DNA of 64,000 nt from Deltaproteobacteria bacterium (GTDB lineage: Bacteria; Myxococcota_A; Polyangia; Polyangiales; Houyiibacteriaceae). The notes below the pieces were generated by a model, which was given only the letters and a program-made list of their open reading frames with translations, ran no database searches and was not told the origin of the DNA. Below are positions 1 through 64,000 of the stretch, piece after piece. The stretch's first letter is position 1; every line of letters begins with the position of its first letter. The translations under genes were made by a program, and so were the position numbers. Where the stretch lies: NCBI GenBank assembly GCA_034670305.1, contig JAXMNT010000012.1:1-64000 (forward strand). The letters are read 5' to 3'.

Positions 1-727
1 ACTCACTATCCGCAACACAGCGACCACAGTCGGGCACTGTATCGACCTCGGTTTCCGTACACTCACTCGTCGCCGGATTGCAGCTGGTGCCCTCGCAGGC
101 GGTTCCTTCAGTCTCAATCGTGCACTCGACGCACACACCCGACTCACCGGTCATGTCGCACACGCCTGCACCATCCTCCGTGCACTGGTCGCTGTCGTCG
201 CAGGGGACGCAGGTGTTCGTGCCGGTGTCGCACTTGCCCGTATCCGCATCCGTACAATCCGAGTCACCCGCGCACGCGACGCACGTCCCATCCACGGCAC
301 CGCTGTCGCCGCAGACAGGTGCATCGGGATACTCAGAACAATCCGCCGGTCCCGTACAGGGGCCGCAGACTCCGCCGGCTCCGCAGACCGGCGCCGTCTC
401 ATCGCAGTGCGAATCACCCAAACACGCGACGCAGGTGTCCGTGTCCGTGTCGCAGTGGGGCGTGGCGCCCATGCAGGCGCCGCCGCACGCCATCGGCGCG
501 TCGGTGCCGGCGTCGTCCACTTCGCCGGTGTCAGGCCCGCCGTCGTTCATGCCGGTGTCCGTTTCCGAGACGCAGCGATCCCCGACCAACATGAAGCCGG
601 TGCGGCAGATGCACATGCCGTCAACTTCCATCGCTTCGGGATCGCATTCGAGATCGGTACAGCCGATGGCCAAAACGATGGCCAAAACGCTGGCCAAACC
701 AAGACAGACAATTGCGCGGATGATCAT
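1..727 (-). CDS. Cys-rich lipoprotein, paralog 3 of tandem array (3' end runs off window)
   Basis: Translated by hand from ATG at 727: MIIRAIVCLGLASVLAIVLAIGCTDLECDP...DAGTDAPMACGGACMGATPHCDTDTDTCVACL. Lipobox-like AIGC; same Cys-rich core as the two neighbouring genes; no stop before base 1. Not in the ORF track because it is truncated. Confidence 0.85.
   Translation of the reverse strand, partial: MIIRAIVCLGLASVLAIVLAIGCTDLECDPEAMEVDGMCICRTGFMLVGDRCVSETDTGMNDGGPDTGEVDDAGTDAPMACGGACMGATPHCDTDTDTCVACLGDSHCDETAPVCGAGGVCGPCTGPADCSEYPDAPVCGDSGAVDGTCVACAGDSDCTDADTGKCDTGTNTCVPCDDSDQCTEDGAGVCDMTGESGVCVECTIETEGTACEGTSCNPATSECTETEVDTVPDCGRCVADSE
121..517. repeat. ~400-bp near-identical coding cassette, copy 1
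   Basis: Matches 1273-1698 and 2434-2859 almost base for base (e.g. gccccatgcagg..ccgccgcacgccatcggcgcg, tcgcagtg..gcgt..cgccc). Confidence 0.9.
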
Positions 728-742
728 TGCCGGCACCGTGCG

Positions 743-1816
743 CTACAGCTCGCAGTACCGAGGTGTCTCCCCCATCACGCAACTTACGCCGTCACAGTCC
801 GAATCACCTGCGCAGCGTACGGTGCAGAGGACCGATGCGGCGTCCTGCCGTCGACACAGGCCATCGTCAAGACCCGTGACACCACAGACGTCGTCGTCAT
901 CGAACGGAGTTTCGCAGGGCATGTCACGTGCGTGGTTGAGGCCTACGCATGTTGTGAACGCGAGCCCGCAAACCGAGACATCGGTGGCACCGCTAATCGT
1001 CGTGACCACCTCACCATCCACGTAGGGCGCAACGGTTGAGCACGCGCCCCCGGGCCCGCCGCCGCCGCTGGCATCTTCTCGCCACAAACAGAAGTTCCCG
1101 ACGAACGTGTCTCCGGGTCCGAAGACCATTGGGACACATACACGTCCCTCGCTGCACTGCCGGTCGCTCACACATTCCTGACAGTTCCCGGTCATCTCGG
1201 CGGGCGTCTCCGTGCAGGTCATGGCTTCGACGTCGCAAACGTTGTCTCCGCAGGCGGTCTCGTCGCCAGCGTTGCACTCCACGCACACGCCCGACTCAGC
1301 GCTCATGTCGCACACGCCCGCACCGTCCTCGGTGCACTGGTCGCTGTCATCGCACGGCACACACGTGTTGGTGCCGGTGTCGCACTTGCCCGCATCCGCG
1401 TCCATACAGTCCGCGTCCCCAGCGCACGCGACGCACGTCCCGTCCGCCGCGCCGCTGTCTCCGCACACAAGCGCATCCGGGTACGCCGCACAATCGGCCG
1501 GACCGGTACACGGGCCACACACGCCGCCGGCGCCGCATACCGGCGCGCTCTCGTCGCAGTGGGTGTTGTCCAAGCATGCGACACAGGTGTCGGTGTCCGT
1601 GTCGCAGTGCGGCGTCGCGCCCATGCAGGCTCCGCCGCACGCCATCGGCGCGTCCGTGCCGGCGTCGTCGCCGTCGCCACCGTCGGACCCGGCGTCGTGC
1701 CTACCGGCGTCTGCCATGACGCACCGACCATCCATGTCGACGGTGCCCTCAGGGCAGTCGTCGGTCCCGCAGTTGGCCAACAGCAGGAGAGCGGCCATCG
1801 AACCGAGATGTCTCAC
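743..1816 (-). CDS. Cys-rich lipoprotein, paralog 2 of tandem array
   Basis: 357 aa ORF with signal peptide and LANC lipobox, DAG acidic linker, many CxxCxxxxxC motifs. Confidence 0.88.
   Translation of the reverse strand: MRHLGSMAALLLLANCGTDDCPEGTVDMDGRCVMADAGRHDAGSDGGDGDDAGTDAPMACGGACMGATPHCDTDTDTCVACLDNTHCDESAPVCGAGGVCGPCTGPADCAAYPDALVCGDSGAADGTCVACAGDADCMDADAGKCDTGTNTCVPCDDSDQCTEDGAGVCDMSAESGVCVECNAGDETACGDNVCDVEAMTCTETPAEMTGNCQECVSDRQCSEGRVCVPMVFGPGDTFVGNFCLWREDASGGGGPGGACSTVAPYVDGEVVTTISGATDVSVCGLAFTTCVGLNHARDMPCETPFDDDDVCGVTGLDDGLCRRQDAASVLCTVRCAGDSDCDGVSCVMGETPRYCEL
1273..1698. repeat. ~400-bp near-identical coding cassette, copy 2
   Basis: Direct repeat of 121-517 and 2434-2859. 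Confidence 0.9.
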
Positions 1817-1918
1817 GGGCTGGATCCTACCTGAGCGTCACGAGTGAGGGGGAGACGGAGCCGTGGTCGACACCGCGGCGTCCTCGTTGAACATGCGGTC
1901 CTCAAGGTGGAGGCGAAG

Positions 1919-3013
1919 TCACGAGCCACCGCCGCAGTAGTCGTTGGGGGCTGTGTCCCCGCACGTGTTGCCCGCGCTCGGCGGTGCCTTGCACTGGGTG
2001 GGGTCGGAGCACGCGTAGGTGCAGCGGTTGGCGAGGCCGTCGACGCTTTCGCACAGACCGCTCATCGGACACTCCTCGTCCATGCCACCTGGACACATGG
2101 CGTCGTCCAGCAGTGCGCGGACCGCTTCGCAGGTGACCAATGCTTCGTTGGGGCCGCAGAAGCGTCGCTCCTCGACCCCACTCGCGGTGGTTCGACCGGT
2201 GAGCGTCGCAGCAAAAGGTCGCTCGCAGCCCCCCGCGCTGTCCCGATCGGTCAGGCAGTAAGTGCCGCGGTCGGCCGCCATGAACTGAAGCGGGACGCAG
2301 CGGGCGTTCGTCGGGCACTCGCTGTCCGCTGCGCACGACTCGCAGAGGCGCACGCTTCCAAGGGCGGTGCCCGTGCAGGTCTGAGTGGTCGGGTGACAGC
2401 TGTTTCCACCGCACGCAGATTCATCGTCGACGGTGCACTCCACGCATACGCCCGACTCACCGGTCATGTCGCAGACGCCCGCGCCGTCTTCGGTGCACTG
2501 GTCGCTGTCGTCGCAGGGGACGCAAGCATTCGTCGCCGTGTCACACTTGCCCGCGTCCGCGTCCGTACAGTCCGCGTCCCCAGCGCACGCGACGCACGTC
2601 CCGTCCGCCGCGCCGCTGTCTCCGCACACGGGCGCGTCGGGATATTCAGAGCAGTCGGCCGGTCCGGTACACGGACCACAGACACCGCCCGCACCACACA
2701 CCGGCGCGCTCTCGTCGCAGTGCGATGCATCCAGACATGCGACGCAGGTGTCCGTGTCCGTGTCGCAGTGGGGCGTGGCGCCCATGCAGGCTCCGCCGCA
2801 CGCCATCGGCGCGTCGGTGCCGGCGTCGTCGCCGTCGCCACCGTCGGACCCGGCGTCGTCCTCACCACCATCGGTCATTCCGTCCGGGACGCAGGCGTCT
2901 CCTTCGACGTGGAAGCCTGGGTCGCACTCCAGGCTGGTGCAGCCGGCGAGAACGCCAAGAATCGAAATCAAGCCAATCGTACGCATCGCCATCCCCTTAG
3001 AAGTGGTGCTCAA
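1919..3013 (-). CDS. Cys-rich lipoprotein, paralog 1 of tandem array
   Basis: 364 aa ORF with LAGC lipobox and shared Cys-rich core; start may be one of the slightly downstream Met codons (MAMRTIG). Confidence 0.88.
   Translation of the reverse strand: MSTTSKGMAMRTIGLISILGVLAGCTSLECDPGFHVEGDACVPDGMTDGGEDDAGSDGGDGDDAGTDAPMACGGACMGATPHCDTDTDTCVACLDASHCDESAPVCGAGGVCGPCTGPADCSEYPDAPVCGDSGAADGTCVACAGDADCTDADAGKCDTATNACVPCDDSDQCTEDGAGVCDMTGESGVCVECTVDDESACGGNSCHPTTQTCTGTALGSVRLCESCAADSECPTNARCVPLQFMAADRGTYCLTDRDSAGGCERPFAATLTGRTTASGVEERRFCGPNEALVTCEAVRALLDDAMCPGGMDEECPMSGLCESVDGLANRCTYACSDPTQCKAPPSAGNTCGDTAPNDYCGGGS
2434..2859. repeat. ~400-bp near-identical coding cassette, copy 3
   Basis: Direct repeat of 121-517 and 1273-1698. 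Confidence 0.9.
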
Positions 3014-4088
3014 GCTGGAGTGTAGAGGGTCCGAGGCCGACGCGCGTCCCCTCCCCTGCAGGTTCGTCGTCGCTGCCCACGGACAGCCAGAGCCAGAGGC
3101 CGACGCCGATCAGTGCGACCGTAGCGATGCCCCAGCCGAGGCCGAGGCCGAGGCCGAGTTGGGTGTCGCGGCAGCCGTCCGTCACTTCTTCTTCGCAGCC
3201 GGCCAACGCGACGATGGTGCCGACTTCGGCGACTGCGGAGGCGAGGCCGAGGGCCGTCATGGCGATGCCTAGGCCGGGGCCTCGGCGTTCTCCTCCGCCG
3301 CCGGGCGTCTCTGCTTCTTCGTCTTCGCCGGGGACGAGCTGGAAGCGGACGGCCATGTCTTCTTGCACGTCGATGGTGCGGGTCTGGGAGATGTAGCCGG
3401 CTTGGCTGATGGTGACTCGGTGCTCGCCGTTCGAGAGGTTGAGCTCTCGGGGGAGGACGCCGGCGGGGACTCCGTCGACGCTGATGGCGGCGCCGACGGG
3501 CGTGCCTCCGACGTTCAACAGGCTGCTGGTTTCGCCTCTCAGCTCGGCGACGACGACGGCGACGGCGCGGCGGGCGGTGTCTTCGATGTCGCCTTCGCCG
3601 ATGCGTTCGCGCGCGTCGACCAGCGCCCCGCGCACGTCGTACGCAGCGACGACCAAGTCGTACGGGGTGTCGGTATGGGCGCGGGAGTAGACGGCGACCC
3701 GCACGGCGTAGTCGAAGTCGTGGGAGCGGAGCGCTTGGCCGAGGCAGGGGCCGGCGTCTTCGGCTTCGGCGCACTGGGCGATGGCGGCGTTGAGCTCGTC
3801 GTGGCTGGTGGAGGGGGTGAAGCCGAGCGAGGTGAACGCTTCGACGACCGCCTGCACGGCGACCTCAGCGGAGCCGGACAGCGCTTCGTTGTTGGTGGTG
3901 GCTTCGGGGAGCACGGCGACCTGCTGGGCGGTCGCGGAGTTGAGCGCGCCCGTGAGCACGAGGGTACAGACGGCGAGCTGAGCCAACCGGAAGCCAGACC
4001 GCCGAACGACGACCTTGGCCAAGCGCGCGCCAACGGGCTCTGTTCCACCGGAAAGCGGTGCGGTCTTTTCGAGGAGCACTCGGAGCAT
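2997..4088 (-). CDS. PEGA domain protein with C-terminal hydrophobic helices
   Basis: C-terminal part of the 2997..4976 ORF; ATG at 4088 overlaps the upstream TGA. PEGA-like LNVGGTPVGAAISVDG..G..P...L..GEHRVTISQAGY, two hydrophobic segments, ends LQLEHHF. Confidence 0.8.
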   Translation of the reverse strand: MLRVLLEKTAPLSGGTEPVGARLAKVVVRRSGFRLAQLAVCTLVLTGALNSATAQQVAVLPEATTNNEALSGSAEVAVQAVVEAFTSLGFTPSTSHDELNAAIAQCAEAEDAGPCLGQALRSHDFDYAVRVAVYSRAHTDTPYDLVVAAYDVRGALVDARERIGEGDIEDTARRAVAVVVAELRGETSSLLNVGGTPVGAAISVDGVPAGVLPRELNLSNGEHRVTISQAGYISQTRTIDVQEDMAVRFQLVPGEDEEAETPGGGGERRGPGLGIAMTALGLASAVAEVGTIVALAGCEEEVTDGCRDTQLGLGLGLGWGIATVALIGVGLWLWLSVGSDDEPAGEGTRVGLGPSTLQLEHHF

Positions 4089-5785
4089 CAGAAGCGGCCT
4101 CTCCATCGAAGCGACGCGCCGCCTTGTTCGGTGCCGACCTCGAGGGTGCCCGAGGGGTCGCGTCCAAAGAGATAAACGAGCGGGACGGTCAGAAGGGGGA
4201 CGGCGGCCATGCCGAGCAACATCGCGCGTCCGCCGCCTTGGCCACGGTCGACGCACTGTTGAGGGGTGTCGGCGATGTTGTCGCAGCCGCCTTCGAGCGT
4301 GACCGCCGCAACCACTGCGCCCGCGAGTGCGCCGACGCCGAGTGCGCCGCTGACCCAGCCCCACCACGGCACGCCTTCGCGTTCCGGGAGCGCGAGCACC
4401 GCGCCCGCGCCGAGCAAGACGCCGCCGAGTGCGGCGAAGGCGTAGGTGCGCGGGCCGAGGTCGTTCCACTTGGCTTGCCGCTGGAGGTAGTCGATGTCGG
4501 ACGGCATCGCGATGACGTAGCGGTCGCCGGCGCTGTCGCGCTGGAAGTGGAACACGGCGCCGAGCGAGAGGCCGGCGACGCCGAGCACCGCGGCGCCGAT
4601 GCCGGTGTACGTGCGCCACGCGGGGAGCGGCGTGGTGGGTGCGCTCGGCGCTTCGACTTCTTCTTCGACCTCGGGTGCGACCGCGGCTTCGAGCGCGGCG
4701 ACCAGATCCGGTGCGTCGAGGGCGACGGCGTTGCCGGCGCTGGTCTCGGTGACCGCGCGCAGGGTCCAGCCACCAGGCGCGGGTTCGAGGAGCGCGACGC
4801 GGGCGCCGATGCGCGAAGCGAGCAGGCCGGCGATGCGGACCGACTCGGCACTCGGTTTGATGTGCACGATCGGCCGGCTGTCGACGTGTTCGTCGAACGC
4901 GCTGTCGACGGTGATCTCCGTCAGCCCTTCGGTGACCTGCGCGCGGTACACGCGGCCGCGCACTTCGGGATCGCACTCGACCTGCAGCCGGTAGATGCCC
5001 TGCGCGACGTCGTCGAGCGCAAACGGGGTCTCGCCCTGTTGCACGCCGTTGAGCCGCACGATGCAGCCGGGCGGCTCACTGTGGACGCGGATGCGGCCGG
5101 CCGGTTCGCGGGCCGCGGCGCGGTCGAGGCGCTCGAGTATCTCGACGACTTCCGGCGTGTGGCGGTGCTGCGAAGGTTCGACGCGCGGCACGAGGCGGCG
5201 GCACTCGCGCGCTTGGGCTTCGGCTTCTTCGGACTGCAGGGTCTCGATGAGCGCGCGCACCATGTACAGGCAGGTGTCGAGTACCTGACGGGCGCGGGCG
5301 GCTTCGCGGTTGAGTTCTTCGGCGGCCGCGGTGCTCAGCTCTTGGGTCATCAAGAGGTCGCGGCGGGCGGCGTCGTAGTCGGCGCGGGCGAGGTTGCGCA
5401 CGGCGGAGCGGGAGGTGGCGACCCACTCGTCGATCTGGCGCTGGGTGAGCGACGACGCCGGCATGGAGATGCGCTGCTCGAAACGCTCATGCGCGTTCTC
5501 GGCGCTGACCACCGACTGGCCGGCGCGCTGGAGCTGCTCGGTCACCTGGTCGACGATGGCAGTGGCGGTCTCGGGCTCGGCGGTGACCGGGACGACCCAC
5601 CAGGTCTCACCGGCGACGGCGGCGACTTCGGCAGACGGCACTTCCTGGATTGGGTCGGCGTATGCGGTTGCAGTTGAAGCGACCGCTGCGCAGAGGCAGA
5701 ACGCACGCCACCATCGAGTCTTGCCCCTCACGGAGCGGTATGTTGGCCAAACCGCGGACGGAGGCAAGGAATCTGTGGGAGACAT
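4088..5785 (-). CDS. TPR-like/PEGA domain protein with C-terminal hydrophobic helices
   Basis: Signal peptide, helical region, PEGA-like IRVHSEPPGCIVRLNG...GETP...GIYRLQV, several Gly-rich hydrophobic segments, ends SLRWRGRF. Confidence 0.82.
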   Translation of the reverse strand: MSPTDSLPPSAVWPTYRSVRGKTRWWRAFCLCAAVASTATAYADPIQEVPSAEVAAVAGETWWVVPVTAEPETATAIVDQVTEQLQRAGQSVVSAENAHERFEQRISMPASSLTQRQIDEWVATSRSAVRNLARADYDAARRDLLMTQELSTAAAEELNREAARARQVLDTCLYMVRALIETLQSEEAEAQARECRRLVPRVEPSQHRHTPEVVEILERLDRAAAREPAGRIRVHSEPPGCIVRLNGVQQGETPFALDDVAQGIYRLQVECDPEVRGRVYRAQVTEGLTEITVDSAFDEHVDSRPIVHIKPSAESVRIAGLLASRIGARVALLEPAPGGWTLRAVTETSAGNAVALDAPDLVAALEAAVAPEVEEEVEAPSAPTTPLPAWRTYTGIGAAVLGVAGLSLGAVFHFQRDSAGDRYVIAMPSDIDYLQRQAKWNDLGPRTYAFAALGGVLLGAGAVLALPEREGVPWWGWVSGALGVGALAGAVVAAVTLEGGCDNIADTPQQCVDRGQGGGRAMLLGMAAVPLLTVPLVYLFGRDPSGTLEVGTEQGGASLRWRGRF

Positions 5786-5893
5786 AGGTGCCTTCTCGCC
5801 CAGTCACCGGGGCAGTTGCGTACGATGTTTGCGCGAACGCGGGCCTTGGCCGCGGGCACGTGGTAGCGTCCGAGCCTTGTTTTGGAGGGGTGA

Positions 5894-7588
5894 ATGCGCA
5901 GTCTTGCGGTTGTTTGTGCGATTGTTGGCGTGGTGGGACTCACGGCTTGTGGTGAGGACGGCTGCCCGCCTGGCTCGGTAGAATTCGAAGGGCGCTGCGT
6001 CGCGCCGGACGACGCCGGCGCAGACGCGCCGGGCGCGGACGCGCCGGGTGGGGACGACAGCTGCGTGGCAACGGCCGAGATCTGCGACGGGATCGACAAC
6101 GATTGCAATGGCATGACCGACGAAGGCGCGGACATCGCGGACACCTGCGGCGCGTTGCCGGCCGGAGCGACGGCGTGGAGCTGCGACGGCGGGTGTGTGA
6201 TCGCGACGTGCGAGGACGGACTCGACGATTGCAACGGAGACGCGAGCGACGGGTGCGAAGCGCGCCTGGACACGGCGGCGACCTGCGGCAGCTGCGACGT
6301 GGGGTGTGGGTCGGGTGAGACCTGCGGCGACGCGGCGTCGTGCACGCCAGCGGCCACCCACGACTGGTCGGGGCGGTTCGGCGTGGCGGGAGACGACGAG
6401 GTCGTTTCGCTCACGGTCGGTTTGCCCGGCAACGTGTATGTGGGCGGGAACACCGACGGGGCCATCAACCTCGGCGGTGGGGCAGTGACCGCCAACGGGT
6501 CGCGGGATGGCTGGGCGGCCCAGTTCTCGGACGACGGCAGCCACGTGTGGTCGCGGAGTTTCGGTGGGCCGTCCGACGACACCTTCGAAGCCGTCATCGT
6601 CGGTCGCGACGAGGGTCCGGTGATCGGTTTCGCGACCGGGACGTTTCAGTCGCGCATCGAAGGCATGGACAGCGTTGGCCGAGACGACATCTGGATCGGG
6701 ACCTTCAATGAGACCACGGCTCCGACGAGTTTGACTGTCTCTGGCTCCGCCGAAGACGACCGCATTGGCGGGTTCGGACGAGGGGAAGGCGCGATCAACG
6801 TCTTCGGCCAGGCCGGCGGCAACCTGCCCGAGTTCGACGCAGAGAGCGTCGCCGGACCCTTTCTCGCCGACATCTTCGAGAGCTGGTTCGTGCAGCCGTT
6901 TGTGACCGCAGAGTTTCTTGGGTCCACCTCGGACGCCGCGCGCGCCATCGCGGGCGGGTGGTTCTCTGGGCACACGGACTTCACCGGCGGCTTCGATGCG
7001 GACGGGCGGGACGGGTTCGTGTTGGGGCTGCGGGCCGATGGCCGCGAGCGATGGTTCGTGCAGCTCAGCGGACCGGGCGACGAAGCGATCGAAGACGTGG
7101 CATTCGAGGCGGGCACGGTGTTCGTCGTGGGACAACTCGAAGAGAACGCGGCGGCCACGCTCGGGACCCTCGACCTCACACCGACGAGCGCGGACGCGCT
7201 GGTGATCGCGGCGCTCGAGTCGGACGGGACGCCGCGGTGGGCGCGGGCGAACGTCGGTGCGGTGTCGCCGACCGCGATCGTGGCGGTCGCCGATGGGTTC
7301 TTCGTGGTCGGGTCGTTCGACCGGGCGACGGACTTTGGGTCGGGCACCATCACGCCGGCCGGGCAGGATGGCATCGTGCTTCGCTTCGATGCGGACGGGA
7401 ACCTGCGGTGGGCGCTTCCGATCGCCGGCTCGGGCGACGCGGAGATCACCACCGCAGATGTGTTCGTGGATGGGGGCTCGACGTACCTCTACGTGGGCGG
7501 CTGGTTCGATGGCGAGATCGAGCTCGATGGCACCCACTCGTCGGCCGGTGGGCGCGATGCGTTCCTCGCGCGCTTCGAGGTGTTCTGA
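5894..7588 (+). CDS. lipoprotein: Cys-rich N-terminus plus beta-propeller-like (SBBP-type) repeats
   Basis: LTAC lipobox; EICDGIDNDCNG motif; repeated G..D.....f...G...W....gG blades. Confidence 0.8.
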   Translation: MRSLAVVCAIVGVVGLTACGEDGCPPGSVEFEGRCVAPDDAGADAPGADAPGGDDSCVATAEICDGIDNDCNGMTDEGADIADTCGALPAGATAWSCDGGCVIATCEDGLDDCNGDASDGCEARLDTAATCGSCDVGCGSGETCGDAASCTPAATHDWSGRFGVAGDDEVVSLTVGLPGNVYVGGNTDGAINLGGGAVTANGSRDGWAAQFSDDGSHVWSRSFGGPSDDTFEAVIVGRDEGPVIGFATGTFQSRIEGMDSVGRDDIWIGTFNETTAPTSLTVSGSAEDDRIGGFGRGEGAINVFGQAGGNLPEFDAESVAGPFLADIFESWFVQPFVTAEFLGSTSDAARAIAGGWFSGHTDFTGGFDADGRDGFVLGLRADGRERWFVQLSGPGDEAIEDVAFEAGTVFVVGQLEENAAATLGTLDLTPTSADALVIAALESDGTPRWARANVGAVSPTAIVAVADGFFVVGSFDRATDFGSGTITPAGQDGIVLRFDADGNLRWALPIAGSGDAEITTADVFVDGGSTYLYVGGWFDGEIELDGTHSSAGGRDAFLARFEVF

Positions 7589-7621
7589 CGCGGCCCGTCG
7601 GACGGTTGAGTTGGCCTGCGC

Positions 7622-10600
7622 GTGTCGGGGGCGGGTGATACACCCAGGTCCGTGCGCTCGCGGGAATCATGGCTGGTCACGGTGAAGCGCACGCTGCTCG
7701 AGTGGTTGGCGCTCTCGCTCTTTCGGATGAGCACGGCGGATCTCACGTCGCTTGGATTGCAGCTCGGGTTCTCGCCCAAAGACATTCACGAGGCGCTGGG
7801 CGCGCTCGAGTCCGCGGGCAGCGTGCACTTGCGGCCGCAGTCGCCCGGGCAGCCGCGCGGGTACGAACTGGATCCGGACCGGGTGCTCGACATCGTCGAC
7901 GAACTGATCGCGGCCGGCACGCTGCACGAACGCGCGGCGCCGTTTCTGCGCTTCACGCCGAACTTCCGCTACGACGCGGGGCAGCTCGACGCGATGCGCG
8001 GCATCCGGCTGACCTGGCTGACCGGCGACGAGGGCTACACGGAGCGGTTTCGTGGGCGCAAACTCCGGGTGACCGACCGGCTGGCGATGTTCTGGCCGAA
8101 GCCGACCCGGCGGCAGCTCGACCAGCTCGCGGAGGGGTACCTCGACGAGGTGGTGGGGCTCTGTCATCTCGCCGCGTTTCAGCAGTGGCTGCCTCCGGGC
8201 GCGGCGGCGGACGCCGACATGCCGCGCCGCAACGAGGTGCTCATCGCGTCGGAGAGTTTTCTCCAGGGGCGGATGCCAGGACCGGACGACGTGCCGCCGC
8301 ACGGGTCGTGGTTCGGGCAGGGGCTGCACGCGATCGGTGCGCAGTTGCGGGGCGAGGATCCACGCGCGCTCTTTCGCAACGCGGCGGCGTTCCTCGGCGA
8401 CCGGCGCGAACACCTGCCGATGCCGTTTGCGCTCTTCCAAGCGGTGGCGCTGCTCCGGGAGGGGAGCGACGAGAGTCTCGAGTGGCTGGAAGCGCTCACA
8501 CGGCAAGAGAGTGCCGAGGCTGTCGCCATCGAAACGATTTCGGTGCTGCAGGAGCTCACGCCGGAGCTCCCGGACATCGGGTACATCCGAGAGCTCGGTC
8601 CGTGGGCGCGGCTCTTCTGGGCGACCGCGGTTGGGTGGACCGAGCGCGCGATGTACCGCGAGACGGCGCTTGAAGAACTCGACCTGCTCGAAGCGATGGC
8701 GGTGGTTGCCGAGCTCGCGTGGCCGGCGGCGCAGTGCCAGGCGGTGCGCACCTGGTTGCAGAGCGGTCCAGGTTCCAAGCCCGGTCCTGCGGCGCCCGGC
8801 ACGTTGCCCGCGCTCTACGCGCCGCCGCCCCGGTGGGAACGTTCGCTCGGCGCCGCGGCGCGGCTGCTCGAGACGAGCGAAGAATCATCGCGCGAAGAGC
8901 GGCTGGTGTTCGTCATCACGCGTGGTTCGACGGTGGTCGAGACGAAGATCCAGAAACGGAAAGCGAGCGGCGGGTGGACCTCGGGGCGCCTCGTTCGCAT
9001 CTCGAGTTTTCGGCCCCGGCCACCGATCCCGCTCACGCCCGCGGACCAGGCGGTGCTCGCGTACGTGAAGCTCGGCCACGTCTACAACTCGGACTGGGTG
9101 CTGCCGCCCGAAGGCATCGCGGCGCTCGACGGCCACCCGCGGGTGATGTGGGACACCGACCTGAAGCGCACCGTCGAAGTGAAAGCGGTGCCGCCGCACG
9201 TGCACCTCGAGCAGAACGACGACGGACTCAAGTTTCGGATCTCGGCGTTCTCGAAGGGCTTCGTGGACGCAGTGACACACGCGGAGATCTGCGTGTTCGA
9301 AGAGCGGGTCGAAGAAGCGTTCAAGTTGCTCGACGAGGTCACGGTGCCGGCCGACGGAATCAAGACCGCGATGGCCATGCTGCAGTCGCTCGAAGGCATC
9401 GCGCTCGTCACCTCGGATCTGAAGGAGAACGGCGACTTGCCGGAGCTCGCGGGCGACCCGCGGATCCGGGTGCGGCTGCAACGCGAGAAGGGCACCAAAG
9501 GCGAGATCGGGTTGAGCTTTCGGTGTTTGGTGGTGCCGCACCCGGCGGCGTCGGAGTTCGTGGCGGGCGAAGGTGCGGAGCGCATCGTCACGCGCAAGGC
9601 AGTCGTCGTGCGGGATCTCGACGCGGAGAAGACGAACCTCGCGGCGTTGCATGCGAAGTGCCCGACGATGAACCACTCGCTTGGCGAAGAGGTGAAGTCG
9701 CTCGAGAAGGCGCTCGATCTCTTGGCAGAACTGCGCGACGCGGGCGCGCGGGTGGAGTGGCCGAAGGGCAAGAAGCTCTCGCTCGTGCCAGACGGAGAGC
9801 AGAGGGTCGTGCTCAACATGGAGCGCAACGGGAACAACCTCTTTCGTAGCAAGGACCAGGGCGGGCTCGAGATCGACGCGCAGGTGGTCGCGTCGCTGCA
9901 GGAGCTGCTCTTCGCCCGGCGGTCCGGCAGCCGCTACGTGGCGGTGGGCAACGATCAGTTCGTGCGGCTCGAGCAGTCCGCGCGCGAGGCGCTGGGGGTG
10001 ATCGAAGCGTTCGAAGAAGAAGAGGTCGTGCACCCGCTGATCGCGCTCGCGCAACAGAAGGGGCTGACGCTCGTCGGCGACCCCCAGTTCGAACAGCAGT
10101 GTGCGGCGCTGCTCGCGGCCGGGGAGAAGTCGACCGAGATCCCGGCGGGTCTGAACGCAGAGCTGCGCGGCTACCAGGTGGCCGGCTACAAGTGGCTGGC
10201 GCGGCTGGGGCACATGGGACTCGGGGCGATCCTCGCGGACGACATGGGGCTCGGGAAGACGATCCAGACGCTCACGCTTCTGCTCTCGCGTTGTGAGGAC
10301 GGACCCGCGCTGGTGGTGGCGCCGACGAGTCTGCTGACCAACTGGGCGCGGGAGTCGGCGCGGTTCACGCCGGCGCTGAAGTGTGTGCGGCTCGCGGCCG
10401 GTGGCAGCGCGAAGGCGCGGAAGAAGGCGCTCACAGATGCGGGGCCAGGCACGGTGGTGCTCACGACCTACGGGCTGATGCAGCGGCAAGCAGCGCTCTT
10501 CGCGGAAAAGAAGTGGCACACGGTGGTGCTCGACGAAGCGCAGGCGATCAAGAACCCGGACTCGTTGAGGGCGAAGGCGGCGTTCCAGTTGAACGCCGAC

Positions 10601-11527
10601 TTCCGGGTCGCGCTCAGTGGCACGCCGGTCGAGAACAAGGCGCTCGAGCTCTGGAGCTTGATGAAGTTTCTGGTGCCTGGATTGCTCGGGACGAAGAAGT
10701 CGTTCGAGGCGAGCCACAGCACGGCGGCCGCCGCGGGGCAGGGGTACGAAGTGGTCGGTCTGCGCGCGCGGGTGCAGCCCTTCCTGTTGCGGCGGACCAA
10801 GTCCGAGGTGCTGCCCGAGCTGCCGCCACGCACCGACGTGGCGATCGAAGTCGAGCCGGGCAAGAAGCAGGGGGCGCTGATCGAGCTGTTGCGGCAGGAG
10901 GCAGAGAAGGCGTGCCGGGGCGAGAGCCACATGGAGATCTTCGCGGCGCTGATGAAGCTCCGGCAGGCGTGCTGCCATCCCTCGCTGGTCTCACCGCACG
11001 GAAACATTCCGAGCGCGAAGATGGAGGCGTTCCGAGAGCTGGTCTCCGAGCTCAAAGAAGGCGGCCACCGGGTCTTGGTGTTCAGCCAGTTCTCGGGGCA
11101 CCTGGCGCTCGTTCGAGCCGAGCTCGAGCACCTCGGGCTCACCTACCAGTACCTCGACGGCAAGACGCCACCGAAGACGCGGCAAAAGCGGGTCGACGCG
11201 TTTCAGGCGGGCGAGGGCGATGTGTTTCTGATCAGCCTCAAGGCGGGGGGCACCGGGCTCAACCTCACGGCGGCGGACTACGTCGTACACCTCGATCCGT
11301 GGTGGAACCCGGCGGTCGAGGACCAGGCGAGCGACCGGGCGCACCGCATCGGCCAGACCCGGCCGGTCACGGTCTACCGCATCGTCATCGCGAACAGCAT
11401 CGAGAGCCAGATCCTGGCGATGCACGAGAAGAAGCGCGACTTGGCGGAGCGGCTGCTCAGCGGATCACAAAGCGTCAAACTCGATCCCGAGTCCCTGCTG
11501 GTCCTGCTCGCAGGAGGCTCCGTCTGA
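7622..11527 (+). CDS. SNF2-family (SF2) helicase/ATPase
   Basis: LADDMGLGKT (I), DEAQ (II), SGTPVEN (III), LRRTK, LVFSQF, SLKAGGTGLNLT, DPWWNP, QASDRAHRIGQ (VI). Start uncertain (GTG ~7683 or ATG ~7727 possible). Confidence 0.95.
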   Translation: MSGAGDTPRSVRSRESWLVTVKRTLLEWLALSLFRMSTADLTSLGLQLGFSPKDIHEALGALESAGSVHLRPQSPGQPRGYELDPDRVLDIVDELIAAGTLHERAAPFLRFTPNFRYDAGQLDAMRGIRLTWLTGDEGYTERFRGRKLRVTDRLAMFWPKPTRRQLDQLAEGYLDEVVGLCHLAAFQQWLPPGAAADADMPRRNEVLIASESFLQGRMPGPDDVPPHGSWFGQGLHAIGAQLRGEDPRALFRNAAAFLGDRREHLPMPFALFQAVALLREGSDESLEWLEALTRQESAEAVAIETISVLQELTPELPDIGYIRELGPWARLFWATAVGWTERAMYRETALEELDLLEAMAVVAELAWPAAQCQAVRTWLQSGPGSKPGPAAPGTLPALYAPPPRWERSLGAAARLLETSEESSREERLVFVITRGSTVVETKIQKRKASGGWTSGRLVRISSFRPRPPIPLTPADQAVLAYVKLGHVYNSDWVLPPEGIAALDGHPRVMWDTDLKRTVEVKAVPPHVHLEQNDDGLKFRISAFSKGFVDAVTHAEICVFEERVEEAFKLLDEVTVPADGIKTAMAMLQSLEGIALVTSDLKENGDLPELAGDPRIRVRLQREKGTKGEIGLSFRCLVVPHPAASEFVAGEGAERIVTRKAVVVRDLDAEKTNLAALHAKCPTMNHSLGEEVKSLEKALDLLAELRDAGARVEWPKGKKLSLVPDGEQRVVLNMERNGNNLFRSKDQGGLEIDAQVVASLQELLFARRSGSRYVAVGNDQFVRLEQSAREALGVIEAFEEEEVVHPLIALAQQKGLTLVGDPQFEQQCAALLAAGEKSTEIPAGLNAELRGYQVAGYKWLARLGHMGLGAILADDMGLGKTIQTLTLLLSRCEDGPALVVAPTSLLTNWARESARFTPALKCVRLAAGGSAKARKKALTDAGPGTVVLTTYGLMQRQAALFAEKKWHTVVLDEAQAIKNPDSLRAKAAFQLNADFRVALSGTPVENKALELWSLMKFLVPGLLGTKKSFEASHSTAAAAGQGYEVVGLRARVQPFLLRRTKSEVLPELPPRTDVAIEVEPGKKQGALIELLRQEAEKACRGESHMEIFAALMKLRQACCHPSLVSPHGNIPSAKMEAFRELVSELKEGGHRVLVFSQFSGHLALVRAELEHLGLTYQYLDGKTPPKTRQKRVDAFQAGEGDVFLISLKAGGTGLNLTAADYVVHLDPWWNPAVEDQASDRAHRIGQTRPVTVYRIVIANSIESQILAMHEKKRDLAERLLSGSQSVKLDPESLLVLLAGGSV

Positions 11528-11614
11528 TTCGCGCATCAGGACGCGATGGCGGTGAGTGGCCCAGCCGCGCAGCTGCCAATCGAATCAGAGGCCGCGTCAC
11601 TCACTTGGCAGAAG

Positions 11615-12115
11615 CTAAGCGTCGTCTTCTTCTTCGGCGGCGAGCGCGGCGGCGCGGGCTTCGTCGGCGGCTTCGACCGCTTCGCGCATCGACTCGGGCA
11701 CGCGGAGGAGGCGGTCGTTGCCGTCGGCGACTTCTTCTTCGATCAGCATGTAGCCCTGCATGGTGCGCTTCCACTTCTGCTGAAGGGTCGTCTCCGAGAG
11801 GAGCAGGGTGCGCTCGTCGTACCAGCGGAAGGTGACGCGGGCGGTGGCGCGGCCGCGGTCTTCGCCCATCTGCACGTGCACGACTTCCGAGTCCGCGATC
11901 TGGAGCTCGCGGTGCCAGTCGTGGTGGGTGGCGCGGAAGCGGCCGACGAAGCGGGCGTCTACCCGCTGGGCAGCCAGATCGATGCGGTTCCAGCGGACTT
12001 CGTCGTTGAGGCCGATGACGGCGTCTCGGAGGGTCTCCTCCGCGGTGACGTTGGTGAAGACACAGCCGGTCGCGCCGAGCAGGCCGCCGAGAACCAGGAT
12101 CGAAATCGCGCGCAT
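11615..12115 (-). CDS. hypothetical lipoprotein
   Basis: 166 aa, hydrophobic leader with ATGC lipobox, normal protein composition. Confidence 0.75.
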   Translation of the reverse strand: MRAISILVLGGLLGATGCVFTNVTAEETLRDAVIGLNDEVRWNRIDLAAQRVDARFVGRFRATHHDWHRELQIADSEVVHVQMGEDRGRATARVTFRWYDERTLLLSETTLQQKWKRTMQGYMLIEEEVADGNDRLLRVPESMREAVEAADEARAAALAAEEEDDA

Positions 12116-12163
12116 GGACCGAACCTACGGAGCGAGGGCGCCGGTGGGCAAGAAACCGGCGGG

Positions 12164-13582
12164 TTAACGGCGGCGGCGCGGGCGCTCGAGGGAGGCCGGC
12201 GGAGCGGCCCAGCTGCCAGGGCGGGTTTGCTGTTCGTGCACGCACCCGAGTAAGGCGCCCGCGAGCATGTAGGGATACGTGGAGAAGAGGCCATTGGGGA
12301 CCAGGTCCAACGTACAGATGGCGACGATCAGGGCGAAGCCGGCGAGCAAGGTCTGGTCCGGTGGGGCGCGGAAGCGCACCATGCGCCGCCGCAACGCGAT
12401 CACCGGCCAGATGAGTAAGCCGAACGCTTGGATGAACCCGACGATGCCGCGCATGCCGAAGACGATGATCCAGTGGCCGTCGGCGATGGCGATCTCTTTG
12501 CCGAGCTCGTCGTCGTACACGCCGCGGCGCCCCTTGCCGCCCCAGCCGAACCAGAGGTGTTCGCGGGCCTTCTCGAGCAGGATCTCTTCGTTGTCGAACC
12601 GGAACTCCATCGACTGCGCCCGTTCGGGGCTGATCGACATCGCCCACTCGTGCAGCTGTTCGGTCGGGAACAGGTCGAAGGCGCGCAGCGCCGGGTAGAC
12701 GGCGACCAGGCTCACCATGAACACCGCGGCGCGCATCTGCGCCTTGATGGACAGCTTGAGGATCAAAGGGGCGAGCAAGAGCGCGTACAAGATCGCGCCC
12801 GTGCTCTTGCAGAGGATGAGCACCACGCCGAGGTAGATCGCGACCCGTTTCGCGGACCACTTGCGGATCGGCACGTCGAGCTTGAACAGCACCAGCGACG
12901 AGAGGAACGCGACCAGCATGAAGAGCGCGAGCGCGAGCCCATGCGCCATGAACACCATCGGGCGGTAGCCGCCCCAACGAATGGTCTGGAGGAAGTCCGA
13001 GTGCGCGCCGTAGCCATAGACCCACCCGTGGAACTGCGGGCTCATGCGGAGCTCGATCCAGATGAAGAGCGTCTGCACCAGGCCCGCCACGACCAGAAAG
13101 TGCATCAGCTCGATCAGATCCCGCCGCGTCCGAAACAGCGCGCGGCCGAGCATGAACGGGAGCCCCGCCCGCAGCAGCTCCGAGAACCCGAGCTGGATTC
13201 CGTCGTTGATGACCAGGCCCGGCAAGGTCACGGAGATCCAGGACCCGTAGGTTAGGTCGTCTCCGTTGGTGGCCATCGTGACGAAGCCGCCCACCATCGC
13301 GAGCACGAGCAAGAGGTCCGGACCGCGCCACAACTTCGCGCGGGCCAAACGCGGTCGCCAGCGCACGAGCGCGACGAGGAACAGGATCAAGTACGGGAGC
13401 GAGACCTTGTCGAGCGGCGGGATGAGCGGGAGTTTGAGGAACGCGCCTTCCGGACCGAAGAGCGCCGCGGCGAACACCACGACGAGCACCGCTTGCTGCG
13501 GGCGCTTCGCCCACGCGACGTAGAGCGAGAGCGGGATCAGGCTGAGCAGCGCGACGAGCGCCAGCGGTGTCCATTCCCCCAA
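12164..13582 (-). CDS. O-antigen ligase/polymerase (Wzy/WaaL)-like membrane protein
   Basis: ~12 TM segments; R.GGYRP..F..H..., KSTGA, FGWGG and G..G motifs typical of the Wzy_C family. Confidence 0.75.
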   Translation of the reverse strand: MGEWTPLALVALLSLIPLSLYVAWAKRPQQAVLVVVFAAALFGPEGAFLKLPLIPPLDKVSLPYLILFLVALVRWRPRLARAKLWRGPDLLLVLAMVGGFVTMATNGDDLTYGSWISVTLPGLVINDGIQLGFSELLRAGLPFMLGRALFRTRRDLIELMHFLVVAGLVQTLFIWIELRMSPQFHGWVYGYGAHSDFLQTIRWGGYRPMVFMAHGLALALFMLVAFLSSLVLFKLDVPIRKWSAKRVAIYLGVVLILCKSTGAILYALLLAPLILKLSIKAQMRAAVFMVSLVAVYPALRAFDLFPTEQLHEWAMSISPERAQSMEFRFDNEEILLEKAREHLWFGWGGKGRRGVYDDELGKEIAIADGHWIIVFGMRGIVGFIQAFGLLIWPVIALRRRMVRFRAPPDQTLLAGFALIVAICTLDLVPNGLFSTYPYMLAGALLGCVHEQQTRPGSWAAPPASLERPRRRR

Positions 13583-13586
13583 ACGT

Positions 13587-14399
13587 CTAGGCCGCTTGGG
13601 TGTGGCGGATCAACACGGCGGGTGGATGCACGCGGTGGAGTTGAAACGCGGCGATCACCCGCTCGGTGACGTCGGACTCGAGCGCCTTCTCGTACTTCAG
13701 ATCGATGATGTAGACCTTGGCGCGAAGCCGCAGCGCGGCGGCGTCGCCGATGGAGACCGGGGCGACCACGACGATCGCCGGTTTGGCGAGGTAGGAGAAC
13801 TGGCACGCGACCAGCGCCTCTCGCACGAGGGATTTGGCTTTGCGCAGGTCTTGATCGATGCCGATGTGAAAGTCGATCTGGATCAACATGTCGAGCGCGC
13901 CGGCGTTGCTGCTGGACACCGCTTCGGTGAGGAACTTGTTGTTCGGGATCGTGATCAAGCTGTCGTCCAGCGTCACGAGCCGCACGGTGCGCAGCCCGAT
14001 CTCCACGACCTCGCCGTAGTAGCCATCGAAGGTGACCCGGTCGCCGACCTGGAACGGGCGGTCGATCAGGATGATGACGCCCGCGATGATCGATGCGAGC
14101 AGATCGCGGAACGCGAAACCGATCGCGACCGCGATGGTGCCGCTCAGGGCCAAGATCGCTTCGCTCGAGAGTCGGAAGAGCGACGCCGCCGCGGCCGCGA
14201 AACCAAGGACGAAGACCAAGAGGCGCAGGATCGACTTCGCCTGCTGAAGCGCGAGACGTCGGTCGGTGAACCGCTCGCTCAGGTTGGTGAACGCGCGCGA
14301 CACGCCGCCAGCCACCAACCACGCCAGGCCGAGCAGGCCGATCGCCGGCACGAGGCCTTCGGCGCGGATGAACTGCAGTAGCTCTGTGCTCTCTTCCAT
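13587..14399 (-). CDS. mscS: small-conductance mechanosensitive channel (MscS family)
   Basis: GFAFRDLLASIIAGVIILIDRPFQVGDRV..G..GEV.EIGLR.V.L...D...ITIPN. Confidence 0.93.
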   Translation of the reverse strand: MEESTELLQFIRAEGLVPAIGLLGLAWLVAGGVSRAFTNLSERFTDRRLALQQAKSILRLLVFVLGFAAAAASLFRLSSEAILALSGTIAVAIGFAFRDLLASIIAGVIILIDRPFQVGDRVTFDGYYGEVVEIGLRTVRLVTLDDSLITIPNNKFLTEAVSSSNAGALDMLIQIDFHIGIDQDLRKAKSLVREALVACQFSYLAKPAIVVVAPVSIGDAAALRLRAKVYIIDLKYEKALESDVTERVIAAFQLHRVHPPAVLIRHTQAA

Positions 14400-14408
14400 G
14401 ATCGACCC

Positions 14409-17400
14409 CTAGCTGAACAACATCCGGCGACGCCGGAGATGGCGGACGACGCCGCGGAACCAGTGGATGGTGATGCGGTACCCGGAGTCACCGGTGCGCT
14501 CGACGAGGTTGCGGCGCCGGAGCACATCCAGGATGGCGGCGGCACGCGACGGTTCGAGTCGGAGGACGTTGGCGAGCTCGTCCGCGCTCATGTCCACATG
14601 CAGCACGAGCGCACCGAGCGCGAAGCGGGCGTCGTCGTGGAGGTCGTCGAGTTTGTTCGCCTCGGGACCAGCGAAGAGCCGCACCCGCGCTTCTTGATCC
14701 ACGACGTCGAGCGCCTTTCGCCAGAACCACGTGGCCAGCCGCGGGTTGCCTTCGGAGTAGTCCGCGAGAAGGCGGAAGAACTCGTTGCGGGCCCGGACGA
14801 GCGCGCGCGTGCGGGCGGCGCCGGCCGGTTCGCCTTCGAGCAACCCTTCGTAGGAGATCGTGTATCCGGCGGCGACGGTGCGGGTCTCCAGCACGGCAGC
14901 GAGCTTCTCCTCGTTCCAGCGACCGAGCTGCACGATCTTGCGGAAGGGGGTCTGACCGGCGTAGCCGGATTGCAAGTACAGCCACGCGTGTTCGCTGAAT
15001 GCGACGACCCAGTGGACGTGGTCGGGCGAGCGCGCGATCAGATCGAAGAGTGCCGACACGCTCTGGGTGCCGCCCACCCGGCGCAGGAACAGGTTCTGCG
15101 CGCGGTCGAGCAACACGACCGTCGCCGGCACGTCTTGCAGCGCCTCGAGCAAACTCTCGAGGTCGTCGCAGGCTTTGCCCACGAGCGCTTCGCCGAGCCA
15201 ACGACACAACACCGTCGGATCGTCGCAACCGTGAATCGCTTCGAGCTGCAGCGAGGCCGGCTCGTCCGGCAACTCGTCGGCCAGGGCCGCGAGCCAGGTG
15301 GACTTGCCCGCGCCCTGCTCGCCCACCAGTGCCGCCGAGAACCCGCTCTCCACGAGGGCCTTCGCGACGAGTTTCAGATCGGGCAGCGGACCGGACGGAT
15401 TGGACGCCACCGGACCGAGCGGGTGGGCTGCGATGAGGTCGTCGGGAAGAGGGCGCTCTTCTCGGTCGGTGGCTTCTTCGGCCTTGCGGCGGGCGAGCAG
15501 CACGAGCGCTTTTCGGCCGGTGCCAAATCGGGCGGTGATGTCCTTCGCGAGCTCTTTGGTGCCCATCGCCATCACGCGCAGCAGCGCGGCCAGGACGTAC
15601 CCGCGCCGACGCAGCCCCTTGGCCTCCGACACCCGCGTCGCGAACGCGTCGGGAAACCGGTCGCGGTGGGCGCTGACGATGGCGGCGTCCCATCGATGAA
15701 GCAAGACGAGCAACAAGACGACCGCAGCCACGATGGCAAGCGTGGTGAGGTACGAGAAGAGCGTGCCGTGACCAACGATGCGCAGCGAGACGCCGAGCAG
15801 GACCGCCAGCAGGAGCGTGGTGCGTCCCGAGAGGCGCACGTCGCGGGCGACCATCTTGGCGCGCTCGGCGTCGCGCCCGTGGTCGCCCCGAGCGGTCAGC
15901 TCCACGTGAATGAGCTCCACGAGTCCGCGGTAAGCGAAGAGCGTCACGCACAGGTCACGCAGGATCGGCCACACAGCGCTCTCGAGCAGTTCGTTGGCGA
16001 AGCGGGCCGCGAGGTAGGTCGCGAGCATGGCGAACAGCCAGGGCAGCAACACCGCCACGCGTTGCCACCAGGGCAAGACCAGGCTGCGCAGGCGGCGGCG
16101 ATGGAGGACGCCGCGCACCCGTTTGCCGAGGCCACGCACCCAGTCCTCGCGTCGGCGCCATCCAACGATGCCGAGCGCCAGCGCGCCGAACAGCGTGAGT
16201 GACGTCCGCCGCTGCGCAGGGTCGCCGATCGCCGCCAACATCTGCCCGGGCCACGACGGCGCGGTCCGCACGACTTCATGGCCCCCGTAGCGGGCCATCA
16301 GCTGCACTTGATCGAGCTCCCGGACCAGCTGGGCGCGGCCGTCGGACCCGAAGCCGGTGAGCGCGTTGCGGCGGGAAGCCGTCAGGAATGGCAAGAGCCG
16401 CAAACGCAGATCGTTGCCTTCGTGCACGGCCTCCGCGAGCGCGTCCAGCCGCTCTTGATGTTGGAGTTGAAGGTGTTGTTGCGCCTCCAACCACGGCTCC
16501 TCTGGCGCGCTGTCGGGCCGGACCGGCAGTGGCGCGGCACCTTGGGACAGCGCGCGTCCGAGTTCGCGGCGGGTGTGGACGAGCGCGTCGACGAGCAGGT
16601 CGTAACTGGCCTGCGCTTCGGCCGTGGTCAGATCTCCCAGCAGGCGTGTGCGTGCCTGATGGACCACCGCGAGACGTTCTCGCTCTTGGGCCACTTCGGT
16701 GGCGCGGCGGGTCGCAGCGGTCGCCATGACCTCGGCGAGTTGCACGCGCGCGCGCTGGGCGGCGAGCTGGGCATTGGCTTCGCGGCGGGCGGCCCCGTCG
16801 GTCGCGTTGCGCCGGTCTTCTTCCGCCTGGGCCGCGGCTGCTTCGGCGCGGCGCTGTTCGCTCATTGCATCCTGCGCCTGTGCTTCGGCTTCGGCCGCGC
16901 GTTGATCGAGCTGATGGGCGGCCGAGACGCTCTGGAGGATGCCCTGTCGGTCTTCGAGCGGAAGCCTCAGGAAACGGAGGCGCAGCCGGTCTCGTTGCAG
17001 CTCGAGGGCCACGATCGAGTCTTCCGAGCCCGCGTCTTGGCCGGCGTCTTCGGGACCTGCGTCCACCCCGGCGTCTGTGCCCGCGTCGGTCGGTGGTCCT
17101 GCGTCGAACGGCGCGACCACGCCCGCGTCCACGCCCGCATCCGTCCCCGCGTCCGGCGGACCTGCGTCGACTCCGCCATCCAGAATCGCGCCGTCCAGAA
17201 TCGCGCCGTCCGGAATCGCGCCGTCCAGAATCGCGCCGTCCGGAATCGCGCCATCGGGTGAGCCCGCGTCCACGCTCGGTGGTCCCGCGTCCGTGAGCCC
17301 CATGCGGTCCGCGACGTCCAGCTGGGCCTCGAGGGCGGCGCGGCGGTTGCGGACCGCGTCTTCGTCGTCGAGCGCGACTTCGAACAACGCACCCGGACTG

Positions 17401-17654
17401 ACGTCGAGCGGCAGATGACCCTCGAGAAGATCCCGGAGCGCTGCGATCTGTTCGGGCACGCTGAGCACGCGGGCCACCCGCGCGTGCACTTCCGCTTCGG
17501 TCGCGACGTGTTCGGGAGCGGACTGCGCCTCATTCGTCTGCTCGACCGGTGTTTCCGGCGCGGGCTCGACCGCGGGTTGCGCGGGCGAGGGGCAACCTGG
17601 CCACGCGAGAGAGATCGCCACGAGCGCGACTGTGCGTGCCGGCCCGAGGGTCAT
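14409..17654 (-). CDS. membrane protein with N-terminal coiled coil, multi-TM region, P-loop (AAA-like) ATPase and C-terminal winged helix
   Basis: ATG at 17654 (MTLGPARTVALVAISLAWPGC); Ala/Glu/Arg coiled coil; ~6 TM helices; Walker A GEQGAGKS; Walker B-like VVLLD; wHTH-like end. The ORF-track extension to 18008 overlaps another gene. Confidence 0.82.
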   Translation of the reverse strand: MTLGPARTVALVAISLAWPGCPSPAQPAVEPAPETPVEQTNEAQSAPEHVATEAEVHARVARVLSVPEQIAALRDLLEGHLPLDVSPGALFEVALDDEDAVRNRRAALEAQLDVADRMGLTDAGPPSVDAGSPDGAIPDGAILDGAIPDGAILDGAILDGGVDAGPPDAGTDAGVDAGVVAPFDAGPPTDAGTDAGVDAGPEDAGQDAGSEDSIVALELQRDRLRLRFLRLPLEDRQGILQSVSAAHQLDQRAAEAEAQAQDAMSEQRRAEAAAAQAEEDRRNATDGAARREANAQLAAQRARVQLAEVMATAATRRATEVAQERERLAVVHQARTRLLGDLTTAEAQASYDLLVDALVHTRRELGRALSQGAAPLPVRPDSAPEEPWLEAQQHLQLQHQERLDALAEAVHEGNDLRLRLLPFLTASRRNALTGFGSDGRAQLVRELDQVQLMARYGGHEVVRTAPSWPGQMLAAIGDPAQRRTSLTLFGALALGIVGWRRREDWVRGLGKRVRGVLHRRRLRSLVLPWWQRVAVLLPWLFAMLATYLAARFANELLESAVWPILRDLCVTLFAYRGLVELIHVELTARGDHGRDAERAKMVARDVRLSGRTTLLLAVLLGVSLRIVGHGTLFSYLTTLAIVAAVVLLLVLLHRWDAAIVSAHRDRFPDAFATRVSEAKGLRRRGYVLAALLRVMAMGTKELAKDITARFGTGRKALVLLARRKAEEATDREERPLPDDLIAAHPLGPVASNPSGPLPDLKLVAKALVESGFSAALVGEQGAGKSTWLAALADELPDEPASLQLEAIHGCDDPTVLCRWLGEALVGKACDDLESLLEALQDVPATVVLLDRAQNLFLRRVGGTQSVSALFDLIARSPDHVHWVVAFSEHAWLYLQSGYAGQTPFRKIVQLGRWNEEKLAAVLETRTVAAGYTISYEGLLEGEPAGAARTRALVRARNEFFRLLADYSEGNPRLATWFWRKALDVVDQEARVRLFAGPEANKLDDLHDDARFALGALVLHVDMSADELANVLRLEPSRAAAILDVLRRRNLVERTGDSGYRITIHWFRGVVRHLRRRRMLFS
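17175..17255. repeat. 15-bp tandem repeat x5 (encodes DGAI[P/L])
   Basis: gccgtcc[a/g]gaatcgc repeated in frame inside the ATPase gene linker. Confidence 0.9.
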
Positions 17655-17656
17655 GT

Positions 17657-17944
17657 CTACTTGCTGGCGCTCTCGACGAACGCGAGGTCCTTGAGCGTCA
17701 CCGCCAGCACCACCTTGTCCGAGACCGCGCCGACGCGGTCGATGGGCAAGCGCACTTTCTGGCTGCCGAACATCGGCCGTTCGAGGTTGAGCGTCTCCAG
17801 CACCCCGCGCTCGAGCTTGACCTCGATCGCGGTGACCGCCCACGACTCGACGTCGACCTCGAAGCCGACGACCTCGCCCACGTCGAAACCATCCTGAGAA
17901 ACGATCTGTTTGCCTACCAACTGGTGGCTGGCCATCGTGGTCAT
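17657..17944 (-). CDS. PRC-barrel domain protein
   Basis: MTTMASHQLVGKQIVSQDG..VGEV....VD...W.V..I.V....IDRV..V.D.VVL, a PRC-barrel pattern; C-terminal 95 aa of the 17657..19690 ORF. Confidence 0.82.
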   Translation of the reverse strand: MTTMASHQLVGKQIVSQDGFDVGEVVGFEVDVESWAVTAIEVKLERGVLETLNLERPMFGSQKVRLPIDRVGAVSDKVVLAVTLKDLAFVESASK

Positions 17945-18154
17945 GCGTGCCTCGATTGCGGAGGGTGAGAGAAGAGAGCCAGGGGCTCGCGAGGTCGGGG
18001 AATAGCACGGGAACCCTGCCCCGTCGTGCCGATCGCAGCCCCGGTCACCCCAGGCCTTCGCCTTGCCCTCCGCACGGATCCGGAGGCTGCCGCTTCTTGG
18101 GCGCCCTGGAGCCGCGATCGTTGCGCTCCCTGGCCCGGCGCGCATACTCCCGCG

Positions 18155-19246
18155 GTGGCGAAAAGCGACTACTACGAGATCCTCGGCGTGCCGCGCGACG
18201 CGTCCGCCGACGACCTGAAGACGGCGTACAAAGAACTCGCCCGCAAGTACCACCCGGACCGCAACCCGGACGATCCGGAAGCGGAAGACCGCTTCAAGGA
18301 GGCGAGCGAGGCGTTTCGGGTTCTGAGCGATCCGGAGCAGCGCAGACGCTACGACCGCATGGGGCACTCGGCGTTCGACAAGGGCGCCCCCGGCGGCTTC
18401 GACCCGGCCGACCTCGGCTCGGTGGGCGAGATCCTCGAGGGCATCCTCGGCGGTGTCTTTGGTGGCCGCACCCGCCGGACCCGGGGCCGCGACATCCCCG
18501 TCGATGTGCATGTGTCCTTCGAAGAGGCCGCGCTCGGAGCCGAGAAGACCATCACCGTCGAGCGGTGGGACAGTTGCAACCGCTGCGGCGGCAACGGGGG
18601 CGAGCCGGGCACGGTCGTCCGCCAGTGCAACACCTGCAAAGGCAAAGGCGAGGTCCGCTTTCAACGGAACATCTTCAGCGCGACGCGCGCGTGCGGGAAC
18701 TGCGGCGGCACCGGGCACCAGGCGGACACGCCATGCACGGAGTGCGAAGGCAAAGGCCGTGCGGCGGTGCAAGCCGAGCTCACCGTGCGGGTGCCGCCGG
18801 GCGTCTCCCACGGCGCGGTGCAGACCATGCGCGGGGGCGGGGAACCGGCGCCCGGAGGCGCGGGAGACCTGCACATCACGATCCACGTCGAGGCGCACCC
18901 GCTCTTCGATCGCAACGGTGCGGACATCCTGTGCACCGTGCCGGTGAGTTTTCCGCAGGCGGTGCTCGGCACCACGCTGGAGATCCCGACGCTCGAGGGC
19001 AAGGTCCACATGAAGTTGCCGACCGGCACCCAGTCGGGTCGCGTCTTCCGGCTGCGCGGCAAGGGCATCCCGGTCTACGGCGGCATGGGCAAGGGCGACC
19101 AGCTGGTGACGATCATGGTGGAGATCCCCGAGAAGATCACCCGCGACCAGCGCAAGCTGATCGAAGCGCTGGCGCAAGAGATGGGCACGGAGACCCACCC
19201 GCAACGCGCGAGCTTCATCGACAAACTCAAGGGACTCTTTGACTGA
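18155..19246 (+). CDS. dnaJ: molecular chaperone DnaJ
   Basis: J domain (DYYEILGV, HPD), G/F region, four CxxCxGxG zinc motifs, C-terminal domain; GTG start at 18155. Confidence 0.96.
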   Translation: MAKSDYYEILGVPRDASADDLKTAYKELARKYHPDRNPDDPEAEDRFKEASEAFRVLSDPEQRRRYDRMGHSAFDKGAPGGFDPADLGSVGEILEGILGGVFGGRTRRTRGRDIPVDVHVSFEEAALGAEKTITVERWDSCNRCGGNGGEPGTVVRQCNTCKGKGEVRFQRNIFSATRACGNCGGTGHQADTPCTECEGKGRAAVQAELTVRVPPGVSHGAVQTMRGGGEPAPGGAGDLHITIHVEAHPLFDRNGADILCTVPVSFPQAVLGTTLEIPTLEGKVHMKLPTGTQSGRVFRLRGKGIPVYGGMGKGDQLVTIMVEIPEKITRDQRKLIEALAQEMGTETHPQRASFIDKLKGLFD

Positions 19247-20132
19247 CGCCGCCACGTACGAAGTCCCGCCCGACTGGGCCGGGCAACGGCTCGATCGTTT
19301 TCTCGGAACCCACGGCATCTCGCGCGCAGAAGCCAAGCGGCTGGTCGCACGATCCGCCATCGCGGTGCAGGGGCGGCCGGTGCCGAAGGTCGCGTGGATC
19401 TTGCGGGCGGGAGACGTCGTCTCGGTCCTCGCGCGCTCCGCTTCCAACTTCGATCCGATCCCGTCGGACCCCGATGCGCTGACCATCGTGTTCGAGGATG
19501 CCCACTGCGTGGTGCTGCTGAAGCCAGCAGGGCAGGCATCGCATCCTCTGCGCTCCGACGAAGTCGACACCTTGGCCAACGCGCTCGCCGCGTACTGCCC
19601 CGAGACGGTCCGAGTGGGCGAGTCGCGCCGAGACTGTGGTCTCCTGCACCGGCTCGACACCGGCACGAGCGGGCTTCTGCTCGCGGCCAAGACCCGAACC
19701 GCGTTCGAGTGGTTCCGGGCGGCGCAAGCGCGCGACGAGTTCGAGAAGGGCTACGTGGCCCTCTGCGAGGGTGTGCCGGAGCTGGGGAAGATCGAATCGC
19801 CGCTCGCCCACCGAGGTCCCCGGATGGCACTCGACGACGACGGCCGGGATGCCTGCACCGAAGTGCTCGCCGCCGAGCGGCGCGGTGGGATCTCTCGGGT
19901 GGAGCTGAAACTGCGCCGAGGCGCGCGCCATCAGATCCGGGTGCACCTCGCGTCGCTGGGACATTCGATCGTGGGGGACCAGACCTACGGCCAAGGACAC
20001 CCGCTGCTCGTCGAAGGACGCCACGCGCTGCACGCGTCGTCACTGAACGTGCCGGGTCCCGATGGGCCGGTGGAAGTGTCCGCCGAGTGGCCCGCCGACA
20101 TGGCGAAGCTCTGGGAGAGCGAACCGGTCTGA
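19239..20132 (+). CDS. RluA-family (RluD-like) pseudouridine synthase with S4 domain
   Basis: GQRLDRFL (S4), KPAG, HRLDTGTSG catalytic motif, GARHQIRVH, IVGD..YG. Confidence 0.94.
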   Translation: MTDAATYEVPPDWAGQRLDRFLGTHGISRAEAKRLVARSAIAVQGRPVPKVAWILRAGDVVSVLARSASNFDPIPSDPDALTIVFEDAHCVVLLKPAGQASHPLRSDEVDTLANALAAYCPETVRVGESRRDCGLLHRLDTGTSGLLLAAKTRTAFEWFRAAQARDEFEKGYVALCEGVPELGKIESPLAHRGPRMALDDDGRDACTEVLAAERRGGISRVELKLRRGARHQIRVHLASLGHSIVGDQTYGQGHPLLVEGRHALHASSLNVPGPDGPVEVSAEWPADMAKLWESEPV

Positions 20133-20138
20133 TCTGCC

Positions 20139-20408
20139 CTACGGGCCTGGCTCGCTTCGCGAGACTGGCGGCCCTAATTCGCGCCCGTCGCTGCCTGCAC
20201 GTGCTCGCCGCCTCCTGCACTTGATCGAATGAAGAAGCACCTGGGGTGATTGGCGGCTGCGCGCGTCCAGGCGCTCCTATCGGCGCTCTCGGGGATCGAT
20301 TGGGGAGTGCACCAGTTGCTCGGCCTGCGGCCTGCGCAGGTGCACGTGTGGGCGACAATATTCGCTGCCACTACGGGCCTGGCTCGCTTCGCGAGACTGG
20401 CGGCCCTA
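20139..20408 (+). repeat. ~270-bp structured intergenic element, copy A (candidate ncRNA or non-autonomous mobile element)
   Basis: Identical 38-bp direct repeats at 20139-20176 and 20371-20408 (ctacgggcctggctcgcttcgcgagactggcggcccta); internal blocks shared with copies at 42888 and 48250. Confidence 0.9.
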
Positions 20409-20450
20409 TAGGCGCCCCTCGGCGTGAAACCGCGGCCAGCGCGCGGTTGA

Positions 20451-22421
20451 TCAGCGGAGGTTGCAGCGGCCGCCGAGGCTCTCGACGAGCTGGCGCAGCT
20501 GGTCGAGTCCGCGGCTGTTCGGGTAGGTGTCGCAGATGCGTTCGTAGGCTTTGACCGCGTCGTCGCGGCGGCCGATCCGGAGAAGGCAGTCGCCTTCGAG
20601 CCGCATGACGTAGGCGGGCCGGCGGCTCGGCGGGAGCTCGTCGAGAATCTGCAAACACCGCGCCCCATCGCCCCCGCGGAGCGCAGCGGTCGCATCCCGA
20701 GCCACGTCGCTGGCCGGTCGCGCGCTCGACATGTCGGCCACGTAGGGTTCGATGTGCGGGGGCGGCGGGTCGGTGTTGTTCGAGGCCATCTCGGTCTCGC
20801 CGCGCATGCCGGTGCGCATGCCGTTGCGGCGCCGCATGGAGCTTGAACCCATCGAGGTGTCTTCCGGCGCGGTCTCGAGGTCGGGGGGCGGCACCGCACC
20901 CACCGGAAGCACGTGCTCCCCTTCGTGGTGCGCCTCGTCGCCGTGTGCGTCCCCATCGTGCTCGTCGTGGTCGCCGTCGTGGTCGTCGTGGTCGTCGTGC
21001 GTGCCGTACGGAATCGGCGCAACGATGGCCGGTTCGGTTGCGGCCGCCGGGTCGTCTTGAAGAAAGTACGTGGCGGCGCCCGCAGTGAGTGCGCCGGCGA
21101 GCAACGCGAGGGCGAACCACAACCCGTTCCGACGGGCGGGCAAGACGATCGCCTCGCTCGGTTCCGAGGTCTGTTGGATCGCCGCTGGGGTCGCCGCGGC
21201 GGTGGGTTCGACGGGCACGGCCGGATGCATGAAACCGCCCGCGGCGCCGGCTTGCGGGGACACGGCATGCGGCGCGGCGTGCGGGGACACGGCGTGCGGG
21301 GACACGGCGTGCGGGGACGCGACGGGCGGCGATGCGATCTGCGCAGACACGGCATGCGGCCCGGGCACGACGCCGCTCGGCACGAATCCGGACGGACCCG
21401 ATGGGGCGGACGGCGCGCTCTGTTTCTCGAGTTCGCTGAAGGTGCCCGGCCGCAGCTCTCCGTCGTCCACCGCCATCGGCGGCGGGGCCACGCTGGTCGA
21501 GGCGGAGCCGACCAGCTGGGTGCGCATGCCTTGCCGCGCGGCGCTCTTGGCGCGCGCGCCGAGCACCGACAGGTACGCATCGGCGAGTTCGTGCGGGGTA
21601 CGGAAGCGCGCGTCGCGGGACCGAGCCATCGCGCGCTGAACGACGGACTCGAGCTCGGGCGGGATGTCGGGGCGCAGGCTGCGCAGCGGCGTCGCGCGCC
21701 CGTTGAGGATGGCGATGATGAGGTCGCTCGGGGTACCCGCGATGAACGGCGGAGAGCCAGCCAGCGCTTCGTACATGATCACCCCGAGGGCGTAGACGTC
21801 GACGCGCGCGTCCAGATCATCTTCTGCGCTCAGCTGTTCGGGCGCCATGTACCGCGGCGTCCCGAGCACTTGGCCGGTCCGGGTGAGGCGCTCCTCGTTC
21901 GAGTAGACCTTGCTGATCCCGAAATCGAGCAGCTTGACCTGCACCGGTCCGTTGCCAGCACGCACCAGAAACACGTTGTCGGGTTTCAGGTCGCGGTGGA
22001 TCACGCCCGCGTTGTGGGCGGCCGTCAGCCCTGCGGCCGCGCCAGCCACGATCGGCGCGAAGTCGTCGGCGTCCAGCCGCTTCTCCCGCCGCATGAAGTC
22101 GCCGAGCGTCTCGCCCTCCAGCAACTCCATGACCATGAAGATGCGGCCGTCGGGCAACTTGCCGAACGTCTCGAGCTGCACGACCGCCGGGTTGTCGAGA
22201 CGCGTGAGCACCTGGCACTCGCGCTGCAGCCGCGCCATCGCCTCGTCGTGATCGGCGATCTCGGGTTTGAGCAGCTTGAGCGCGAAGGGCCGCTTGGTCG
22301 CCAGATCCGACACCCGGTAGACGGTGGCCATGCCGCCTTCGCCGAGGGCCGCGTCGATCCGAAACCGACCCGCGATGACCTCGCCCGTCGACGCGGCGGA
22401 TCCCTTCACCGGCCGACCCAT
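20451..22421 (-). CDS. membrane Ser/Thr protein kinase (Hanks type) with C-terminal TPR-like helix pair
   Basis: GEGGMATVY, ALK, HRDLKPDN, DFG, GTPRYMAPE; Pro-rich linker, TM helix, His-rich tract, TPR-like end. Confidence 0.95.
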   Translation of the reverse strand: MGRPVKGSAASTGEVIAGRFRIDAALGEGGMATVYRVSDLATKRPFALKLLKPEIADHDEAMARLQRECQVLTRLDNPAVVQLETFGKLPDGRIFMVMELLEGETLGDFMRREKRLDADDFAPIVAGAAAGLTAAHNAGVIHRDLKPDNVFLVRAGNGPVQVKLLDFGISKVYSNEERLTRTGQVLGTPRYMAPEQLSAEDDLDARVDVYALGVIMYEALAGSPPFIAGTPSDLIIAILNGRATPLRSLRPDIPPELESVVQRAMARSRDARFRTPHELADAYLSVLGARAKSAARQGMRTQLVGSASTSVAPPPMAVDDGELRPGTFSELEKQSAPSAPSGPSGFVPSGVVPGPHAVSAQIASPPVASPHAVSPHAVSPHAAPHAVSPQAGAAGGFMHPAVPVEPTAAATPAAIQQTSEPSEAIVLPARRNGLWFALALLAGALTAGAATYFLQDDPAAATEPAIVAPIPYGTHDDHDDHDGDHDEHDGDAHGDEAHHEGEHVLPVGAVPPPDLETAPEDTSMGSSSMRRRNGMRTGMRGETEMASNNTDPPPPHIEPYVADMSSARPASDVARDATAALRGGDGARCLQILDELPPSRRPAYVMRLEGDCLLRIGRRDDAVKAYERICDTYPNSRGLDQLRQLVESLGGRCNLR

Positions 22422-22587
22422 CAGGGGTGCCCTCGGTAGGTCCTATGTCGGTGCCGCGACAGAGCCTGCATCATCCGCTTCGGGCGGTTTGGGCGCAAGC
22501 ACCGCACGCCGGATGGTGTGGTCGCCGGGAGGCCCCAGCCGGACCCCAGGGTTGACGTCGGTTGTGCTGGACCGCAAAGCTGGTCGA

Positions 22588-23121
22588 ATGCGCAGCGCCA
22601 CCGCAGAAGAACCAGGTCCGCAGGGCCCGTCGGTGCCGTCGGCGCAACAGGGCCCATCGGTGCAGCCGCCCCGGCATGCGCCTCCGACGGCGCAGGTCGC
22701 TTCGGGCTCGCTTGTCAGCCGGATCGCCTGGTTCTTCCTGTTCGCGATTCCGCTCGCCGTGGTGATCACCGCCACGCAGCTGACCCCGAGCGGCCTCGGG
22801 TTCGGCACCCACACCCAGCTCGGGCTGCCGCCCTGCGGGTTCATGGCGGCGACCGGGTTGCCCTGTCCTGGATGCGGACTGACGACCTGCTTCTCTCACA
22901 TGGTGCGGTTCGAGTTCGTCGAGGCGGCGCGCGCCAACCCGTTCGGCGTCCCGCTCTTCCTCGTCACGTTCTTCACCATTCCGGTCGCGGGCATGGGTTT
23001 CTTGCGCGGCACCAACGTGATCGACACCTTGGAACGATTTCACTTCGAGAAGATTGCGATCATGCTCGCGCTCTGTTCGATCTCGGTGTGGTTCATCAAG
23101 GTCGGCATCACGCTCTTCTAG
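22588..23121 (+). CDS. DUF2752-like membrane protein
   Basis: GTHTQLGLPPCGF...TGLPCPGCGLTT.F......F..A...NP motif; ATG at 22588. Confidence 0.85.
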   Translation: MRSATAEEPGPQGPSVPSAQQGPSVQPPRHAPPTAQVASGSLVSRIAWFFLFAIPLAVVITATQLTPSGLGFGTHTQLGLPPCGFMAATGLPCPGCGLTTCFSHMVRFEFVEAARANPFGVPLFLVTFFTIPVAGMGFLRGTNVIDTLERFHFEKIAIMLALCSISVWFIKVGITLF

Positions 23122-23130
23122 GACGCGCGC

Positions 23131-23658
23131 GTGAAAGAACGGGAGATCATCGAAGCGCAGCTCGGCCGAGTGATGCGCGCGCCTTCGACGGCGAGAACAC
23201 GCTGTCATCTCGGGCTGCCGATCGTGGTCGACGTGCCACCGGTGCTCCAGGATGGGAGCCCGTTCCCCACCCGATTCTGGCTCACCTGTCCGCTGGCCCA
23301 CCGCCGCATCGCGCGGCTCGAAGAGGCCGGTGGGGTGCGGGCGTGGGATGCGCGTCTTCGAGAGGAGCCCGCCCTCCGGGCCGCGCTCGACGAGGCGCAC
23401 GCCGCGTACGCCAAGGAACGGGATGCGCTGGTGCCGCCCGATGCGGTGCGGGGTCCGACCGGTGGGGTCGCGGGCATCACCGGCGACGGGGTGAAATGCC
23501 TCCACACCCACTTCGCACACCACATGGCGGGCGGTGACAACCCCGTCGGCGCAGACGTGGCGGCGCGGATCGGACCGCTTCGTTGTCCGGTGCCCTGCGT
23601 CGCGGCGTCGGACGGCGCGGTCGCCCGAAACGTTGCGTGGTCGGAGCCAGAGCCGTAG
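23131..23658 (+). CDS. DUF501-like protein
   Basis: QLGR, P.L.DG.PFPT.FWLTCP, LE..GG, GG..G..VKCLH.H.AH...G.NPVG. Confidence 0.88.
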   Translation: MKEREIIEAQLGRVMRAPSTARTRCHLGLPIVVDVPPVLQDGSPFPTRFWLTCPLAHRRIARLEEAGGVRAWDARLREEPALRAALDEAHAAYAKERDALVPPDAVRGPTGGVAGITGDGVKCLHTHFAHHMAGGDNPVGADVAARIGPLRCPVPCVAASDGAVARNVAWSEPEP

Positions 23659-23667
23659 ACGTTCTCG

Positions 23668-24375
23668 ATGGAACTCGTATGGCTGGCGTACTCGCCGTGG
23701 TCGCAGAAAGCGCGGTGGGCACTCGAACACCACGGCGTACAGTTTGAGCGGACGACTTTTCGTCCGATGATCGACGAGCCGCGGTTGCGGCTGCGACTCA
23801 AGAAATTGCGCGGCGCGGTCAGTGTGCCGGTGCTGTTCGAAGGCGACAAAGCGCTGACCGATTCGTTCGAGATCGCGCAACGCGCCGAGGCCCTGGGTGG
23901 AGGCGCGCCCCTCTTCGCGGACCTCGAAGCCGCGCACCACTGGAACGCGGTGTCCGAGCGGGCACTCCAAGGCGGTCGCGAGCGCACCATCCAAGCGGTC
24001 CTGCAAGACCCGGAAGCGCAGGCCGAATCGTTGAAGGGGATCGTGCCCGACGCGTTGACCGGTCCGCTGCGCGGTATCGCCAAACTCGGCGCCCGGCAGC
24101 TTCGGCGCAAGTACGGAGAAGGGCAGGTCGTCGAGCTGGAGGCCGGTCTCGAACAGCTTCGCGCGACCCTCGACGGACGCGACTATCTGCTCGACGAGTT
24201 CTCGTACGCCGACATCGCGATGGCGGTGGTCTTCGAGTTCGTCGAACCGAGCGCGCACGTACGGCGCGGCGTCGCGGAACGGCGCGCCTGGTCGGATGCG
24301 CGGCTGGCGGCGCGCTACGCCGACCTCGTCGAATGGCGCGACCAGCTCTGGGCTCGGCACGGCTGGAAGAAGTAG
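23668..24375 (+). CDS. glutathione S-transferase family protein
   Basis: YSPWSQKARWAL, SVPVL, DSFEIA, YLL.EFSYADI. Confidence 0.88.
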   Translation: MELVWLAYSPWSQKARWALEHHGVQFERTTFRPMIDEPRLRLRLKKLRGAVSVPVLFEGDKALTDSFEIAQRAEALGGGAPLFADLEAAHHWNAVSERALQGGRERTIQAVLQDPEAQAESLKGIVPDALTGPLRGIAKLGARQLRRKYGEGQVVELEAGLEQLRATLDGRDYLLDEFSYADIAMAVVFEFVEPSAHVRRGVAERRAWSDARLAARYADLVEWRDQLWARHGWKK

Positions 24376-24454
24376 CCGCGCCGGCGGAAGAAGTTGACGC
24401 AGGAGGCTGTCGCCCGGGCCGAGCACCGCTCCGTAGAGAACGCTCAGTCCGCGC

Positions 24455-25483
24455 TCAGTGGAGAAGCAGCGGGACCCACTGAAGGTCGACGAGGCCGTGT
24501 CCGAGCGTCAGCCGGGTCGCTCTGTCCAGCCGGACACAGCGCGTGCGCTCCATGCGGGCTTGCGGTCGACCGGCCGGGCCTTGGCCCACGACGAGTTCAA
24601 ACACGCCGGCGGTGCTGCCGGCGTCGAACGCGTAGAGCACGCCGCCCATCCGTTTGATCAACAGGTGGACCCGCGAGACCTGCATCAACCGGAGCAGCCC
24701 CGCGAAGTCGCACCGCGGCTCTCGCCCGAGCACGATGCCACGCGCCGCCTCCGACTGGCCGATCGTGCGTTCGATGGCACCGACCTGCGAACGGATCTTC
24801 AGGGTGCCCATGGGCGGTCCGAGCGGCGCGCCGCCCAGCGGCTCGGGGGCGGGCAGCAGGGTGAGGTTGCCTCGCCCGCTGGCCCGACCTCGTTGGGCGA
24901 ACCGCTGCCACTGATCCGGCTCGGCCCTGCGTTCGTCGATCACGGTCTGCTGCGGCAGCGTCCACCAGGCATCGTTCGCGTCGCTCGGCCATTGCACGCC
25001 GCCGGTGGGGAACGCCATCAACTGGTACCGGCCGAGGGTGACGAAGACGGGACCTTCGGCGACCAGCGACTCCACGTGCTCGCCGGCCGGGGTCTGCATC
25101 GCGAGCCCGGTCCGCAAGTCCACCAGACGGAACCGAACGTCCTCTGAGGTCCATCCGCGGATCGGCTCCACGCACAGCGCGACGTGTCGGTTCGACAGCG
25201 CCGGGTCTGCGTCCAGAAAGAGATCGACCGCGCCGTGCCGACCGACGATGCCGACGCCGACCCCGTCCATTTTCGCCGCCACCCAGAGCCGCCCGACCAA
25301 CGTGTTGTGGACGCGGTCGATCGCGATCAGCGCGACGCCGGGATCGCTCTCGACTCGGCCAGCGGACACGTGCGCCGCGCGGCCTTCGACGAAGGTTCGA
25401 ATCCGTTCGAAGTGGCGGACGAACAGATTTTGCGGCGATCCGAAGGGCGCCGGATCGGGCCCCGGCATCGGAGGCGCGAGCAT
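24455..25483 (-). CDS. FHA domain protein (two FHA-like modules)
   Basis: IVGRH...D......LSNRH and IVLGR...CD.......VSRVH....D.GSTAG; start chosen at MLAPPMPG. Confidence 0.75.
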   Translation of the reverse strand: MLAPPMPGPDPAPFGSPQNLFVRHFERIRTFVEGRAAHVSAGRVESDPGVALIAIDRVHNTLVGRLWVAAKMDGVGVGIVGRHGAVDLFLDADPALSNRHVALCVEPIRGWTSEDVRFRLVDLRTGLAMQTPAGEHVESLVAEGPVFVTLGRYQLMAFPTGGVQWPSDANDAWWTLPQQTVIDERRAEPDQWQRFAQRGRASGRGNLTLLPAPEPLGGAPLGPPMGTLKIRSQVGAIERTIGQSEAARGIVLGREPRCDFAGLLRLMQVSRVHLLIKRMGGVLYAFDAGSTAGVFELVVGQGPAGRPQARMERTRCVRLDRATRLTLGHGLVDLQWVPLLLH

Positions 25484-25698
25484 GGTGCACCGGTTGTGTC
25501 CGTGCGGCCGTTGCTGTCCGCCGTCGAGGTGCACGATGCGACTCTTGCGTACCCGGAGCTTGCCAGGTGGAGTGGTGGCCATCCTGTACGGTATGTACGC
25601 ATCGCGCGTCGCGCTCGTTCCCACCACGGAAAATCTCTCTCGAGGATCTCCAAGAACGCGAACGAGGATGTCGAAGAGGGGGCACCGGCGTCCGACGC

Positions 25699-25731
25699 GG
25701 GCAAGGGCACGGGCAAGGGCAACGGCAAGGG
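25699..25731 (+). repeat. GGGCAN hexamer tract
   Basis: gggcaa gggcac gggcaa gggcaa cggcaa ggg, intergenic. Confidence 0.8.
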
Positions 25732-25755
25732 AGCAGGTCGCTTTTCAGCGACCGC

Positions 25756-27552
25756 CTAGTCGCAGACGGTGACTTCGGGGGTGAAGCAGTCGAAGTCTTC
25801 GCAGTCGATGAAGCCGTCGCCGTCGTTGTCGTACCCGTCCGAGCAGAGCGCGTTGGTGATCTCGACGCAGACGGTCACGCCCGGGTTGCGGCTGCAGCTC
25901 CAGTCGTCGCAGTCGATGAAGCCGTTGCCGTCGTTGTCGATGCCGTCGACGCACGCCTCGTTGGAGCTCTCGGCACACACCGTCACGTCCGGGTTGCGGC
26001 TGCACGAGAAGTCCGAGCAGTCGGTGAACCCGTTGGCGTCGTTGTCGAGGCCATCCGAACACAACGCATCGTTGATCTCGGCGCACACGGTGACCTCTGG
26101 GTTGCGGCTGCAGTTCCAGTCGTCGCAGTCGAAGAACCCGTCCATGTCGTTGTCGATTCCGTCTTCACACAACGCGTTGGTGTTCTCCGGCGGCACGCCG
26201 CAGACGAAGTCTTCGTCGGTCAGCCCGTTGCAGTTGTCGTCGAGGCCATTGCAGCTCTCGTCGGTCGGGCCGACTTCGCCTTCGCACGCCCCGAACACGC
26301 CGCTGCGGCAGCGCTGGGTGCCGCGTTCGCACGCGCCGACGCCGGAGCCACAGGGCTGCACCGTTCCGTCGACGCAGTCGCAGCCTTCGTCGATCACTCC
26401 GTCGCAGTCGTTGTCGCGGCCGTCGCAGGAGGTCTCGCTCGCTTCGTAGAGGGGGCCGTACTCAGACGCTCCGCAGGCTTCGAAGCCGCCCGCCCCACCA
26501 CAGGTCTGCGTGGCGCCCGCGCACACGCCGACGCGCAAGGAACACGTGGGGGACGCGACGTCCTCGTCGACCCGCATGTCGCAGTCTTCGTCCCGCCCGT
26601 CGCAGGTCTCGACAACCGGCTCGGTGGCGCCCGCGCATCCGCCGAAGACGCCGCCTGCGCAGGTCTGGGTGCCGCGCATGCACGCGCCGACGTCGCTGCC
26701 GCAGCGCTGGGTGGTGCCGTCGACACACTCGCAGCCCTCGTCGACCACGCCGTCGCAGTCGTTGTCGAGCGCGTCGCAGAGCGACTCGTCGCGCTGGTAG
26801 TCGCCGCCGTAACTCTCGGTGCCAGAGCACGCGACGAAGCCGGCTTCGCCACCGCATCGGCGTTTGGAACCCACGCAGACCCCGAGGCTCAAGGGGCAGT
26901 CCGGCGCCTCGAGTTCGGAGGGTTCGTCGGCGGTTCCGTCGCAGTCGTCGTCGAGCCCGTTGCAGCTCTCGCCCATCGGACCGACCTCGTCCTCGCACAG
27001 CCCCCACTTGCCGCCCGAGCAGGTCTGGGTGCCGGGACTGCAGGCGCCTTCGGTGAGCCCGCAGGCCTGGGTGGTGCCTTCTTCGCACGCACAGTCGTCG
27101 TCGGTGCTGCCGTCGCAGTCGTTGTCCATGCCGTCGCAGCTCTCTTCGATGCGTTCGAAGAACGCGCCGTAGGCTTCGTCGGTGCACACGAACGTGCCGG
27201 CCACGCAGATGGACGCCGAGCCCGCGCAGACCCCTTCGGTGAGCGGGCACGCGGCGCCCACGAGGGCTTCGTCGGTCGCGTCGTCGCAGTCGTCGTCGAC
27301 GCCGTTGCAGGTCTCGGTGGCCGCCGGATGACGCGCCGGATCGCTGTCGTCGCAGTCCGCGACCGCGCAGCCCGTGCCGGCGCCGTCTCCGTCTTCGTCG
27401 ACACACGCACCGGGCGCGTCGGGGTCGGTCGCGGCGTCTCCGGAGAGACCACCGTCCATGGTGGTCATGGCGTCGTCGTCGCCACAGCCGGTGAGGGCGA
27501 GCGAGCCAACGAGCAAGAAGACAGCGGACGCGGACGAAGGTCGAAGAAGCAT
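25756..27552 (-). CDS. Cys/Asp-rich repeat lipoprotein (MopE-related/putative metal-binding repeats)
   Basis: LTGC lipobox; repeated E.C.G.D.DCDG..DE units; four C-terminal N..C.DG.DND..GF.DC.D..C repeats. Confidence 0.88.
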   Translation of the reverse strand: MLLRPSSASAVFLLVGSLALTGCGDDDAMTTMDGGLSGDAATDPDAPGACVDEDGDGAGTGCAVADCDDSDPARHPAATETCNGVDDDCDDATDEALVGAACPLTEGVCAGSASICVAGTFVCTDEAYGAFFERIEESCDGMDNDCDGSTDDDCACEEGTTQACGLTEGACSPGTQTCSGGKWGLCEDEVGPMGESCNGLDDDCDGTADEPSELEAPDCPLSLGVCVGSKRRCGGEAGFVACSGTESYGGDYQRDESLCDALDNDCDGVVDEGCECVDGTTQRCGSDVGACMRGTQTCAGGVFGGCAGATEPVVETCDGRDEDCDMRVDEDVASPTCSLRVGVCAGATQTCGGAGGFEACGASEYGPLYEASETSCDGRDNDCDGVIDEGCDCVDGTVQPCGSGVGACERGTQRCRSGVFGACEGEVGPTDESCNGLDDNCNGLTDEDFVCGVPPENTNALCEDGIDNDMDGFFDCDDWNCSRNPEVTVCAEINDALCSDGLDNDANGFTDCSDFSCSRNPDVTVCAESSNEACVDGIDNDGNGFIDCDDWSCSRNPGVTVCVEITNALCSDGYDNDGDGFIDCEDFDCFTPEVTVCD

Positions 27553-27667
27553 GGGATCCAAAAAGGCGAAAAGGCCAGGCGTGTGTGCCTGACCCTTCGA
27601 CCTACTTCAGATGCGGGGAAAGTCTCCCCCGGGCGAATCGCACACCGTGCGATCCGCCATGGCGGGC

Positions 27668-29422
27668 TCACCCGCCGGTGCGCTGGAACACTTGGTAGAA
27701 GTAGTCGCCCGAACCGTCGGCGGCTTCGACCTTCAACCGGTAGGTGCCGGCCGACTGCGTGCAGTAGGTCACGCGCGGCATCGCGTCGTGCGTACCGTCG
27801 GCGGTGATGTCGTTGCGTCCCGAGCTCAACGTGAGGTCGAGGTTGCGCACTCCGTCGCCGCCCACAGCCACGATCGAGAAACACTCGTTGCCGGGCAGTT
27901 CCAGGTTGTGGCTGGCGTCCGAGCCCTGACGACGGAGCGTGCCGCGTCCCGGCGTGAAGTTGGCGGAGGGTTCGAAGCCTTCCACCCCGAGGAGCTGGAC
28001 CTGCTCGGAGAGGCGGACCCAGCTGAGGCCGCGAAGCCCGAACGGGCCCCGGGTGCCGCGGGGCCAGCGGTACGCGTGGTAGACGAAGCGTCCCTGACCC
28101 TGGGTCATCTTGACCTTCATCAAGAAGGTGCCCGAGTCGTCGGCGCAGACGCGCACGATCGGCCGAGCGTCGGTGCCCTCGTCGCTGTCGACTTCCCGGC
28201 CGCGCGGGTCGGTGAGGGCGAGGTCGAGGTCGCGGACCGAGTTGCCGCCGACGGCGACGATCGCGTAGCACTTGCCACCCTCGAGCTCGAGGTTGAAGTC
28301 GCGATCCTGGCCTTGCGTGAGCTGACCCTGCGCGCGGTCGCCAAAGTGTTCGTAGCCACGGGCGCGAATGTCGGAGTCGAGCAGCGCGTAGCGCTCGTCG
28401 AGACCCTGCGACTGCTGGGCGTCGCCGATGACCTGCGTCGGCTCCGGGGTGTTGTTGGTTGCAGACGCGCGCTGCTGCACCCAGCCGGCGACGAAGACCG
28501 GGCCTTCACCGGTGTAAAGGAGCGCGCGCAACAGGTAGGTGCCGGTCGCGGGCGGGCAGTACTCGACCACCGCGTCGATGTCGGTGGACGTGTCCTGCTG
28601 CATGGTCTGACCGGTTCCGTCGAGCACCGACAGGTCGGTGTCGCGGGTGCCTTCTCCGCCGAGCGAAGCGAAGGCGTAGCAGAAGCCCTGCTGCAGGTTC
28701 AGCTGTCGTTCGTTGGTCTCACGCGCGCCGAGCACGACGCCCGCGGTGTCGCCGACCCGGCGGTAGCGGTTTTGCGAGAGGCGCTGGTCGATCGCTTGCA
28801 GACGTGCCTGGGTGGCGTTGTCGAGCTGCGCGGTGCGCTGGGTCTGAACCTGGCCACCAAGGGCGACGACCACCTGCGGATCCTGCTGCGTCGCACCGCT
28901 GTAGAGCGCGTAGTAGTACTCGCCCTGTCCACTCGCGAGCTGCAAACGCGCGACGTAGCGGCCGCCCATCGACGGGCAAAAGCGCACCCAGGGGTTGGGG
29001 TCCGGGAGCACGTTGTGACCGACCGGTCGACCCATCGGGTCGAGCACGATCATGTTGAGGTCGGCTCCGTCGGCGCCCACCGCGATGGGCAAGAAACACT
29101 GCCCCGGCTGCGCGTTGATCGCGTAGGCGACGAGGCCCTGCGCCGGCATGTTGGTGTTGCGCACCGCCGGCCCAACCCGCGTGTAGCTGCGGGTGCGCAT
29201 GTGTGCGTCGACGCGGTTGAGCCGCTCGATCGGCGTGCCACCGGACATGATGGTTCCACCGCCACCGCCGCCTCCGCCACCGCCACCGCCTCCCGCGTTC
29301 GTTTGGCCTCCGGGCTGGAGACTGACGCCCGAGTTGAGCGAGGGGTTGAGGACGACCCGCCGGGGCGCACCGCAACCGGTGACCACGAGCAAGATGGAGA
29401 GGGAAAGCAGGGAAAGACGCAT
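27668..29422 (-). CDS. lipoprotein with tandem PPC-like beta-sandwich repeats
   Basis: VTGC lipobox, poly-Gly linker, four repeats of L..G.C(Y/F)...A.G......DLDL...D..G.....D.......V..C....G.Y...V. Confidence 0.82.
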   Translation of the reverse strand: MRLSLLSLSILLVVTGCGAPRRVVLNPSLNSGVSLQPGGQTNAGGGGGGGGGGGGGTIMSGGTPIERLNRVDAHMRTRSYTRVGPAVRNTNMPAQGLVAYAINAQPGQCFLPIAVGADGADLNMIVLDPMGRPVGHNVLPDPNPWVRFCPSMGGRYVARLQLASGQGEYYYALYSGATQQDPQVVVALGGQVQTQRTAQLDNATQARLQAIDQRLSQNRYRRVGDTAGVVLGARETNERQLNLQQGFCYAFASLGGEGTRDTDLSVLDGTGQTMQQDTSTDIDAVVEYCPPATGTYLLRALLYTGEGPVFVAGWVQQRASATNNTPEPTQVIGDAQQSQGLDERYALLDSDIRARGYEHFGDRAQGQLTQGQDRDFNLELEGGKCYAIVAVGGNSVRDLDLALTDPRGREVDSDEGTDARPIVRVCADDSGTFLMKVKMTQGQGRFVYHAYRWPRGTRGPFGLRGLSWVRLSEQVQLLGVEGFEPSANFTPGRGTLRRQGSDASHNLELPGNECFSIVAVGGDGVRNLDLTLSSGRNDITADGTHDAMPRVTYCTQSAGTYRLKVEAADGSGDYFYQVFQRTGG

Positions 29423-29647
29423 GAGGGCTCCGATGGAGGACGCAGGGGAGGGCCGAATGCTTCAATCCGGACCCCGCGGGCCTACTGAAGCACGGCCTCC
29501 GCCCCCGTGCCAAGGGGGATGCCGTTCCCTCCGGAGCGGCGGCCAGTTGGGATCAGGCCGGTCTCCGTCGGATGCCGGCCCACCGAAATCCCGGGCGATC
29601 GGGGACGGAGGCCCGGGTGTGGGCCATGGGTGTGCCATGGTGCGGCC

Positions 29648-31156
29648 ATGATCGTGAAGATCGCCATGGTCGTCGTCTACCTCCTCATCCTCGTCGGGAT
29701 CGGGGTCGTGGCTTCTCGGCGGATGAAGGGGCTCGAGGATTACTTCGCTGCGGGCAAGCAACTCGGGTTCTGGTCCGTCGCCTTCAGCGCCCGCGCCACC
29801 GGCGAGTCCGCGTGGTTGCTCATCGGGCTCACCGGCATGGGCGCCGCGGTGGGGGCGAAGGCGTTCTGGGTGGTGGTGGGCGAGGTCGTCGGGGTGACCG
29901 CCTCGTGGTTGCTGATGAGCCGGCGCTTCAAGCGGCTCACGGACGAGTACGACTCCATCACCATCCCAGATTACCTGGCGTCGCGCTTCCGGGACGAGAG
30001 CCACAAGCTGCGCGTCGTCGCGGCCGGCGCGCTGGTGATCTTCGTGACCATCTACGTGAGCGCGCAGATCGACGCGACCGGCAAAGCGTTCGAGACGTTT
30101 CTCGGGTGGGACTACTTCGTCGGGGTCGGGATCGGCTTCGTCGTGGTGCTCGCGTACATCGGCGCCGGCGGGTTCTTGGCGGTGGCGTGGTCGGACGTCT
30201 TTCAGGGCGTGCTGATGTTCGCGGGGCTCGTACTCCTGCCGATCGTGGGGCTCGTACATCTCGGCGGGTTCGGCGCGATGTTCGACACGTTGCGGGAGAT
30301 CGACCCGGCCCTCCTGGCGCTCTCGGGCACCGAGACGCCCAACCTGATGACGTATTTGAGCATCGTGGCGCTGGCGCTCGTCGGGATCGGGTTTCTCGGT
30401 TCGCCGCAGATCTTCGTGCGGTTCATCGCGCTCAAGAACGAGAGCGAGATCAACCGAGGCGCAGCGGTGGCCTTCGTGTGGACGGTGATGGCGGACAGCG
30501 GCGCGGTGCTCACCGGCATGATCGGTCGGGCGATGTTGACCGAGCCAGGCCAAAACGTGGAAGCCGTGCTCGGAGTGGCCGGCGAGAGCGTGCTGCCGAT
30601 GACGGTGGAGGCGCTCTTCCCGCTCTTCATCGTCGGCATCTACGTCGCGATCGTGCTCAGCGCGATCATGTCGACGGTGGACTCGCTGCTCGTGCTGGCG
30701 GGGAGCGCCGCGGTGCGGGACGTCTACCAGAAGGTCCTGCACCCGGAGATCCCGGGCTCGAAGCTCATGTCGAAGAGCCGCCAGGTCACCATCGGGCTCG
30801 CAGTGGCCGCGCTTCTGATCTCGGTCGGGGTGGCGCTCGTCAGCCCGGATCGGACCGTCTATTGGTTCGTGATCTTCGGCTGGTCGGGGATCAGCGCGAC
30901 CTTCTGCCCGGTGATGATCCTGTCGCTCTTCTGGAAAGGGCTGACCGCCCGCGGAGCCCTGTTCGCCATGGTCACCGGGTTTCTGTGCGTGCCGCTCTTC
31001 AAGTTCGGCGCGCCGCTCCTGCCCGGCGTCGGCCCCTACTTCGCCGAGCTCGCCGAGCTGCCCCCTGCGTTTCTGATCTCGATGACGGTGGCCCTCGTCG
31101 TCTCCAAGTTCGATCCGGCCGGCCAAGCGCGCCTCGCCGACATCAAACTGCCCTAG
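29648..31156 (+). CDS. putP: sodium/proline symporter (SSS family)
   Basis: DYF.AG..LG, SARATGESAWLL.GL.G, GGFLAVAWSD..QG, G.PQ...RF.A, SAIMST.DS.L. Confidence 0.9.
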   Translation: MIVKIAMVVVYLLILVGIGVVASRRMKGLEDYFAAGKQLGFWSVAFSARATGESAWLLIGLTGMGAAVGAKAFWVVVGEVVGVTASWLLMSRRFKRLTDEYDSITIPDYLASRFRDESHKLRVVAAGALVIFVTIYVSAQIDATGKAFETFLGWDYFVGVGIGFVVVLAYIGAGGFLAVAWSDVFQGVLMFAGLVLLPIVGLVHLGGFGAMFDTLREIDPALLALSGTETPNLMTYLSIVALALVGIGFLGSPQIFVRFIALKNESEINRGAAVAFVWTVMADSGAVLTGMIGRAMLTEPGQNVEAVLGVAGESVLPMTVEALFPLFIVGIYVAIVLSAIMSTVDSLLVLAGSAAVRDVYQKVLHPEIPGSKLMSKSRQVTIGLAVAALLISVGVALVSPDRTVYWFVIFGWSGISATFCPVMILSLFWKGLTARGALFAMVTGFLCVPLFKFGAPLLPGVGPYFAELAELPPAFLISMTVALVVSKFDPAGQARLADIKLP

Positions 31157-31177
31157 CGGGAGGTCGGTTCGAACCGA

Positions 31178-31253
31178 GGGCAAGGGCAGGGGCAAGGGCA
31201 GGGGCACGGGCAGGAGCAGAGCAAGGGCAGGGGGCACGGGCAGGGGCACGGGG
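31178..31253 (+). repeat. GGGCAN hexamer tract (~12 units)
   Basis: gggcaa gggcag gggcaa gggcag gggcac gggcag ..., intergenic after putP. Confidence 0.85.
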
Positions 31254-31358
31254 CCGCAGGGCATTCGGATCGTGGTCAGGGGGGCGATCCACCGATATCC
31301 TGTGCGCGCTGCCGGTTTCGTGGGTTCGTGGGGTTCCCGCCGGCGCTGGAGGTGGCTC

Positions 31359-34019
31359 ATGCGGTCTTACCGCTCTTGGTTTTGTTGTGTGGGTGTGTTG
31401 CTCGCGTTGTCCGCCTGTGGAGGCGACGACGATTCGACCATGGACGCGGGCGTGCCCGATGGGTTCGTGCCCGAGCCGCCGATCGTCGACATCCCCAACC
31501 CCACCCTCGTGCAGACCAGCGCCCCCGAACAAGTACGGGCCGGTGAACTCATTCCAGTGACGTGCGTGATCCTGGACGACGCCGGTGAGGTCTATTCCGC
31601 CGCGGGCCGCACCCCACGCATCCGCGTCTCGCCCGCGACCTCGGTGCGTTTCGACGGCGACGACATCGTCGCGATCCAGACCGGCGAGGTGGAAGTCAGC
31701 TGCGCATTCAGCGATCTGATGTTGACCGACGAGAGCCCCGCCATCGTGCGCATCGTGCCCGGCGATCCGGCAGAGGTCGTCACCACCGTCGACCGCAGCA
31801 GCATCGAAGCCGGCGAGACCATCAGCGTCACCTGCGAGACCTTCGACGCGTTCGGCAACCCCATCCCCGACGCCGAACCCACGATGGCGGTCGACCCCAC
31901 CGACGACGGCAACACGACCGACGGCAGGACCACCACGTTCACGGCCGCCGGCCGCTACGAGGTCTCCTGTGATCTCGACGGCGCCGCCAGCACCTCCGAG
32001 CGGGTCGAAGTGAACCCGACCGTGCCCGCCTCGCTCGCCCTCGCCCGTGTCCCCGACCAGCCGGTCTACGCGATCGGACAGATCGTCGAAGTCGCCAGCA
32101 TCGTGACCGACCGCTACGACAACCCGATCACCGACGCACCGGTCGGCTTCGTCAGCGAACCCGCCGGCTCGACGCTCGGCCGCAACCGGTTCCGCTACCT
32201 CAGCGACGGAATCTACGTGGTCACCGCGACCGTCGCGCCGCCGACCGAAGGCGACGTGGAACTGACCGCACAGGTGACCATCGTGGTCGACGGCAACGGC
32301 CCCTCGGTCCAGTGCACGAGCCCCGCGGACGGTTCGATGTTGAACGCGGTCCCCGGCAGCACCGTCACGTTCGAAGGCAGCGTCGCCGACACGAGCGGCA
32401 TCGAGAGCGTGCGCGTCAACGGCACCACGGCCACGCTCGGCGACGGCGGCGACTTCAGCGCGCCGCTCACCGTCGACTTCGGGATCAACTTCGTCGACAT
32501 CGTCGCGCGCGACGAGTTCGGCGCCGAGAGCAGCCACACCTGTGCGTTCCTCGCCTCGAACCGCTGGGCGGATCCGAGCACCACCTTCGGCGACACCGTC
32601 GGGCTCTCGCTCGGCATGGACGGCATCGACGACGGGGACCGGGCCGATGGCCTCGACTCGCTGAACGACCTGCTCTACCTGGTGATCAACAGCGAAGGCC
32701 TGCGCACGCAGCTGCACGACGCGCTCATCGCGAACAACCCGCTCAAACCCGACAGCTGCGACCAGCGCGTCTTCGGGGTGTGCGTGTTCCGGAGCGAGAT
32801 CAACTACTTGAACAACCGGCTGGGCGCGCGCACGACCGACCTCACGCTGATCGACGGAGGCATGCACGCCCGGGTGCGGCTCGACAACGTCGAGATGCAG
32901 CTTCGGGTCAGTGGCACCGTCAACAACACCGGCTGGATCATGATGGACTACGTCGACATCGACGTGGACTTCGACGTCGCCTTGGCCGGCGGCCGGCCGC
33001 AGATCACCGTGCGGCCGGGCAGCGTGATGGTGGAGGTCGGCCGCATCACCGCCGACTTCAGCGGCTTCAGCGGCCTCATCATCGACATCATCCTCGCGGT
33101 CGCCAACGGCCAGATCCGCGACATCGTGGCGAACATCGTCGGCAACTACGTTTCGACCAACTTCAACGACGTGCTCGACGGAGTGGTCAGCGGTCTCGAC
33201 ATCTCCACGCTCGGCTCGACCTTCTCGGTGCCGCGCATCGATGGCTCCGGCACGCTCGACGTGAACTTCGGCGTCGGCTTCTCACACATCAACAGCAATC
33301 CGACCCGGCTCTTGATGGGCATCGGCACCCGCTTCAGCGGACCCACCGTCATCGCCAACCCAACGCTCGGTGTCGCGGTTCCGCCCGGCACCGCAGGCGC
33401 CGTCGTGCGCGACGATCCGGCGCTCATGGGCCGATCGATGGGTGTCTCGATCCACACCGCGCTCTTCAACCAGGTCTTCCACGCGCTCTGGCGCGGCGGC
33501 CTCTTGCGCGGAACGATCACCGGCGATGGGACCTCGTTCCCAGAAGGCGTGGTCGTCGTTCTCGACGGGTCGCTGCCGCCAGTCGCGGAGATGGACGAAG
33601 AGGGCACCGTCAACGTGGGCATCGGCACGCTGAATCTCTCGCTCGTCTACCCTGGGCTCTTCGACGACCCGTTGCCGGTCACGCTCGGCGCCCGCTCCAC
33701 CGCAAACGTCCGGCTCGTCGGCAACGACCTCGCGTTCGACGGCATCGTGATCGACGAACTCTTCTTCTCGACCCGAGAAGTGAGCCTCGACGAAGAGACC
33801 CGAGAGATCCTCGAGGGCTTCCTCATCTCGCTGGTGCAGTCGCTCGTGGACAGCGTGTTGAACGACTCGCTCCCAGCGATTCCCATCCCCAGCTTCGAGC
33901 TGCCGGCCTCGCTCGCGACCTACGGCGTGCCCGTGGGCACCGAGCTCGGCATCCGCAGCCCGACCCTCGCCAACGAACCGCAGCACTTCGTGCTCCGCGG
34001 CAACTTCGGGAGCCTCTGA
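31359..34019 (+). CDS. large lipoprotein: tandem Ig-like domains plus C-terminal BPI/LBP (TULIP)-like region
   Basis: LSAC lipobox; D..GN Ig-like repeats; long amphipathic beta-strand and helix region with IHTALFNQVFHALWRGGLL. Fold assignment is inference. Confidence 0.75.
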   Translation: MRSYRSWFCCVGVLLALSACGGDDDSTMDAGVPDGFVPEPPIVDIPNPTLVQTSAPEQVRAGELIPVTCVILDDAGEVYSAAGRTPRIRVSPATSVRFDGDDIVAIQTGEVEVSCAFSDLMLTDESPAIVRIVPGDPAEVVTTVDRSSIEAGETISVTCETFDAFGNPIPDAEPTMAVDPTDDGNTTDGRTTTFTAAGRYEVSCDLDGAASTSERVEVNPTVPASLALARVPDQPVYAIGQIVEVASIVTDRYDNPITDAPVGFVSEPAGSTLGRNRFRYLSDGIYVVTATVAPPTEGDVELTAQVTIVVDGNGPSVQCTSPADGSMLNAVPGSTVTFEGSVADTSGIESVRVNGTTATLGDGGDFSAPLTVDFGINFVDIVARDEFGAESSHTCAFLASNRWADPSTTFGDTVGLSLGMDGIDDGDRADGLDSLNDLLYLVINSEGLRTQLHDALIANNPLKPDSCDQRVFGVCVFRSEINYLNNRLGARTTDLTLIDGGMHARVRLDNVEMQLRVSGTVNNTGWIMMDYVDIDVDFDVALAGGRPQITVRPGSVMVEVGRITADFSGFSGLIIDIILAVANGQIRDIVANIVGNYVSTNFNDVLDGVVSGLDISTLGSTFSVPRIDGSGTLDVNFGVGFSHINSNPTRLLMGIGTRFSGPTVIANPTLGVAVPPGTAGAVVRDDPALMGRSMGVSIHTALFNQVFHALWRGGLLRGTITGDGTSFPEGVVVVLDGSLPPVAEMDEEGTVNVGIGTLNLSLVYPGLFDDPLPVTLGARSTANVRLVGNDLAFDGIVIDELFFSTREVSLDEETREILEGFLISLVQSLVDSVLNDSLPAIPIPSFELPASLATYGVPVGTELGIRSPTLANEPQHFVLRGNFGSL

Positions 34020-36184
34020 TGTTCTTGCGCACCTCCAGCATCGCGCTGCTCTCCCTGTTCCTGGCCATCGGTTGTGGCGACGACTCGGCACCGCCGGACA
34101 TGGACGGGGGCATCGACTTCGACGGCGGTCCCGACGGACCGGTGCCGTTCGGCATCGACGTGAGCGTCACCCCGGCGCGCGCGGAGTACCGAACCGGCAC
34201 CGCGATTCGAACCGTGGCGCAGGTCTTCGGCGCGGACGAGATGCCGATCGAAGGCGTGGGCGTCACGTGGACCGTGGAGCCGCCCGAGGCCGTGATCGCG
34301 ATGGACGATCAGGTCTACCAGCTCGTCGGTGAAGGCTACGTGAAGTTCACCGGCTGCACCGAACGCCCCGGACCGCCCACCGCCGAGGAACCCGCCGGCA
34401 CCATCCTCTGCGACTCCGCGCGCATCCTCGTCGACGCGGGTTCGCCCGTGCTCGAAGTCACGAGCCCCGAGCCGGGCGCGGAGCTCGGCGCCACCGAAGA
34501 GACCATGATCGTGGTCGAAGGATCCGCGACCGACACCCGGCCCGTGAACGTCTTCGTGAACGGGGAGATGGTCGAACTCGACGAGCTCGGGCAGTTCCGC
34601 GCCGAAGTCCGGCCGCTCTTCGGCGTGAACCACATCGAGGTGGTCGCGTCGGACGGAGTCACGCCAGACACCAAAGTCGAGATGGACGTGCTCTGGGCGG
34701 ACGCCTACTTGCCGGCCACCGATGGCACGAACCCGCGCGTCACCTTGGACGAGGGCATCCTGATGCAGCTCGGCCAGCGCTTCTTCGACGACGAAGTGCC
34801 GCTCGATACCTCTGCGGATCCGGTCATGACGCGCGACCTCGCGGACGTGTTCCAGCTGGTCCTCGAGAACGTGGACTTCAACGAGTTCCTCCCCGACCCG
34901 CTCGTCGACAACCGGCCAACGCTGTTCCTTCGGGTCACCGACGCGCGGCCGAGTCTGGTCGAAGTGCACATGGACCTGGTCGAGGACGGCGCCGAGCTCT
35001 TCATCCGCATGGGCGCGGTCGATCTCGACACCGAAGGGGCGCTCGAGTTCGAGGGGTCGATGCTCAACCTCAGCGGCGGCCTGACCGCCGGGATCAGCGC
35101 CTTCGCCCATCTGCGGCTTTCCAAGGATGGGGTCGATGGGCCGATCGAATCGGAGATCGACCGGCTCGACGTCGCGATCGAATCACTCACCGGGCGGTTC
35201 ACCGAACCCGAAGCCAACGCGATCCTGCGGCTCGCCGAAGGCATCTTGCGCACGACCTTCGAGACCCAGCTGGCCGATGCGTTCGGCGACTCGCTGCTGG
35301 ATGCGATCCCCGCGATCCTCTCGGACGCGCTCGGCTCGCTCGACTCGGCGCTCGCCGGGCAGACGATCCCGATCACGACGGACCTCTTTCCGCCGGTGAC
35401 CATCGAACTCGACGGGCGGCTCGCCGGGCTGGAGACGACCTACCGTCGATGGCTGCGCGCACCGCTTCAGATGAGCGTGGGCACGACCTCCGAGATCACC
35501 TACCCGGACTCGCGGGGCGCGGCGACCTTGCTGGCCTCGAGCGACCCGCTCTTCCGGACCTCCACGGGCCAGATCGGCGTGAAGCTCGGGGTGCTCAACG
35601 GCCTCTTGCACACGCTGTGGAACTCGGGGCTGCTCGAGATCGACGCCGGCGCGATTCTTCCAGAAGACCTCGCGGGCATCATCATGGACGCCCAGCTCAC
35701 GGGGAAACTCCCGCCGGTCATGCGCCCGCCGCAGGGCAGCGAGACCACCGACATGGTGCTCGCACTCGGACAGGCCGAGCTCTACCTGACCGCGCTCGGC
35801 GCCACGACGCGCTACGGCATCACCATCGAAGCGGGCGTGGACGTTGCGGTGGTCGATGGCGCCGTCACGCTCGACGTCGCCGAAGAGCCCTTCGTGCGGG
35901 CTTGGATCATCGCCTCGACCGACGCGCGTCCGCCGATCGACGGAGACGCGCTCGAGTCGATCTTGATCGCGGAGCTGTGGCCGCCGCTTCGCGACGCGGT
36001 CTCGTCGGGTCTGTCGCTCTCGTTGCCCTCGCTCTCGGTCGGCGACCTGACCGGACTCGCGCCGGCCCTCGCGGGCTTCGAACTCGAGCTCGAGATGGGC
36101 GAGCGCCTCGACGTCCGAGAAGACTCGCTCGTCCTCGACATCCAGATCCTCGGAACCCTCCCGCCGACGATGTCGATGGAGTAG
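34019..36184 (+). CDS. paralogous lipoprotein: Ig-like domains plus BPI/LBP-like region
   Basis: ATG overlaps the upstream TGA; LAIGC lipobox; V.VNG...F.......FG.N.I.VVA.D Ig-like domain shared with upstream gene; KLGVLNGLLHTLWNSGLL. Confidence 0.75.
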   Translation: MFLRTSSIALLSLFLAIGCGDDSAPPDMDGGIDFDGGPDGPVPFGIDVSVTPARAEYRTGTAIRTVAQVFGADEMPIEGVGVTWTVEPPEAVIAMDDQVYQLVGEGYVKFTGCTERPGPPTAEEPAGTILCDSARILVDAGSPVLEVTSPEPGAELGATEETMIVVEGSATDTRPVNVFVNGEMVELDELGQFRAEVRPLFGVNHIEVVASDGVTPDTKVEMDVLWADAYLPATDGTNPRVTLDEGILMQLGQRFFDDEVPLDTSADPVMTRDLADVFQLVLENVDFNEFLPDPLVDNRPTLFLRVTDARPSLVEVHMDLVEDGAELFIRMGAVDLDTEGALEFEGSMLNLSGGLTAGISAFAHLRLSKDGVDGPIESEIDRLDVAIESLTGRFTEPEANAILRLAEGILRTTFETQLADAFGDSLLDAIPAILSDALGSLDSALAGQTIPITTDLFPPVTIELDGRLAGLETTYRRWLRAPLQMSVGTTSEITYPDSRGAATLLASSDPLFRTSTGQIGVKLGVLNGLLHTLWNSGLLEIDAGAILPEDLAGIIMDAQLTGKLPPVMRPPQGSETTDMVLALGQAELYLTALGATTRYGITIEAGVDVAVVDGAVTLDVAEEPFVRAWIIASTDARPPIDGDALESILIAELWPPLRDAVSSGLSLSLPSLSVGDLTGLAPALAGFELELEMGERLDVREDSLVLDIQILGTLPPTMSME

Positions 36185-36326
36185 CCGGGGTTGCGCGAAG
36201 CCTAGGCCGTTCGAGTCGGCCAACTTCACCGACATCGACGAGGGCATCGCCTGGGTGAAAGCCCGCCTGCCCACCTGAGCGCCCGCAGCAGGTGACCACG
36301 CGGACTTTGCCGGCGCGTTGGATCGC

Positions 36327-37712
36327 CTAAGCGGCTTCGGCTTCGACGGCGGCGGCGCTCTCGGCTCGGTAGCTCTGGAGCAGCCACCGGGCGAGCACGA
36401 GCCAGGTCACGATGAGCACGAGGTTCACGCCCGCGAATCCGCGGGGGCCAAACTCCATCCAGGTGGTGCCCGCGAACACGAGGCCGGCGCTGAGCACATC
36501 GCCCGAGCGCACCACCAGCGTGTCGATGGTCTGCTTCGCCTTGTACTTGTCCTCGCGTGAGGTCGGCAGCCAGAGCATCGCCCGGGCGGTGTTCATGATG
36601 GAGTAGTCGGTCGCGTTCTCCGCCGTCTTGGCCCAGCGGAAGACCATGAAACCGACCCCGAAGAACGCGAGCCCGTAGCCCACGCCAGCGACGATGGGCA
36701 ACGCGAGCAGCGCACCCGCGATGCCGAACTTGTCGACCAGACGCGAAGCGAGGAACGCCTGCATGGTCACCGACGCGACGTTCACCCAGAGAAAGAAGTT
36801 GCCGTAGAACTCGCCGACGTAGGACTTGCGCCACTCGTCCACGTCTTCGATGACGCCGCCCGCCAACGCCGCACGCTGCGCTTCGTCCGTCAGGGCGATG
36901 ACGTACTCGCTCAGCACGTATTCACCGGTCGTGTTCACCAGGTTGAGCAGGAGAATGAGCGCCGCGATCTGTCCGATGTACTTGCGCCGAAAGAGAAGCT
37001 CGAAGCCCGCGACCGCCGCACGCAACGCGGACTGCTTCGGCTCCGGTTTGACGAGGTTCACATCCGGCCGGCGGAGCACGAGCGCATAGAGCACGCCGTG
37101 CACCACCAAGAGGCCCGCCGCGACCTGCAATACCGCGCCGGGACTGACCTGTTCTCCGAAGAGCCGGCCGGCCAAGAACGACCCGGCGAACGCGCCGCCG
37201 GTCATGCCGATGCCGATGAAGGGGAAGATGCGCTCGCCGTGCACGCGCGGGTACACCTCGTTCGCGAAGCCCCAGAAGAGCGCGATCGACGAGAGGCTGA
37301 AGATGCCCACCCACACGAAGAACACGAACCCGATCGGCAGCTCACCCGCCCACGCGAAGTAGAACGCCTCGATGCACACCAGGAAGAACGCGACCATGCC
37401 GAAGAGCAGCCGGCGGGTGTCGACCGCGCTCGTCAGCCAGTTGAAGAGCGGCAGCACCGCGATGAGCACGCCGGCCTGCACCGCGCTCGCGTAGCTCTTG
37501 AGCTTCGGTCCGTCCTCGAGCACCAGGATGAGCGGCTCGCGGGTGGTCTTCAGCACGTAGTACGCGAAGAGCACCACGAAGATGTTCACCATCATGAGCA
37601 GCGCGGTGCCGCCTTCGCCCGCGCGCACATCCGCGAAGGGGCGGAGCGCGCGGTCGAGCAAGGTGGGCTGCTGGACGGGTTCGGCCGGCGCCGGCTCGGA
37701 AGGATCGACCAC
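36327..37712 (-). CDS. NTP/NDP exchange transporter (TLC/NTT family, MFS)
   Basis: AYYVLK..RE.L, FFVWVGIF, FWGFANE, K.AEN..DYSI..TAR..L.LP....KYKAK..ID...VR.GD; GTG start at 37712. Confidence 0.88.
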   Translation of the reverse strand: MVDPSEPAPAEPVQQPTLLDRALRPFADVRAGEGGTALLMMVNIFVVLFAYYVLKTTREPLILVLEDGPKLKSYASAVQAGVLIAVLPLFNWLTSAVDTRRLLFGMVAFFLVCIEAFYFAWAGELPIGFVFFVWVGIFSLSSIALFWGFANEVYPRVHGERIFPFIGIGMTGGAFAGSFLAGRLFGEQVSPGAVLQVAAGLLVVHGVLYALVLRRPDVNLVKPEPKQSALRAAVAGFELLFRRKYIGQIAALILLLNLVNTTGEYVLSEYVIALTDEAQRAALAGGVIEDVDEWRKSYVGEFYGNFFLWVNVASVTMQAFLASRLVDKFGIAGALLALPIVAGVGYGLAFFGVGFMVFRWAKTAENATDYSIMNTARAMLWLPTSREDKYKAKQTIDTLVVRSGDVLSAGLVFAGTTWMEFGPRGFAGVNLVLIVTWLVLARWLLQSYRAESAAAVEAEAA

Positions 37713-37716
37713 GCGC

Positions 37717-38538
37717 CTAGCTAGCAGTCTCGTCTGGCGCGGGCACCCCGGGCGACGCGGCGTTGCCCGACGCGGAAGGAGGGGCCTCGGGCGCCACAAG
37801 CGCCGCAGTGCTGGCTTCGGGAACCGCAGTGCTGGCTTCGGGAACCGCAGTGCTGGCTTCGAGCGCCGCAGCGGTGGTCGTCGCGGCGCGGTGCTGCGCG
37901 CGTCCGAGGTGCACCCTGGGGCGCGCGGACTTCATCTGGGCTTCCGCCGCGTCGACGGTGTCCGCGTCGCCGCGCACCACCAGGACGATCGCCGCCACCA
38001 TCGAAGAGCGGCCATGGCCCGCGGCGCAGTGAATGTAGTGCGGCCCCTCCGAAGCGAGGACCGATTGCGCGAATGGCAAGAGCGGCGAGAGCGTGTGCGC
38101 GGTGCCATCGAGCGTGGGCAGACAGAGGTAGTTCAGGTCCGCGCGGATCGCTGGGGCTTCCAAGAACTCGCTCGTCATATCCACCACGGTGCGCACATCG
38201 GCGGGCATGCGCCGCCGCCCGATCAGACGGCCCACGTAGATGCCCGGCGCGACCAAGTCGTACGGGTTCTCACCGAGCAGCTTGAGCTGAAGCAGGCGGG
38301 TGAACTGAGACACCAGCAGAAACGGGCCCACCACCAGGTACGCCCACAGCGCTCGGGTGCCGTCCGCGCGTTTGCCGAACACACCCGGCCCCGCGCCTGC
38401 GTACCCGATCGCCGCGACCCCGAAGCCGAAGGCGAGCCACGCGGGTGCCCAGACGATCCAGGGCGAGAAGGGCACGAGCTGCCACGCGAGCAGGGCGAAG
38501 CCGAGCGCGCCGACCGCCAGCAAGAACGCGTACCGCAT
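37717..38538 (-). CDS. membrane-anchored dual-specificity protein phosphatase
   Basis: N-terminal TM helices; LPTLD; CX5R motif HCAAGHGRS. Confidence 0.9.
   Translation of the reverse strand: MRYAFLLAVGALGFALLAWQLVPFSPWIVWAPAWLAFGFGVAAIGYAGAGPGVFGKRADGTRALWAYLVVGPFLLVSQFTRLLQLKLLGENPYDLVAPGIYVGRLIGRRRMPADVRTVVDMTSEFLEAPAIRADLNYLCLPTLDGTAHTLSPLLPFAQSVLASEGPHYIHCAAGHGRSSMVAAIVLVVRGDADTVDAAEAQMKSARPRVHLGRAQHRAATTTAAALEASTAVPEASTAVPEASTAALVAPEAPPSASGNAASPGVPAPDETAS
37803..37861. repeat. 21-bp tandem repeat x3 (EASTAVP)
   Basis: ccgcagtgctggcttcgggaa repeated in the phosphatase tail. Confidence 0.9.
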
Positions 38539-38684
38539 GGTGGTGCGTGAACCACGCGTGCAAAGACGGCAACCGGCGCAGGTTGCCCACCCGCTGGTTC
38601 GGCAACCAAGCTCGATGCGCCCCGGTCGACACGTACAGACCGCCGTTTGCTTGCGCTCTTGGCTTCTGTGGTTGAGAACGGGGC

Positions 38685-39221
38685 ATGTTCCGCGTTGCTT
38701 TGATTGGTTTGTGTCTGGTCTTCGGTTCGGTTGCCGTGACGGCGCAGCGCTTCCCTGCCCCGCCCGCCCACAACGACCCGGGCCTCGAGCGGCCGCCGCC
38801 GCGCCCCGGCGCCGATGGTGCCCAAGACCGCGCCCGCGCCCTCTTCGATGCGATCAAACACAACGACCCGGAGCGCGGCATGGCGATGTTCATGTCGCGG
38901 GAGGTGTTTCGGCAGATCAAGGGCGTGGCGGATCCCGACCACTTCTACGACCGGATGCTCGCGCTCTTTCACCGCGACGTCGCGGCGCTGCACGCGGAGC
39001 TCGGGGAAGACGCGGAGCGCGCGGAGTTCGTTCGGCTCGAGCTCTCGCGTCGGCGCGGCTGGGTCGAGGTCCGGCAGGAGTCGAACCGGCTGCCCTACTG
39101 GGCACAGCGCCACAACTGGCTGTACTACCGGGTCGGCGACGACGAACGCCGCTTCGAAGTGCGCACGATGAACGCCTGGGACGACGAGTGGTACGTCACC
39201 CACCTCAGTGAGTTCCGGTAA
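38685..39221 (+). CDS. hypothetical secreted protein
   Basis: 178 aa, signal peptide, GC-typical codon use. Confidence 0.75.
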   Translation: MFRVALIGLCLVFGSVAVTAQRFPAPPAHNDPGLERPPPRPGADGAQDRARALFDAIKHNDPERGMAMFMSREVFRQIKGVADPDHFYDRMLALFHRDVAALHAELGEDAERAEFVRLELSRRRGWVEVRQESNRLPYWAQRHNWLYYRVGDDERRFEVRTMNAWDDEWYVTHLSEFR

Positions 39222-39266
39222 CTCCTAGTCCCTCTTGCAGTTCCTCCTGCTTCCGAGATCGCCAGC

Positions 39267-40706
39267 ATGACTTCCGCTACACTTGTGCCGATGATGCGCC
39301 GCTTCCTTGTTCGTGTTGGGCCGATTGCCGCTGCGATCGTGATGGGCGCAACCTTCGTATCCACTGCAGGCGCCCAGTGCCCGGCCGAGACGCCGCTGCC
39401 CGGCGAGGGCGGCTGCTACAGCGAAGACGCAGACTGGTACTGGCAGCGGCAGCTCTTCGACGCGATCGACTTCGACTCCGGCTGGGTGCCGGCCGGTGCG
39501 CCCCTGCAGGTGCGGGCCACCTTCCAGCTCGCGGGAGAGACTCAGATCGCGATGGGCGGCGCACCCACCGCGTCGTGGCCGGAACCGATCGAAGTGCAGA
39601 TCCCTGGACGCGACGGCACTGGGTACTTCTCGATCAACTACGGGATGGAGACCCACGCGTACTTTCGGTTCAACGTGGAAGTCGCCGGCATCCGCTACCG
39701 GTTCGAAGACGAGATCGACATCCCGTTCATTCCGGCCGACCTCCGATTCGCCGACGAAGCCGACTTCGACCCCTTCGAACTTCCGCCCGGACTCGGCGTG
39801 ATGCTGGACGACCGCACCAGCCGGTTCGCGCTCGTCGAACTCGATCTCGCGGGTCCGATCGGCATCCCGGGTGTGGGCGGCGGCTTCCGACTCGACACCG
39901 AAGGCGAACTTCGTGCGCACTACCGCACCACCACCATCGTCGTGCGCGACGCCGATCCGATTCTGATGGAAGACGACCTCACCGTGGTCGGCTCGGACCT
40001 CGGGGGTGAAGAGTTCGGCGCCAGCAAAGACCTCTGGGTGCACCCCGAAGGCGTGCTCGACTACGACGGGGCGCTCGTCTTCTTCCCGACGATCTTCTTG
40101 GACGTCGTGGGCATCGACTTCGACTACCCGCTCGCGGAGATCCCGATCGACATCCTCTCGATCATGAACGACGTGGTGTTCGACGACGTGCTCGTGCATG
40201 TGCCGCTGCCCGACATCGACCTGCCGGTGCTGGACGCGCCGGGCCACGTCGACTTCGGCGTGGTCGAAGTCGGCGCGCCTGCGACCGAACAGGTGGTGCG
40301 CATCGCGAACGAGGGCGAAGCCACGCTCGAAGCGATCCTCACCGTCTCGGAGGGCTTCGCGCTCTCGACGCCGGCGCGCATCAGCGTGCCGCCCCGTTCC
40401 TCCGTGTCCGCCGGTGTGCTCTTTCGCGCCGCCGCCGAAGGCCCGCTGATGGGCTCGCTCGACTTCCGCACCAACGACCCGGACGAACCCATGGTCTCCG
40501 TGCCGCTCCTCGCCACCGCCATCGCGATGGAACTCCCGGACGCGGGCCCGTCGGACGGTGGGTTCGGCGACGCCGGCCCCGACGCGTCCTTCGAAGACCC
40601 GGGCTACTCGGGCGGCGCCTGCGGGTGCCGCACCGTGAACGGCACCGAACCGGCGATGGCGCTCGGCTTCCTGTTCGCGCTGACGATCTGGCGCCGCCGG
40701 CGCTAG
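39267..40706 (+). CDS. MYXO-CTERM surface protein with ASH/Ig-like domain
   Basis: Signal peptide; VDFG.V.VG.....V.I.N.G...L...TNDPDEP Ig-like module; C-terminal GGACGCR...LALTIWRRRR sorting signal. Confidence 0.85.
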   Translation: MTSATLVPMMRRFLVRVGPIAAAIVMGATFVSTAGAQCPAETPLPGEGGCYSEDADWYWQRQLFDAIDFDSGWVPAGAPLQVRATFQLAGETQIAMGGAPTASWPEPIEVQIPGRDGTGYFSINYGMETHAYFRFNVEVAGIRYRFEDEIDIPFIPADLRFADEADFDPFELPPGLGVMLDDRTSRFALVELDLAGPIGIPGVGGGFRLDTEGELRAHYRTTTIVVRDADPILMEDDLTVVGSDLGGEEFGASKDLWVHPEGVLDYDGALVFFPTIFLDVVGIDFDYPLAEIPIDILSIMNDVVFDDVLVHVPLPDIDLPVLDAPGHVDFGVVEVGAPATEQVVRIANEGEATLEAILTVSEGFALSTPARISVPPRSSVSAGVLFRAAAEGPLMGSLDFRTNDPDEPMVSVPLLATAIAMELPDAGPSDGGFGDAGPDASFEDPGYSGGACGCRTVNGTEPAMALGFLFALTIWRRRR

Positions 40707-41656
40707 AGCCGCAGTCCGACGACCTCGTCTTCGCAGAACGGAAGGTCCAACCACGGCGCCCGCGGCCACTGCTTGATCTGAAGCGGGGTACGATCCGGAA
40801 ACGCGCCCGCGTCGAGCAGCCGCCCGTAGTGCACGGTGTGCGCCTGCAGCGAGAGGTCGCTCATCGCACACAGCTCTGCCCGCGTCTCTTCGCGGCGGCA
40901 GTCGTCGATGGCGTGCCCGACCGCGAGGGGATCGAACGTGTCCGGCGGGCGACACCGATCCCCGTTCGGGCGCGCGGGGCCCGGGTCGTTCCCGCCGCGC
41001 CACAACGAGCGGTTGTCCGGGTCTTTCTCGTCCGCGAACGGATCCACGGCTTCCCCGTTGAGCAAGACCGTCAGGTGCACGTGCGGCGGCACCCACGGAA
41101 AGAAGAGCACGCCGTCGATCGCCGAGAAGCCGGTGAGTCCGATGAACTGGCCGCGCGCGACTTCGTCGCCGACCTGCACGAGCGAACGTGCGAGGTGTCC
41201 GCTCATCGTGACGAGTCCTTCGCCGTGGTCGATCACGATCTTGAGGCCGCCGCGGTACATCAGGTTCTCCACCCGCACGACGCGCCCAGGCGCTGGCGCA
41301 CAGAGCCGTGTGCCGACCGGCACGACGAAGTCGGTTCCGACGTGGCTGTTGTAGGTCTGCCGACCTCCGCGAAAATCGCGGGCGTGGGTGGTGCGCACGT
41401 CGTAGCCGCCGGGAGGTGCGTCCGCGTGGTTGAAGAAGTTGAGGACCGGCACCCTCCGGTCGCGGGCACGCCAACCGGCCCAGGTCGCCGGTCCGAGTCC
41501 GGGCCGAAAAATCGCCAGGGAGCTCAGGCCCCATCGACTCGGTTCGCTGAACGCGTCGCCGACGAGCGCCCGCTTGCATTGTTTCAGTCCAGGCACGAAC
41601 GGCCTCAGACCGACCGCCTCGAGAGGTCCGACCCGGTGCTTGAACATGCGGTCCAT
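40703..41656 (-). CDS. M23-family metallopeptidase
   Basis: HVGTD (HxxxD), A.APG.V, IDHG.G..T..GHL, V.VGD.V.RGQ.IG, PHVH (HxH). Confidence 0.9.
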   Translation of the reverse strand: MDRMFKHRVGPLEAVGLRPFVPGLKQCKRALVGDAFSEPSRWGLSSLAIFRPGLGPATWAGWRARDRRVPVLNFFNHADAPPGGYDVRTTHARDFRGGRQTYNSHVGTDFVVPVGTRLCAPAPGRVVRVENLMYRGGLKIVIDHGEGLVTMSGHLARSLVQVGDEVARGQFIGLTGFSAIDGVLFFPWVPPHVHLTVLLNGEAVDPFADEKDPDNRSLWRGGNDPGPARPNGDRCRPPDTFDPLAVGHAIDDCRREETRAELCAMSDLSLQAHTVHYGRLLDAGAFPDRTPLQIKQWPRAPWLDLPFCEDEVVGLRL

Positions 41657-41964
41657 GCCCAACGATGTGTCGCTCCGATCGCGGACCGTCAAGTGTCACT
41701 CAGTGTCACCACTGGCAACCGCCACGAAATGCCTCGTTTGGCACGGTCGGCGTGACGTTTGCCCGAGCGTTTGTGACGGTGTTTCTGCGGCGTGAAGGGT
41801 ACACGCACCGTGCGCTGGGCGTTGCACGCGACGCGCAATCAGCGGACCTGTGCGAAACAACAGCCCCGCTGGATCGTGGGGACGACAGCCTGCCTGCATT
41901 CTGCAACACGTCCCCAAGCACGGACGTGGGTGTATTGTGTTGCTGCTCGAAAGCATAGAAACGT

Positions 41965-42879
41965 ATGCTTCCGATTCGAATGGGCGAGTGGGAGGACGAG
42001 CAGACGGTCGTTGGGGATGCGTCGCTGCTCAAACATGTACGTGCCCCTGGGCGCGACCGCGCCTACGTCATCGTGATCGCAGGTCCGAACGTCGGTGAGA
42101 TGTTCAAGATCGATGCGACCCAAGACATCGGTCGCGGCCGCGAAGCTGGCGTGTCGTTGACCGACACCGAGATCTCTCGTTTGCACGCGCGCCTCGTCGT
42201 CGAGGGCGGACAAATCTTCGTGCAGGACCTCGAGTCCACCAACGGCACCTTCGTCAACGGCGAAGCGGTCCGTCGGCAGCTGCTCGCCGACGGAGACAAG
42301 ATCCAGGTCGGCACGACGACGATTCTGAAGTTCAGCTACCACGACGAACTCGACTCCGAGTTCCAGCGAAAGATGTACGACGCCGCGCTCCGCGACGGGC
42401 TCACCGGTGCGTACAACAAGAAGTACTTCAGCGAGCGGTTGGACGCCGAGGTCGCGTACTCGGTGCGCCACCGGTCGGCCCTCTCCCTCGTGCTCTTCGA
42501 TCTCGATCACTTCAAGAACGTGAACGACAACTACGGTCACCTCGCGGGCGACTACGTGCTCTCGACGATGGCCGCCGGCATCCTGCAGAGCGTGCGCCGC
42601 GAAGACGTCTTCGCCCGCTACGGCGGTGAAGAGTTCGCCGTGCTCAGTCGCGGCGTCGATCAGGCGGGCGCGGAACTCTTCGCGGAGCGGCTGCGCGCCT
42701 GGGTCGAGACCTACCCCTTCGTCTACGAAGACCAGCGTCTGCCCGTGACCATCAGCCTCGGTGTCGCCGCGATGCCCGAATGCGACGTCACCGAACCGAC
42801 GTTGCTCGTCTCCGCCGCGGACCAAGCGCTCTACAAGTCCAAAGAGACCGGCCGCAACAAGGTCACAGTTTCTTCCTGA
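41965..42879 (+). CDS. FHA-GGDEF diguanylate cyclase
   Basis: FHA: IGRG..ISRLHA..DL.STNGTFVNG; GGDEF: D.LTG.YN, DLDHFK.VND.YGH..GD, RxxD I-site (RRED), RYGGEEF. Confidence 0.95.
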   Translation: MLPIRMGEWEDEQTVVGDASLLKHVRAPGRDRAYVIVIAGPNVGEMFKIDATQDIGRGREAGVSLTDTEISRLHARLVVEGGQIFVQDLESTNGTFVNGEAVRRQLLADGDKIQVGTTTILKFSYHDELDSEFQRKMYDAALRDGLTGAYNKKYFSERLDAEVAYSVRHRSALSLVLFDLDHFKNVNDNYGHLAGDYVLSTMAAGILQSVRREDVFARYGGEEFAVLSRGVDQAGAELFAERLRAWVETYPFVYEDQRLPVTISLGVAAMPECDVTEPTLLVSAADQALYKSKETGRNKVTVSS

Positions 42880-42887
42880 TTGGCAAG

Positions 42888-43153
42888 ACGGGCCTGGCCC
42901 GCTTCGCGGGACTGGCGGCCCTAATTCGGCGTCCAGAGCACCTTCACGTGCTCGCCGCCCGAGCATTTGGACGCAGGGAAGAAGCGATTGGAACAACTGG
43001 CGGCTGCGCGCGGTGAAGGCACTCCCGCCGCCTCTATGACGCACTTGGGGAGTGCACCAGTTGCTCGCCCTACGGGCTGCGCAGGTGCACGGGTGGAGCC
43101 GCCTGACTCGCGGGCGCTGTTCGAGGCCTGGCCCGCTTCGCGGGACTGGCGGC
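42888..43153 (+). repeat. ~270-bp structured intergenic element, copy B
   Basis: Direct repeats ggcctggcccgcttcgcgggactggcggc at 42891 and 43125; shared blocks cacgtgctcgccgcc, ggcggctgcgcgcg, ggggagtgcaccagttgctcg...ctgcgcaggtgcac. Confidence 0.9.
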
Positions 43154-43188
43154 TTCGCCGCGCTTGAACTGCGCGGTAGGCTCGGGCG

Positions 43189-44040
43189 ATGAGGCTTTCA
43201 GGGCGGGTGGCGTTGGTGACGGGTGCGACGCGTGGCGTAGGCCGCGGGATCGCGGTGGCGCTCGGCGCCGAGGGCGCCACGGTCTATCTGACCGGGCGCA
43301 CTCGGACGCCGCCAGACCACGCGCTCGGTGGGTCGCTCCAAGAGACCGCGGCCGAGATCGAAGCGCGCGGTGGGCAGGCGGTCCAGTGCGTGTGCGACCA
43401 CGCGAACGACGACGACGTGCGCGCGGTGGTGAAGACGATCGGCGATGCGCACGGGCGGCTCGACATCCTCGTGAACAACGTCTTCGCGATCCCATCCGGT
43501 CCGATGTTCGACACGCCGTTTTGGGAACAGCCGATCGGATTCTGGGACCGCATGCACACTGTGGGTCTGCGATCTCACTACGTGGCCAGCGTGCTCTGCG
43601 CACCGCTTCTGTTGGCCGCGGACGAAGGGGGCGCGCTGATCGCGAACATCTCGAGTTTCGGAGGCGCGAGTTACCAGGTGAACGTCGCGTACGGGGTCGG
43701 CAAAGCCGGCGTCGATCGACTGGCGCGCGACATGGCCCGCGACTTGCGCCCGCACGGGGTGTGCAGCGTCTCGCTCTACCCGGGCATCGTACGCACCGAG
43801 CGGGTGTTGGCAGGCCAGCTGCCGTTCTCCACGGACACGAGCGAGTCGCCGGAGTTCACCGGTCGAGCGATCGCGGCGCTCTCGCTCGATCCCGAGCGGA
43901 TGAAGAAGACCGGCAAGACGTTGGTGGTCGCCGAGCTCGCCAGCGACTACGGCTTCACCGACGTGGATGGCACCCAGCCCGCGTCGCTGCGCGCGCCCTC
44001 CCCCACCCGTGCGCAACCGCCACAAGAGAAGACCCCATGA
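43189..44040 (+). CDS. short-chain dehydrogenase/reductase (DHRS1-like)
   Basis: TGATRGVG, LDILVNN, ISS, YGVGK (YxxxK), LYPG.VRTE. Confidence 0.93.
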   Translation: MRLSGRVALVTGATRGVGRGIAVALGAEGATVYLTGRTRTPPDHALGGSLQETAAEIEARGGQAVQCVCDHANDDDVRAVVKTIGDAHGRLDILVNNVFAIPSGPMFDTPFWEQPIGFWDRMHTVGLRSHYVASVLCAPLLLAADEGGALIANISSFGGASYQVNVAYGVGKAGVDRLARDMARDLRPHGVCSVSLYPGIVRTERVLAGQLPFSTDTSESPEFTGRAIAALSLDPERMKKTGKTLVVAELASDYGFTDVDGTQPASLRAPSPTRAQPPQEKTP

Positions 44041-45200
44041 CGACCACGCTCGAAGACGCGCGTTCGCGGATCGACACGCTGCGCGCCGGCGCCTCCGACA
44101 CAGAACGCAACCGCAAGGTGGACGCCGACCTCTGCGCCGAACTCGCGCGCGCGGGGACCTTTCGGATGCTTGTGCCCAAGTCGCTTGGCGGACTCGAGGT
44201 GGCGCCGCGGGTGTTCGCTGAAACACTCGAAGCGCTCGCACGCGGAGACGCAGCGGTGGCGTGGGTGGCGATGACCGGTTCGACCACGGGCCTGCTGAGT
44301 GCGTACCTCCCGGACGAAGGCGCGGAGGCATTCTTCCGCGACCCCGCGGGCATCTACGCGGGGGTGTTCGCGCCGATGGGTCGGGCGATGGTGTGCGAGG
44401 GCGGGTTTCGGCTCACCGGCCGGTGGCCCTTCACCAGCGGCGTCGACAACGCCGGGGTGCGGCTCGGCGGCGCCCTGGTCTTTGACGAGGGATCGAACAC
44501 GCCCCGGATGCAGACGCTCGAGGACGGAACGGCGATGCCGGAGATCCGGTCCTGTTTCGTGCGCGCGGATCAATCCAACATCGTCGACACCTGGAAGACG
44601 AGCGGCCTTCGCGGCACCGGCAGCCACGACCTGGTCGTCGAAGACGTGTTCGTGCCAGCGGGCCACACCGCGGCGATCGTCGGCGCGCACGCGGTGCGCG
44701 GCGGCGCCGTACACCGGCTGCCGCTCTTCGGGTTGCTCGCCTCCGGCATCGCGTCGGTCGGCCTCGGCATCGCTCGGGCCGCGCTCGACGAAGTGAAGAC
44801 GCTGCTGGTGCGCAAGAAGCCCGGACGCAAGTCGGGCGCCGAGTCGGAACTCACACAAGTGAACTTCGCACGCGCCGAAGGCACCCTCTGCGCCGCACGC
44901 GCGCTGCTGCTGCACGCGCTCGACGAAGCCATGGAACGGACCGCACAGGGCGACCCGATCGACGGAGACACCAAAGCCGCGCTCCGGCTCGCGGCCACGC
45001 ACGCGGCGTGGAGCAGCGCGGAGGTGGTGGACGTGGCGTACCATCTTGGAGGCGGTGCGGCGCTGTACGACAAGAGCCCGTTGCAGCGTCACTTTCGAGA
45101 TGTGCATACGATGACGCAACACATCATGGTCGCGCAGCCCACCCTGAAACCGATCGGCCGGATCCTCCTCGGACTGCCGACCCAAACCGCTCAGCTGTGA
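44037..45200 (+). CDS. acyl-CoA dehydrogenase-fold flavin-dependent monooxygenase (HsaA-like)
   Basis: ATG at 44037 overlaps the SDR stop; VPKSLGGLE, G.RLTGRWPFTSG, DTW..SGLRGTGSHD..VEDVFVP, LQRHFRD.H..TQH. Confidence 0.9.
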   Translation: MTTTLEDARSRIDTLRAGASDTERNRKVDADLCAELARAGTFRMLVPKSLGGLEVAPRVFAETLEALARGDAAVAWVAMTGSTTGLLSAYLPDEGAEAFFRDPAGIYAGVFAPMGRAMVCEGGFRLTGRWPFTSGVDNAGVRLGGALVFDEGSNTPRMQTLEDGTAMPEIRSCFVRADQSNIVDTWKTSGLRGTGSHDLVVEDVFVPAGHTAAIVGAHAVRGGAVHRLPLFGLLASGIASVGLGIARAALDEVKTLLVRKKPGRKSGAESELTQVNFARAEGTLCAARALLLHALDEAMERTAQGDPIDGDTKAALRLAATHAAWSSAEVVDVAYHLGGGAALYDKSPLQRHFRDVHTMTQHIMVAQPTLKPIGRILLGLPTQTAQL

Positions 45201-46474
45201 CCGACGCCGACGATCCGCTGCTCGGGAAAACGCTCGGCGGCTACACGATCGACCGACGCATCGGGTCTGGCGCCACCGGTGTGGTGTACGCCGCCCGCGA
45301 CGCAGCGGAGCGGGTGGTGGCGGTCAAAGTGCTCAACGAAGCGCTGGGCCAAATTCGATCGTTGCGCCGACGCTTCGAACGCGAAGCGCGTGCGCTCTCG
45401 AAACTCCAGCACGACAAGATCGTGCACATCGAAGACTTCGGGGTGGTGGACGAGATCGTCTTCATCGCGATGGAGTACCTCGAAGGCGAGACCCTCGAGG
45501 ACCGAATCACGCGAGAACCGATCGACGCCGAGAACGCGCTCGACGTGACGCGGCAGGTGCTCGAGGGCGTTGCGTTCGCCCACGCTCGGCAGATCGTGCA
45601 CCGCGATCTCAAGCCCGCGAACGTCTTCTTGATCGGTTCGAGCGGCACGGTCTCGGAGTCGAACCCGAGCATGGAAGCGAAGGTCCTCGACTTCGGGTTG
45701 GCGAAGTTCCTGTCGATCGAGGAGCTCAGCCAAGAGGGCACGTTGACCCGCCGAGGACGCGTCGTCGGCACGCCGGCCTACATGGCCCCCGAGCAGATCA
45801 CCGGCGTCTCGCTCGACTTGCGCGCCGACGTGTACGCGGTTGGGATCATGTTGTTCGAACTGCTGGCCGACCGTCGGCCGTTCGATTCCGAGCGGCGGTC
45901 GAAGTTGCTCCGAGCGCACCTCTTCGAAGAGGTTCCCAAACTCGCTTCGGTGCGGCCCGGGCTCGTGGTGGATCCCGATCTGGAGACGGTGGTGCTCCGC
46001 GCGCTCGCCAAGGACCCAGCGGACCGGTACGCGGACGCGGCGGCGCTGCTCGAAGCCCTCGAGCCCTTCGACGGCAGCGCAGCCACGCTCGCGCGTCCGC
46101 CGCGAAAACGAAAACGAACGCGCGCGAACTCCTCGTCCGTCGTGCTCTCTCCCGAGGAGCTCGCCGACGCATCGTCGGAAGACGAAGGACCTGCGACGCC
46201 GGCAGAAGCGTCGGAGCCGAGCATCACCGCGGTCCGAGCGGACGTGCCGCTCGGCGGGCTGCCCAGTGTCCCGCCGCCCTCGAGCGAGACCACCCAGAAG
46301 ACCCGCACAGTGACAGCCAAGACCGAAGAGGTCTCGCGGACCAAAGGGCCACCCAAGCCGGGGGAACCGACCTGGCGAGACGCGGGGTGGGTGACCGTGC
46401 TCGTGTGGATCGTCGGGCTCGGTCTGATGGGTGCGGTGGTCGCACTCGCCGCCTACGCGACCACCGTTCACTGA
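45197..46474 (+). CDS. Ser/Thr protein kinase with C-terminal TM helix
   Basis: GTG overlaps the upstream TGA; GSGATGVVY, VAVK, HRDLKPAN, DFG, GTPAYMAPE. Confidence 0.94.
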   Translation: MTDADDPLLGKTLGGYTIDRRIGSGATGVVYAARDAAERVVAVKVLNEALGQIRSLRRRFEREARALSKLQHDKIVHIEDFGVVDEIVFIAMEYLEGETLEDRITREPIDAENALDVTRQVLEGVAFAHARQIVHRDLKPANVFLIGSSGTVSESNPSMEAKVLDFGLAKFLSIEELSQEGTLTRRGRVVGTPAYMAPEQITGVSLDLRADVYAVGIMLFELLADRRPFDSERRSKLLRAHLFEEVPKLASVRPGLVVDPDLETVVLRALAKDPADRYADAAALLEALEPFDGSAATLARPPRKRKRTRANSSSVVLSPEELADASSEDEGPATPAEASEPSITAVRADVPLGGLPSVPPPSSETTQKTRTVTAKTEEVSRTKGPPKPGEPTWRDAGWVTVLVWIVGLGLMGAVVALAAYATTVH

Positions 46475-46495
46475 CGCAGCTCGTTGAGCCTTGGG

Positions 46496-47617
46496 TCAGG
46501 TTTGTTTCATGCCCAGCGAGCCGCCGACCCGCCGGTCTCGGAGCTTCCAGATCCAACCGTCGTAGAGGAAGTGAAGCATCGAGCCGCCGGTGTAGTAGAC
46601 GAGGTACGCCACCGTGCCGCGCTGATCTCGAAAGCCGAGGTAGGCGAGTCCGAGCACGCCGATGAGAAGCGGCGCGAACACCATGGGCCGTCCGAGAAAC
46701 ACGGCGGCGACGGAGCGGCGCTCCGCTCCAAACTTCCGTTCGCTGAAGTGGTGTACGAACGCGAGGTACTCGAGTGCGTGGGCGGCCCCGAAGCACAGGT
46801 AGCCGACGATGGGTCCGTGCACGAGGAAGACGGCGAGCAACACCAACGTCGACACGAGGAAGATCGTGCGGGGTCTGCGGTCGACCTGTGCGGTGCGCTC
46901 CACCCGCCACCATCGGTACGACACCGTCCCGAGCACGACAGCGGTCACGGCCACGAGCGCGAGGTACGCCGGGTGGGATGTGTAGGGGCGGAGCTCCAAG
47001 ATGATCCGCTGCGCCGAGGTGTGCAGCGTGAACGTCTCCGGCCGAGCCCATGGCAACACGATCGCGAGCGCCACGATGAGCGTCCAGAGCAACGCTCGGT
47101 CGCGTTTGCCGTGCGCTGGATCTCGAAGTGGGCCGCCGGCGCGACCACCGTACGCGCGCAGGATCCCGTAGCGCTGTTGCACCGTGTGCCAGACATTCCA
47201 GAGCCCCGCGGTCGCGACCATCAAGATCGCCGGGTCGAAACGGACCCCGAAGGCCACCCACTCCGCATCGCGCGTCGCGAGGTAGAGGCAGCCGCCGAAG
47301 ACGACGAGCGGTGCGAGCACGAAACGGCGCGCGCGGGTGCGGAACGTGCTGCCGTCGCCGTACACGAGCAGGAAGGTGTAGTGGCGGTGCACCCAGGTCA
47401 GTCCGAGCACGACCGAGATGGCGAGCAGAAGCGCGGCCCGCTCGTAGGCTGGGTGCAGCGGGGCGCGACCGGCCCATTCGAGTCCGTCCCAGCCGAGGCC
47501 CAGACCGAACACCACCCAGACATACACCGGCACCCAGCAGAACCCGAGCAGGGCCACATCGAAGAAGCGGGACCGCAACCACGGCCGGGCCGCCACGTCT
47601 GAGGAGATCGCGCTCAC
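46496..47617 (-). CDS. polytopic membrane protein of unknown function (His-containing TM motifs)
   Basis: ~9 TM segments with H..YT, WH...Q.YG, H..EY, HF.YD..IW motifs. Confidence 0.75.
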   Translation of the reverse strand: MSAISSDVAARPWLRSRFFDVALLGFCWVPVYVWVVFGLGLGWDGLEWAGRAPLHPAYERAALLLAISVVLGLTWVHRHYTFLLVYGDGSTFRTRARRFVLAPLVVFGGCLYLATRDAEWVAFGVRFDPAILMVATAGLWNVWHTVQQRYGILRAYGGRAGGPLRDPAHGKRDRALLWTLIVALAIVLPWARPETFTLHTSAQRIILELRPYTSHPAYLALVAVTAVVLGTVSYRWWRVERTAQVDRRPRTIFLVSTLVLLAVFLVHGPIVGYLCFGAAHALEYLAFVHHFSERKFGAERRSVAAVFLGRPMVFAPLLIGVLGLAYLGFRDQRGTVAYLVYYTGGSMLHFLYDGWIWKLRDRRVGGSLGMKQT

Positions 47618-47674
47618 TGGGCCGCAGGCTGCGGCAAAACGCTGGCGCGCGCTACGACCTCTAGCGCCGAGAGC

Positions 47675-48205
47675 TCAGTCGAGCCGGCGCTGTTCTTCCT
47701 CGAACCGGCGGATCAGCTCTTCGGGAGAAGGCGGGTTCTGGGGGACCGGCGGCAACTCGTAGATCTCGACGCGGGTGCCTTCGGTGCGGGGGCGCGGATG
47801 GATGGCGACGTCCATGCGCACGACCCCGCCCTGGACGCCTTGAGGCACTGCGTTCTCGTAGGTCGCGCCGCCGGACCGCTGGGTCACATGGCCGGTGAGG
47901 AGCCGTGGGCCGAAGTACCGAAGCACCTTCGTGATCGGAACCTCCGTGACGTAGGCGTGGCGTCGTTCGCCCCGCACGTCTTGCTCCTCCAGACCCCGCG
48001 GCAGCGTGAGCCCTGCGACCACCACATCGGATTCGCGGAGGTTGCCTTCTTCGTCGTACAGCGCGTCCGGGTCCTCGGCGTACGGCACCGGCGCCGGAAG
48101 CGCCTCGATGTGCTCCTGCCCCGCCGTCACCTCACCACCGCATGCCGTCCCTACCAGCAAGCACACCCAAAGAGTCGAGGTTCGACGAATCACCGATCGC
48201 GTCAT
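47675..48205 (-). CDS. hypothetical lipoprotein
   Basis: ATG at 48205; GTAC lipobox. The ORF-track extension upstream runs into repeat copy C. Confidence 0.75.
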   Translation of the reverse strand: MTRSVIRRTSTLWVCLLVGTACGGEVTAGQEHIEALPAPVPYAEDPDALYDEEGNLRESDVVVAGLTLPRGLEEQDVRGERRHAYVTEVPITKVLRYFGPRLLTGHVTQRSGGATYENAVPQGVQGGVVRMDVAIHPRPRTEGTRVEIYELPPVPQNPPSPEELIRRFEEEQRRLD

Positions 48206-48249
48206 GATCACAGGGTACGCGTCACCACACCCTGTGCATCTCAAAAATC

Positions 48250-48519
48250 TAGGGCCGCCAGTCCCGCGAAGCGGGACAGGCCCGAATCGCCCCAAGTGGG
48301 AGGGTGACAAGTGCCGCGAGCCTGCGCAGCCCGCAGGGCGAGCAACTGGCGAGCTCACCAAGTGTTCACAGAGCGCCTCAAGGAGCGCCTGGACGCGCGC
48401 AGCCGCCCAATGGATCCCAGTGCTTGTTCAATGCACCTGAGTCATGGGCGGCGAGCACGTGCAGGCAGCGACGGGCGCGAATTAGGGCCGCCAGTCCCGC
48501 GAAGCGGGCCAGGCCCGTA
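48250..48519 (-). repeat. ~270-bp structured intergenic element, copy C (reverse orientation)
   Basis: Plus-strand direct repeats tagggccgccagtcccgcgaagcggg.caggcccg at 48250 and 48483; its reverse complement shares attcgcgcccgtcgctgcctgcacgtgctcgccgcc and ggcggctgcgcgcgtccaggcgctcc with copy A. Confidence 0.9.
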
Positions 48520-48530
48520 TCGCCAGCAAG

Positions 48531-51500
48531 TCAGTCGATGTTGCCGGCCCAGCCTTGCACCTGGGTGTAGGCGATCGGCGCCGGAAGGTTGCGGCTGAAC
48601 TCGGCGATGGAGGCACCGGACGCGGCCGTGCCGCCACCGCTGACCTGCGCGACGAGCTGGTAGTCGCCCACGTTCGAGTCCTGCACCCGCATGAAGCGGC
48701 GGCTGCCCACGTACGGGTCGGTCTCGGAGACTTCGTTGAGCTGCGAACAGCTCGGACGCTGCGTCACGGCCACACCCAGAACGATCTGGTTGTCGAGCGG
48801 CGATGTGGCGCGCACGTAGGTGCCGCTGTCGGCCGGGATCTCGAGGCCACCCTCCGGGAGGGTCGTGCCGGACTCGGAGTCGATGTACTCGACGCCCCAG
48901 ATGCGGCTGTCGCCGTAAGAGCAGGCGTTGAGCGGATCACTCGTCGAACGGAAGGTCGCGAAGTAGGCCTTCGCGTTGAAGAGCTCCAGCGGGCCGGTGA
49001 CCTGCTCACCGAGCTCCAGCGGGATCTCCCAGTTGAGCGTCGCGTCGACGGTCTGGATGCCACCGCTCGCGTTGTACTCGAGGTCTTCCGACATGGAGAC
49101 GACGCGGTTCTGACGCAGCTGGTCGAGCGCGTCCACGTTGCCGGTGGCCTGGAGCACGACGACCTGGCCCTGGCTGTCGGTCGACACGACGGGCGGGAAG
49201 TGTCCGGGCTGGCCGACGGTCGCGGTGCCGTTCCAGTACATGTCGTGGAACGGGTTGGCGTCCCACTCGTCCGGTCGCGACGACGAGAGATCGATGCGCC
49301 ACATGACGCCGTCTTCGTCGGTCGTGAACGCGCGGGTCGCGATGGTGCCGACGTCGCCGGTGAACATCGAGATGCCGCCGGTCAGGGGCGCGTTGAACGC
49401 CCGGTCGTCGAGTTGGCTGATGACCTCACCGGTCGCGATGTCGAGGAAGTAGAGGCGGCGTCCTTCCGAACTCCAGCAGCGCAGACGGTCACGCGCGGTG
49501 GTGGTGCCATCGGTGATCGGCGCCATGCCCTTGCCTCGGCTGAGGCAACCGTTTGGTTCGGTGTAGGTCCCATCGGGGCGCGCTACGGCCACGCCACCAC
49601 AGGTCACCGACGACATGTCTTCGCCGGCGCCGCCAGGGAGAAGCGCGAGCGCGATCTCCTGGAGGTTGCCCGCGTCGTCTTCCGCAAGGACCTGGCCCAC
49701 GCCCGGCACGCCGTACGACTCGCCCATCTGATCGTGGCTCATCTGCCACAGGAACTGCGGGTCGATCGGGTCGGTGACGTCGAGCGCCAAGTAGGCCGAG
49801 CCGCCCCCACGAAGACCGAACATCAGGACGGTGTGGTAGTCGTTGCCGTTGGCGGAGTCGCCGGGACGGCGGCGGAAGTAGACGTCTTTGACGACGGGCG
49901 TGCCGTCGACCATCCACTGGTGGCTGACCTGGGCGGCCGCGAGCTTCGGGAGAAGAATCGGCGGCACGAAGCCCCAGAGTTCCTCACCCGCGGTGTAGGA
50001 ACGACCCGCGTACGGGCCGGCCGTGATGGTGATGTCCTCCGCGATGAACGCGTGCATGATGCCGTCGTTCGATCCGACGTAGACGACCTTGGGCCGGTTC
50101 GCGACCTCGGGCCGGCGGCGGAAGAGGTTGAAGGACTCGTCCGGCTTGTCCTGGCTCGGCGCGGCCACGACGACCGGGGACGAGTGGTAGATGTCGCCGA
50201 GCTTGGCGTCGGGGCGCAGCGCGCCGTGAACCCAGTCGATGACCGCGGTGCGTGCAGCCGACGTGGAGACGCCGAGGACCGCGCGGTCGAGCAACGCGTT
50301 GGAGGTCGAGAACTGCTGCATGCGCAGGCCGCGCTCCACCGGGGTGGGCGCGCTCGTGGTCGGCCGGTAGCCCGTGTTGCGGTCGGTCTCGGTTCCGCCG
50401 AGGCCCGAGCGCGTGCAGGTGTCGCCACCCACGCCCGCGCCGTCTCCGCCTCGACCACTCGCGTCGCCGCCGAGGGACGACGAACCCGTCGCACCCACGA
50501 GGTGGCCGCGCGCGTTCGAACGCGTCGCCGGCACCACGGTCAAGAGGTTCCGGGGCGTCGGGCGGGTGTTGAGGAGGACGTGGAAACGGTCGCGGTCTTC
50601 CACGGCCTGCTCTTCCGGGTTGAGGTCGGCGCTGCACTCGTAGCGGCGACGCTCGAGCACACCGCGCCAGGGATCGCTCGGAAGCGAGGGAAGCTGGAAC
50701 CCGGTGTTGAACTGGGACTGACCCTGAGACGACGCGCCGGGCGCCGCGTTCGCGAAGGCCGGCACGGTGCGGGTCGTGGTGCCCGGGGCCGCGCGGTCCA
50801 GGATGTCGGAGAACGCGCGACGCAGCGCCGCGGTGTCGTCGGTGCGGGGGTCGGAGTCCACGAGGTAGGCGCAGTTGCCACCGGCCACGGCGCAGGTGCC
50901 GCCCGCTTCCGCGATCGAGTTGAGCTCGCCGATCGCCTGGGTGTCCGGCACGTCGAAGCCGACGACATACAGACCGTCGATGAGGCCGTTGCAGTTGCCG
51001 GAGCCGGCGTCGTAGTCACAGAGGGTGCGCGCGATGTCCTGCGAACGGTCGTACGGACACTCCGATCCGGGCGTGTCGCAGTTGTAGGGCGCGCCACGCG
51101 CGTCCGAGTTGGGGTAGCCGTCCGTGAGGAGGATGGCGTAGCGGTCGCGGCACGAGGCGAAGGGGTCACCGACCCCACCGGCGGCGGCGATCTGCGCCAC
51201 GTCGGGGTGGGTGTTGAGGTAGTAGTCGAAGTCGCTGAGCATGCCGGCGATCGGCGTGGGCCCGAACGGACGCGCGCGAAGCAGCGTGTCCTGCACGCGG
51301 TTGTTGATCACGAGCGCGTCCGAGACGACATCGTCACCGACCGAGACGAGCGTTCCGCCCACGCTGAACTCGAGCTGCGCGCCGTTGTCGATCATGTAGT
51401 CGGTGAGACACCCCGGGAAGGTGAAGCGTCGCGCGCCGCCGTAGGAGTAGCCGCCCTGGCCCGACTCCGACCGGCTGCGGTAGTCCGCGTCCCAGCTCGA

Positions 51501-52010
51501 GGCTTCCACGAGGAAGGGATCGGGCTGAAGCGTCGACACGCCGTCGAAGGTCATCAGGCCGAACTTGATGCGCTCCTGGTAGCTGTCCAGGATGCCGTCG
51601 TCCGCCTGCCGAATGTCTCCCCGAAAGACGCCGCCGCCCGCGCGGGTCTGTCCGGGATGGAGGTAGTGATCGATGTAGTAGCGGTAGTCCGGCTCACCGG
51701 CGTAGCCCGCGCCCGCGCGGCTCTCCGCAAGGCAGTCCCAGGCCTCCCAGCTTCCGGTCAGCGCCTGAAGCACCGTGGCCCAGCGGTTCTGCTGACCGGC
51801 GCGACACACCGGCTCGCACTCGACGCACGTGGGCGTCGAACACACGCAGCTCCCGCGGCGCTGCATCGACCCGGAGGAGTCGACGAGCAGCATCACGACC
51901 GGCCGGATGTTTCGAACATCTGGGGCTTGAGCGCTTGCCGTGGTCCCACCGACGAGCGGTGCGGCCACGAGGGCGAGGGCGAATAGAGTCTGGCGAAGTG
52001 GACGGTACAT
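48531..52010 (-). CDS. pilY1: type IV pilus tip adhesin PilY1 (vWA plus beta-propeller)
   Basis: Signal peptide; MIDAS DSSGS, TPIA, LLTDG; LGDIYHSSP, YVGSNDG.MHAF, GEELWGFVP, VDGTP, GLRGGG..Y.ALDVTDP; last gene of the minor pilin operon. Confidence 0.92.
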   Translation of the reverse strand: MYRPLRQTLFALALVAAPLVGGTTASAQAPDVRNIRPVVMLLVDSSGSMQRRGSCVCSTPTCVECEPVCRAGQQNRWATVLQALTGSWEAWDCLAESRAGAGYAGEPDYRYYIDHYLHPGQTRAGGGVFRGDIRQADDGILDSYQERIKFGLMTFDGVSTLQPDPFLVEASSWDADYRSRSESGQGGYSYGGARRFTFPGCLTDYMIDNGAQLEFSVGGTLVSVGDDVVSDALVINNRVQDTLLRARPFGPTPIAGMLSDFDYYLNTHPDVAQIAAAGGVGDPFASCRDRYAILLTDGYPNSDARGAPYNCDTPGSECPYDRSQDIARTLCDYDAGSGNCNGLIDGLYVVGFDVPDTQAIGELNSIAEAGGTCAVAGGNCAYLVDSDPRTDDTAALRRAFSDILDRAAPGTTTRTVPAFANAAPGASSQGQSQFNTGFQLPSLPSDPWRGVLERRRYECSADLNPEEQAVEDRDRFHVLLNTRPTPRNLLTVVPATRSNARGHLVGATGSSSLGGDASGRGGDGAGVGGDTCTRSGLGGTETDRNTGYRPTTSAPTPVERGLRMQQFSTSNALLDRAVLGVSTSAARTAVIDWVHGALRPDAKLGDIYHSSPVVVAAPSQDKPDESFNLFRRRPEVANRPKVVYVGSNDGIMHAFIAEDITITAGPYAGRSYTAGEELWGFVPPILLPKLAAAQVSHQWMVDGTPVVKDVYFRRRPGDSANGNDYHTVLMFGLRGGGSAYLALDVTDPIDPQFLWQMSHDQMGESYGVPGVGQVLAEDDAGNLQEIALALLPGGAGEDMSSVTCGGVAVARPDGTYTEPNGCLSRGKGMAPITDGTTTARDRLRCWSSEGRRLYFLDIATGEVISQLDDRAFNAPLTGGISMFTGDVGTIATRAFTTDEDGVMWRIDLSSSRPDEWDANPFHDMYWNGTATVGQPGHFPPVVSTDSQGQVVVLQATGNVDALDQLRQNRVVSMSEDLEYNASGGIQTVDATLNWEIPLELGEQVTGPLELFNAKAYFATFRSTSDPLNACSYGDSRIWGVEYIDSESGTTLPEGGLEIPADSGTYVRATSPLDNQIVLGVAVTQRPSCSQLNEVSETDPYVGSRRFMRVQDSNVGDYQLVAQVSGGGTAASGASIAEFSRNLPAPIAYTQVQGWAGNID

Positions 52011-52036
52011 CGTTCGTTTCCTGGGGAACTGACTGA

Positions 52037-52681
52037 CTAGAGCGAATACGGACCAGAGAGACCGCGGGCACGGGCATCGCTGGCCCCCTCGTAAAAGGGG
52101 CGGGTGTCGGCGACGGTGGTGGTGTCGCTGGGGAGCTGCAATCGGCCGCGGGATGTGTAGGTGGCGCCGATGAACTGAAGACGGCCGTAGCCATCGGAAC
52201 GGTAGCCGGCGAGCACGCCGGGGTAGGTGTGGTCGTCGTAGATGTCGACGAGGACCTGGGGCTGGTAGATCTGGCGGGAGCCCACCGCGGACTCCTGGTC
52301 GACCACCTGGACGGGGCCGATGTTGAAGTCGGTCGCGTAGAGACGGTAGGCGTGCCGGTCGATCGCGACGTTCCGCTCGAGCGGCTCCATGTCGAGACGC
52401 TGGCTCGCGTTCTCCGAAGACTGAAGCGCTTCTTCGAGCGCCTTCGGTCCACGGAAATCCACCCACGCCATCGCCGCGACCAGGCCGCTCTCGCCAACCT
52501 TCTGGGACTGCATCTGCATGCGGTAGTAGCCGGCGGCGCGGATCTCGGTGGTCGTGGAACGGACCGCGAAGACCGCGAGCGCGGTGGTCGTGAGAATGAC
52601 GAGCATCACGATGAGAAGGACGGCGCCTTCTTCGCGTTTGGATCCATGGAGTCGGAGAGCGTTCGTGTTCATGGGGGTCAT
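52037..52681 (-). CDS. pilX: PilX-like minor pilin
   Basis: EEGAVLLIVMLVIL (no Glu5) ... GESGL; position between pilW and pilY1. Confidence 0.82.
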   Translation of the reverse strand: MTPMNTNALRLHGSKREEGAVLLIVMLVILTTTALAVFAVRSTTTEIRAAGYYRMQMQSQKVGESGLVAAMAWVDFRGPKALEEALQSSENASQRLDMEPLERNVAIDRHAYRLYATDFNIGPVQVVDQESAVGSRQIYQPQVLVDIYDDHTYPGVLAGYRSDGYGRLQFIGATYTSRGRLQLPSDTTTVADTRPFYEGASDARARGLSGPYSL

Positions 52682-53862
52682 GGGCGGAGGTTCCTTCCCG
52701 CAAAGTTGGGGAGCAGGACCTCCGCGCTGGCGGTCCGCACACGGGCGGCACCAGCGACGGCGGGGTTCACTTGGTAACGGGTGAGCGGCAGGCCAGCGAC
52801 CGGGGCCACGAACGGGAACCGGATGTCCTGGTTGGCCGTGCGGGCCGAGACGGTGACCGCCACGGTGCGCACGTGGTGCGGCCGGATGGCGATCTCGTCC
52901 TGCGCCGGACGGCCGGTGCGGAAGTTGAAGTTGACGGGGTCGCCGTCGTTGATCGCGTCGTCGAACACGAACCCGTAGTCGACGTTGGCGACGTACTCGA
53001 GCACCACGCGGGTCGTGCCCGCGATCGGGTTGTCGTTGTTGAAGTTGAGCTCTCGTCGGACCAGCACCGAGGGCACTCGGCCAGTCGCGAGTTCGACCGC
53101 GGCCGGGCTCGCAGAACGGATGGCGACGAGCTCCGGATCGACGCGCGGATCGACGACCGCGTACTCGATGCGCGACATCGGCGCGACGAGCGCGCCGCCG
53201 CCGAGGCCAGCGAGGCACGCACCACCCACCGCCACACCGGGCGTGAAGTCGACCGCGCCGTTGGTCGGGTCGCTGCCCGTGATGGTGACGAAGAAATGGT
53301 TCCCCTGCTGGGTCGTGATGTGAAGCATGCGACCCGGGGTGAAGACCTCGCGGAACGCATCCGCCGAGAAGTCCACGCCGACCACGCCGAAGTCGCGGCG
53401 AAAGGCCTGCCACTCGCGCTGCATGAAGAGGCGGTTGCCGGTCGCGGCAAACGTCCGGACGAAGTAGGCGTCGCTCGACGCGTAGTTGCCGGAGAGGCGA
53501 AGCCGGTCGGCGTTGACCTGGTTCACGGCCGCGTTCGGCAGCACCGCGTTGTCCATCGCGTCGATGAACTCGATGCCCTGCACTTCTTGAGGCGGCGTGA
53601 AGCAGCGTCGCTCCGCGCGGCTGTTCGGGGTGCCGAAGAAGCCGGCCCGCGAGATGTCCCGTCGCAGCATGCCCATCGCCATGCGGACGCTCATCTGCGT
53701 CTGCGCGATGCGCTGCTGATCCTGGAAGTGCCGGGAGGAGGAGCTGCCGAGGTAGTAGATGCCGGTGATCGCGAGGAATCCCGCGGTCAACGCCACCATC
53801 ATCTCCAGCAGGGTGAACCCGGCCCTGGACCGACTGTGTGCGCGCTGGTCGTGTGTGTTCAC
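52678..53862 (-). CDS. pilW: PilW-like minor pilin
   Basis: AGFTLLEMMVAL prepilin motif; R.AM..L.RDI..AGF; GTG start overlaps the pilV stop. Confidence 0.87.
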   Translation of the reverse strand: MNTHDQRAHSRSRAGFTLLEMMVALTAGFLAITGIYYLGSSSSRHFQDQQRIAQTQMSVRMAMGMLRRDISRAGFFGTPNSRAERRCFTPPQEVQGIEFIDAMDNAVLPNAAVNQVNADRLRLSGNYASSDAYFVRTFAATGNRLFMQREWQAFRRDFGVVGVDFSADAFREVFTPGRMLHITTQQGNHFFVTITGSDPTNGAVDFTPGVAVGGACLAGLGGGALVAPMSRIEYAVVDPRVDPELVAIRSASPAAVELATGRVPSVLVRRELNFNNDNPIAGTTRVVLEYVANVDYGFVFDDAINDGDPVNFNFRTGRPAQDEIAIRPHHVRTVAVTVSARTANQDIRFPFVAPVAGLPLTRYQVNPAVAGAARVRTASAEVLLPNFAGRNLRP

Positions 53863-54440
53863 AGCGGGCTCCAGCGGATGAGGGTGGAGGCGTGCACGGT
53901 GCGCAGATCCGGACCGGTGATGGCCGCGGTGACGTCGGCTTCGGTGCCCACCCCGCAGTTGGCGATGAGGGCGCGGCTGTTGCCTTCGCGCTTGTGGTAG
54001 TAGGTCCGCACGTCGGCCCGGATGACCTCGCCGACGATCGCCCAAGAGAGCCGGGTGTGGGTGCAGTAGACGCGCGGCCGAACGGCGCCGTCGGTGTCGA
54101 AGCCCTGCCAGTCCGCGCCCGGTTGTTCTGCTGCAACGGCGACCGGCGGGGTGCGCCACGTGGAGTCGATGTTCTGGAGGTACAGGGTGTTGATCCGGTT
54201 GGCCGGCGTGGCGCCCTGGGTGTTCCAGCGGAGCGCGTCGCGCTGCATGCGCTCGAGCCACACATGGGAGCGTTCGGTCGCGACCGAGAGCTGCCGGGCT
54301 TCTTTGTTGCCGCGGGTGGTCGCGCCGTGAAGCGAGAAGATGCCGAGCGCGCCGACCGAGATGACGATCAGCGAGATCATGACCTCGATGAGCGTGAACC
54401 CCTGCGTGCGCTGGCGGGTGCTGAGGCGTGCGCGGGTCAT
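53859..54440 (-). CDS. pilV: PilV-like minor pilin
   Basis: QGFTLIEVMISL.VISVG.LG prepilin motif. Confidence 0.87.
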   Translation of the reverse strand: MTRARLSTRQRTQGFTLIEVMISLIVISVGALGIFSLHGATTRGNKEARQLSVATERSHVWLERMQRDALRWNTQGATPANRINTLYLQNIDSTWRTPPVAVAAEQPGADWQGFDTDGAVRPRVYCTHTRLSWAIVGEVIRADVRTYYHKREGNSRALIANCGVGTEADVTAAITGPDLRTVHASTLIRWSPL

Positions 54441-55084
54441 CGGAGCAACCTCGCGTCGCCGCCGAGCGGGATGACCACGCGGCGGATGACCCCTTCGGTG
54501 CCTCCGTCGCGCAAGACTTCGAAGACCACGCCGCCCTGCAGGTTGCCTTCCGGCCCCGCGAGGTTGCGGTCCGAGAAGCGAGGCAAGCCCGAGCGCCAGA
54601 GCACCCGGCCGGAGGGTTCGAAGCAGAGGTCGACGTCCGAGCCCGCCCGCGCCTGCCAACGGGCCGTCACGACGTTGCCGCTCGAGGAGCTGTCCGCCAT
54701 GCGCAACTGGGCGCGACAGGTCGCCGTCACGCAGCCACCGCCCGAGATCGCGGCCCAGTTCACCGCGTTGCAGCGGTTGTTGGTGCCGCGGTGCAGGGTG
54801 AACTCCTGGGCGCCGTCGTCCCACGAGAACATGTGGGCTCGGCCGTAGCCGACCGCTTCGCTTCGGCCGCGCCGAGCGATGCTGACGATGTCGAGGGCGG
54901 TTTCGTTGGTTTTCCGTTCCGCCAGCGAATCCGCGATGGAAGGCGCTGCCAGCCCAGCCACGATGCCGACGAGCGCCACCACCACCATGAGCTCGATGAG
55001 GGTGAAGGCCGCAACCCGACGAATCCGGTTCGAAACGCAGTCGTTCGGGCGGGGGGTCGCAGGTGTTTGGGGAAAATGGGCCAT
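54437..55084 (-). CDS. fimU: FimT/FimU-like minor pilin
   Basis: AFTLIELMVVVALVGIVAGLAAPS ... R.RSEAV ... F.PSG; first gene of the cluster; start approximate. Confidence 0.82.
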   Translation of the reverse strand: MAHFPQTPATPRPNDCVSNRIRRVAAFTLIELMVVVALVGIVAGLAAPSIADSLAERKTNETALDIVSIARRGRSEAVGYGRAHMFSWDDGAQEFTLHRGTNNRCNAVNWAAISGGGCVTATCRAQLRMADSSSSGNVVTARWQARAGSDVDLCFEPSGRVLWRSGLPRFSDRNLAGPEGNLQGGVVFEVLRDGGTEGVIRRVVIPLGGDARLLR

Positions 55085-55100
55085 GGGCCGGGTCTGCTGA

Positions 55101-55116
55101 TGCAATGCATGTGCCC
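55101..55116 (-). promoter_or_regulatory. putative sigma54 (-24/-12) promoter of the minor pilin operon
   Basis: Minus strand reads GGGCACATGCATTGCA: GG-N10-GC with GGCAC...TTGCA consensus, inside an AT-richer intergenic region. Confidence 0.65.
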
Positions 55117-55278
55117 CGGTGGTCTGTGGCCCCAAGTATCTGGGATCATTGATCATATGGATCTCACTGTGGGTGGCTGGGCCCGCACCGAATGCACCGG
55201 TGCGAAAACTTTTCCCAGCTGGCTCCGATCCTATGCAAGTGCGCGAAATCCCGCGAGTTCTGATCTTTCTTCCGGGCG

Positions 55279-56076
55279 TCACACCAAGCGGGCGGAGCCT
55301 GCATACAGGTTGGCGCGGCCGCTCCGGGCGAAGCCGAGCAGCACGAGACCGGTCTTGGTAGCCAGGTCGATGGCGAGCGAACTCGGGCCCGAGACCGCCA
55401 CCACCGCGTCGAGCCCCGCGACCACGGCCTTCTGGACGATCTCGAAGCCAGCCCGCGCGCTGACCACCAGGATCGACGCGCTGGCCAGGTGGCCGTCCAG
55501 CAGCGCACGGCCGATCGCCTTGTCGACCGCGTTGTGCCGACCGACGTCCTCAGCGCCGGCGATGGGCTGGCCGTTGGCGTCGAGCAGGACCGCGGCGTGG
55601 ATGGCGCCGGTGCGGGGGAAACTCTTCTGCCAGGCCTGCAGATGATCGGGCGCGGCGAGCAGGTGCGTCTTCGAGACCGGCCCTTCGCCGACCCGGGATC
55701 GCAGGAGAAGATCGTCGATCTGGGCCCGGCCGCAGACCCCGCAGGCGGAGTTCATCACGGTCCGGCGCGTCTCGGGTGCGAAGACGTGGCCCGGTCCCGG
55801 CCGCACGTCGAGGGTGTCGCCCCGGTCGGGATCTTCGGGGTCGGGCGGACAGCGGACGATCGCGCTCACGTCGGCCGCCGACGCGATCAACCCTTCCGCG
55901 AGCAGCAGGCCAGCGACCAATGCTTCGTCTTCGCCGGGGGTGCGCATGGTCGTGAGCCAAGGCTCGGACGCGAGGGTGATCGCGAGCGGCTCCTCGACCA
56001 CGACTTCGTCCAGGGTGGGTTCGGAGCACCCGTCGGCCGTGAGCCGATGGATGGTGCGGTTGGCGATGCCACGCAT
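55279..56076 (-). CDS. fdhD: formate dehydrogenase accessory sulfurtransferase FdhD
   Basis: EEPL.I, TMRTPG.D..L..G.L..EG, SACGVCG, TGAIHAA, EDVGRHNAVDK.IG, SGPSSLA. Confidence 0.95.
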   Translation of the reverse strand: MRGIANRTIHRLTADGCSEPTLDEVVVEEPLAITLASEPWLTTMRTPGEDEALVAGLLLAEGLIASAADVSAIVRCPPDPEDPDRGDTLDVRPGPGHVFAPETRRTVMNSACGVCGRAQIDDLLLRSRVGEGPVSKTHLLAAPDHLQAWQKSFPRTGAIHAAVLLDANGQPIAGAEDVGRHNAVDKAIGRALLDGHLASASILVVSARAGFEIVQKAVVAGLDAVVAVSGPSSLAIDLATKTGLVLLGFARSGRANLYAGSARLV

Positions 56077-56262
56077 GCGTGGGCGGAGTATACGCGCGCG
56101 GAAGGCTCTGGGCCGGCGCAGGGGAATGGGCGGGAAGGAAGATTCCTGTCCTGATCGCGGAACTTGGAAGGCGTGGGCTTGTCGAACCCGGCCTCGGTTC
56201 GACACCATGAAGGTGCCGATCTCGGCGACCCCCCCCCATGAACGACGAAGTCACTGCCAAAG

Positions 56263-56625
56263 AAGACGCGGACGCGGACGCGGGAGCGGACGCGGTGGTG
56301 GAAGCGGGAGCGGAAGCGGTGGTGGGAGCGGGAGCGGTGGTGGTAGCGGAAGCGGACGCGGTAGCGGTGGCGGAAACGGACCCGGTAGCGGGAGCGGAAG
56401 CGGAAGCGGAAGCGGTAGCGGTAGCGGAAGCGGAAGCCGACTCCGAAGCCGACTCCGAAGCCGAAGCAGAAGCCGATGCCGAAGCAGAAGCCGACTCCGA
56501 AGCCGTAGCCGACTCCGACTCCGAAGCCGATGCCGACTCCGACTCCGACTCCGAAGCCGATGCCGACTCCGATGCCGACTCCGATGCCGACTCCGACTCC
56601 GACTCCGACTCCAAAGCAGAAGCCG
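56263..56625 (+). repeat. low-complexity hexamer tract (gcgga[a/c]/gcggta then [g/t]ccga[a/c/t])
   Basis: ~60 degenerate 6-bp units; open in frame with the downstream gene as AE/AD/SD dipeptides. Confidence 0.85.
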
Positions 56626-56635
56626 GAACCACACA

Positions 56636-56668
56636 GGGCAAGGGCAGGGGCAAGGGCAGGGGCAAGGG
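56636..56668 (+). repeat. GGGCAN hexamer tract
   Basis: gggcaa gggcag gggcaa gggcag gggcaa ggg. Confidence 0.8.
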
Positions 56669-56699
56669 ATTCCGTAGTCAGGGTGGGGAAGATCCCGAG

Positions 56700-58223
56700 A
56701 TGGACATCGAGTTGGTTGCTCGGCGTTTGGCTCGGGAGCGGCGGGGGGGGCTGATCCGGAGTGCGGTGTTCTTTGGCATGGGGATCGTGCTCTCGGTCCT
56801 CGCGTACTCGAACCAGCGGTACCTGCGGCGGGTGGTGCGTGGAGAGGTGACGCTGGGTGGGACGCCTTCGTACGAGCCGCGGCATGTGGTCTCGCCGGAA
56901 GTGCACTCGACGATCGACTGGCGCAGCGTGCACGGGCGTCTCTTTCCCGCGTGGGTGGTCGCGCATGGACGGCGCGGTGGGCCCGCGGACGAGCGACGGC
57001 TCGCGGCGCACCGCGCGTTCACCGAGTTGCACTACGGCGTCGCCGCGGATCCGAACCTCGCGTCGCTCTTGCGCGAGATCGAATCGGGCATGCGCAGCGA
57101 CGCGATGGATCACGCCGAGCGCGTCGACTACCTGCTCTGGGCCTACAACGATTACCTCGACCGCAGCGAGATCCCGTGGCGCGTCGAAGCCAACCTGCAC
57201 ATCCCGCGGCGCGGCGATCCCACCCTGCTCGTCCGCAGCTACGAAGTCTTGCGCGACCTGCGCATGACCAGCGGCGAACGCCTGCGCCTCTTGCGCCGCG
57301 CCGACCTGACCAACATCGACGAAGGCTTCCTCGGCCACACCACCGGCCGCGATGAAGGCGCGCTCGTCATGCTCGACCAAGTGCTCGAGTTCAGCGTGCG
57401 CCACGTCTGGCCGATGTTGCACGGCGGCCTCGACGCCCGACTTCCCGACGCCGAACGCAACCTCTCCGCCTATGTGCGCGCGGAAGCCCTCGGCGCGCTC
57501 CAGGGACCGACGTACATGCTGCTCAACGAGACCGCGGTGGACCAACAAGCGCTCATCGAAGTCGCCGCCTCGATCGAAGCCCGCGACCAGTGCGGCAACC
57601 ACTTCCGCATCTACGGCCTGCCGTGGAACGGACTCGAGCCGCCCGACCAACGCGCGCTCGTCGACGCGCTCGAACGAAGCCGCGGCCACGAATGCCCCGA
57701 GGTCACGCTCGGCGAAGCCGCCCGTCTGCTCGGTGCCTCCGAACGCCTCGGAGAAACCCGCGCCCTCGCCTCCGCCGTCGAAGAGCTCACCACCTGGGTC
57801 AGCCGCACCGTCTCCGTACACGAGCTCCGCCACGCCGCCGACGGCCGCGACGTCGCCTGCCCCGGCTGCCCCGCCGGCGTCCCGCGCAGCGCCCGCATGG
57901 AACTCTCCGCCTACCTCGAGAGCTTCGCCACGCCCGGCATCGGCTACGCCGCGCTCCTCCAAGCCTGCTCCATGGAGACCGGCCCGCCCGGCGCCGTCGA
58001 CGACGAAGACATCGAAGGCGCCACGATGGCCGTCTCGATCGCCCCCCACGCCCAAGCGTTGGCCTTGGCATTCGACGCGGTGTTGCCGAACGGCTGCATC
58101 GGAGAGATCCCCGACGACCTCTACGCACGCGCAGACGCCGCGCGGGTGGAGTTCTTCGGAGAGCGACCGGCCATGTCGGTACCCGACCCGTACCCAGGAC
58201 GGGTAGAGATCCTGGTCCGGTAG
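56700..58223 (+). CDS. membrane-anchored hypothetical protein with HExxH motif (possible zinc metallopeptidase)
   Basis: ATG at 56700 (could extend to 56238 through the repeat tract); one N-terminal TM; VHELRH..D...CPGC......ELSAY. Confidence 0.7.
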   Translation: MDIELVARRLARERRGGLIRSAVFFGMGIVLSVLAYSNQRYLRRVVRGEVTLGGTPSYEPRHVVSPEVHSTIDWRSVHGRLFPAWVVAHGRRGGPADERRLAAHRAFTELHYGVAADPNLASLLREIESGMRSDAMDHAERVDYLLWAYNDYLDRSEIPWRVEANLHIPRRGDPTLLVRSYEVLRDLRMTSGERLRLLRRADLTNIDEGFLGHTTGRDEGALVMLDQVLEFSVRHVWPMLHGGLDARLPDAERNLSAYVRAEALGALQGPTYMLLNETAVDQQALIEVAASIEARDQCGNHFRIYGLPWNGLEPPDQRALVDALERSRGHECPEVTLGEAARLLGASERLGETRALASAVEELTTWVSRTVSVHELRHAADGRDVACPGCPAGVPRSARMELSAYLESFATPGIGYAALLQACSMETGPPGAVDDEDIEGATMAVSIAPHAQALALAFDAVLPNGCIGEIPDDLYARADAARVEFFGERPAMSVPDPYPGRVEILVR

Positions 58224-58242
58224 CCATCGTTGTCTCGCCCTC

Positions 58243-58752
58243 TCAGTAGACTACGCACGGGATGATCGCACCCTGTTCGATCGCCGTGTTCCAGCCCTTC
58301 TTTCCAAAGAAGAACCAGGCGAACGGACCGAGCAACGGCATCAACCCGAATCCCAACCCGACCGCAACGCCCGTCCTCCGCCGGCCGCGTACGCGGGTGT
58401 CCCCCCGAAGTCGCACGGCGGAACCCTCTCGCGTCTGCGCCGCGTGAACATCGACGGCAATGCCGCCCGCGCGACCAAAGCCGCGCGGATTCGCAACGCG
58501 TATTGTGGCGTCGACCGGAGCACCCCGATGCAGCACCACCTCGCCCGCCGAAGAGGTGACGTCGGTGGCCACTACGAAGCCGGCTGCGACGCCCGACTGA
58601 TCGCCCGAACGGATTCTCGAGGTGAGCTGTACCTGGACCATGGTTCCTGGCACCAACCGACTATCCGAGATGCCGTCCAAGGGAATGGTTCTGTGTTCAA
58701 ACCCACCCCCACCACAACCAACCAGAGCAACCCACAAGAAGAGGTTCTTCAC
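58243..58752 (-). CDS. hypothetical lipoprotein with all-beta region and C-terminal hydrophobic hairpin
   Basis: LVGC lipobox; LVPGT.V.V.L...I.S; somewhat less GC-biased than neighbours. Confidence 0.6.
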   Translation of the reverse strand: MKNLFLWVALVGCGGGGFEHRTIPLDGISDSRLVPGTMVQVQLTSRIRSGDQSGVAAGFVVATDVTSSAGEVVLHRGAPVDATIRVANPRGFGRAGGIAVDVHAAQTREGSAVRLRGDTRVRGRRRTGVAVGLGFGLMPLLGPFAWFFFGKKGWNTAIEQGAIIPCVVY

Positions 58753-58900
58753 CGGACCAGCATACCTTGTGTTCGTGCCATGCGTTCTCCGATACAGACA
58801 GTGGTTGTCCAGAACCCACTGCCACCATCAAATCGCCTACTCCAGCAGTCGGCTCGAAGATCGTTGAAGTCTCTCGAGCTACGAGGCACTTGCGCGTTGG

Positions 58901-59509
58901 TTGGTGGGTGGTGAGGGTGCCGTCGTGTTCGTGCGCGTCTTTGTTGGCAGCCTGGTGGATCCTGCGCTTGGAGCACACGCGATCGTGAACCCGAGCAACC
59001 CCCATTGTGGACTCGGCTCGGGGGCCTCCGGTGCGATCGCCAGCGCGTGTGGTCCGGACTTCCAGCGCGAGGTCCGAGAAGCGTGGCAAGACGGGTTCGA
59101 CGAACCGCTCGGCGCCGACGACTGCGTGGTGAGCGGGGCCGGCACGCACCCGAGCCTCGACTGGGTGCTGCACGTCGCCGCGGTGGACTACACGGTGCGG
59201 GATCCCGAGACCGGAGGATCGTCCGGCCCGGCCCGAGTGTCGCAGTGCACCATGGCGGCACTCCGCGAAGCGGCGTGGCTGGCGCGGGACAACCGGGAAG
59301 ACATTCCGGGATTCGTGCTCGGCTTCCCGCTGCTCGGCGCGGGTCACGGGGGGCTCGGGGAAGTCGCCTCTGCCGCCGCCATGATGCACGCGATCTCGAC
59401 CTCAGAGCCGGCGCAGGAGCTGGCCTCCATTCGGATCGCGGTGCTCGAACCACGTCTGGAGCACGTCGTGCGGTACGCCGCCGACCGCTACGGCGTGCCC
59501 CGCGGGTAG
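58901..59509 (+). CDS. macro domain (ADP-ribose-binding/hydrolase) protein
   Basis: AIVNPSN....GSG.SGAI..ACG, WVLH.AA, FPLLGAG.GGL; start approximate. Confidence 0.85.
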   Translation: MVGGEGAVVFVRVFVGSLVDPALGAHAIVNPSNPHCGLGSGASGAIASACGPDFQREVREAWQDGFDEPLGADDCVVSGAGTHPSLDWVLHVAAVDYTVRDPETGGSSGPARVSQCTMAALREAAWLARDNREDIPGFVLGFPLLGAGHGGLGEVASAAAMMHAISTSEPAQELASIRIAVLEPRLEHVVRYAADRYGVPRG

Positions 59510-59741
59510 TAGGCGACGAACGACGCAAGCCGCGGTCCACTGCGAAGTCGCGCCAGGTCGTGCGGATGCCGACTTCGAACACGGGAAGGACGATGCGGCC
59601 CGGCCCACGCGCAGGCTCCATCGCAGAGTCGCTGAGCACACGTCTCGCGCAACGGGGATGCACTCGATGTGCACTTCGGACTGTACACGCCGCCCCAACA
59701 CCGGCGTTTGAGCGGCGCATGGGTCTTGCAACGGCCGCGGT

Positions 59742-61208
59742 ATGACGAAGACCTGGCTGGGTGGGCTGCTCGTGATGGGGCTGTGTATGGGGGTGAGTTG
59801 TGAGCGCCCCGCGGAAGGATGGATCCTGCCGGACGATGCAGTGATCGATCGCGAGTCAGAGCTGTTCGAGGTGGTGCGGACGGGCTACGAGAACCCGCGC
59901 CTCGCCGGCTACGTCGACCTGGATCTGAGCGAGTTGAGTTTGGAGCGCACCGAGCTCCCGGGCTCCCTCGTGTACGACGACCGGCAGACCTACGAGGGCC
60001 CCGTGCGCGTGCGCTTCCATGGCACGGGGTGGAGCGAGCCGGCGTACCTGCAGGTGGACCGCGCGCCGCTCGATCTCGAGTGGACGTTCCGGGTGGAGGG
60101 CCCGATGTTGTCGCTCCCGATGGGCGGTGCGTCGGTGCCGCTCTTCTTGATGCGGAACGCCGGGTCGGAGCCGGACCTGATCCTGCCGCGCTTCTTCGCA
60201 CTCGACCCGAGCGTGCTCGTGCTGCCGGTGCACGCGACGGTGTTCGCCCACTCCGATGGGCGGATGCCGTACCTGAACGGGGGCATCGACACCGCGCAGC
60301 CGATTCTCGAGCAGCTCTTCGATCCCGGTGGGTCCGTCGCAGCCGACCCGGTGCCCGGCGCGACGTCGCGTTACGCGTTGGCCGAGTTCGAGAGCGCGCG
60401 CCCGGACGCATTGTGGCACCAGTGCGGGATTCAGTTTCACCTCGAAGAGGTCGAGGCGGTCCCGACCCAGAACCACGCCAACGAGATGCTGAACTCGGAG
60501 AACCCGTGCGCGCGGCCGAGCCTGCTCTCGCCCTACCTTCGAGATCCGGAAGAGGCGGGCGGCGTTCCGATGTATGTGGGCGGAGAGATGCGGGAGCGCC
60601 TTCTGGGCGACTACGCCGGTGCCTCGTGTCCGCTGAACAGCCGGCACGAGTTCGTGGCGGTTCAGGGCGGGCACCTGCTGACAGCGGGCATCACGGCACA
60701 CGAGTTCGGACACTTCTTGGGACTCGACCACACGAGCGATCCGGCGAACTTGATGACGCCGCCGGGACCCACGATGTCGATCCTGGGCACCGAGTTGAGC
60801 GCCGGACAATGCGAGATCGCGCGCTGTCGAGCCGCGGAGTTGCTGCATCGTTTGGATCGGGTTTCCAGAGCACGGGTCGACGTCGAGTGCCGGTACCGGG
60901 ATTCGGTCTGCGGCGATGGCGAAGTCGAGGGCGGGGAAGTCTGCGACGACGGCAACGAGATCCTCGGCGACGGCTGCCGGCCCGATTGCACCGCCGAAGT
61001 CTGCGGCGACGGTCTGCTCGACGAAGGCGAAGCCTGCGACCCAGGACCAGGCGAGAGCATCGAGGACTGCACCGCCACCTGCATGGTGTGCGACAGCTGC
61101 AACTACTGTGGCGACGGCGTGGTCGGCGACCGGGAGTTCTGCGACGACGGACGCAACGGCGACGACAGCGACGGCTGCACCGACGAGTGTCGGTCGACGA
61201 TCATCTGA
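59742..61208 (+). CDS. lipoprotein metzincin (matrixin/M10-like) with myxobacterial Cys-rich repeats
   Basis: VSC lipobox; HEFGHFLGLDH zinc motif plus Met-turn NLM; C-terminal CGDG....E.CDDGN....DGC repeats. Confidence 0.85.
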   Translation: MTKTWLGGLLVMGLCMGVSCERPAEGWILPDDAVIDRESELFEVVRTGYENPRLAGYVDLDLSELSLERTELPGSLVYDDRQTYEGPVRVRFHGTGWSEPAYLQVDRAPLDLEWTFRVEGPMLSLPMGGASVPLFLMRNAGSEPDLILPRFFALDPSVLVLPVHATVFAHSDGRMPYLNGGIDTAQPILEQLFDPGGSVAADPVPGATSRYALAEFESARPDALWHQCGIQFHLEEVEAVPTQNHANEMLNSENPCARPSLLSPYLRDPEEAGGVPMYVGGEMRERLLGDYAGASCPLNSRHEFVAVQGGHLLTAGITAHEFGHFLGLDHTSDPANLMTPPGPTMSILGTELSAGQCEIARCRAAELLHRLDRVSRARVDVECRYRDSVCGDGEVEGGEVCDDGNEILGDGCRPDCTAEVCGDGLLDEGEACDPGPGESIEDCTATCMVCDSCNYCGDGVVGDREFCDDGRNGDDSDGCTDECRSTII

Positions 61209-61453
61209 GCAACGACGAGTGCGAGTCGACATCTGAGCGGACATCGCGTGGAACCTCGCGTTGCTCTTTTGTGCGGCGGTGCTGGCGTACGACGGTTCGA
61301 TCCGCCGGCGCACTCAGCCCTAGCCGACGCCCGGCCGTCGTCGTCGCGGCAACCCCGCTGGGCTGCGTTCCTTGGGCTTCGAATTGCACAGCGTGCGGTT
61401 CTGCTCCGCGGCTGCCGATGCCGGGGCGCTGCGGGTGTGCGAGGGTGGGTTCG

Positions 61454-62104
61454 ATGTTCATTCGCTCCCTCGTCGCCGCGCTCGCCGCGCTCACTCTCAT
61501 CACCGCGCCGCTCACTGCGGTGGCGCAGCGCATGTCGGCTGGCTCCACCGGCGACCTCGGCCAGCACCGGCCGATCTACGGCGCGGACCTGGCGTCCGGT
61601 CGGGCGATCGGCGACGTGGTCGGCATGGGCATCGCGTCCAACGACCACGTCTACGTCTGGTACGCGGACGGCACGGTCAGCTCGGGAACCTCGCGCGATC
61701 TGGACGCACACCGCGCCCGCTACCCGTTCCGCATGCCCGCCGGCATGCAACCGAGCGACATCGTCGGCATCGGCATCGCGGCGAACGACCACGTCTACGC
61801 CTGGTACCGCAACGGCACCGTCAGTTCGGGCACCACGCGAGACCTGACCCACCACCGGCAGCCCTACGCGTTCCGACTTGCGGCCGGCATGAACCCGGGC
61901 CGGGTTCAGGGCATGGCGATCGCGCGCAACGACCACTGTTACGTCTGGTACGACGACGGCACCGTCAGCAGTGGCACGAGCCGAGACCTGATCCAGTACC
62001 GGACGCCGTACACCTACCGCGTCGCACGCGAAGCCAGCTTGCCGCAGGTGGTGGCCTTGGGCATCGCGAAGTCGAACGACCACGTGTTCGCACTCTACCG
62101 CTGA
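61454..62104 (+). CDS. secreted protein with four 48-aa repeats (probable beta-propeller)
   Basis: Signal peptide; repeats of SSGT.RDL..HR..Y.F....G......G.GIA.NDHVY.WY..GT. Confidence 0.85.
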   Translation: MFIRSLVAALAALTLITAPLTAVAQRMSAGSTGDLGQHRPIYGADLASGRAIGDVVGMGIASNDHVYVWYADGTVSSGTSRDLDAHRARYPFRMPAGMQPSDIVGIGIAANDHVYAWYRNGTVSSGTTRDLTHHRQPYAFRLAAGMNPGRVQGMAIARNDHCYVWYDDGTVSSGTSRDLIQYRTPYTYRVAREASLPQVVALGIAKSNDHVFALYR

Positions 62105-62109
62105 GCACG

Positions 62110-62247
62110 CTCCCGCGCGTTGCCGCACTTGGCGCACTTCATCGGCAAGGGGCCGACGTCCGCACCAAGGACGACGAAGGCAAAAGCATCCGCGAGCTCG
62201 GCCAGACCAAGATCATCCCGCTTCTCGAGAAAGCACTCGAAGGCTAG
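62110..62247 (+). pseudogene. orphan C-terminal ankyrin-repeat fragment
   Basis: Reads ..ALHRQGADVRTKDDEGKSIRELGQTKIIPLLEKALEG-stop (GADV..KD..G pattern); no convincing start. Confidence 0.5.
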
Positions 62248-62289
62248 GCAGCACGAGCCGCAGACCAGTCGGTAGAATCAGCGAACGGG

Positions 62290-62712
62290 CTATGGACGGC
62301 CTTCGACGAAGGCGGTGATCTCTCCGGGCCAGATTTGCATCCGTCCTTCGTACTTCACCGCGGCCCACATCCGGTTGGTCGAGAAGTCGAAGGTCTGGCT
62401 GATCGGGCCCATGTGTTCGTCTTCCCACGTGACGAACCAGATGTCGGGCTGGACCTGCTGCACGAGGTACGGCTCGCGCAGCACCCCACGGGACGCGACC
62501 TCGGTGATGCGGGTGTGGCCGTCGAAGAAGTTTGTGAACGACCACCCGTTCTCGTAGGTGTAGGAGAGCGACTTCTGGTCGAAGAAGGAGATGTCGGACA
62601 TGGAAGCCTCCGGTTGGGGGACGGGCTCGGCTGGCGCTTCGGCGGCCACCGCCGCGGCGCCGCAACCGAAGAGCGCGAGACCGAGAACCCACCTGCGTGC
62701 GATGTTGAACAT
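62290..62712 (-). CDS. MoaF/phenolic-acid-decarboxylase-like beta-barrel lipoprotein
   Basis: LFGC lipobox; SYTYENGW.F, V.PDIWFVTWED, ..DF. Confidence 0.65.
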   Translation of the reverse strand: MFNIARRWVLGLALFGCGAAAVAAEAPAEPVPQPEASMSDISFFDQKSLSYTYENGWSFTNFFDGHTRITEVASRGVLREPYLVQQVQPDIWFVTWEDEHMGPISQTFDFSTNRMWAAVKYEGRMQIWPGEITAFVEGRP

Positions 62713-62775
62713 GGCAGCATGCTGCGCAGCTGCGGGCCGTGTGACCATGCAACTTCATCGAACGGAGCATTCGAC

Positions 62776-63684
62776 GTGAAGGACGACCTCGCGCGCGACG
62801 CGTTTCAACACCTGCCGCGCCTCGTGGTGTTCGTGGAAGTGGCGCGGCAGAAGACATTCCGAGGAGCCGCCGAGACGCTCGGCCTCTCACCGAGCACCAT
62901 CACCCACCACATCCAGAAGCTCGAAGAGACGTTGGGGGTGCGGCTTGTCGAACGCACCTCGCGCGCGCTCTCGCTCACGGCCGCCGGAGCCACCTTGCTC
63001 GAAGACGCCGGGGCACTGCTCGAAGCATGGAACCGTGGCGTGACCCGCACCCGCGACCAAGGGGACGACCCCGCCGGCACCCTGGTGGTGACCGCGCCCG
63101 ACGTGCTCGTCGAACGGTTCGTCACCCCCGCGCTCGCGGTGCTCGTCGAGAGCCATCCCCGCCTCACAGTCGACCTACGGGTCGGCGCGGACACCCTCCA
63201 GCTCGTGGACGAAGGAATCCACGTTGCGGTGCGGATCGGCCCGCTCCCGGACTCGAGCTACGGCGCGCACAGCCTTTGGCGTGACGAGATGGGGGTCTTC
63301 GCGGCCCCGACGCTCGCCGAGCCCGTGCTCACGCCGACGGGCTTGACGGGTGCACCGTGGATTCACTTCTCGATGCGCTCGCATCCCACCGAACTCCGGC
63401 TCCAGAAGGATGGAGAGGCCGCCTCGATCGAGCCCACCGTGCGGGTTCGGGTCAACACCGGCGCCGCCAAGATCCAGCTGGCCTCAGCGGGGGTCGGCTT
63501 CGGTCTGTTCCCGACTCGGCTCGTCGCCCGAGAAGTCGAGTCGGGCCAGTTGGTCCGGGTGCTGCCCGAGTGGTCGGCTGGAGCGGCGGACTTCTACGTG
63601 GTGACACCTTCTCCGCGCCCGCGAAGTGCTGCGGTGCGTGCGTTCGGCGATGCATTGAAGCGTGTCGTCGAACAAGTTCTGTGA
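62776..63684 (+). CDS. LysR-family transcriptional regulator
   Basis: F.EVA....F..AAE.LGLS.S.I...I..LEE.LGVRL.ERTSR.L.LT.AG; LVDEGI.VAVRIG; divergent from the MoaF-like gene. Confidence 0.95.
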   Translation: MKDDLARDAFQHLPRLVVFVEVARQKTFRGAAETLGLSPSTITHHIQKLEETLGVRLVERTSRALSLTAAGATLLEDAGALLEAWNRGVTRTRDQGDDPAGTLVVTAPDVLVERFVTPALAVLVESHPRLTVDLRVGADTLQLVDEGIHVAVRIGPLPDSSYGAHSLWRDEMGVFAAPTLAEPVLTPTGLTGAPWIHFSMRSHPTELRLQKDGEAASIEPTVRVRVNTGAAKIQLASAGVGFGLFPTRLVAREVESGQLVRVLPEWSAGAADFYVVTPSPRPRSAAVRAFGDALKRVVEQVL

Positions 63685-63701
63685 GGACGTTTCGGTGAAC
63701 A

Positions 63702-63977
63702 TCAGCTCGGTGGCGTGAACACGGTGGCTTCGAGGTCTTCGAGTTTGTCCTGCATGTACTTGCGCGCGTCTTGCACCGCTTGGTTGTAGATCTCGGGGCC
63801 TGCCTTCGAGAGCACGAAGTCCAAGATCTGCTCCGCGCGAAACGCGCTCAACTCCTCGTCGAGTTCATCCAAGAAGAACGACTGCAGGTCGGAGAGCAGA
63901 TGCGCGCGGCGTTCATCGTCCAGCTTCTTCATCGCCAGAGCGTACCGCTTCAAGGATGTCGTCGGTGGCTGGGCCAA
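63702..63977 (-). CDS. DUF2164-like small protein
   Basis: FF.DELDEELS.F.AE.ILDF....GP.IYNQA.QDA. Confidence 0.8.
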   Translation of the reverse strand: MAQPPTTSLKRYALAMKKLDDERRAHLLSDLQSFFLDELDEELSAFRAEQILDFVLSKAGPEIYNQAVQDARKYMQDKLEDLEATVFTPPS

Positions 63978-64000
63978 GCCTCAGTACACGACCGTCGACC

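Follow-up and report, generated by a model that had tools for sequence, protein, structure and literature searches.

Head-to-tail, hairpin-ended intergenic repeats similar to REP/BIME-type and IS200/IS605-derived miniature elements in a Polyangiales genome

The REPs of Escherichia coli occur close to stop codons and act at mRNA 3′ ends. The NIMEs of Neisseria and the pneumococcal BOX elements are modular intergenic mosaics in which short repeat modules bound longer conserved units. Like the family described here, they form arrays of variable length between genes, and their bounding modules are short hairpins or inverted repeats. The sequences and hosts are unrelated, and in our family the bounding modules are direct repeats with a tag and a leader.

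REP and BIME repeats, as presented in PMC3733652 and PMC3333891, are imperfect palindromes of 30–40 nt with a 4-nt tag at the foot. They occur in hundreds of extragenic copies downstream of genes, in convergent and co-directional spaces, form sub-families with compensated stems, vary in tandem number, and share their genomes with Y1/HUH (RAYT) genes. In each of these respects our family is like them. The TnpA-REP protein of E. coli binds single-stranded REPs and can recombine BIMEs, which its authors tie to amplification (account in PMC3333891). In IS608, of the IS200/IS605 group, the ends are like-oriented subterminal hairpins without terminal inverted repeats, and cleavage on the left occurs 19 nt 5′ of that end's hairpin, whose foot carries a 4-nt guide (as given in PMC3201880). 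Our element has like-oriented hairpins too; its left border is likewise 19 nt 5′ of the foot, where a tetranucleotide stands. The right border is 10 nt past the foot in IS608, whereas here it is 2 nt past. Unlike an IS200/IS605 miniature, the element has ends that resemble no Y1-carrying unit in its genome. Eleven Y1 genes of this genome lie between long inverted repeats, as in the TIRYTs and TIRtrons of Di Nocera et al. 2013 (described in PMC3733652). That likeness concerns the enzyme genes and not the repeat, which would be tied to them only via a 13-nt core that it shares with neighboring repeats.

The family is best filed near REP/BIME-type and IS200/IS605-derived miniature elements. The high-copy, extragenic palindrome of 20–40 nt that marks an E. 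coli-type REP is present (a 32-nt hairpin in 177 instances). The defining traits of GTAG 5′ of the foot, a REPtron and inverted pairing are absent. The E. coli REP carries GTAG 5′ of its foot (in the description of PMC3333891), whereas here CTAC is 5′, and GTAG 3′ on the other strand. BIMEs are close inverted pairs and a REPIN is two inverted REPs that make one long hairpin; here the end hairpins are always direct, head to tail, and 232–234 bp apart with a structured interior between them. In a REPtron the RAYT gene is flanked by its own REPs, whereas here the Y1 genes are multi-copy and this repeat flanks none of them. REP/BIME-type miniature elements are themselves already known. What is new here is the long, structured, head-to-tail variant.

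Anatomy and genomic setting of the repeat

The window analyzed is a stretch of 64,000 nucleotides on one contig (C12) of a genome of 7.93 Mb, which is held in 105 contigs and has a G+C content of 68%. The original prediction placed three copies of an element in it, and all three are present at the coordinates then reported (A, 20139–20408, plus strand; B, 42888–43153, plus; C, 48250–48519, minus). The spacing between hairpin cores is also the same, at 232 (A), 234 (B) and 233 bp (C). Each copy has two instances of the 13-nt hairpin core, which makes six in the window, and shuffled sequences would be expected to contain 0.26. Conservation across loci moves the start of the element 15 nt further upstream, to a T-rich leader, and the count of three copies grows to 123 loci genome-wide. 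The parts of the window copies are as follows.

20124..20408, plus: copy A, whole element (leader, tag, 5′ hairpin, interior, linker, tag, 3′ hairpin)
19239–20132: ORF of an RluA-family pseudouridine synthase, upstream of copy A (Pfam and NCBIfam matches)
20130–20132: stop codon TGA of that gene, within the leader of copy A
20124..20138, plus: leader of copy A, 15 nt (conservation over 114 loci, background reached at −16)
20139..20176, plus: 5′ terminal repeat of copy A, ending in TA
20139–20142, plus: CTAC tag of the 5′ repeat
20143–20147 with 20170–20174, plus: outer stem of the 5′ repeat
20151–20155 with 20159–20163, plus: inner stem of the 5′ repeat, with a TTC loop
20194..20271, plus: hairpin H1 (RNAalifold)
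20194–20200 with 20265–20271: base stem of H1, three pairs of which vary on both sides
20207–20212 (GCCGCC) with 20252–20257 (GGCGGC), plus: upper stem of H1
20213–20251, plus: variable apical part of H1 (folding mean z −0.70)
20307..20345, plus: hairpin H3 (RNAalifold, covariation)
20307–20313 (GTGCACC) with 20339–20345 (GGTGCAC), plus: base of H3
20322–20332, plus: apex of H3, GGCC-TGC-GGCC
20346..20370, plus: linker, its final ~15 nt similar to the 5′ leader
20371..20408, plus: 3′ terminal repeat, a direct repeat of 20139–20176
42871..43153, plus: copy B, whole element, tag AGAC (its 3′ terminal repeat breaks off after GGCGGC)
42877–42879: stop codon TGA of an FHA-GGDEF gene, in the leader of copy B
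48250..48535, minus: copy C, whole element, tag ATAC
48533–48531: stop codon TGA of a gene with a PilY1 domain, in the leader of copy C

BLAST of copy A against its own genome returned 60 matches. Two rounds of nhmmer gave 163 hits, which merged into the 123 loci (copy A scored 271 bits). By marker motifs, these are 52 solo terminal hairpins, 45 single units, 17 partial units and nine tandem arrays of two or three units. Inside them are 164 end hairpins, 80 H1 markers and 69 H3 markers; a pattern search with up to three mismatches counts 177 end hairpins in the whole genome. Contig ends lie within 300 bp of 11 of the 123 loci, and in the run that contains this organism (X1) the contigs of the element bins have ~80 times the single-copy depth.

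The full element is ~290 bp long. Its end module (~55 nt) opens with the T-rich leader of 15 nt, has a 4-nt tag next, and closes with a two-step hairpin of 32 nt whose tip is invariant. Both modules have the same orientation and so form a terminal direct repeat, with no terminal inverted repeat; a solo locus is a single end module. Between the modules is an interior of ~180 nt with the two long hairpins, H1 and H3, followed by the linker, the end of which is leader-like. The leader consensus is ccTTtTTTaTTGcCA. When 114 loci are anchored on the first hairpin, conservation starts 15 nt upstream of the tag, and on the 3′ side it ends directly past ...GGCGGCCCTA. The tag is CTAC in 78 of 177 end modules and NNAC in 115. 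A second linker type occurs in arrays, where the internal hairpins have no CTAC tag.

Of about 150 units in the two species, 54 were aligned; this genome supplied 33, window copy B included, and a sister species the other 21. Four of 58 nhmmer units were left out for their long insertions. The alignment shows near-invariant blocks with three variable stretches between them. A separate mini-element inserts at two fixed sites inside the repeat. A CRISPR array was considered and rejected, as the 195-bp stretches between hairpins are conserved (75% mean column identity, 54 units). A coding role was also rejected: judged by eye, unit lengths are not multiples of three, the variable parts contain indels of 1–2 nt, and the one minus-strand frame read has a stop. 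A scan for promoter and terminator consensus sequences around copy A found none of either.

Locations were counted against the calls of a codon-usage gene caller (5,994 genes, 88.6% of the genome). Overlap with a called gene exceeds 30 bp at six of the 123 loci. The family is enriched at gene 3′ ends. Where both neighbors are called (111 loci), 41 loci are convergent, 31 co-directional in sense, 24 co-directional in antisense and 15 divergent; the 4,792 intergenic spaces of the genome comprise 880 convergent, 2,934 co-directional and 978 divergent ones. The co-directional settings, 31 sense versus 24 antisense, show no clear sense bias. Where the upstream gene is co-oriented, 54 of 76 cases have its stop codon inside the leader, ending 1–18 nt before the tag, a placement followed by all three window copies. 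Of 66 cases with a convergent gene facing the 3′ end, 25 have the stop of that gene at −26 to +1 of the element end. Contig C89 carries a cluster of at least 26 tRNA genes, in which two copies start 12–13 nt past a tRNA gene.

At one locus (L052) the leader in the sister species swaps the last sense codon and stop of the gene for a synonymous codon and another stop; this is the sole informative comparison. A replication-strand test by GC skew gave 46 versus 28, a weak result in which the skew is tiny (median 0.014) and does not track the gene strand. No gene family recurs beside the loci apart from large paralogue families, such as 65 protein kinases. The gene content includes 65 Ser/Thr kinases, FHA and sigma-54 activators, and a gene with a PilY1 domain, and is suggestive of a myxobacterium.

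Base pairing and divergence among copies

Across 42 tested pairs in five helices of the 54 units, 96.4% of cells pair. Two-sided changes occur in 11 of the 42 pairs; column shuffles give 4.7 ± 0.9, and none of 500 reaches 11. When partners were slid by 1–3 columns, at most four pairs had two-sided changes. This covariation supports the earlier inference that selection maintains base pairing. Module variants are shuffled among close copies, and the independent compensatory events are therefore fewer than the cell counts suggest.

Most of the individual compensations first proposed from three copies are seen in the larger set. The exchange of CTCGC/GCGAG for CCCGC/GCGGG in the inner stem of the end hairpin is one of them, and a third variant, GCTCG (11 of 54 units), breaks two pairs and keeps the tip. 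In the H3 apex, GGCC/GGCC against GCCC/GGGC is confirmed by 38 GC and 16 CG units with none unpaired in the 54-unit alignment; 69 genome copies give 41 G-C, 26 C-G and two unpaired. The change from CCTGCAC/GTCCAGG to CCTTCAC/GTGAAGG recurs together with two more compensated variants, and the base stem of H1 exists in four versions that are fully or nearly complementary. The fourth case, GCGCTCC/GGAGTGC against GCACTCCC/GGGAGTGC, did not hold: it is a one-sided change from G.U to A-U, none of the seven pairs varies on both sides, and 395 of 500 shuffles reach the same score. This “stem 2” pairs in 96% of cells and competes with the base of H3, so that the block around 20300–20313 has two alternative pairings. 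Its G.U pair is present in 42 of 54 units, where the other strand would have a C.A mismatch. The 39 nt described at first as a loop are indeed variable in sequence. Rather than an unpaired loop, they tend weakly to form an extension of the H1 hairpin, itself weakly conserved.

Folding energies are unremarkable. The H1 extension, which has a conserved apical motif, gives a mean z of −0.70 over 62 distinct sequences (copy A, +1.39). Compared with shuffles, the whole element gives z −0.42 as plus-strand RNA, −2.03 as minus-strand RNA and −0.92 as plus-strand DNA. In a genome of 68% G+C such values carry little weight, and the case for structure therefore rests on covariation.

On the minus strand, the end hairpin has GCGAAGC as its invariant tip. 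In 67 of 69 genome copies the apex loop of H3 has the plus-strand form T-N-C (on the minus strand G-N-A, closed by C-G), with N split approximately as G 44, A 13, T 10 and C 1. The source PMC13037366 describes GCGNAGC as an extraordinarily stable DNA mini-hairpin, with a Tm of 76.5 °C for GCGAAGC, and places such mini-hairpins at single-strand replication origins; d(GNA) loops are given as very stable in PMC3201870. By analogy, these DNA-type loops on the minus strand are suggestive of action as single-stranded DNA. Contrary signs, which favor the plus strand, are two invariant T.G columns and the G.U pair in stem 2. Without the two invariant columns, stem G.T and A.C counts are 10 versus 6 and pick no strand.

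Close copies differ mainly in one place. The 22 closest pairs are 90–99.9% identical. Per column and pair, the H1 tip has 0.154 differences, against 0.068 for the second variable stretch, 0.057 for the end hairpin and 0.008–0.027 for the conserved interior blocks. Five positions separate copy A from each of its two nearest relatives, and all are in the H1 tip. Such divergence could reflect selection on each copy, gene conversion, or both; the pattern suggests a history that would be unexpected for a purely selfish, decaying element. Orthologues in the two species give two different pictures. The pair L061 and C2 is ~97–98% identical in the interior (by eye) versus ~91% in the flank, and window copy C is ~84% identical to its sister orthologue, with a flank at 94.7%. 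Within pairs that are 96% alike, the H3 apex pair (both sides) and the inner-stem type can differ, so that module variants appear shuffled.

Two roles for the variable tip were tried and rejected. As a guide, it shows no excess match to its own flanks or to the genome: the variable segments of 62 units have a mean longest match of 6.40 with their own flanks and 6.52 ± 0.09 with other flanks, and none of their matches elsewhere in the genome is better than E 0.01. The H1 tip has a CUGAAGA-like motif that recalls a self-cleaving ribozyme, and neither a conserved partner motif (by eye) nor an Rfam hit was found.

Range, turnover and the Y1 genes

Searches of other genomes were negative. A set of 40 relatives gave no real match, only four short ones at chance level. 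The H3 pattern with up to three mismatches is absent from 400 other genomes of the order (own genome, 69; reversed control, 0), and the exact end-hairpin pattern has no match in a one-genome-per-species collection. Plasmid and phage collections contain no match to the repeat. In line with the original failure to recognize the family, Rfam gives no match across the window at the gathering score, and for copy A at E values up to 10 the best is Pseudomon-Rho, with 15.1 bits against a cut-off of 45 (E 7.2). Literature searches on REPIN/RAYT in myxobacteria, and on interspersed repeats that have direct repeats at their ends, turned up no description of the family.

Metagenomes yielded 58 contigs with the repeat. 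Their flanks are 84–97% identical to this genome (mostly 88–95%), and the contigs are therefore assigned to a sister species (~92% identical). Two marine runs contain the sister relative, with the repeat at tens of times the depth of its flanks. Among the genomes and metagenomes searched, the family was found only here, in sequence from the source species and its sister.

Comparison of the two sets of contigs shows gain, loss and decay of the family between sister species, as read from aligned sites. A solo module of ~78 nt is present in the sister species (L083, L056) at a site with no trace of it in this genome (C102). At L089 the sister has a full unit where this genome has unrelated DNA. 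Seven further sites have a unit in the sister and a solo module or fragment here (L063, L067, L068, L069, L079, L087, L092). Where the sister has a truncated or partial copy (L053, L052, L077), this genome has a leader only, nothing, or a solo module. L068, and L060 versus C40, carry a solo module in one of the species and a full unit in the other. The array at C70 has ~3.5 units here and fewer at L047 in the sister. The sister contigs were selected by a perfect hairpin, which biases the direction of these differences, and several of them join two contigs of this genome at the repeat and are possibly chimeric.

The borders are less clear. Most “empty” sites keep a few element bases and are deletion remnants, and no filled/empty pair has sharp, unambiguous borders or a defined target. 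No target duplication is seen at the few usable empty sites. The border motif is diffuse, with weak enrichment of CAC/ACG and GCTT and no defined target tetranucleotide. Contigs of four runs over 41500–49500 break at the repeats, with none bridging, and are therefore uninformative on circles or empty sites.

That no cognate enzyme lies in the window, as noted at the outset, is borne out; 11 RAYT-like Y1 genes lie elsewhere in the genome. They exceed the Pfam cut-off for Y1_Tnp, fall into three sequence groups, have 232–250 codons, and their translations show the HUH motif and the tyrosine. The nearest model is that of the REP-associated tyrosine transposase (E 1e-9, below its cut-off), ahead of IS200. 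The genes sit in units of ~1.28 kb with long inverted repeats at the ends, which have no BLAST similarity to the hairpin-ended element. Relatives in Planctomycetota MAGs are 45–51% identical, a likeness that need not mirror the taxon of the host, and one such MAG has three (49–51%) with the same inverted-repeat layout.

The original prediction proposed to look for a copy beside a Y1/RAYT gene or another partner. Not one of the 11 Y1 genes has the exact repeat at its flanks. When unit A was compared by BLAST with these loci and 700 bp on either side, the only match was one degenerate end hairpin, ~440 bp off, near C15, and no recombinase or other partner gene recurs beside the repeat loci. The 13-nt core is common to at least three other repeat families with other outer stems (299 core instances in all). 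One of these families, of ~80 bp, adjoins the outer ends of three of the 11 Y1 units (C15, C55, C20), in two cases as a tandem pair; sequence within 1 kb of a core makes up only 5.1% of the genome. Through these core-sharing neighbors the hairpin-ended family may have a weak association with the Y1 genes.

Possible origin and role of the family

Two readings were offered at first, a structured ncRNA family and a non-autonomous element moved in trans. The second is favored because the 123 loci are dispersed and include solo ends, partial units and tandem arrays, because the family is restricted to the source and sister species, because copies decay by deletion and differ in presence between species, and because co-directional settings show no orientation bias (31 versus 24). 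A structured ncRNA gene family is unlikely. The leading explanation is a lineage-specific, non-coding, non-autonomous family of REP/BIME/MITE-like elements whose hairpins are handled as single-stranded DNA by Y1 enzymes, a proposal about which we are evenly balanced between belief and doubt. The family would be, or would once have been, multiplied as DNA. Its end hairpins would most likely be recognized in trans, as single strands, by the RAYT-like Y1 (HUH) transposases, in a layout that would equal the IS200/IS605 ends with their like-oriented subterminal hairpins. Recombination between two end modules would give solo ends and altered array lengths. Because the hairpin begins a few bases past the stop codon, an added effect of the copies on the 3′ end of the upstream mRNA is probable, as with REPs. 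The Y1 route is ranked first because of the resemblances to IS608 and REPs and one weak core association. Against this route, the repeat flanks no Y1 gene and the CTAC tag is present in only 78 of 177 end modules. Against the leading explanation as a whole are the lack of sharp filled/empty borders, the divergence almost confined to the tip, and folding energies no better than those of shuffles.

Several of the same observations can be read differently. The repeats could be cis-acting RNA elements kept by the host at mRNA 3′ ends and transcribed with the upstream gene, their hairpins stabilizing the transcript, blocking exonucleases or tuning the termination of translation, with purifying selection on each copy. 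The stop codon within the leader in 54 of 76 co-oriented cases, the enrichment between convergent genes, and closest copies that differ almost only in the variable tip all fit such elements. So do the orthologous pair with an interior (~97–98%, by eye) above its flank (~91%), the G.U of stem 2 in 42 of 54 units that would be a C.A mismatch on the other strand, and the parallel with E. coli REPs near stop codons. We nevertheless consider this unlikely: there is no sense bias (31 versus 24), no terminator-like or promoter-like site around copy A, and no member of the family in any other genus searched, many copies are truncated or internally deleted, and copy C (~84%) falls below its flank (94.7%) in the sister comparison. 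A further reading, which we think distinctly unlikely, is that the family is a domesticated host partner: a composite element handled as DNA by Y1 enzymes, with interior blocks selected per copy, that sets the 3′-end behavior of ~100 genes. If this were true, the leader would supply the stop codon of host genes, the family would be a head-to-tail, long-interior form of the REP–RAYT association, and the core-sharing repeats, the nested mini-element and the TIR-flanked Y1 genes would form a layered system with it.

Three further explanations do without a Y1 enzyme or give the variable parts a role. The family may be a dispersed repeat that never was, or no longer is, transposed by an enzyme and has spread by homologous recombination, gene conversion and slippage. 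The shuffling of the H3 apex pair and inner-stem type between copies that are 96% alike speaks for it, solo ends and array-length differences fit recombination between 55-nt direct repeats, and no neighboring gene family recurs. Recombination by itself does not seed more than 100 new intergenic sites, and the sister species has a solo end at a site without any trace in this genome, so that we judge this account quite improbable. Alternatively, an integrative cassette, a 233-nt circle with one end module, could recombine site-specifically with a chromosomal module to give hairpin–interior–hairpin, with arrays formed by repeated integration and solo ends by excision. Direct terminal repeats, solo ends, tandem arrays with a common junction module, and sites with a solo module in one species and a full unit in its sister (L068, L060 versus C40) would all follow. 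No recombinase gene recurs near the loci, however, solo ends would still need a route to new sites, and among the contigs of four runs (contigs only, broken at repeats) there is no joint or circle; the cassette is very improbable. The conserved stems with variable apical segments and conserved unpaired blocks also recall trans-acting structured RNAs whose variable loops are guides, like bridge or guide RNAs. To this we give hardly any credence, since the variable segments of the 62 units match their own flanks no better than others (6.40 versus 6.52 ± 0.09) and match nothing in the genome better than E 0.01, Rfam has no match, no partner gene is nearby, and many of the more than 100 copies are broken.

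REP-type repeats are common, and their spread and role are settled for few lineages, mostly Proteobacteria. For annotation there is a practical point, in that these repeats break assemblies and supply stop codons to real genes. This genome combines a long head-to-tail variant, core-sharing relatives, a nested mini-element and 11 RAYT-like genes. As the sister species differs in its occupied sites, the two give a natural and tractable setting in which to match Y1 enzymes to the hairpins that they handle, and their comparison lets selection on the effect of the repeats at gene ends be tested.

Y1 transposase genes of the genome

The whole genome (G000; its contigs are denoted C plus a number) carries 11 RAYT-like Y1 transposase genes, all of which lie outside the window. 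They fall into three sequence groups, and each gene sits within a unit of ~1.28 kb bounded by inverted repeats of ~150-300 bp. Two or three additional Y1 fragments are present on C36, C52, and C105.

RAYT-like Y1 transposase genes in G000
C20:45490-46206, Y1 gene
C31:83254-83982, Y1 gene
C38:23445-24161, Y1 gene
C68:18356-19063, Y1 gene
C1:179877-180584, Y1 gene
C11:63972-64721, Y1 gene
C59:42484-43194, Y1 gene
C14:72618-73319, Y1 gene
C55:37993-38721, Y1 gene
C15:125750-126499, Y1 gene
C63:38937-39650, Y1 gene

Because the copy number is high, these genes suggest an active insertion-sequence-like family rather than one domesticated RAYT.

The 13-nt core found in the end hairpins of the studied repeat family occurs 299 times across the genome. 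Outside the window, it recurs in three or more further families of hairpin repeats (for example, at C15:126850-127000, C55:39100-39180, C20:45080-45230, and C16:139100-139215). Their outer stems differ from those of the studied family and are self-complementary. One of them, of ~80 bp, has AATATT at both ends and adjoins Y1 units.

A tRNA gene cluster and comparison with the sister species

At L017 (G000 C89:10345-13604), L023, and L022, 26 or more tRNA genes are packed into ~6 kb, with copies of the studied family interspersed among them. tRNA arrays as dense as this are unusual. Downstream of one gene, hexamer repeats of the GCGGAA type form a run (G000 C10:159720-159800 and L052) that is not of equal length in the two species. 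In six sister-species metagenome contigs (L061, L066, L082, L091, L093, and L094) the two flanks match different G000 contigs, and the break falls at a copy of the repeat family. If they are not assembly chimeras, these contigs reflect real rearrangements through recombination between repeat copies.

A nested mini-element and a related repeat

Two shorter repeats are found in the genome outside the window.

Example sites of the shorter repeats in G000
C14:133754, C1:95926, C37:51757/52022/52096, C70:21097, C91:13537, ~57-bp palindromic mini-element
C2:163754-163980, C17:14392, C19:111245, C23:4489, among others, ~75-bp repeat

The ~75-bp repeat (GTTTGTTGTCCGAGGGGGATG...CCTCCTCCCCAAC) occurs ~20 times, with a single case of three tandem copies, on C2; its ends are related to the mini-element. 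The mini-element itself, with the core GAGGGGGAAGGGTTCCCCCTC, is present at ~25 places, ~23 of which, as judged by eye, are within units of the studied family. Here it occupies two fixed positions, one in the unit interior directly after the 5' hairpin and the other within the end hairpin. Two further mini-elements are located at one fixed point of the Y1-unit inverted repeats, on C15 and C11. The mini-element looks like a site-specific parasite of the other repeats.
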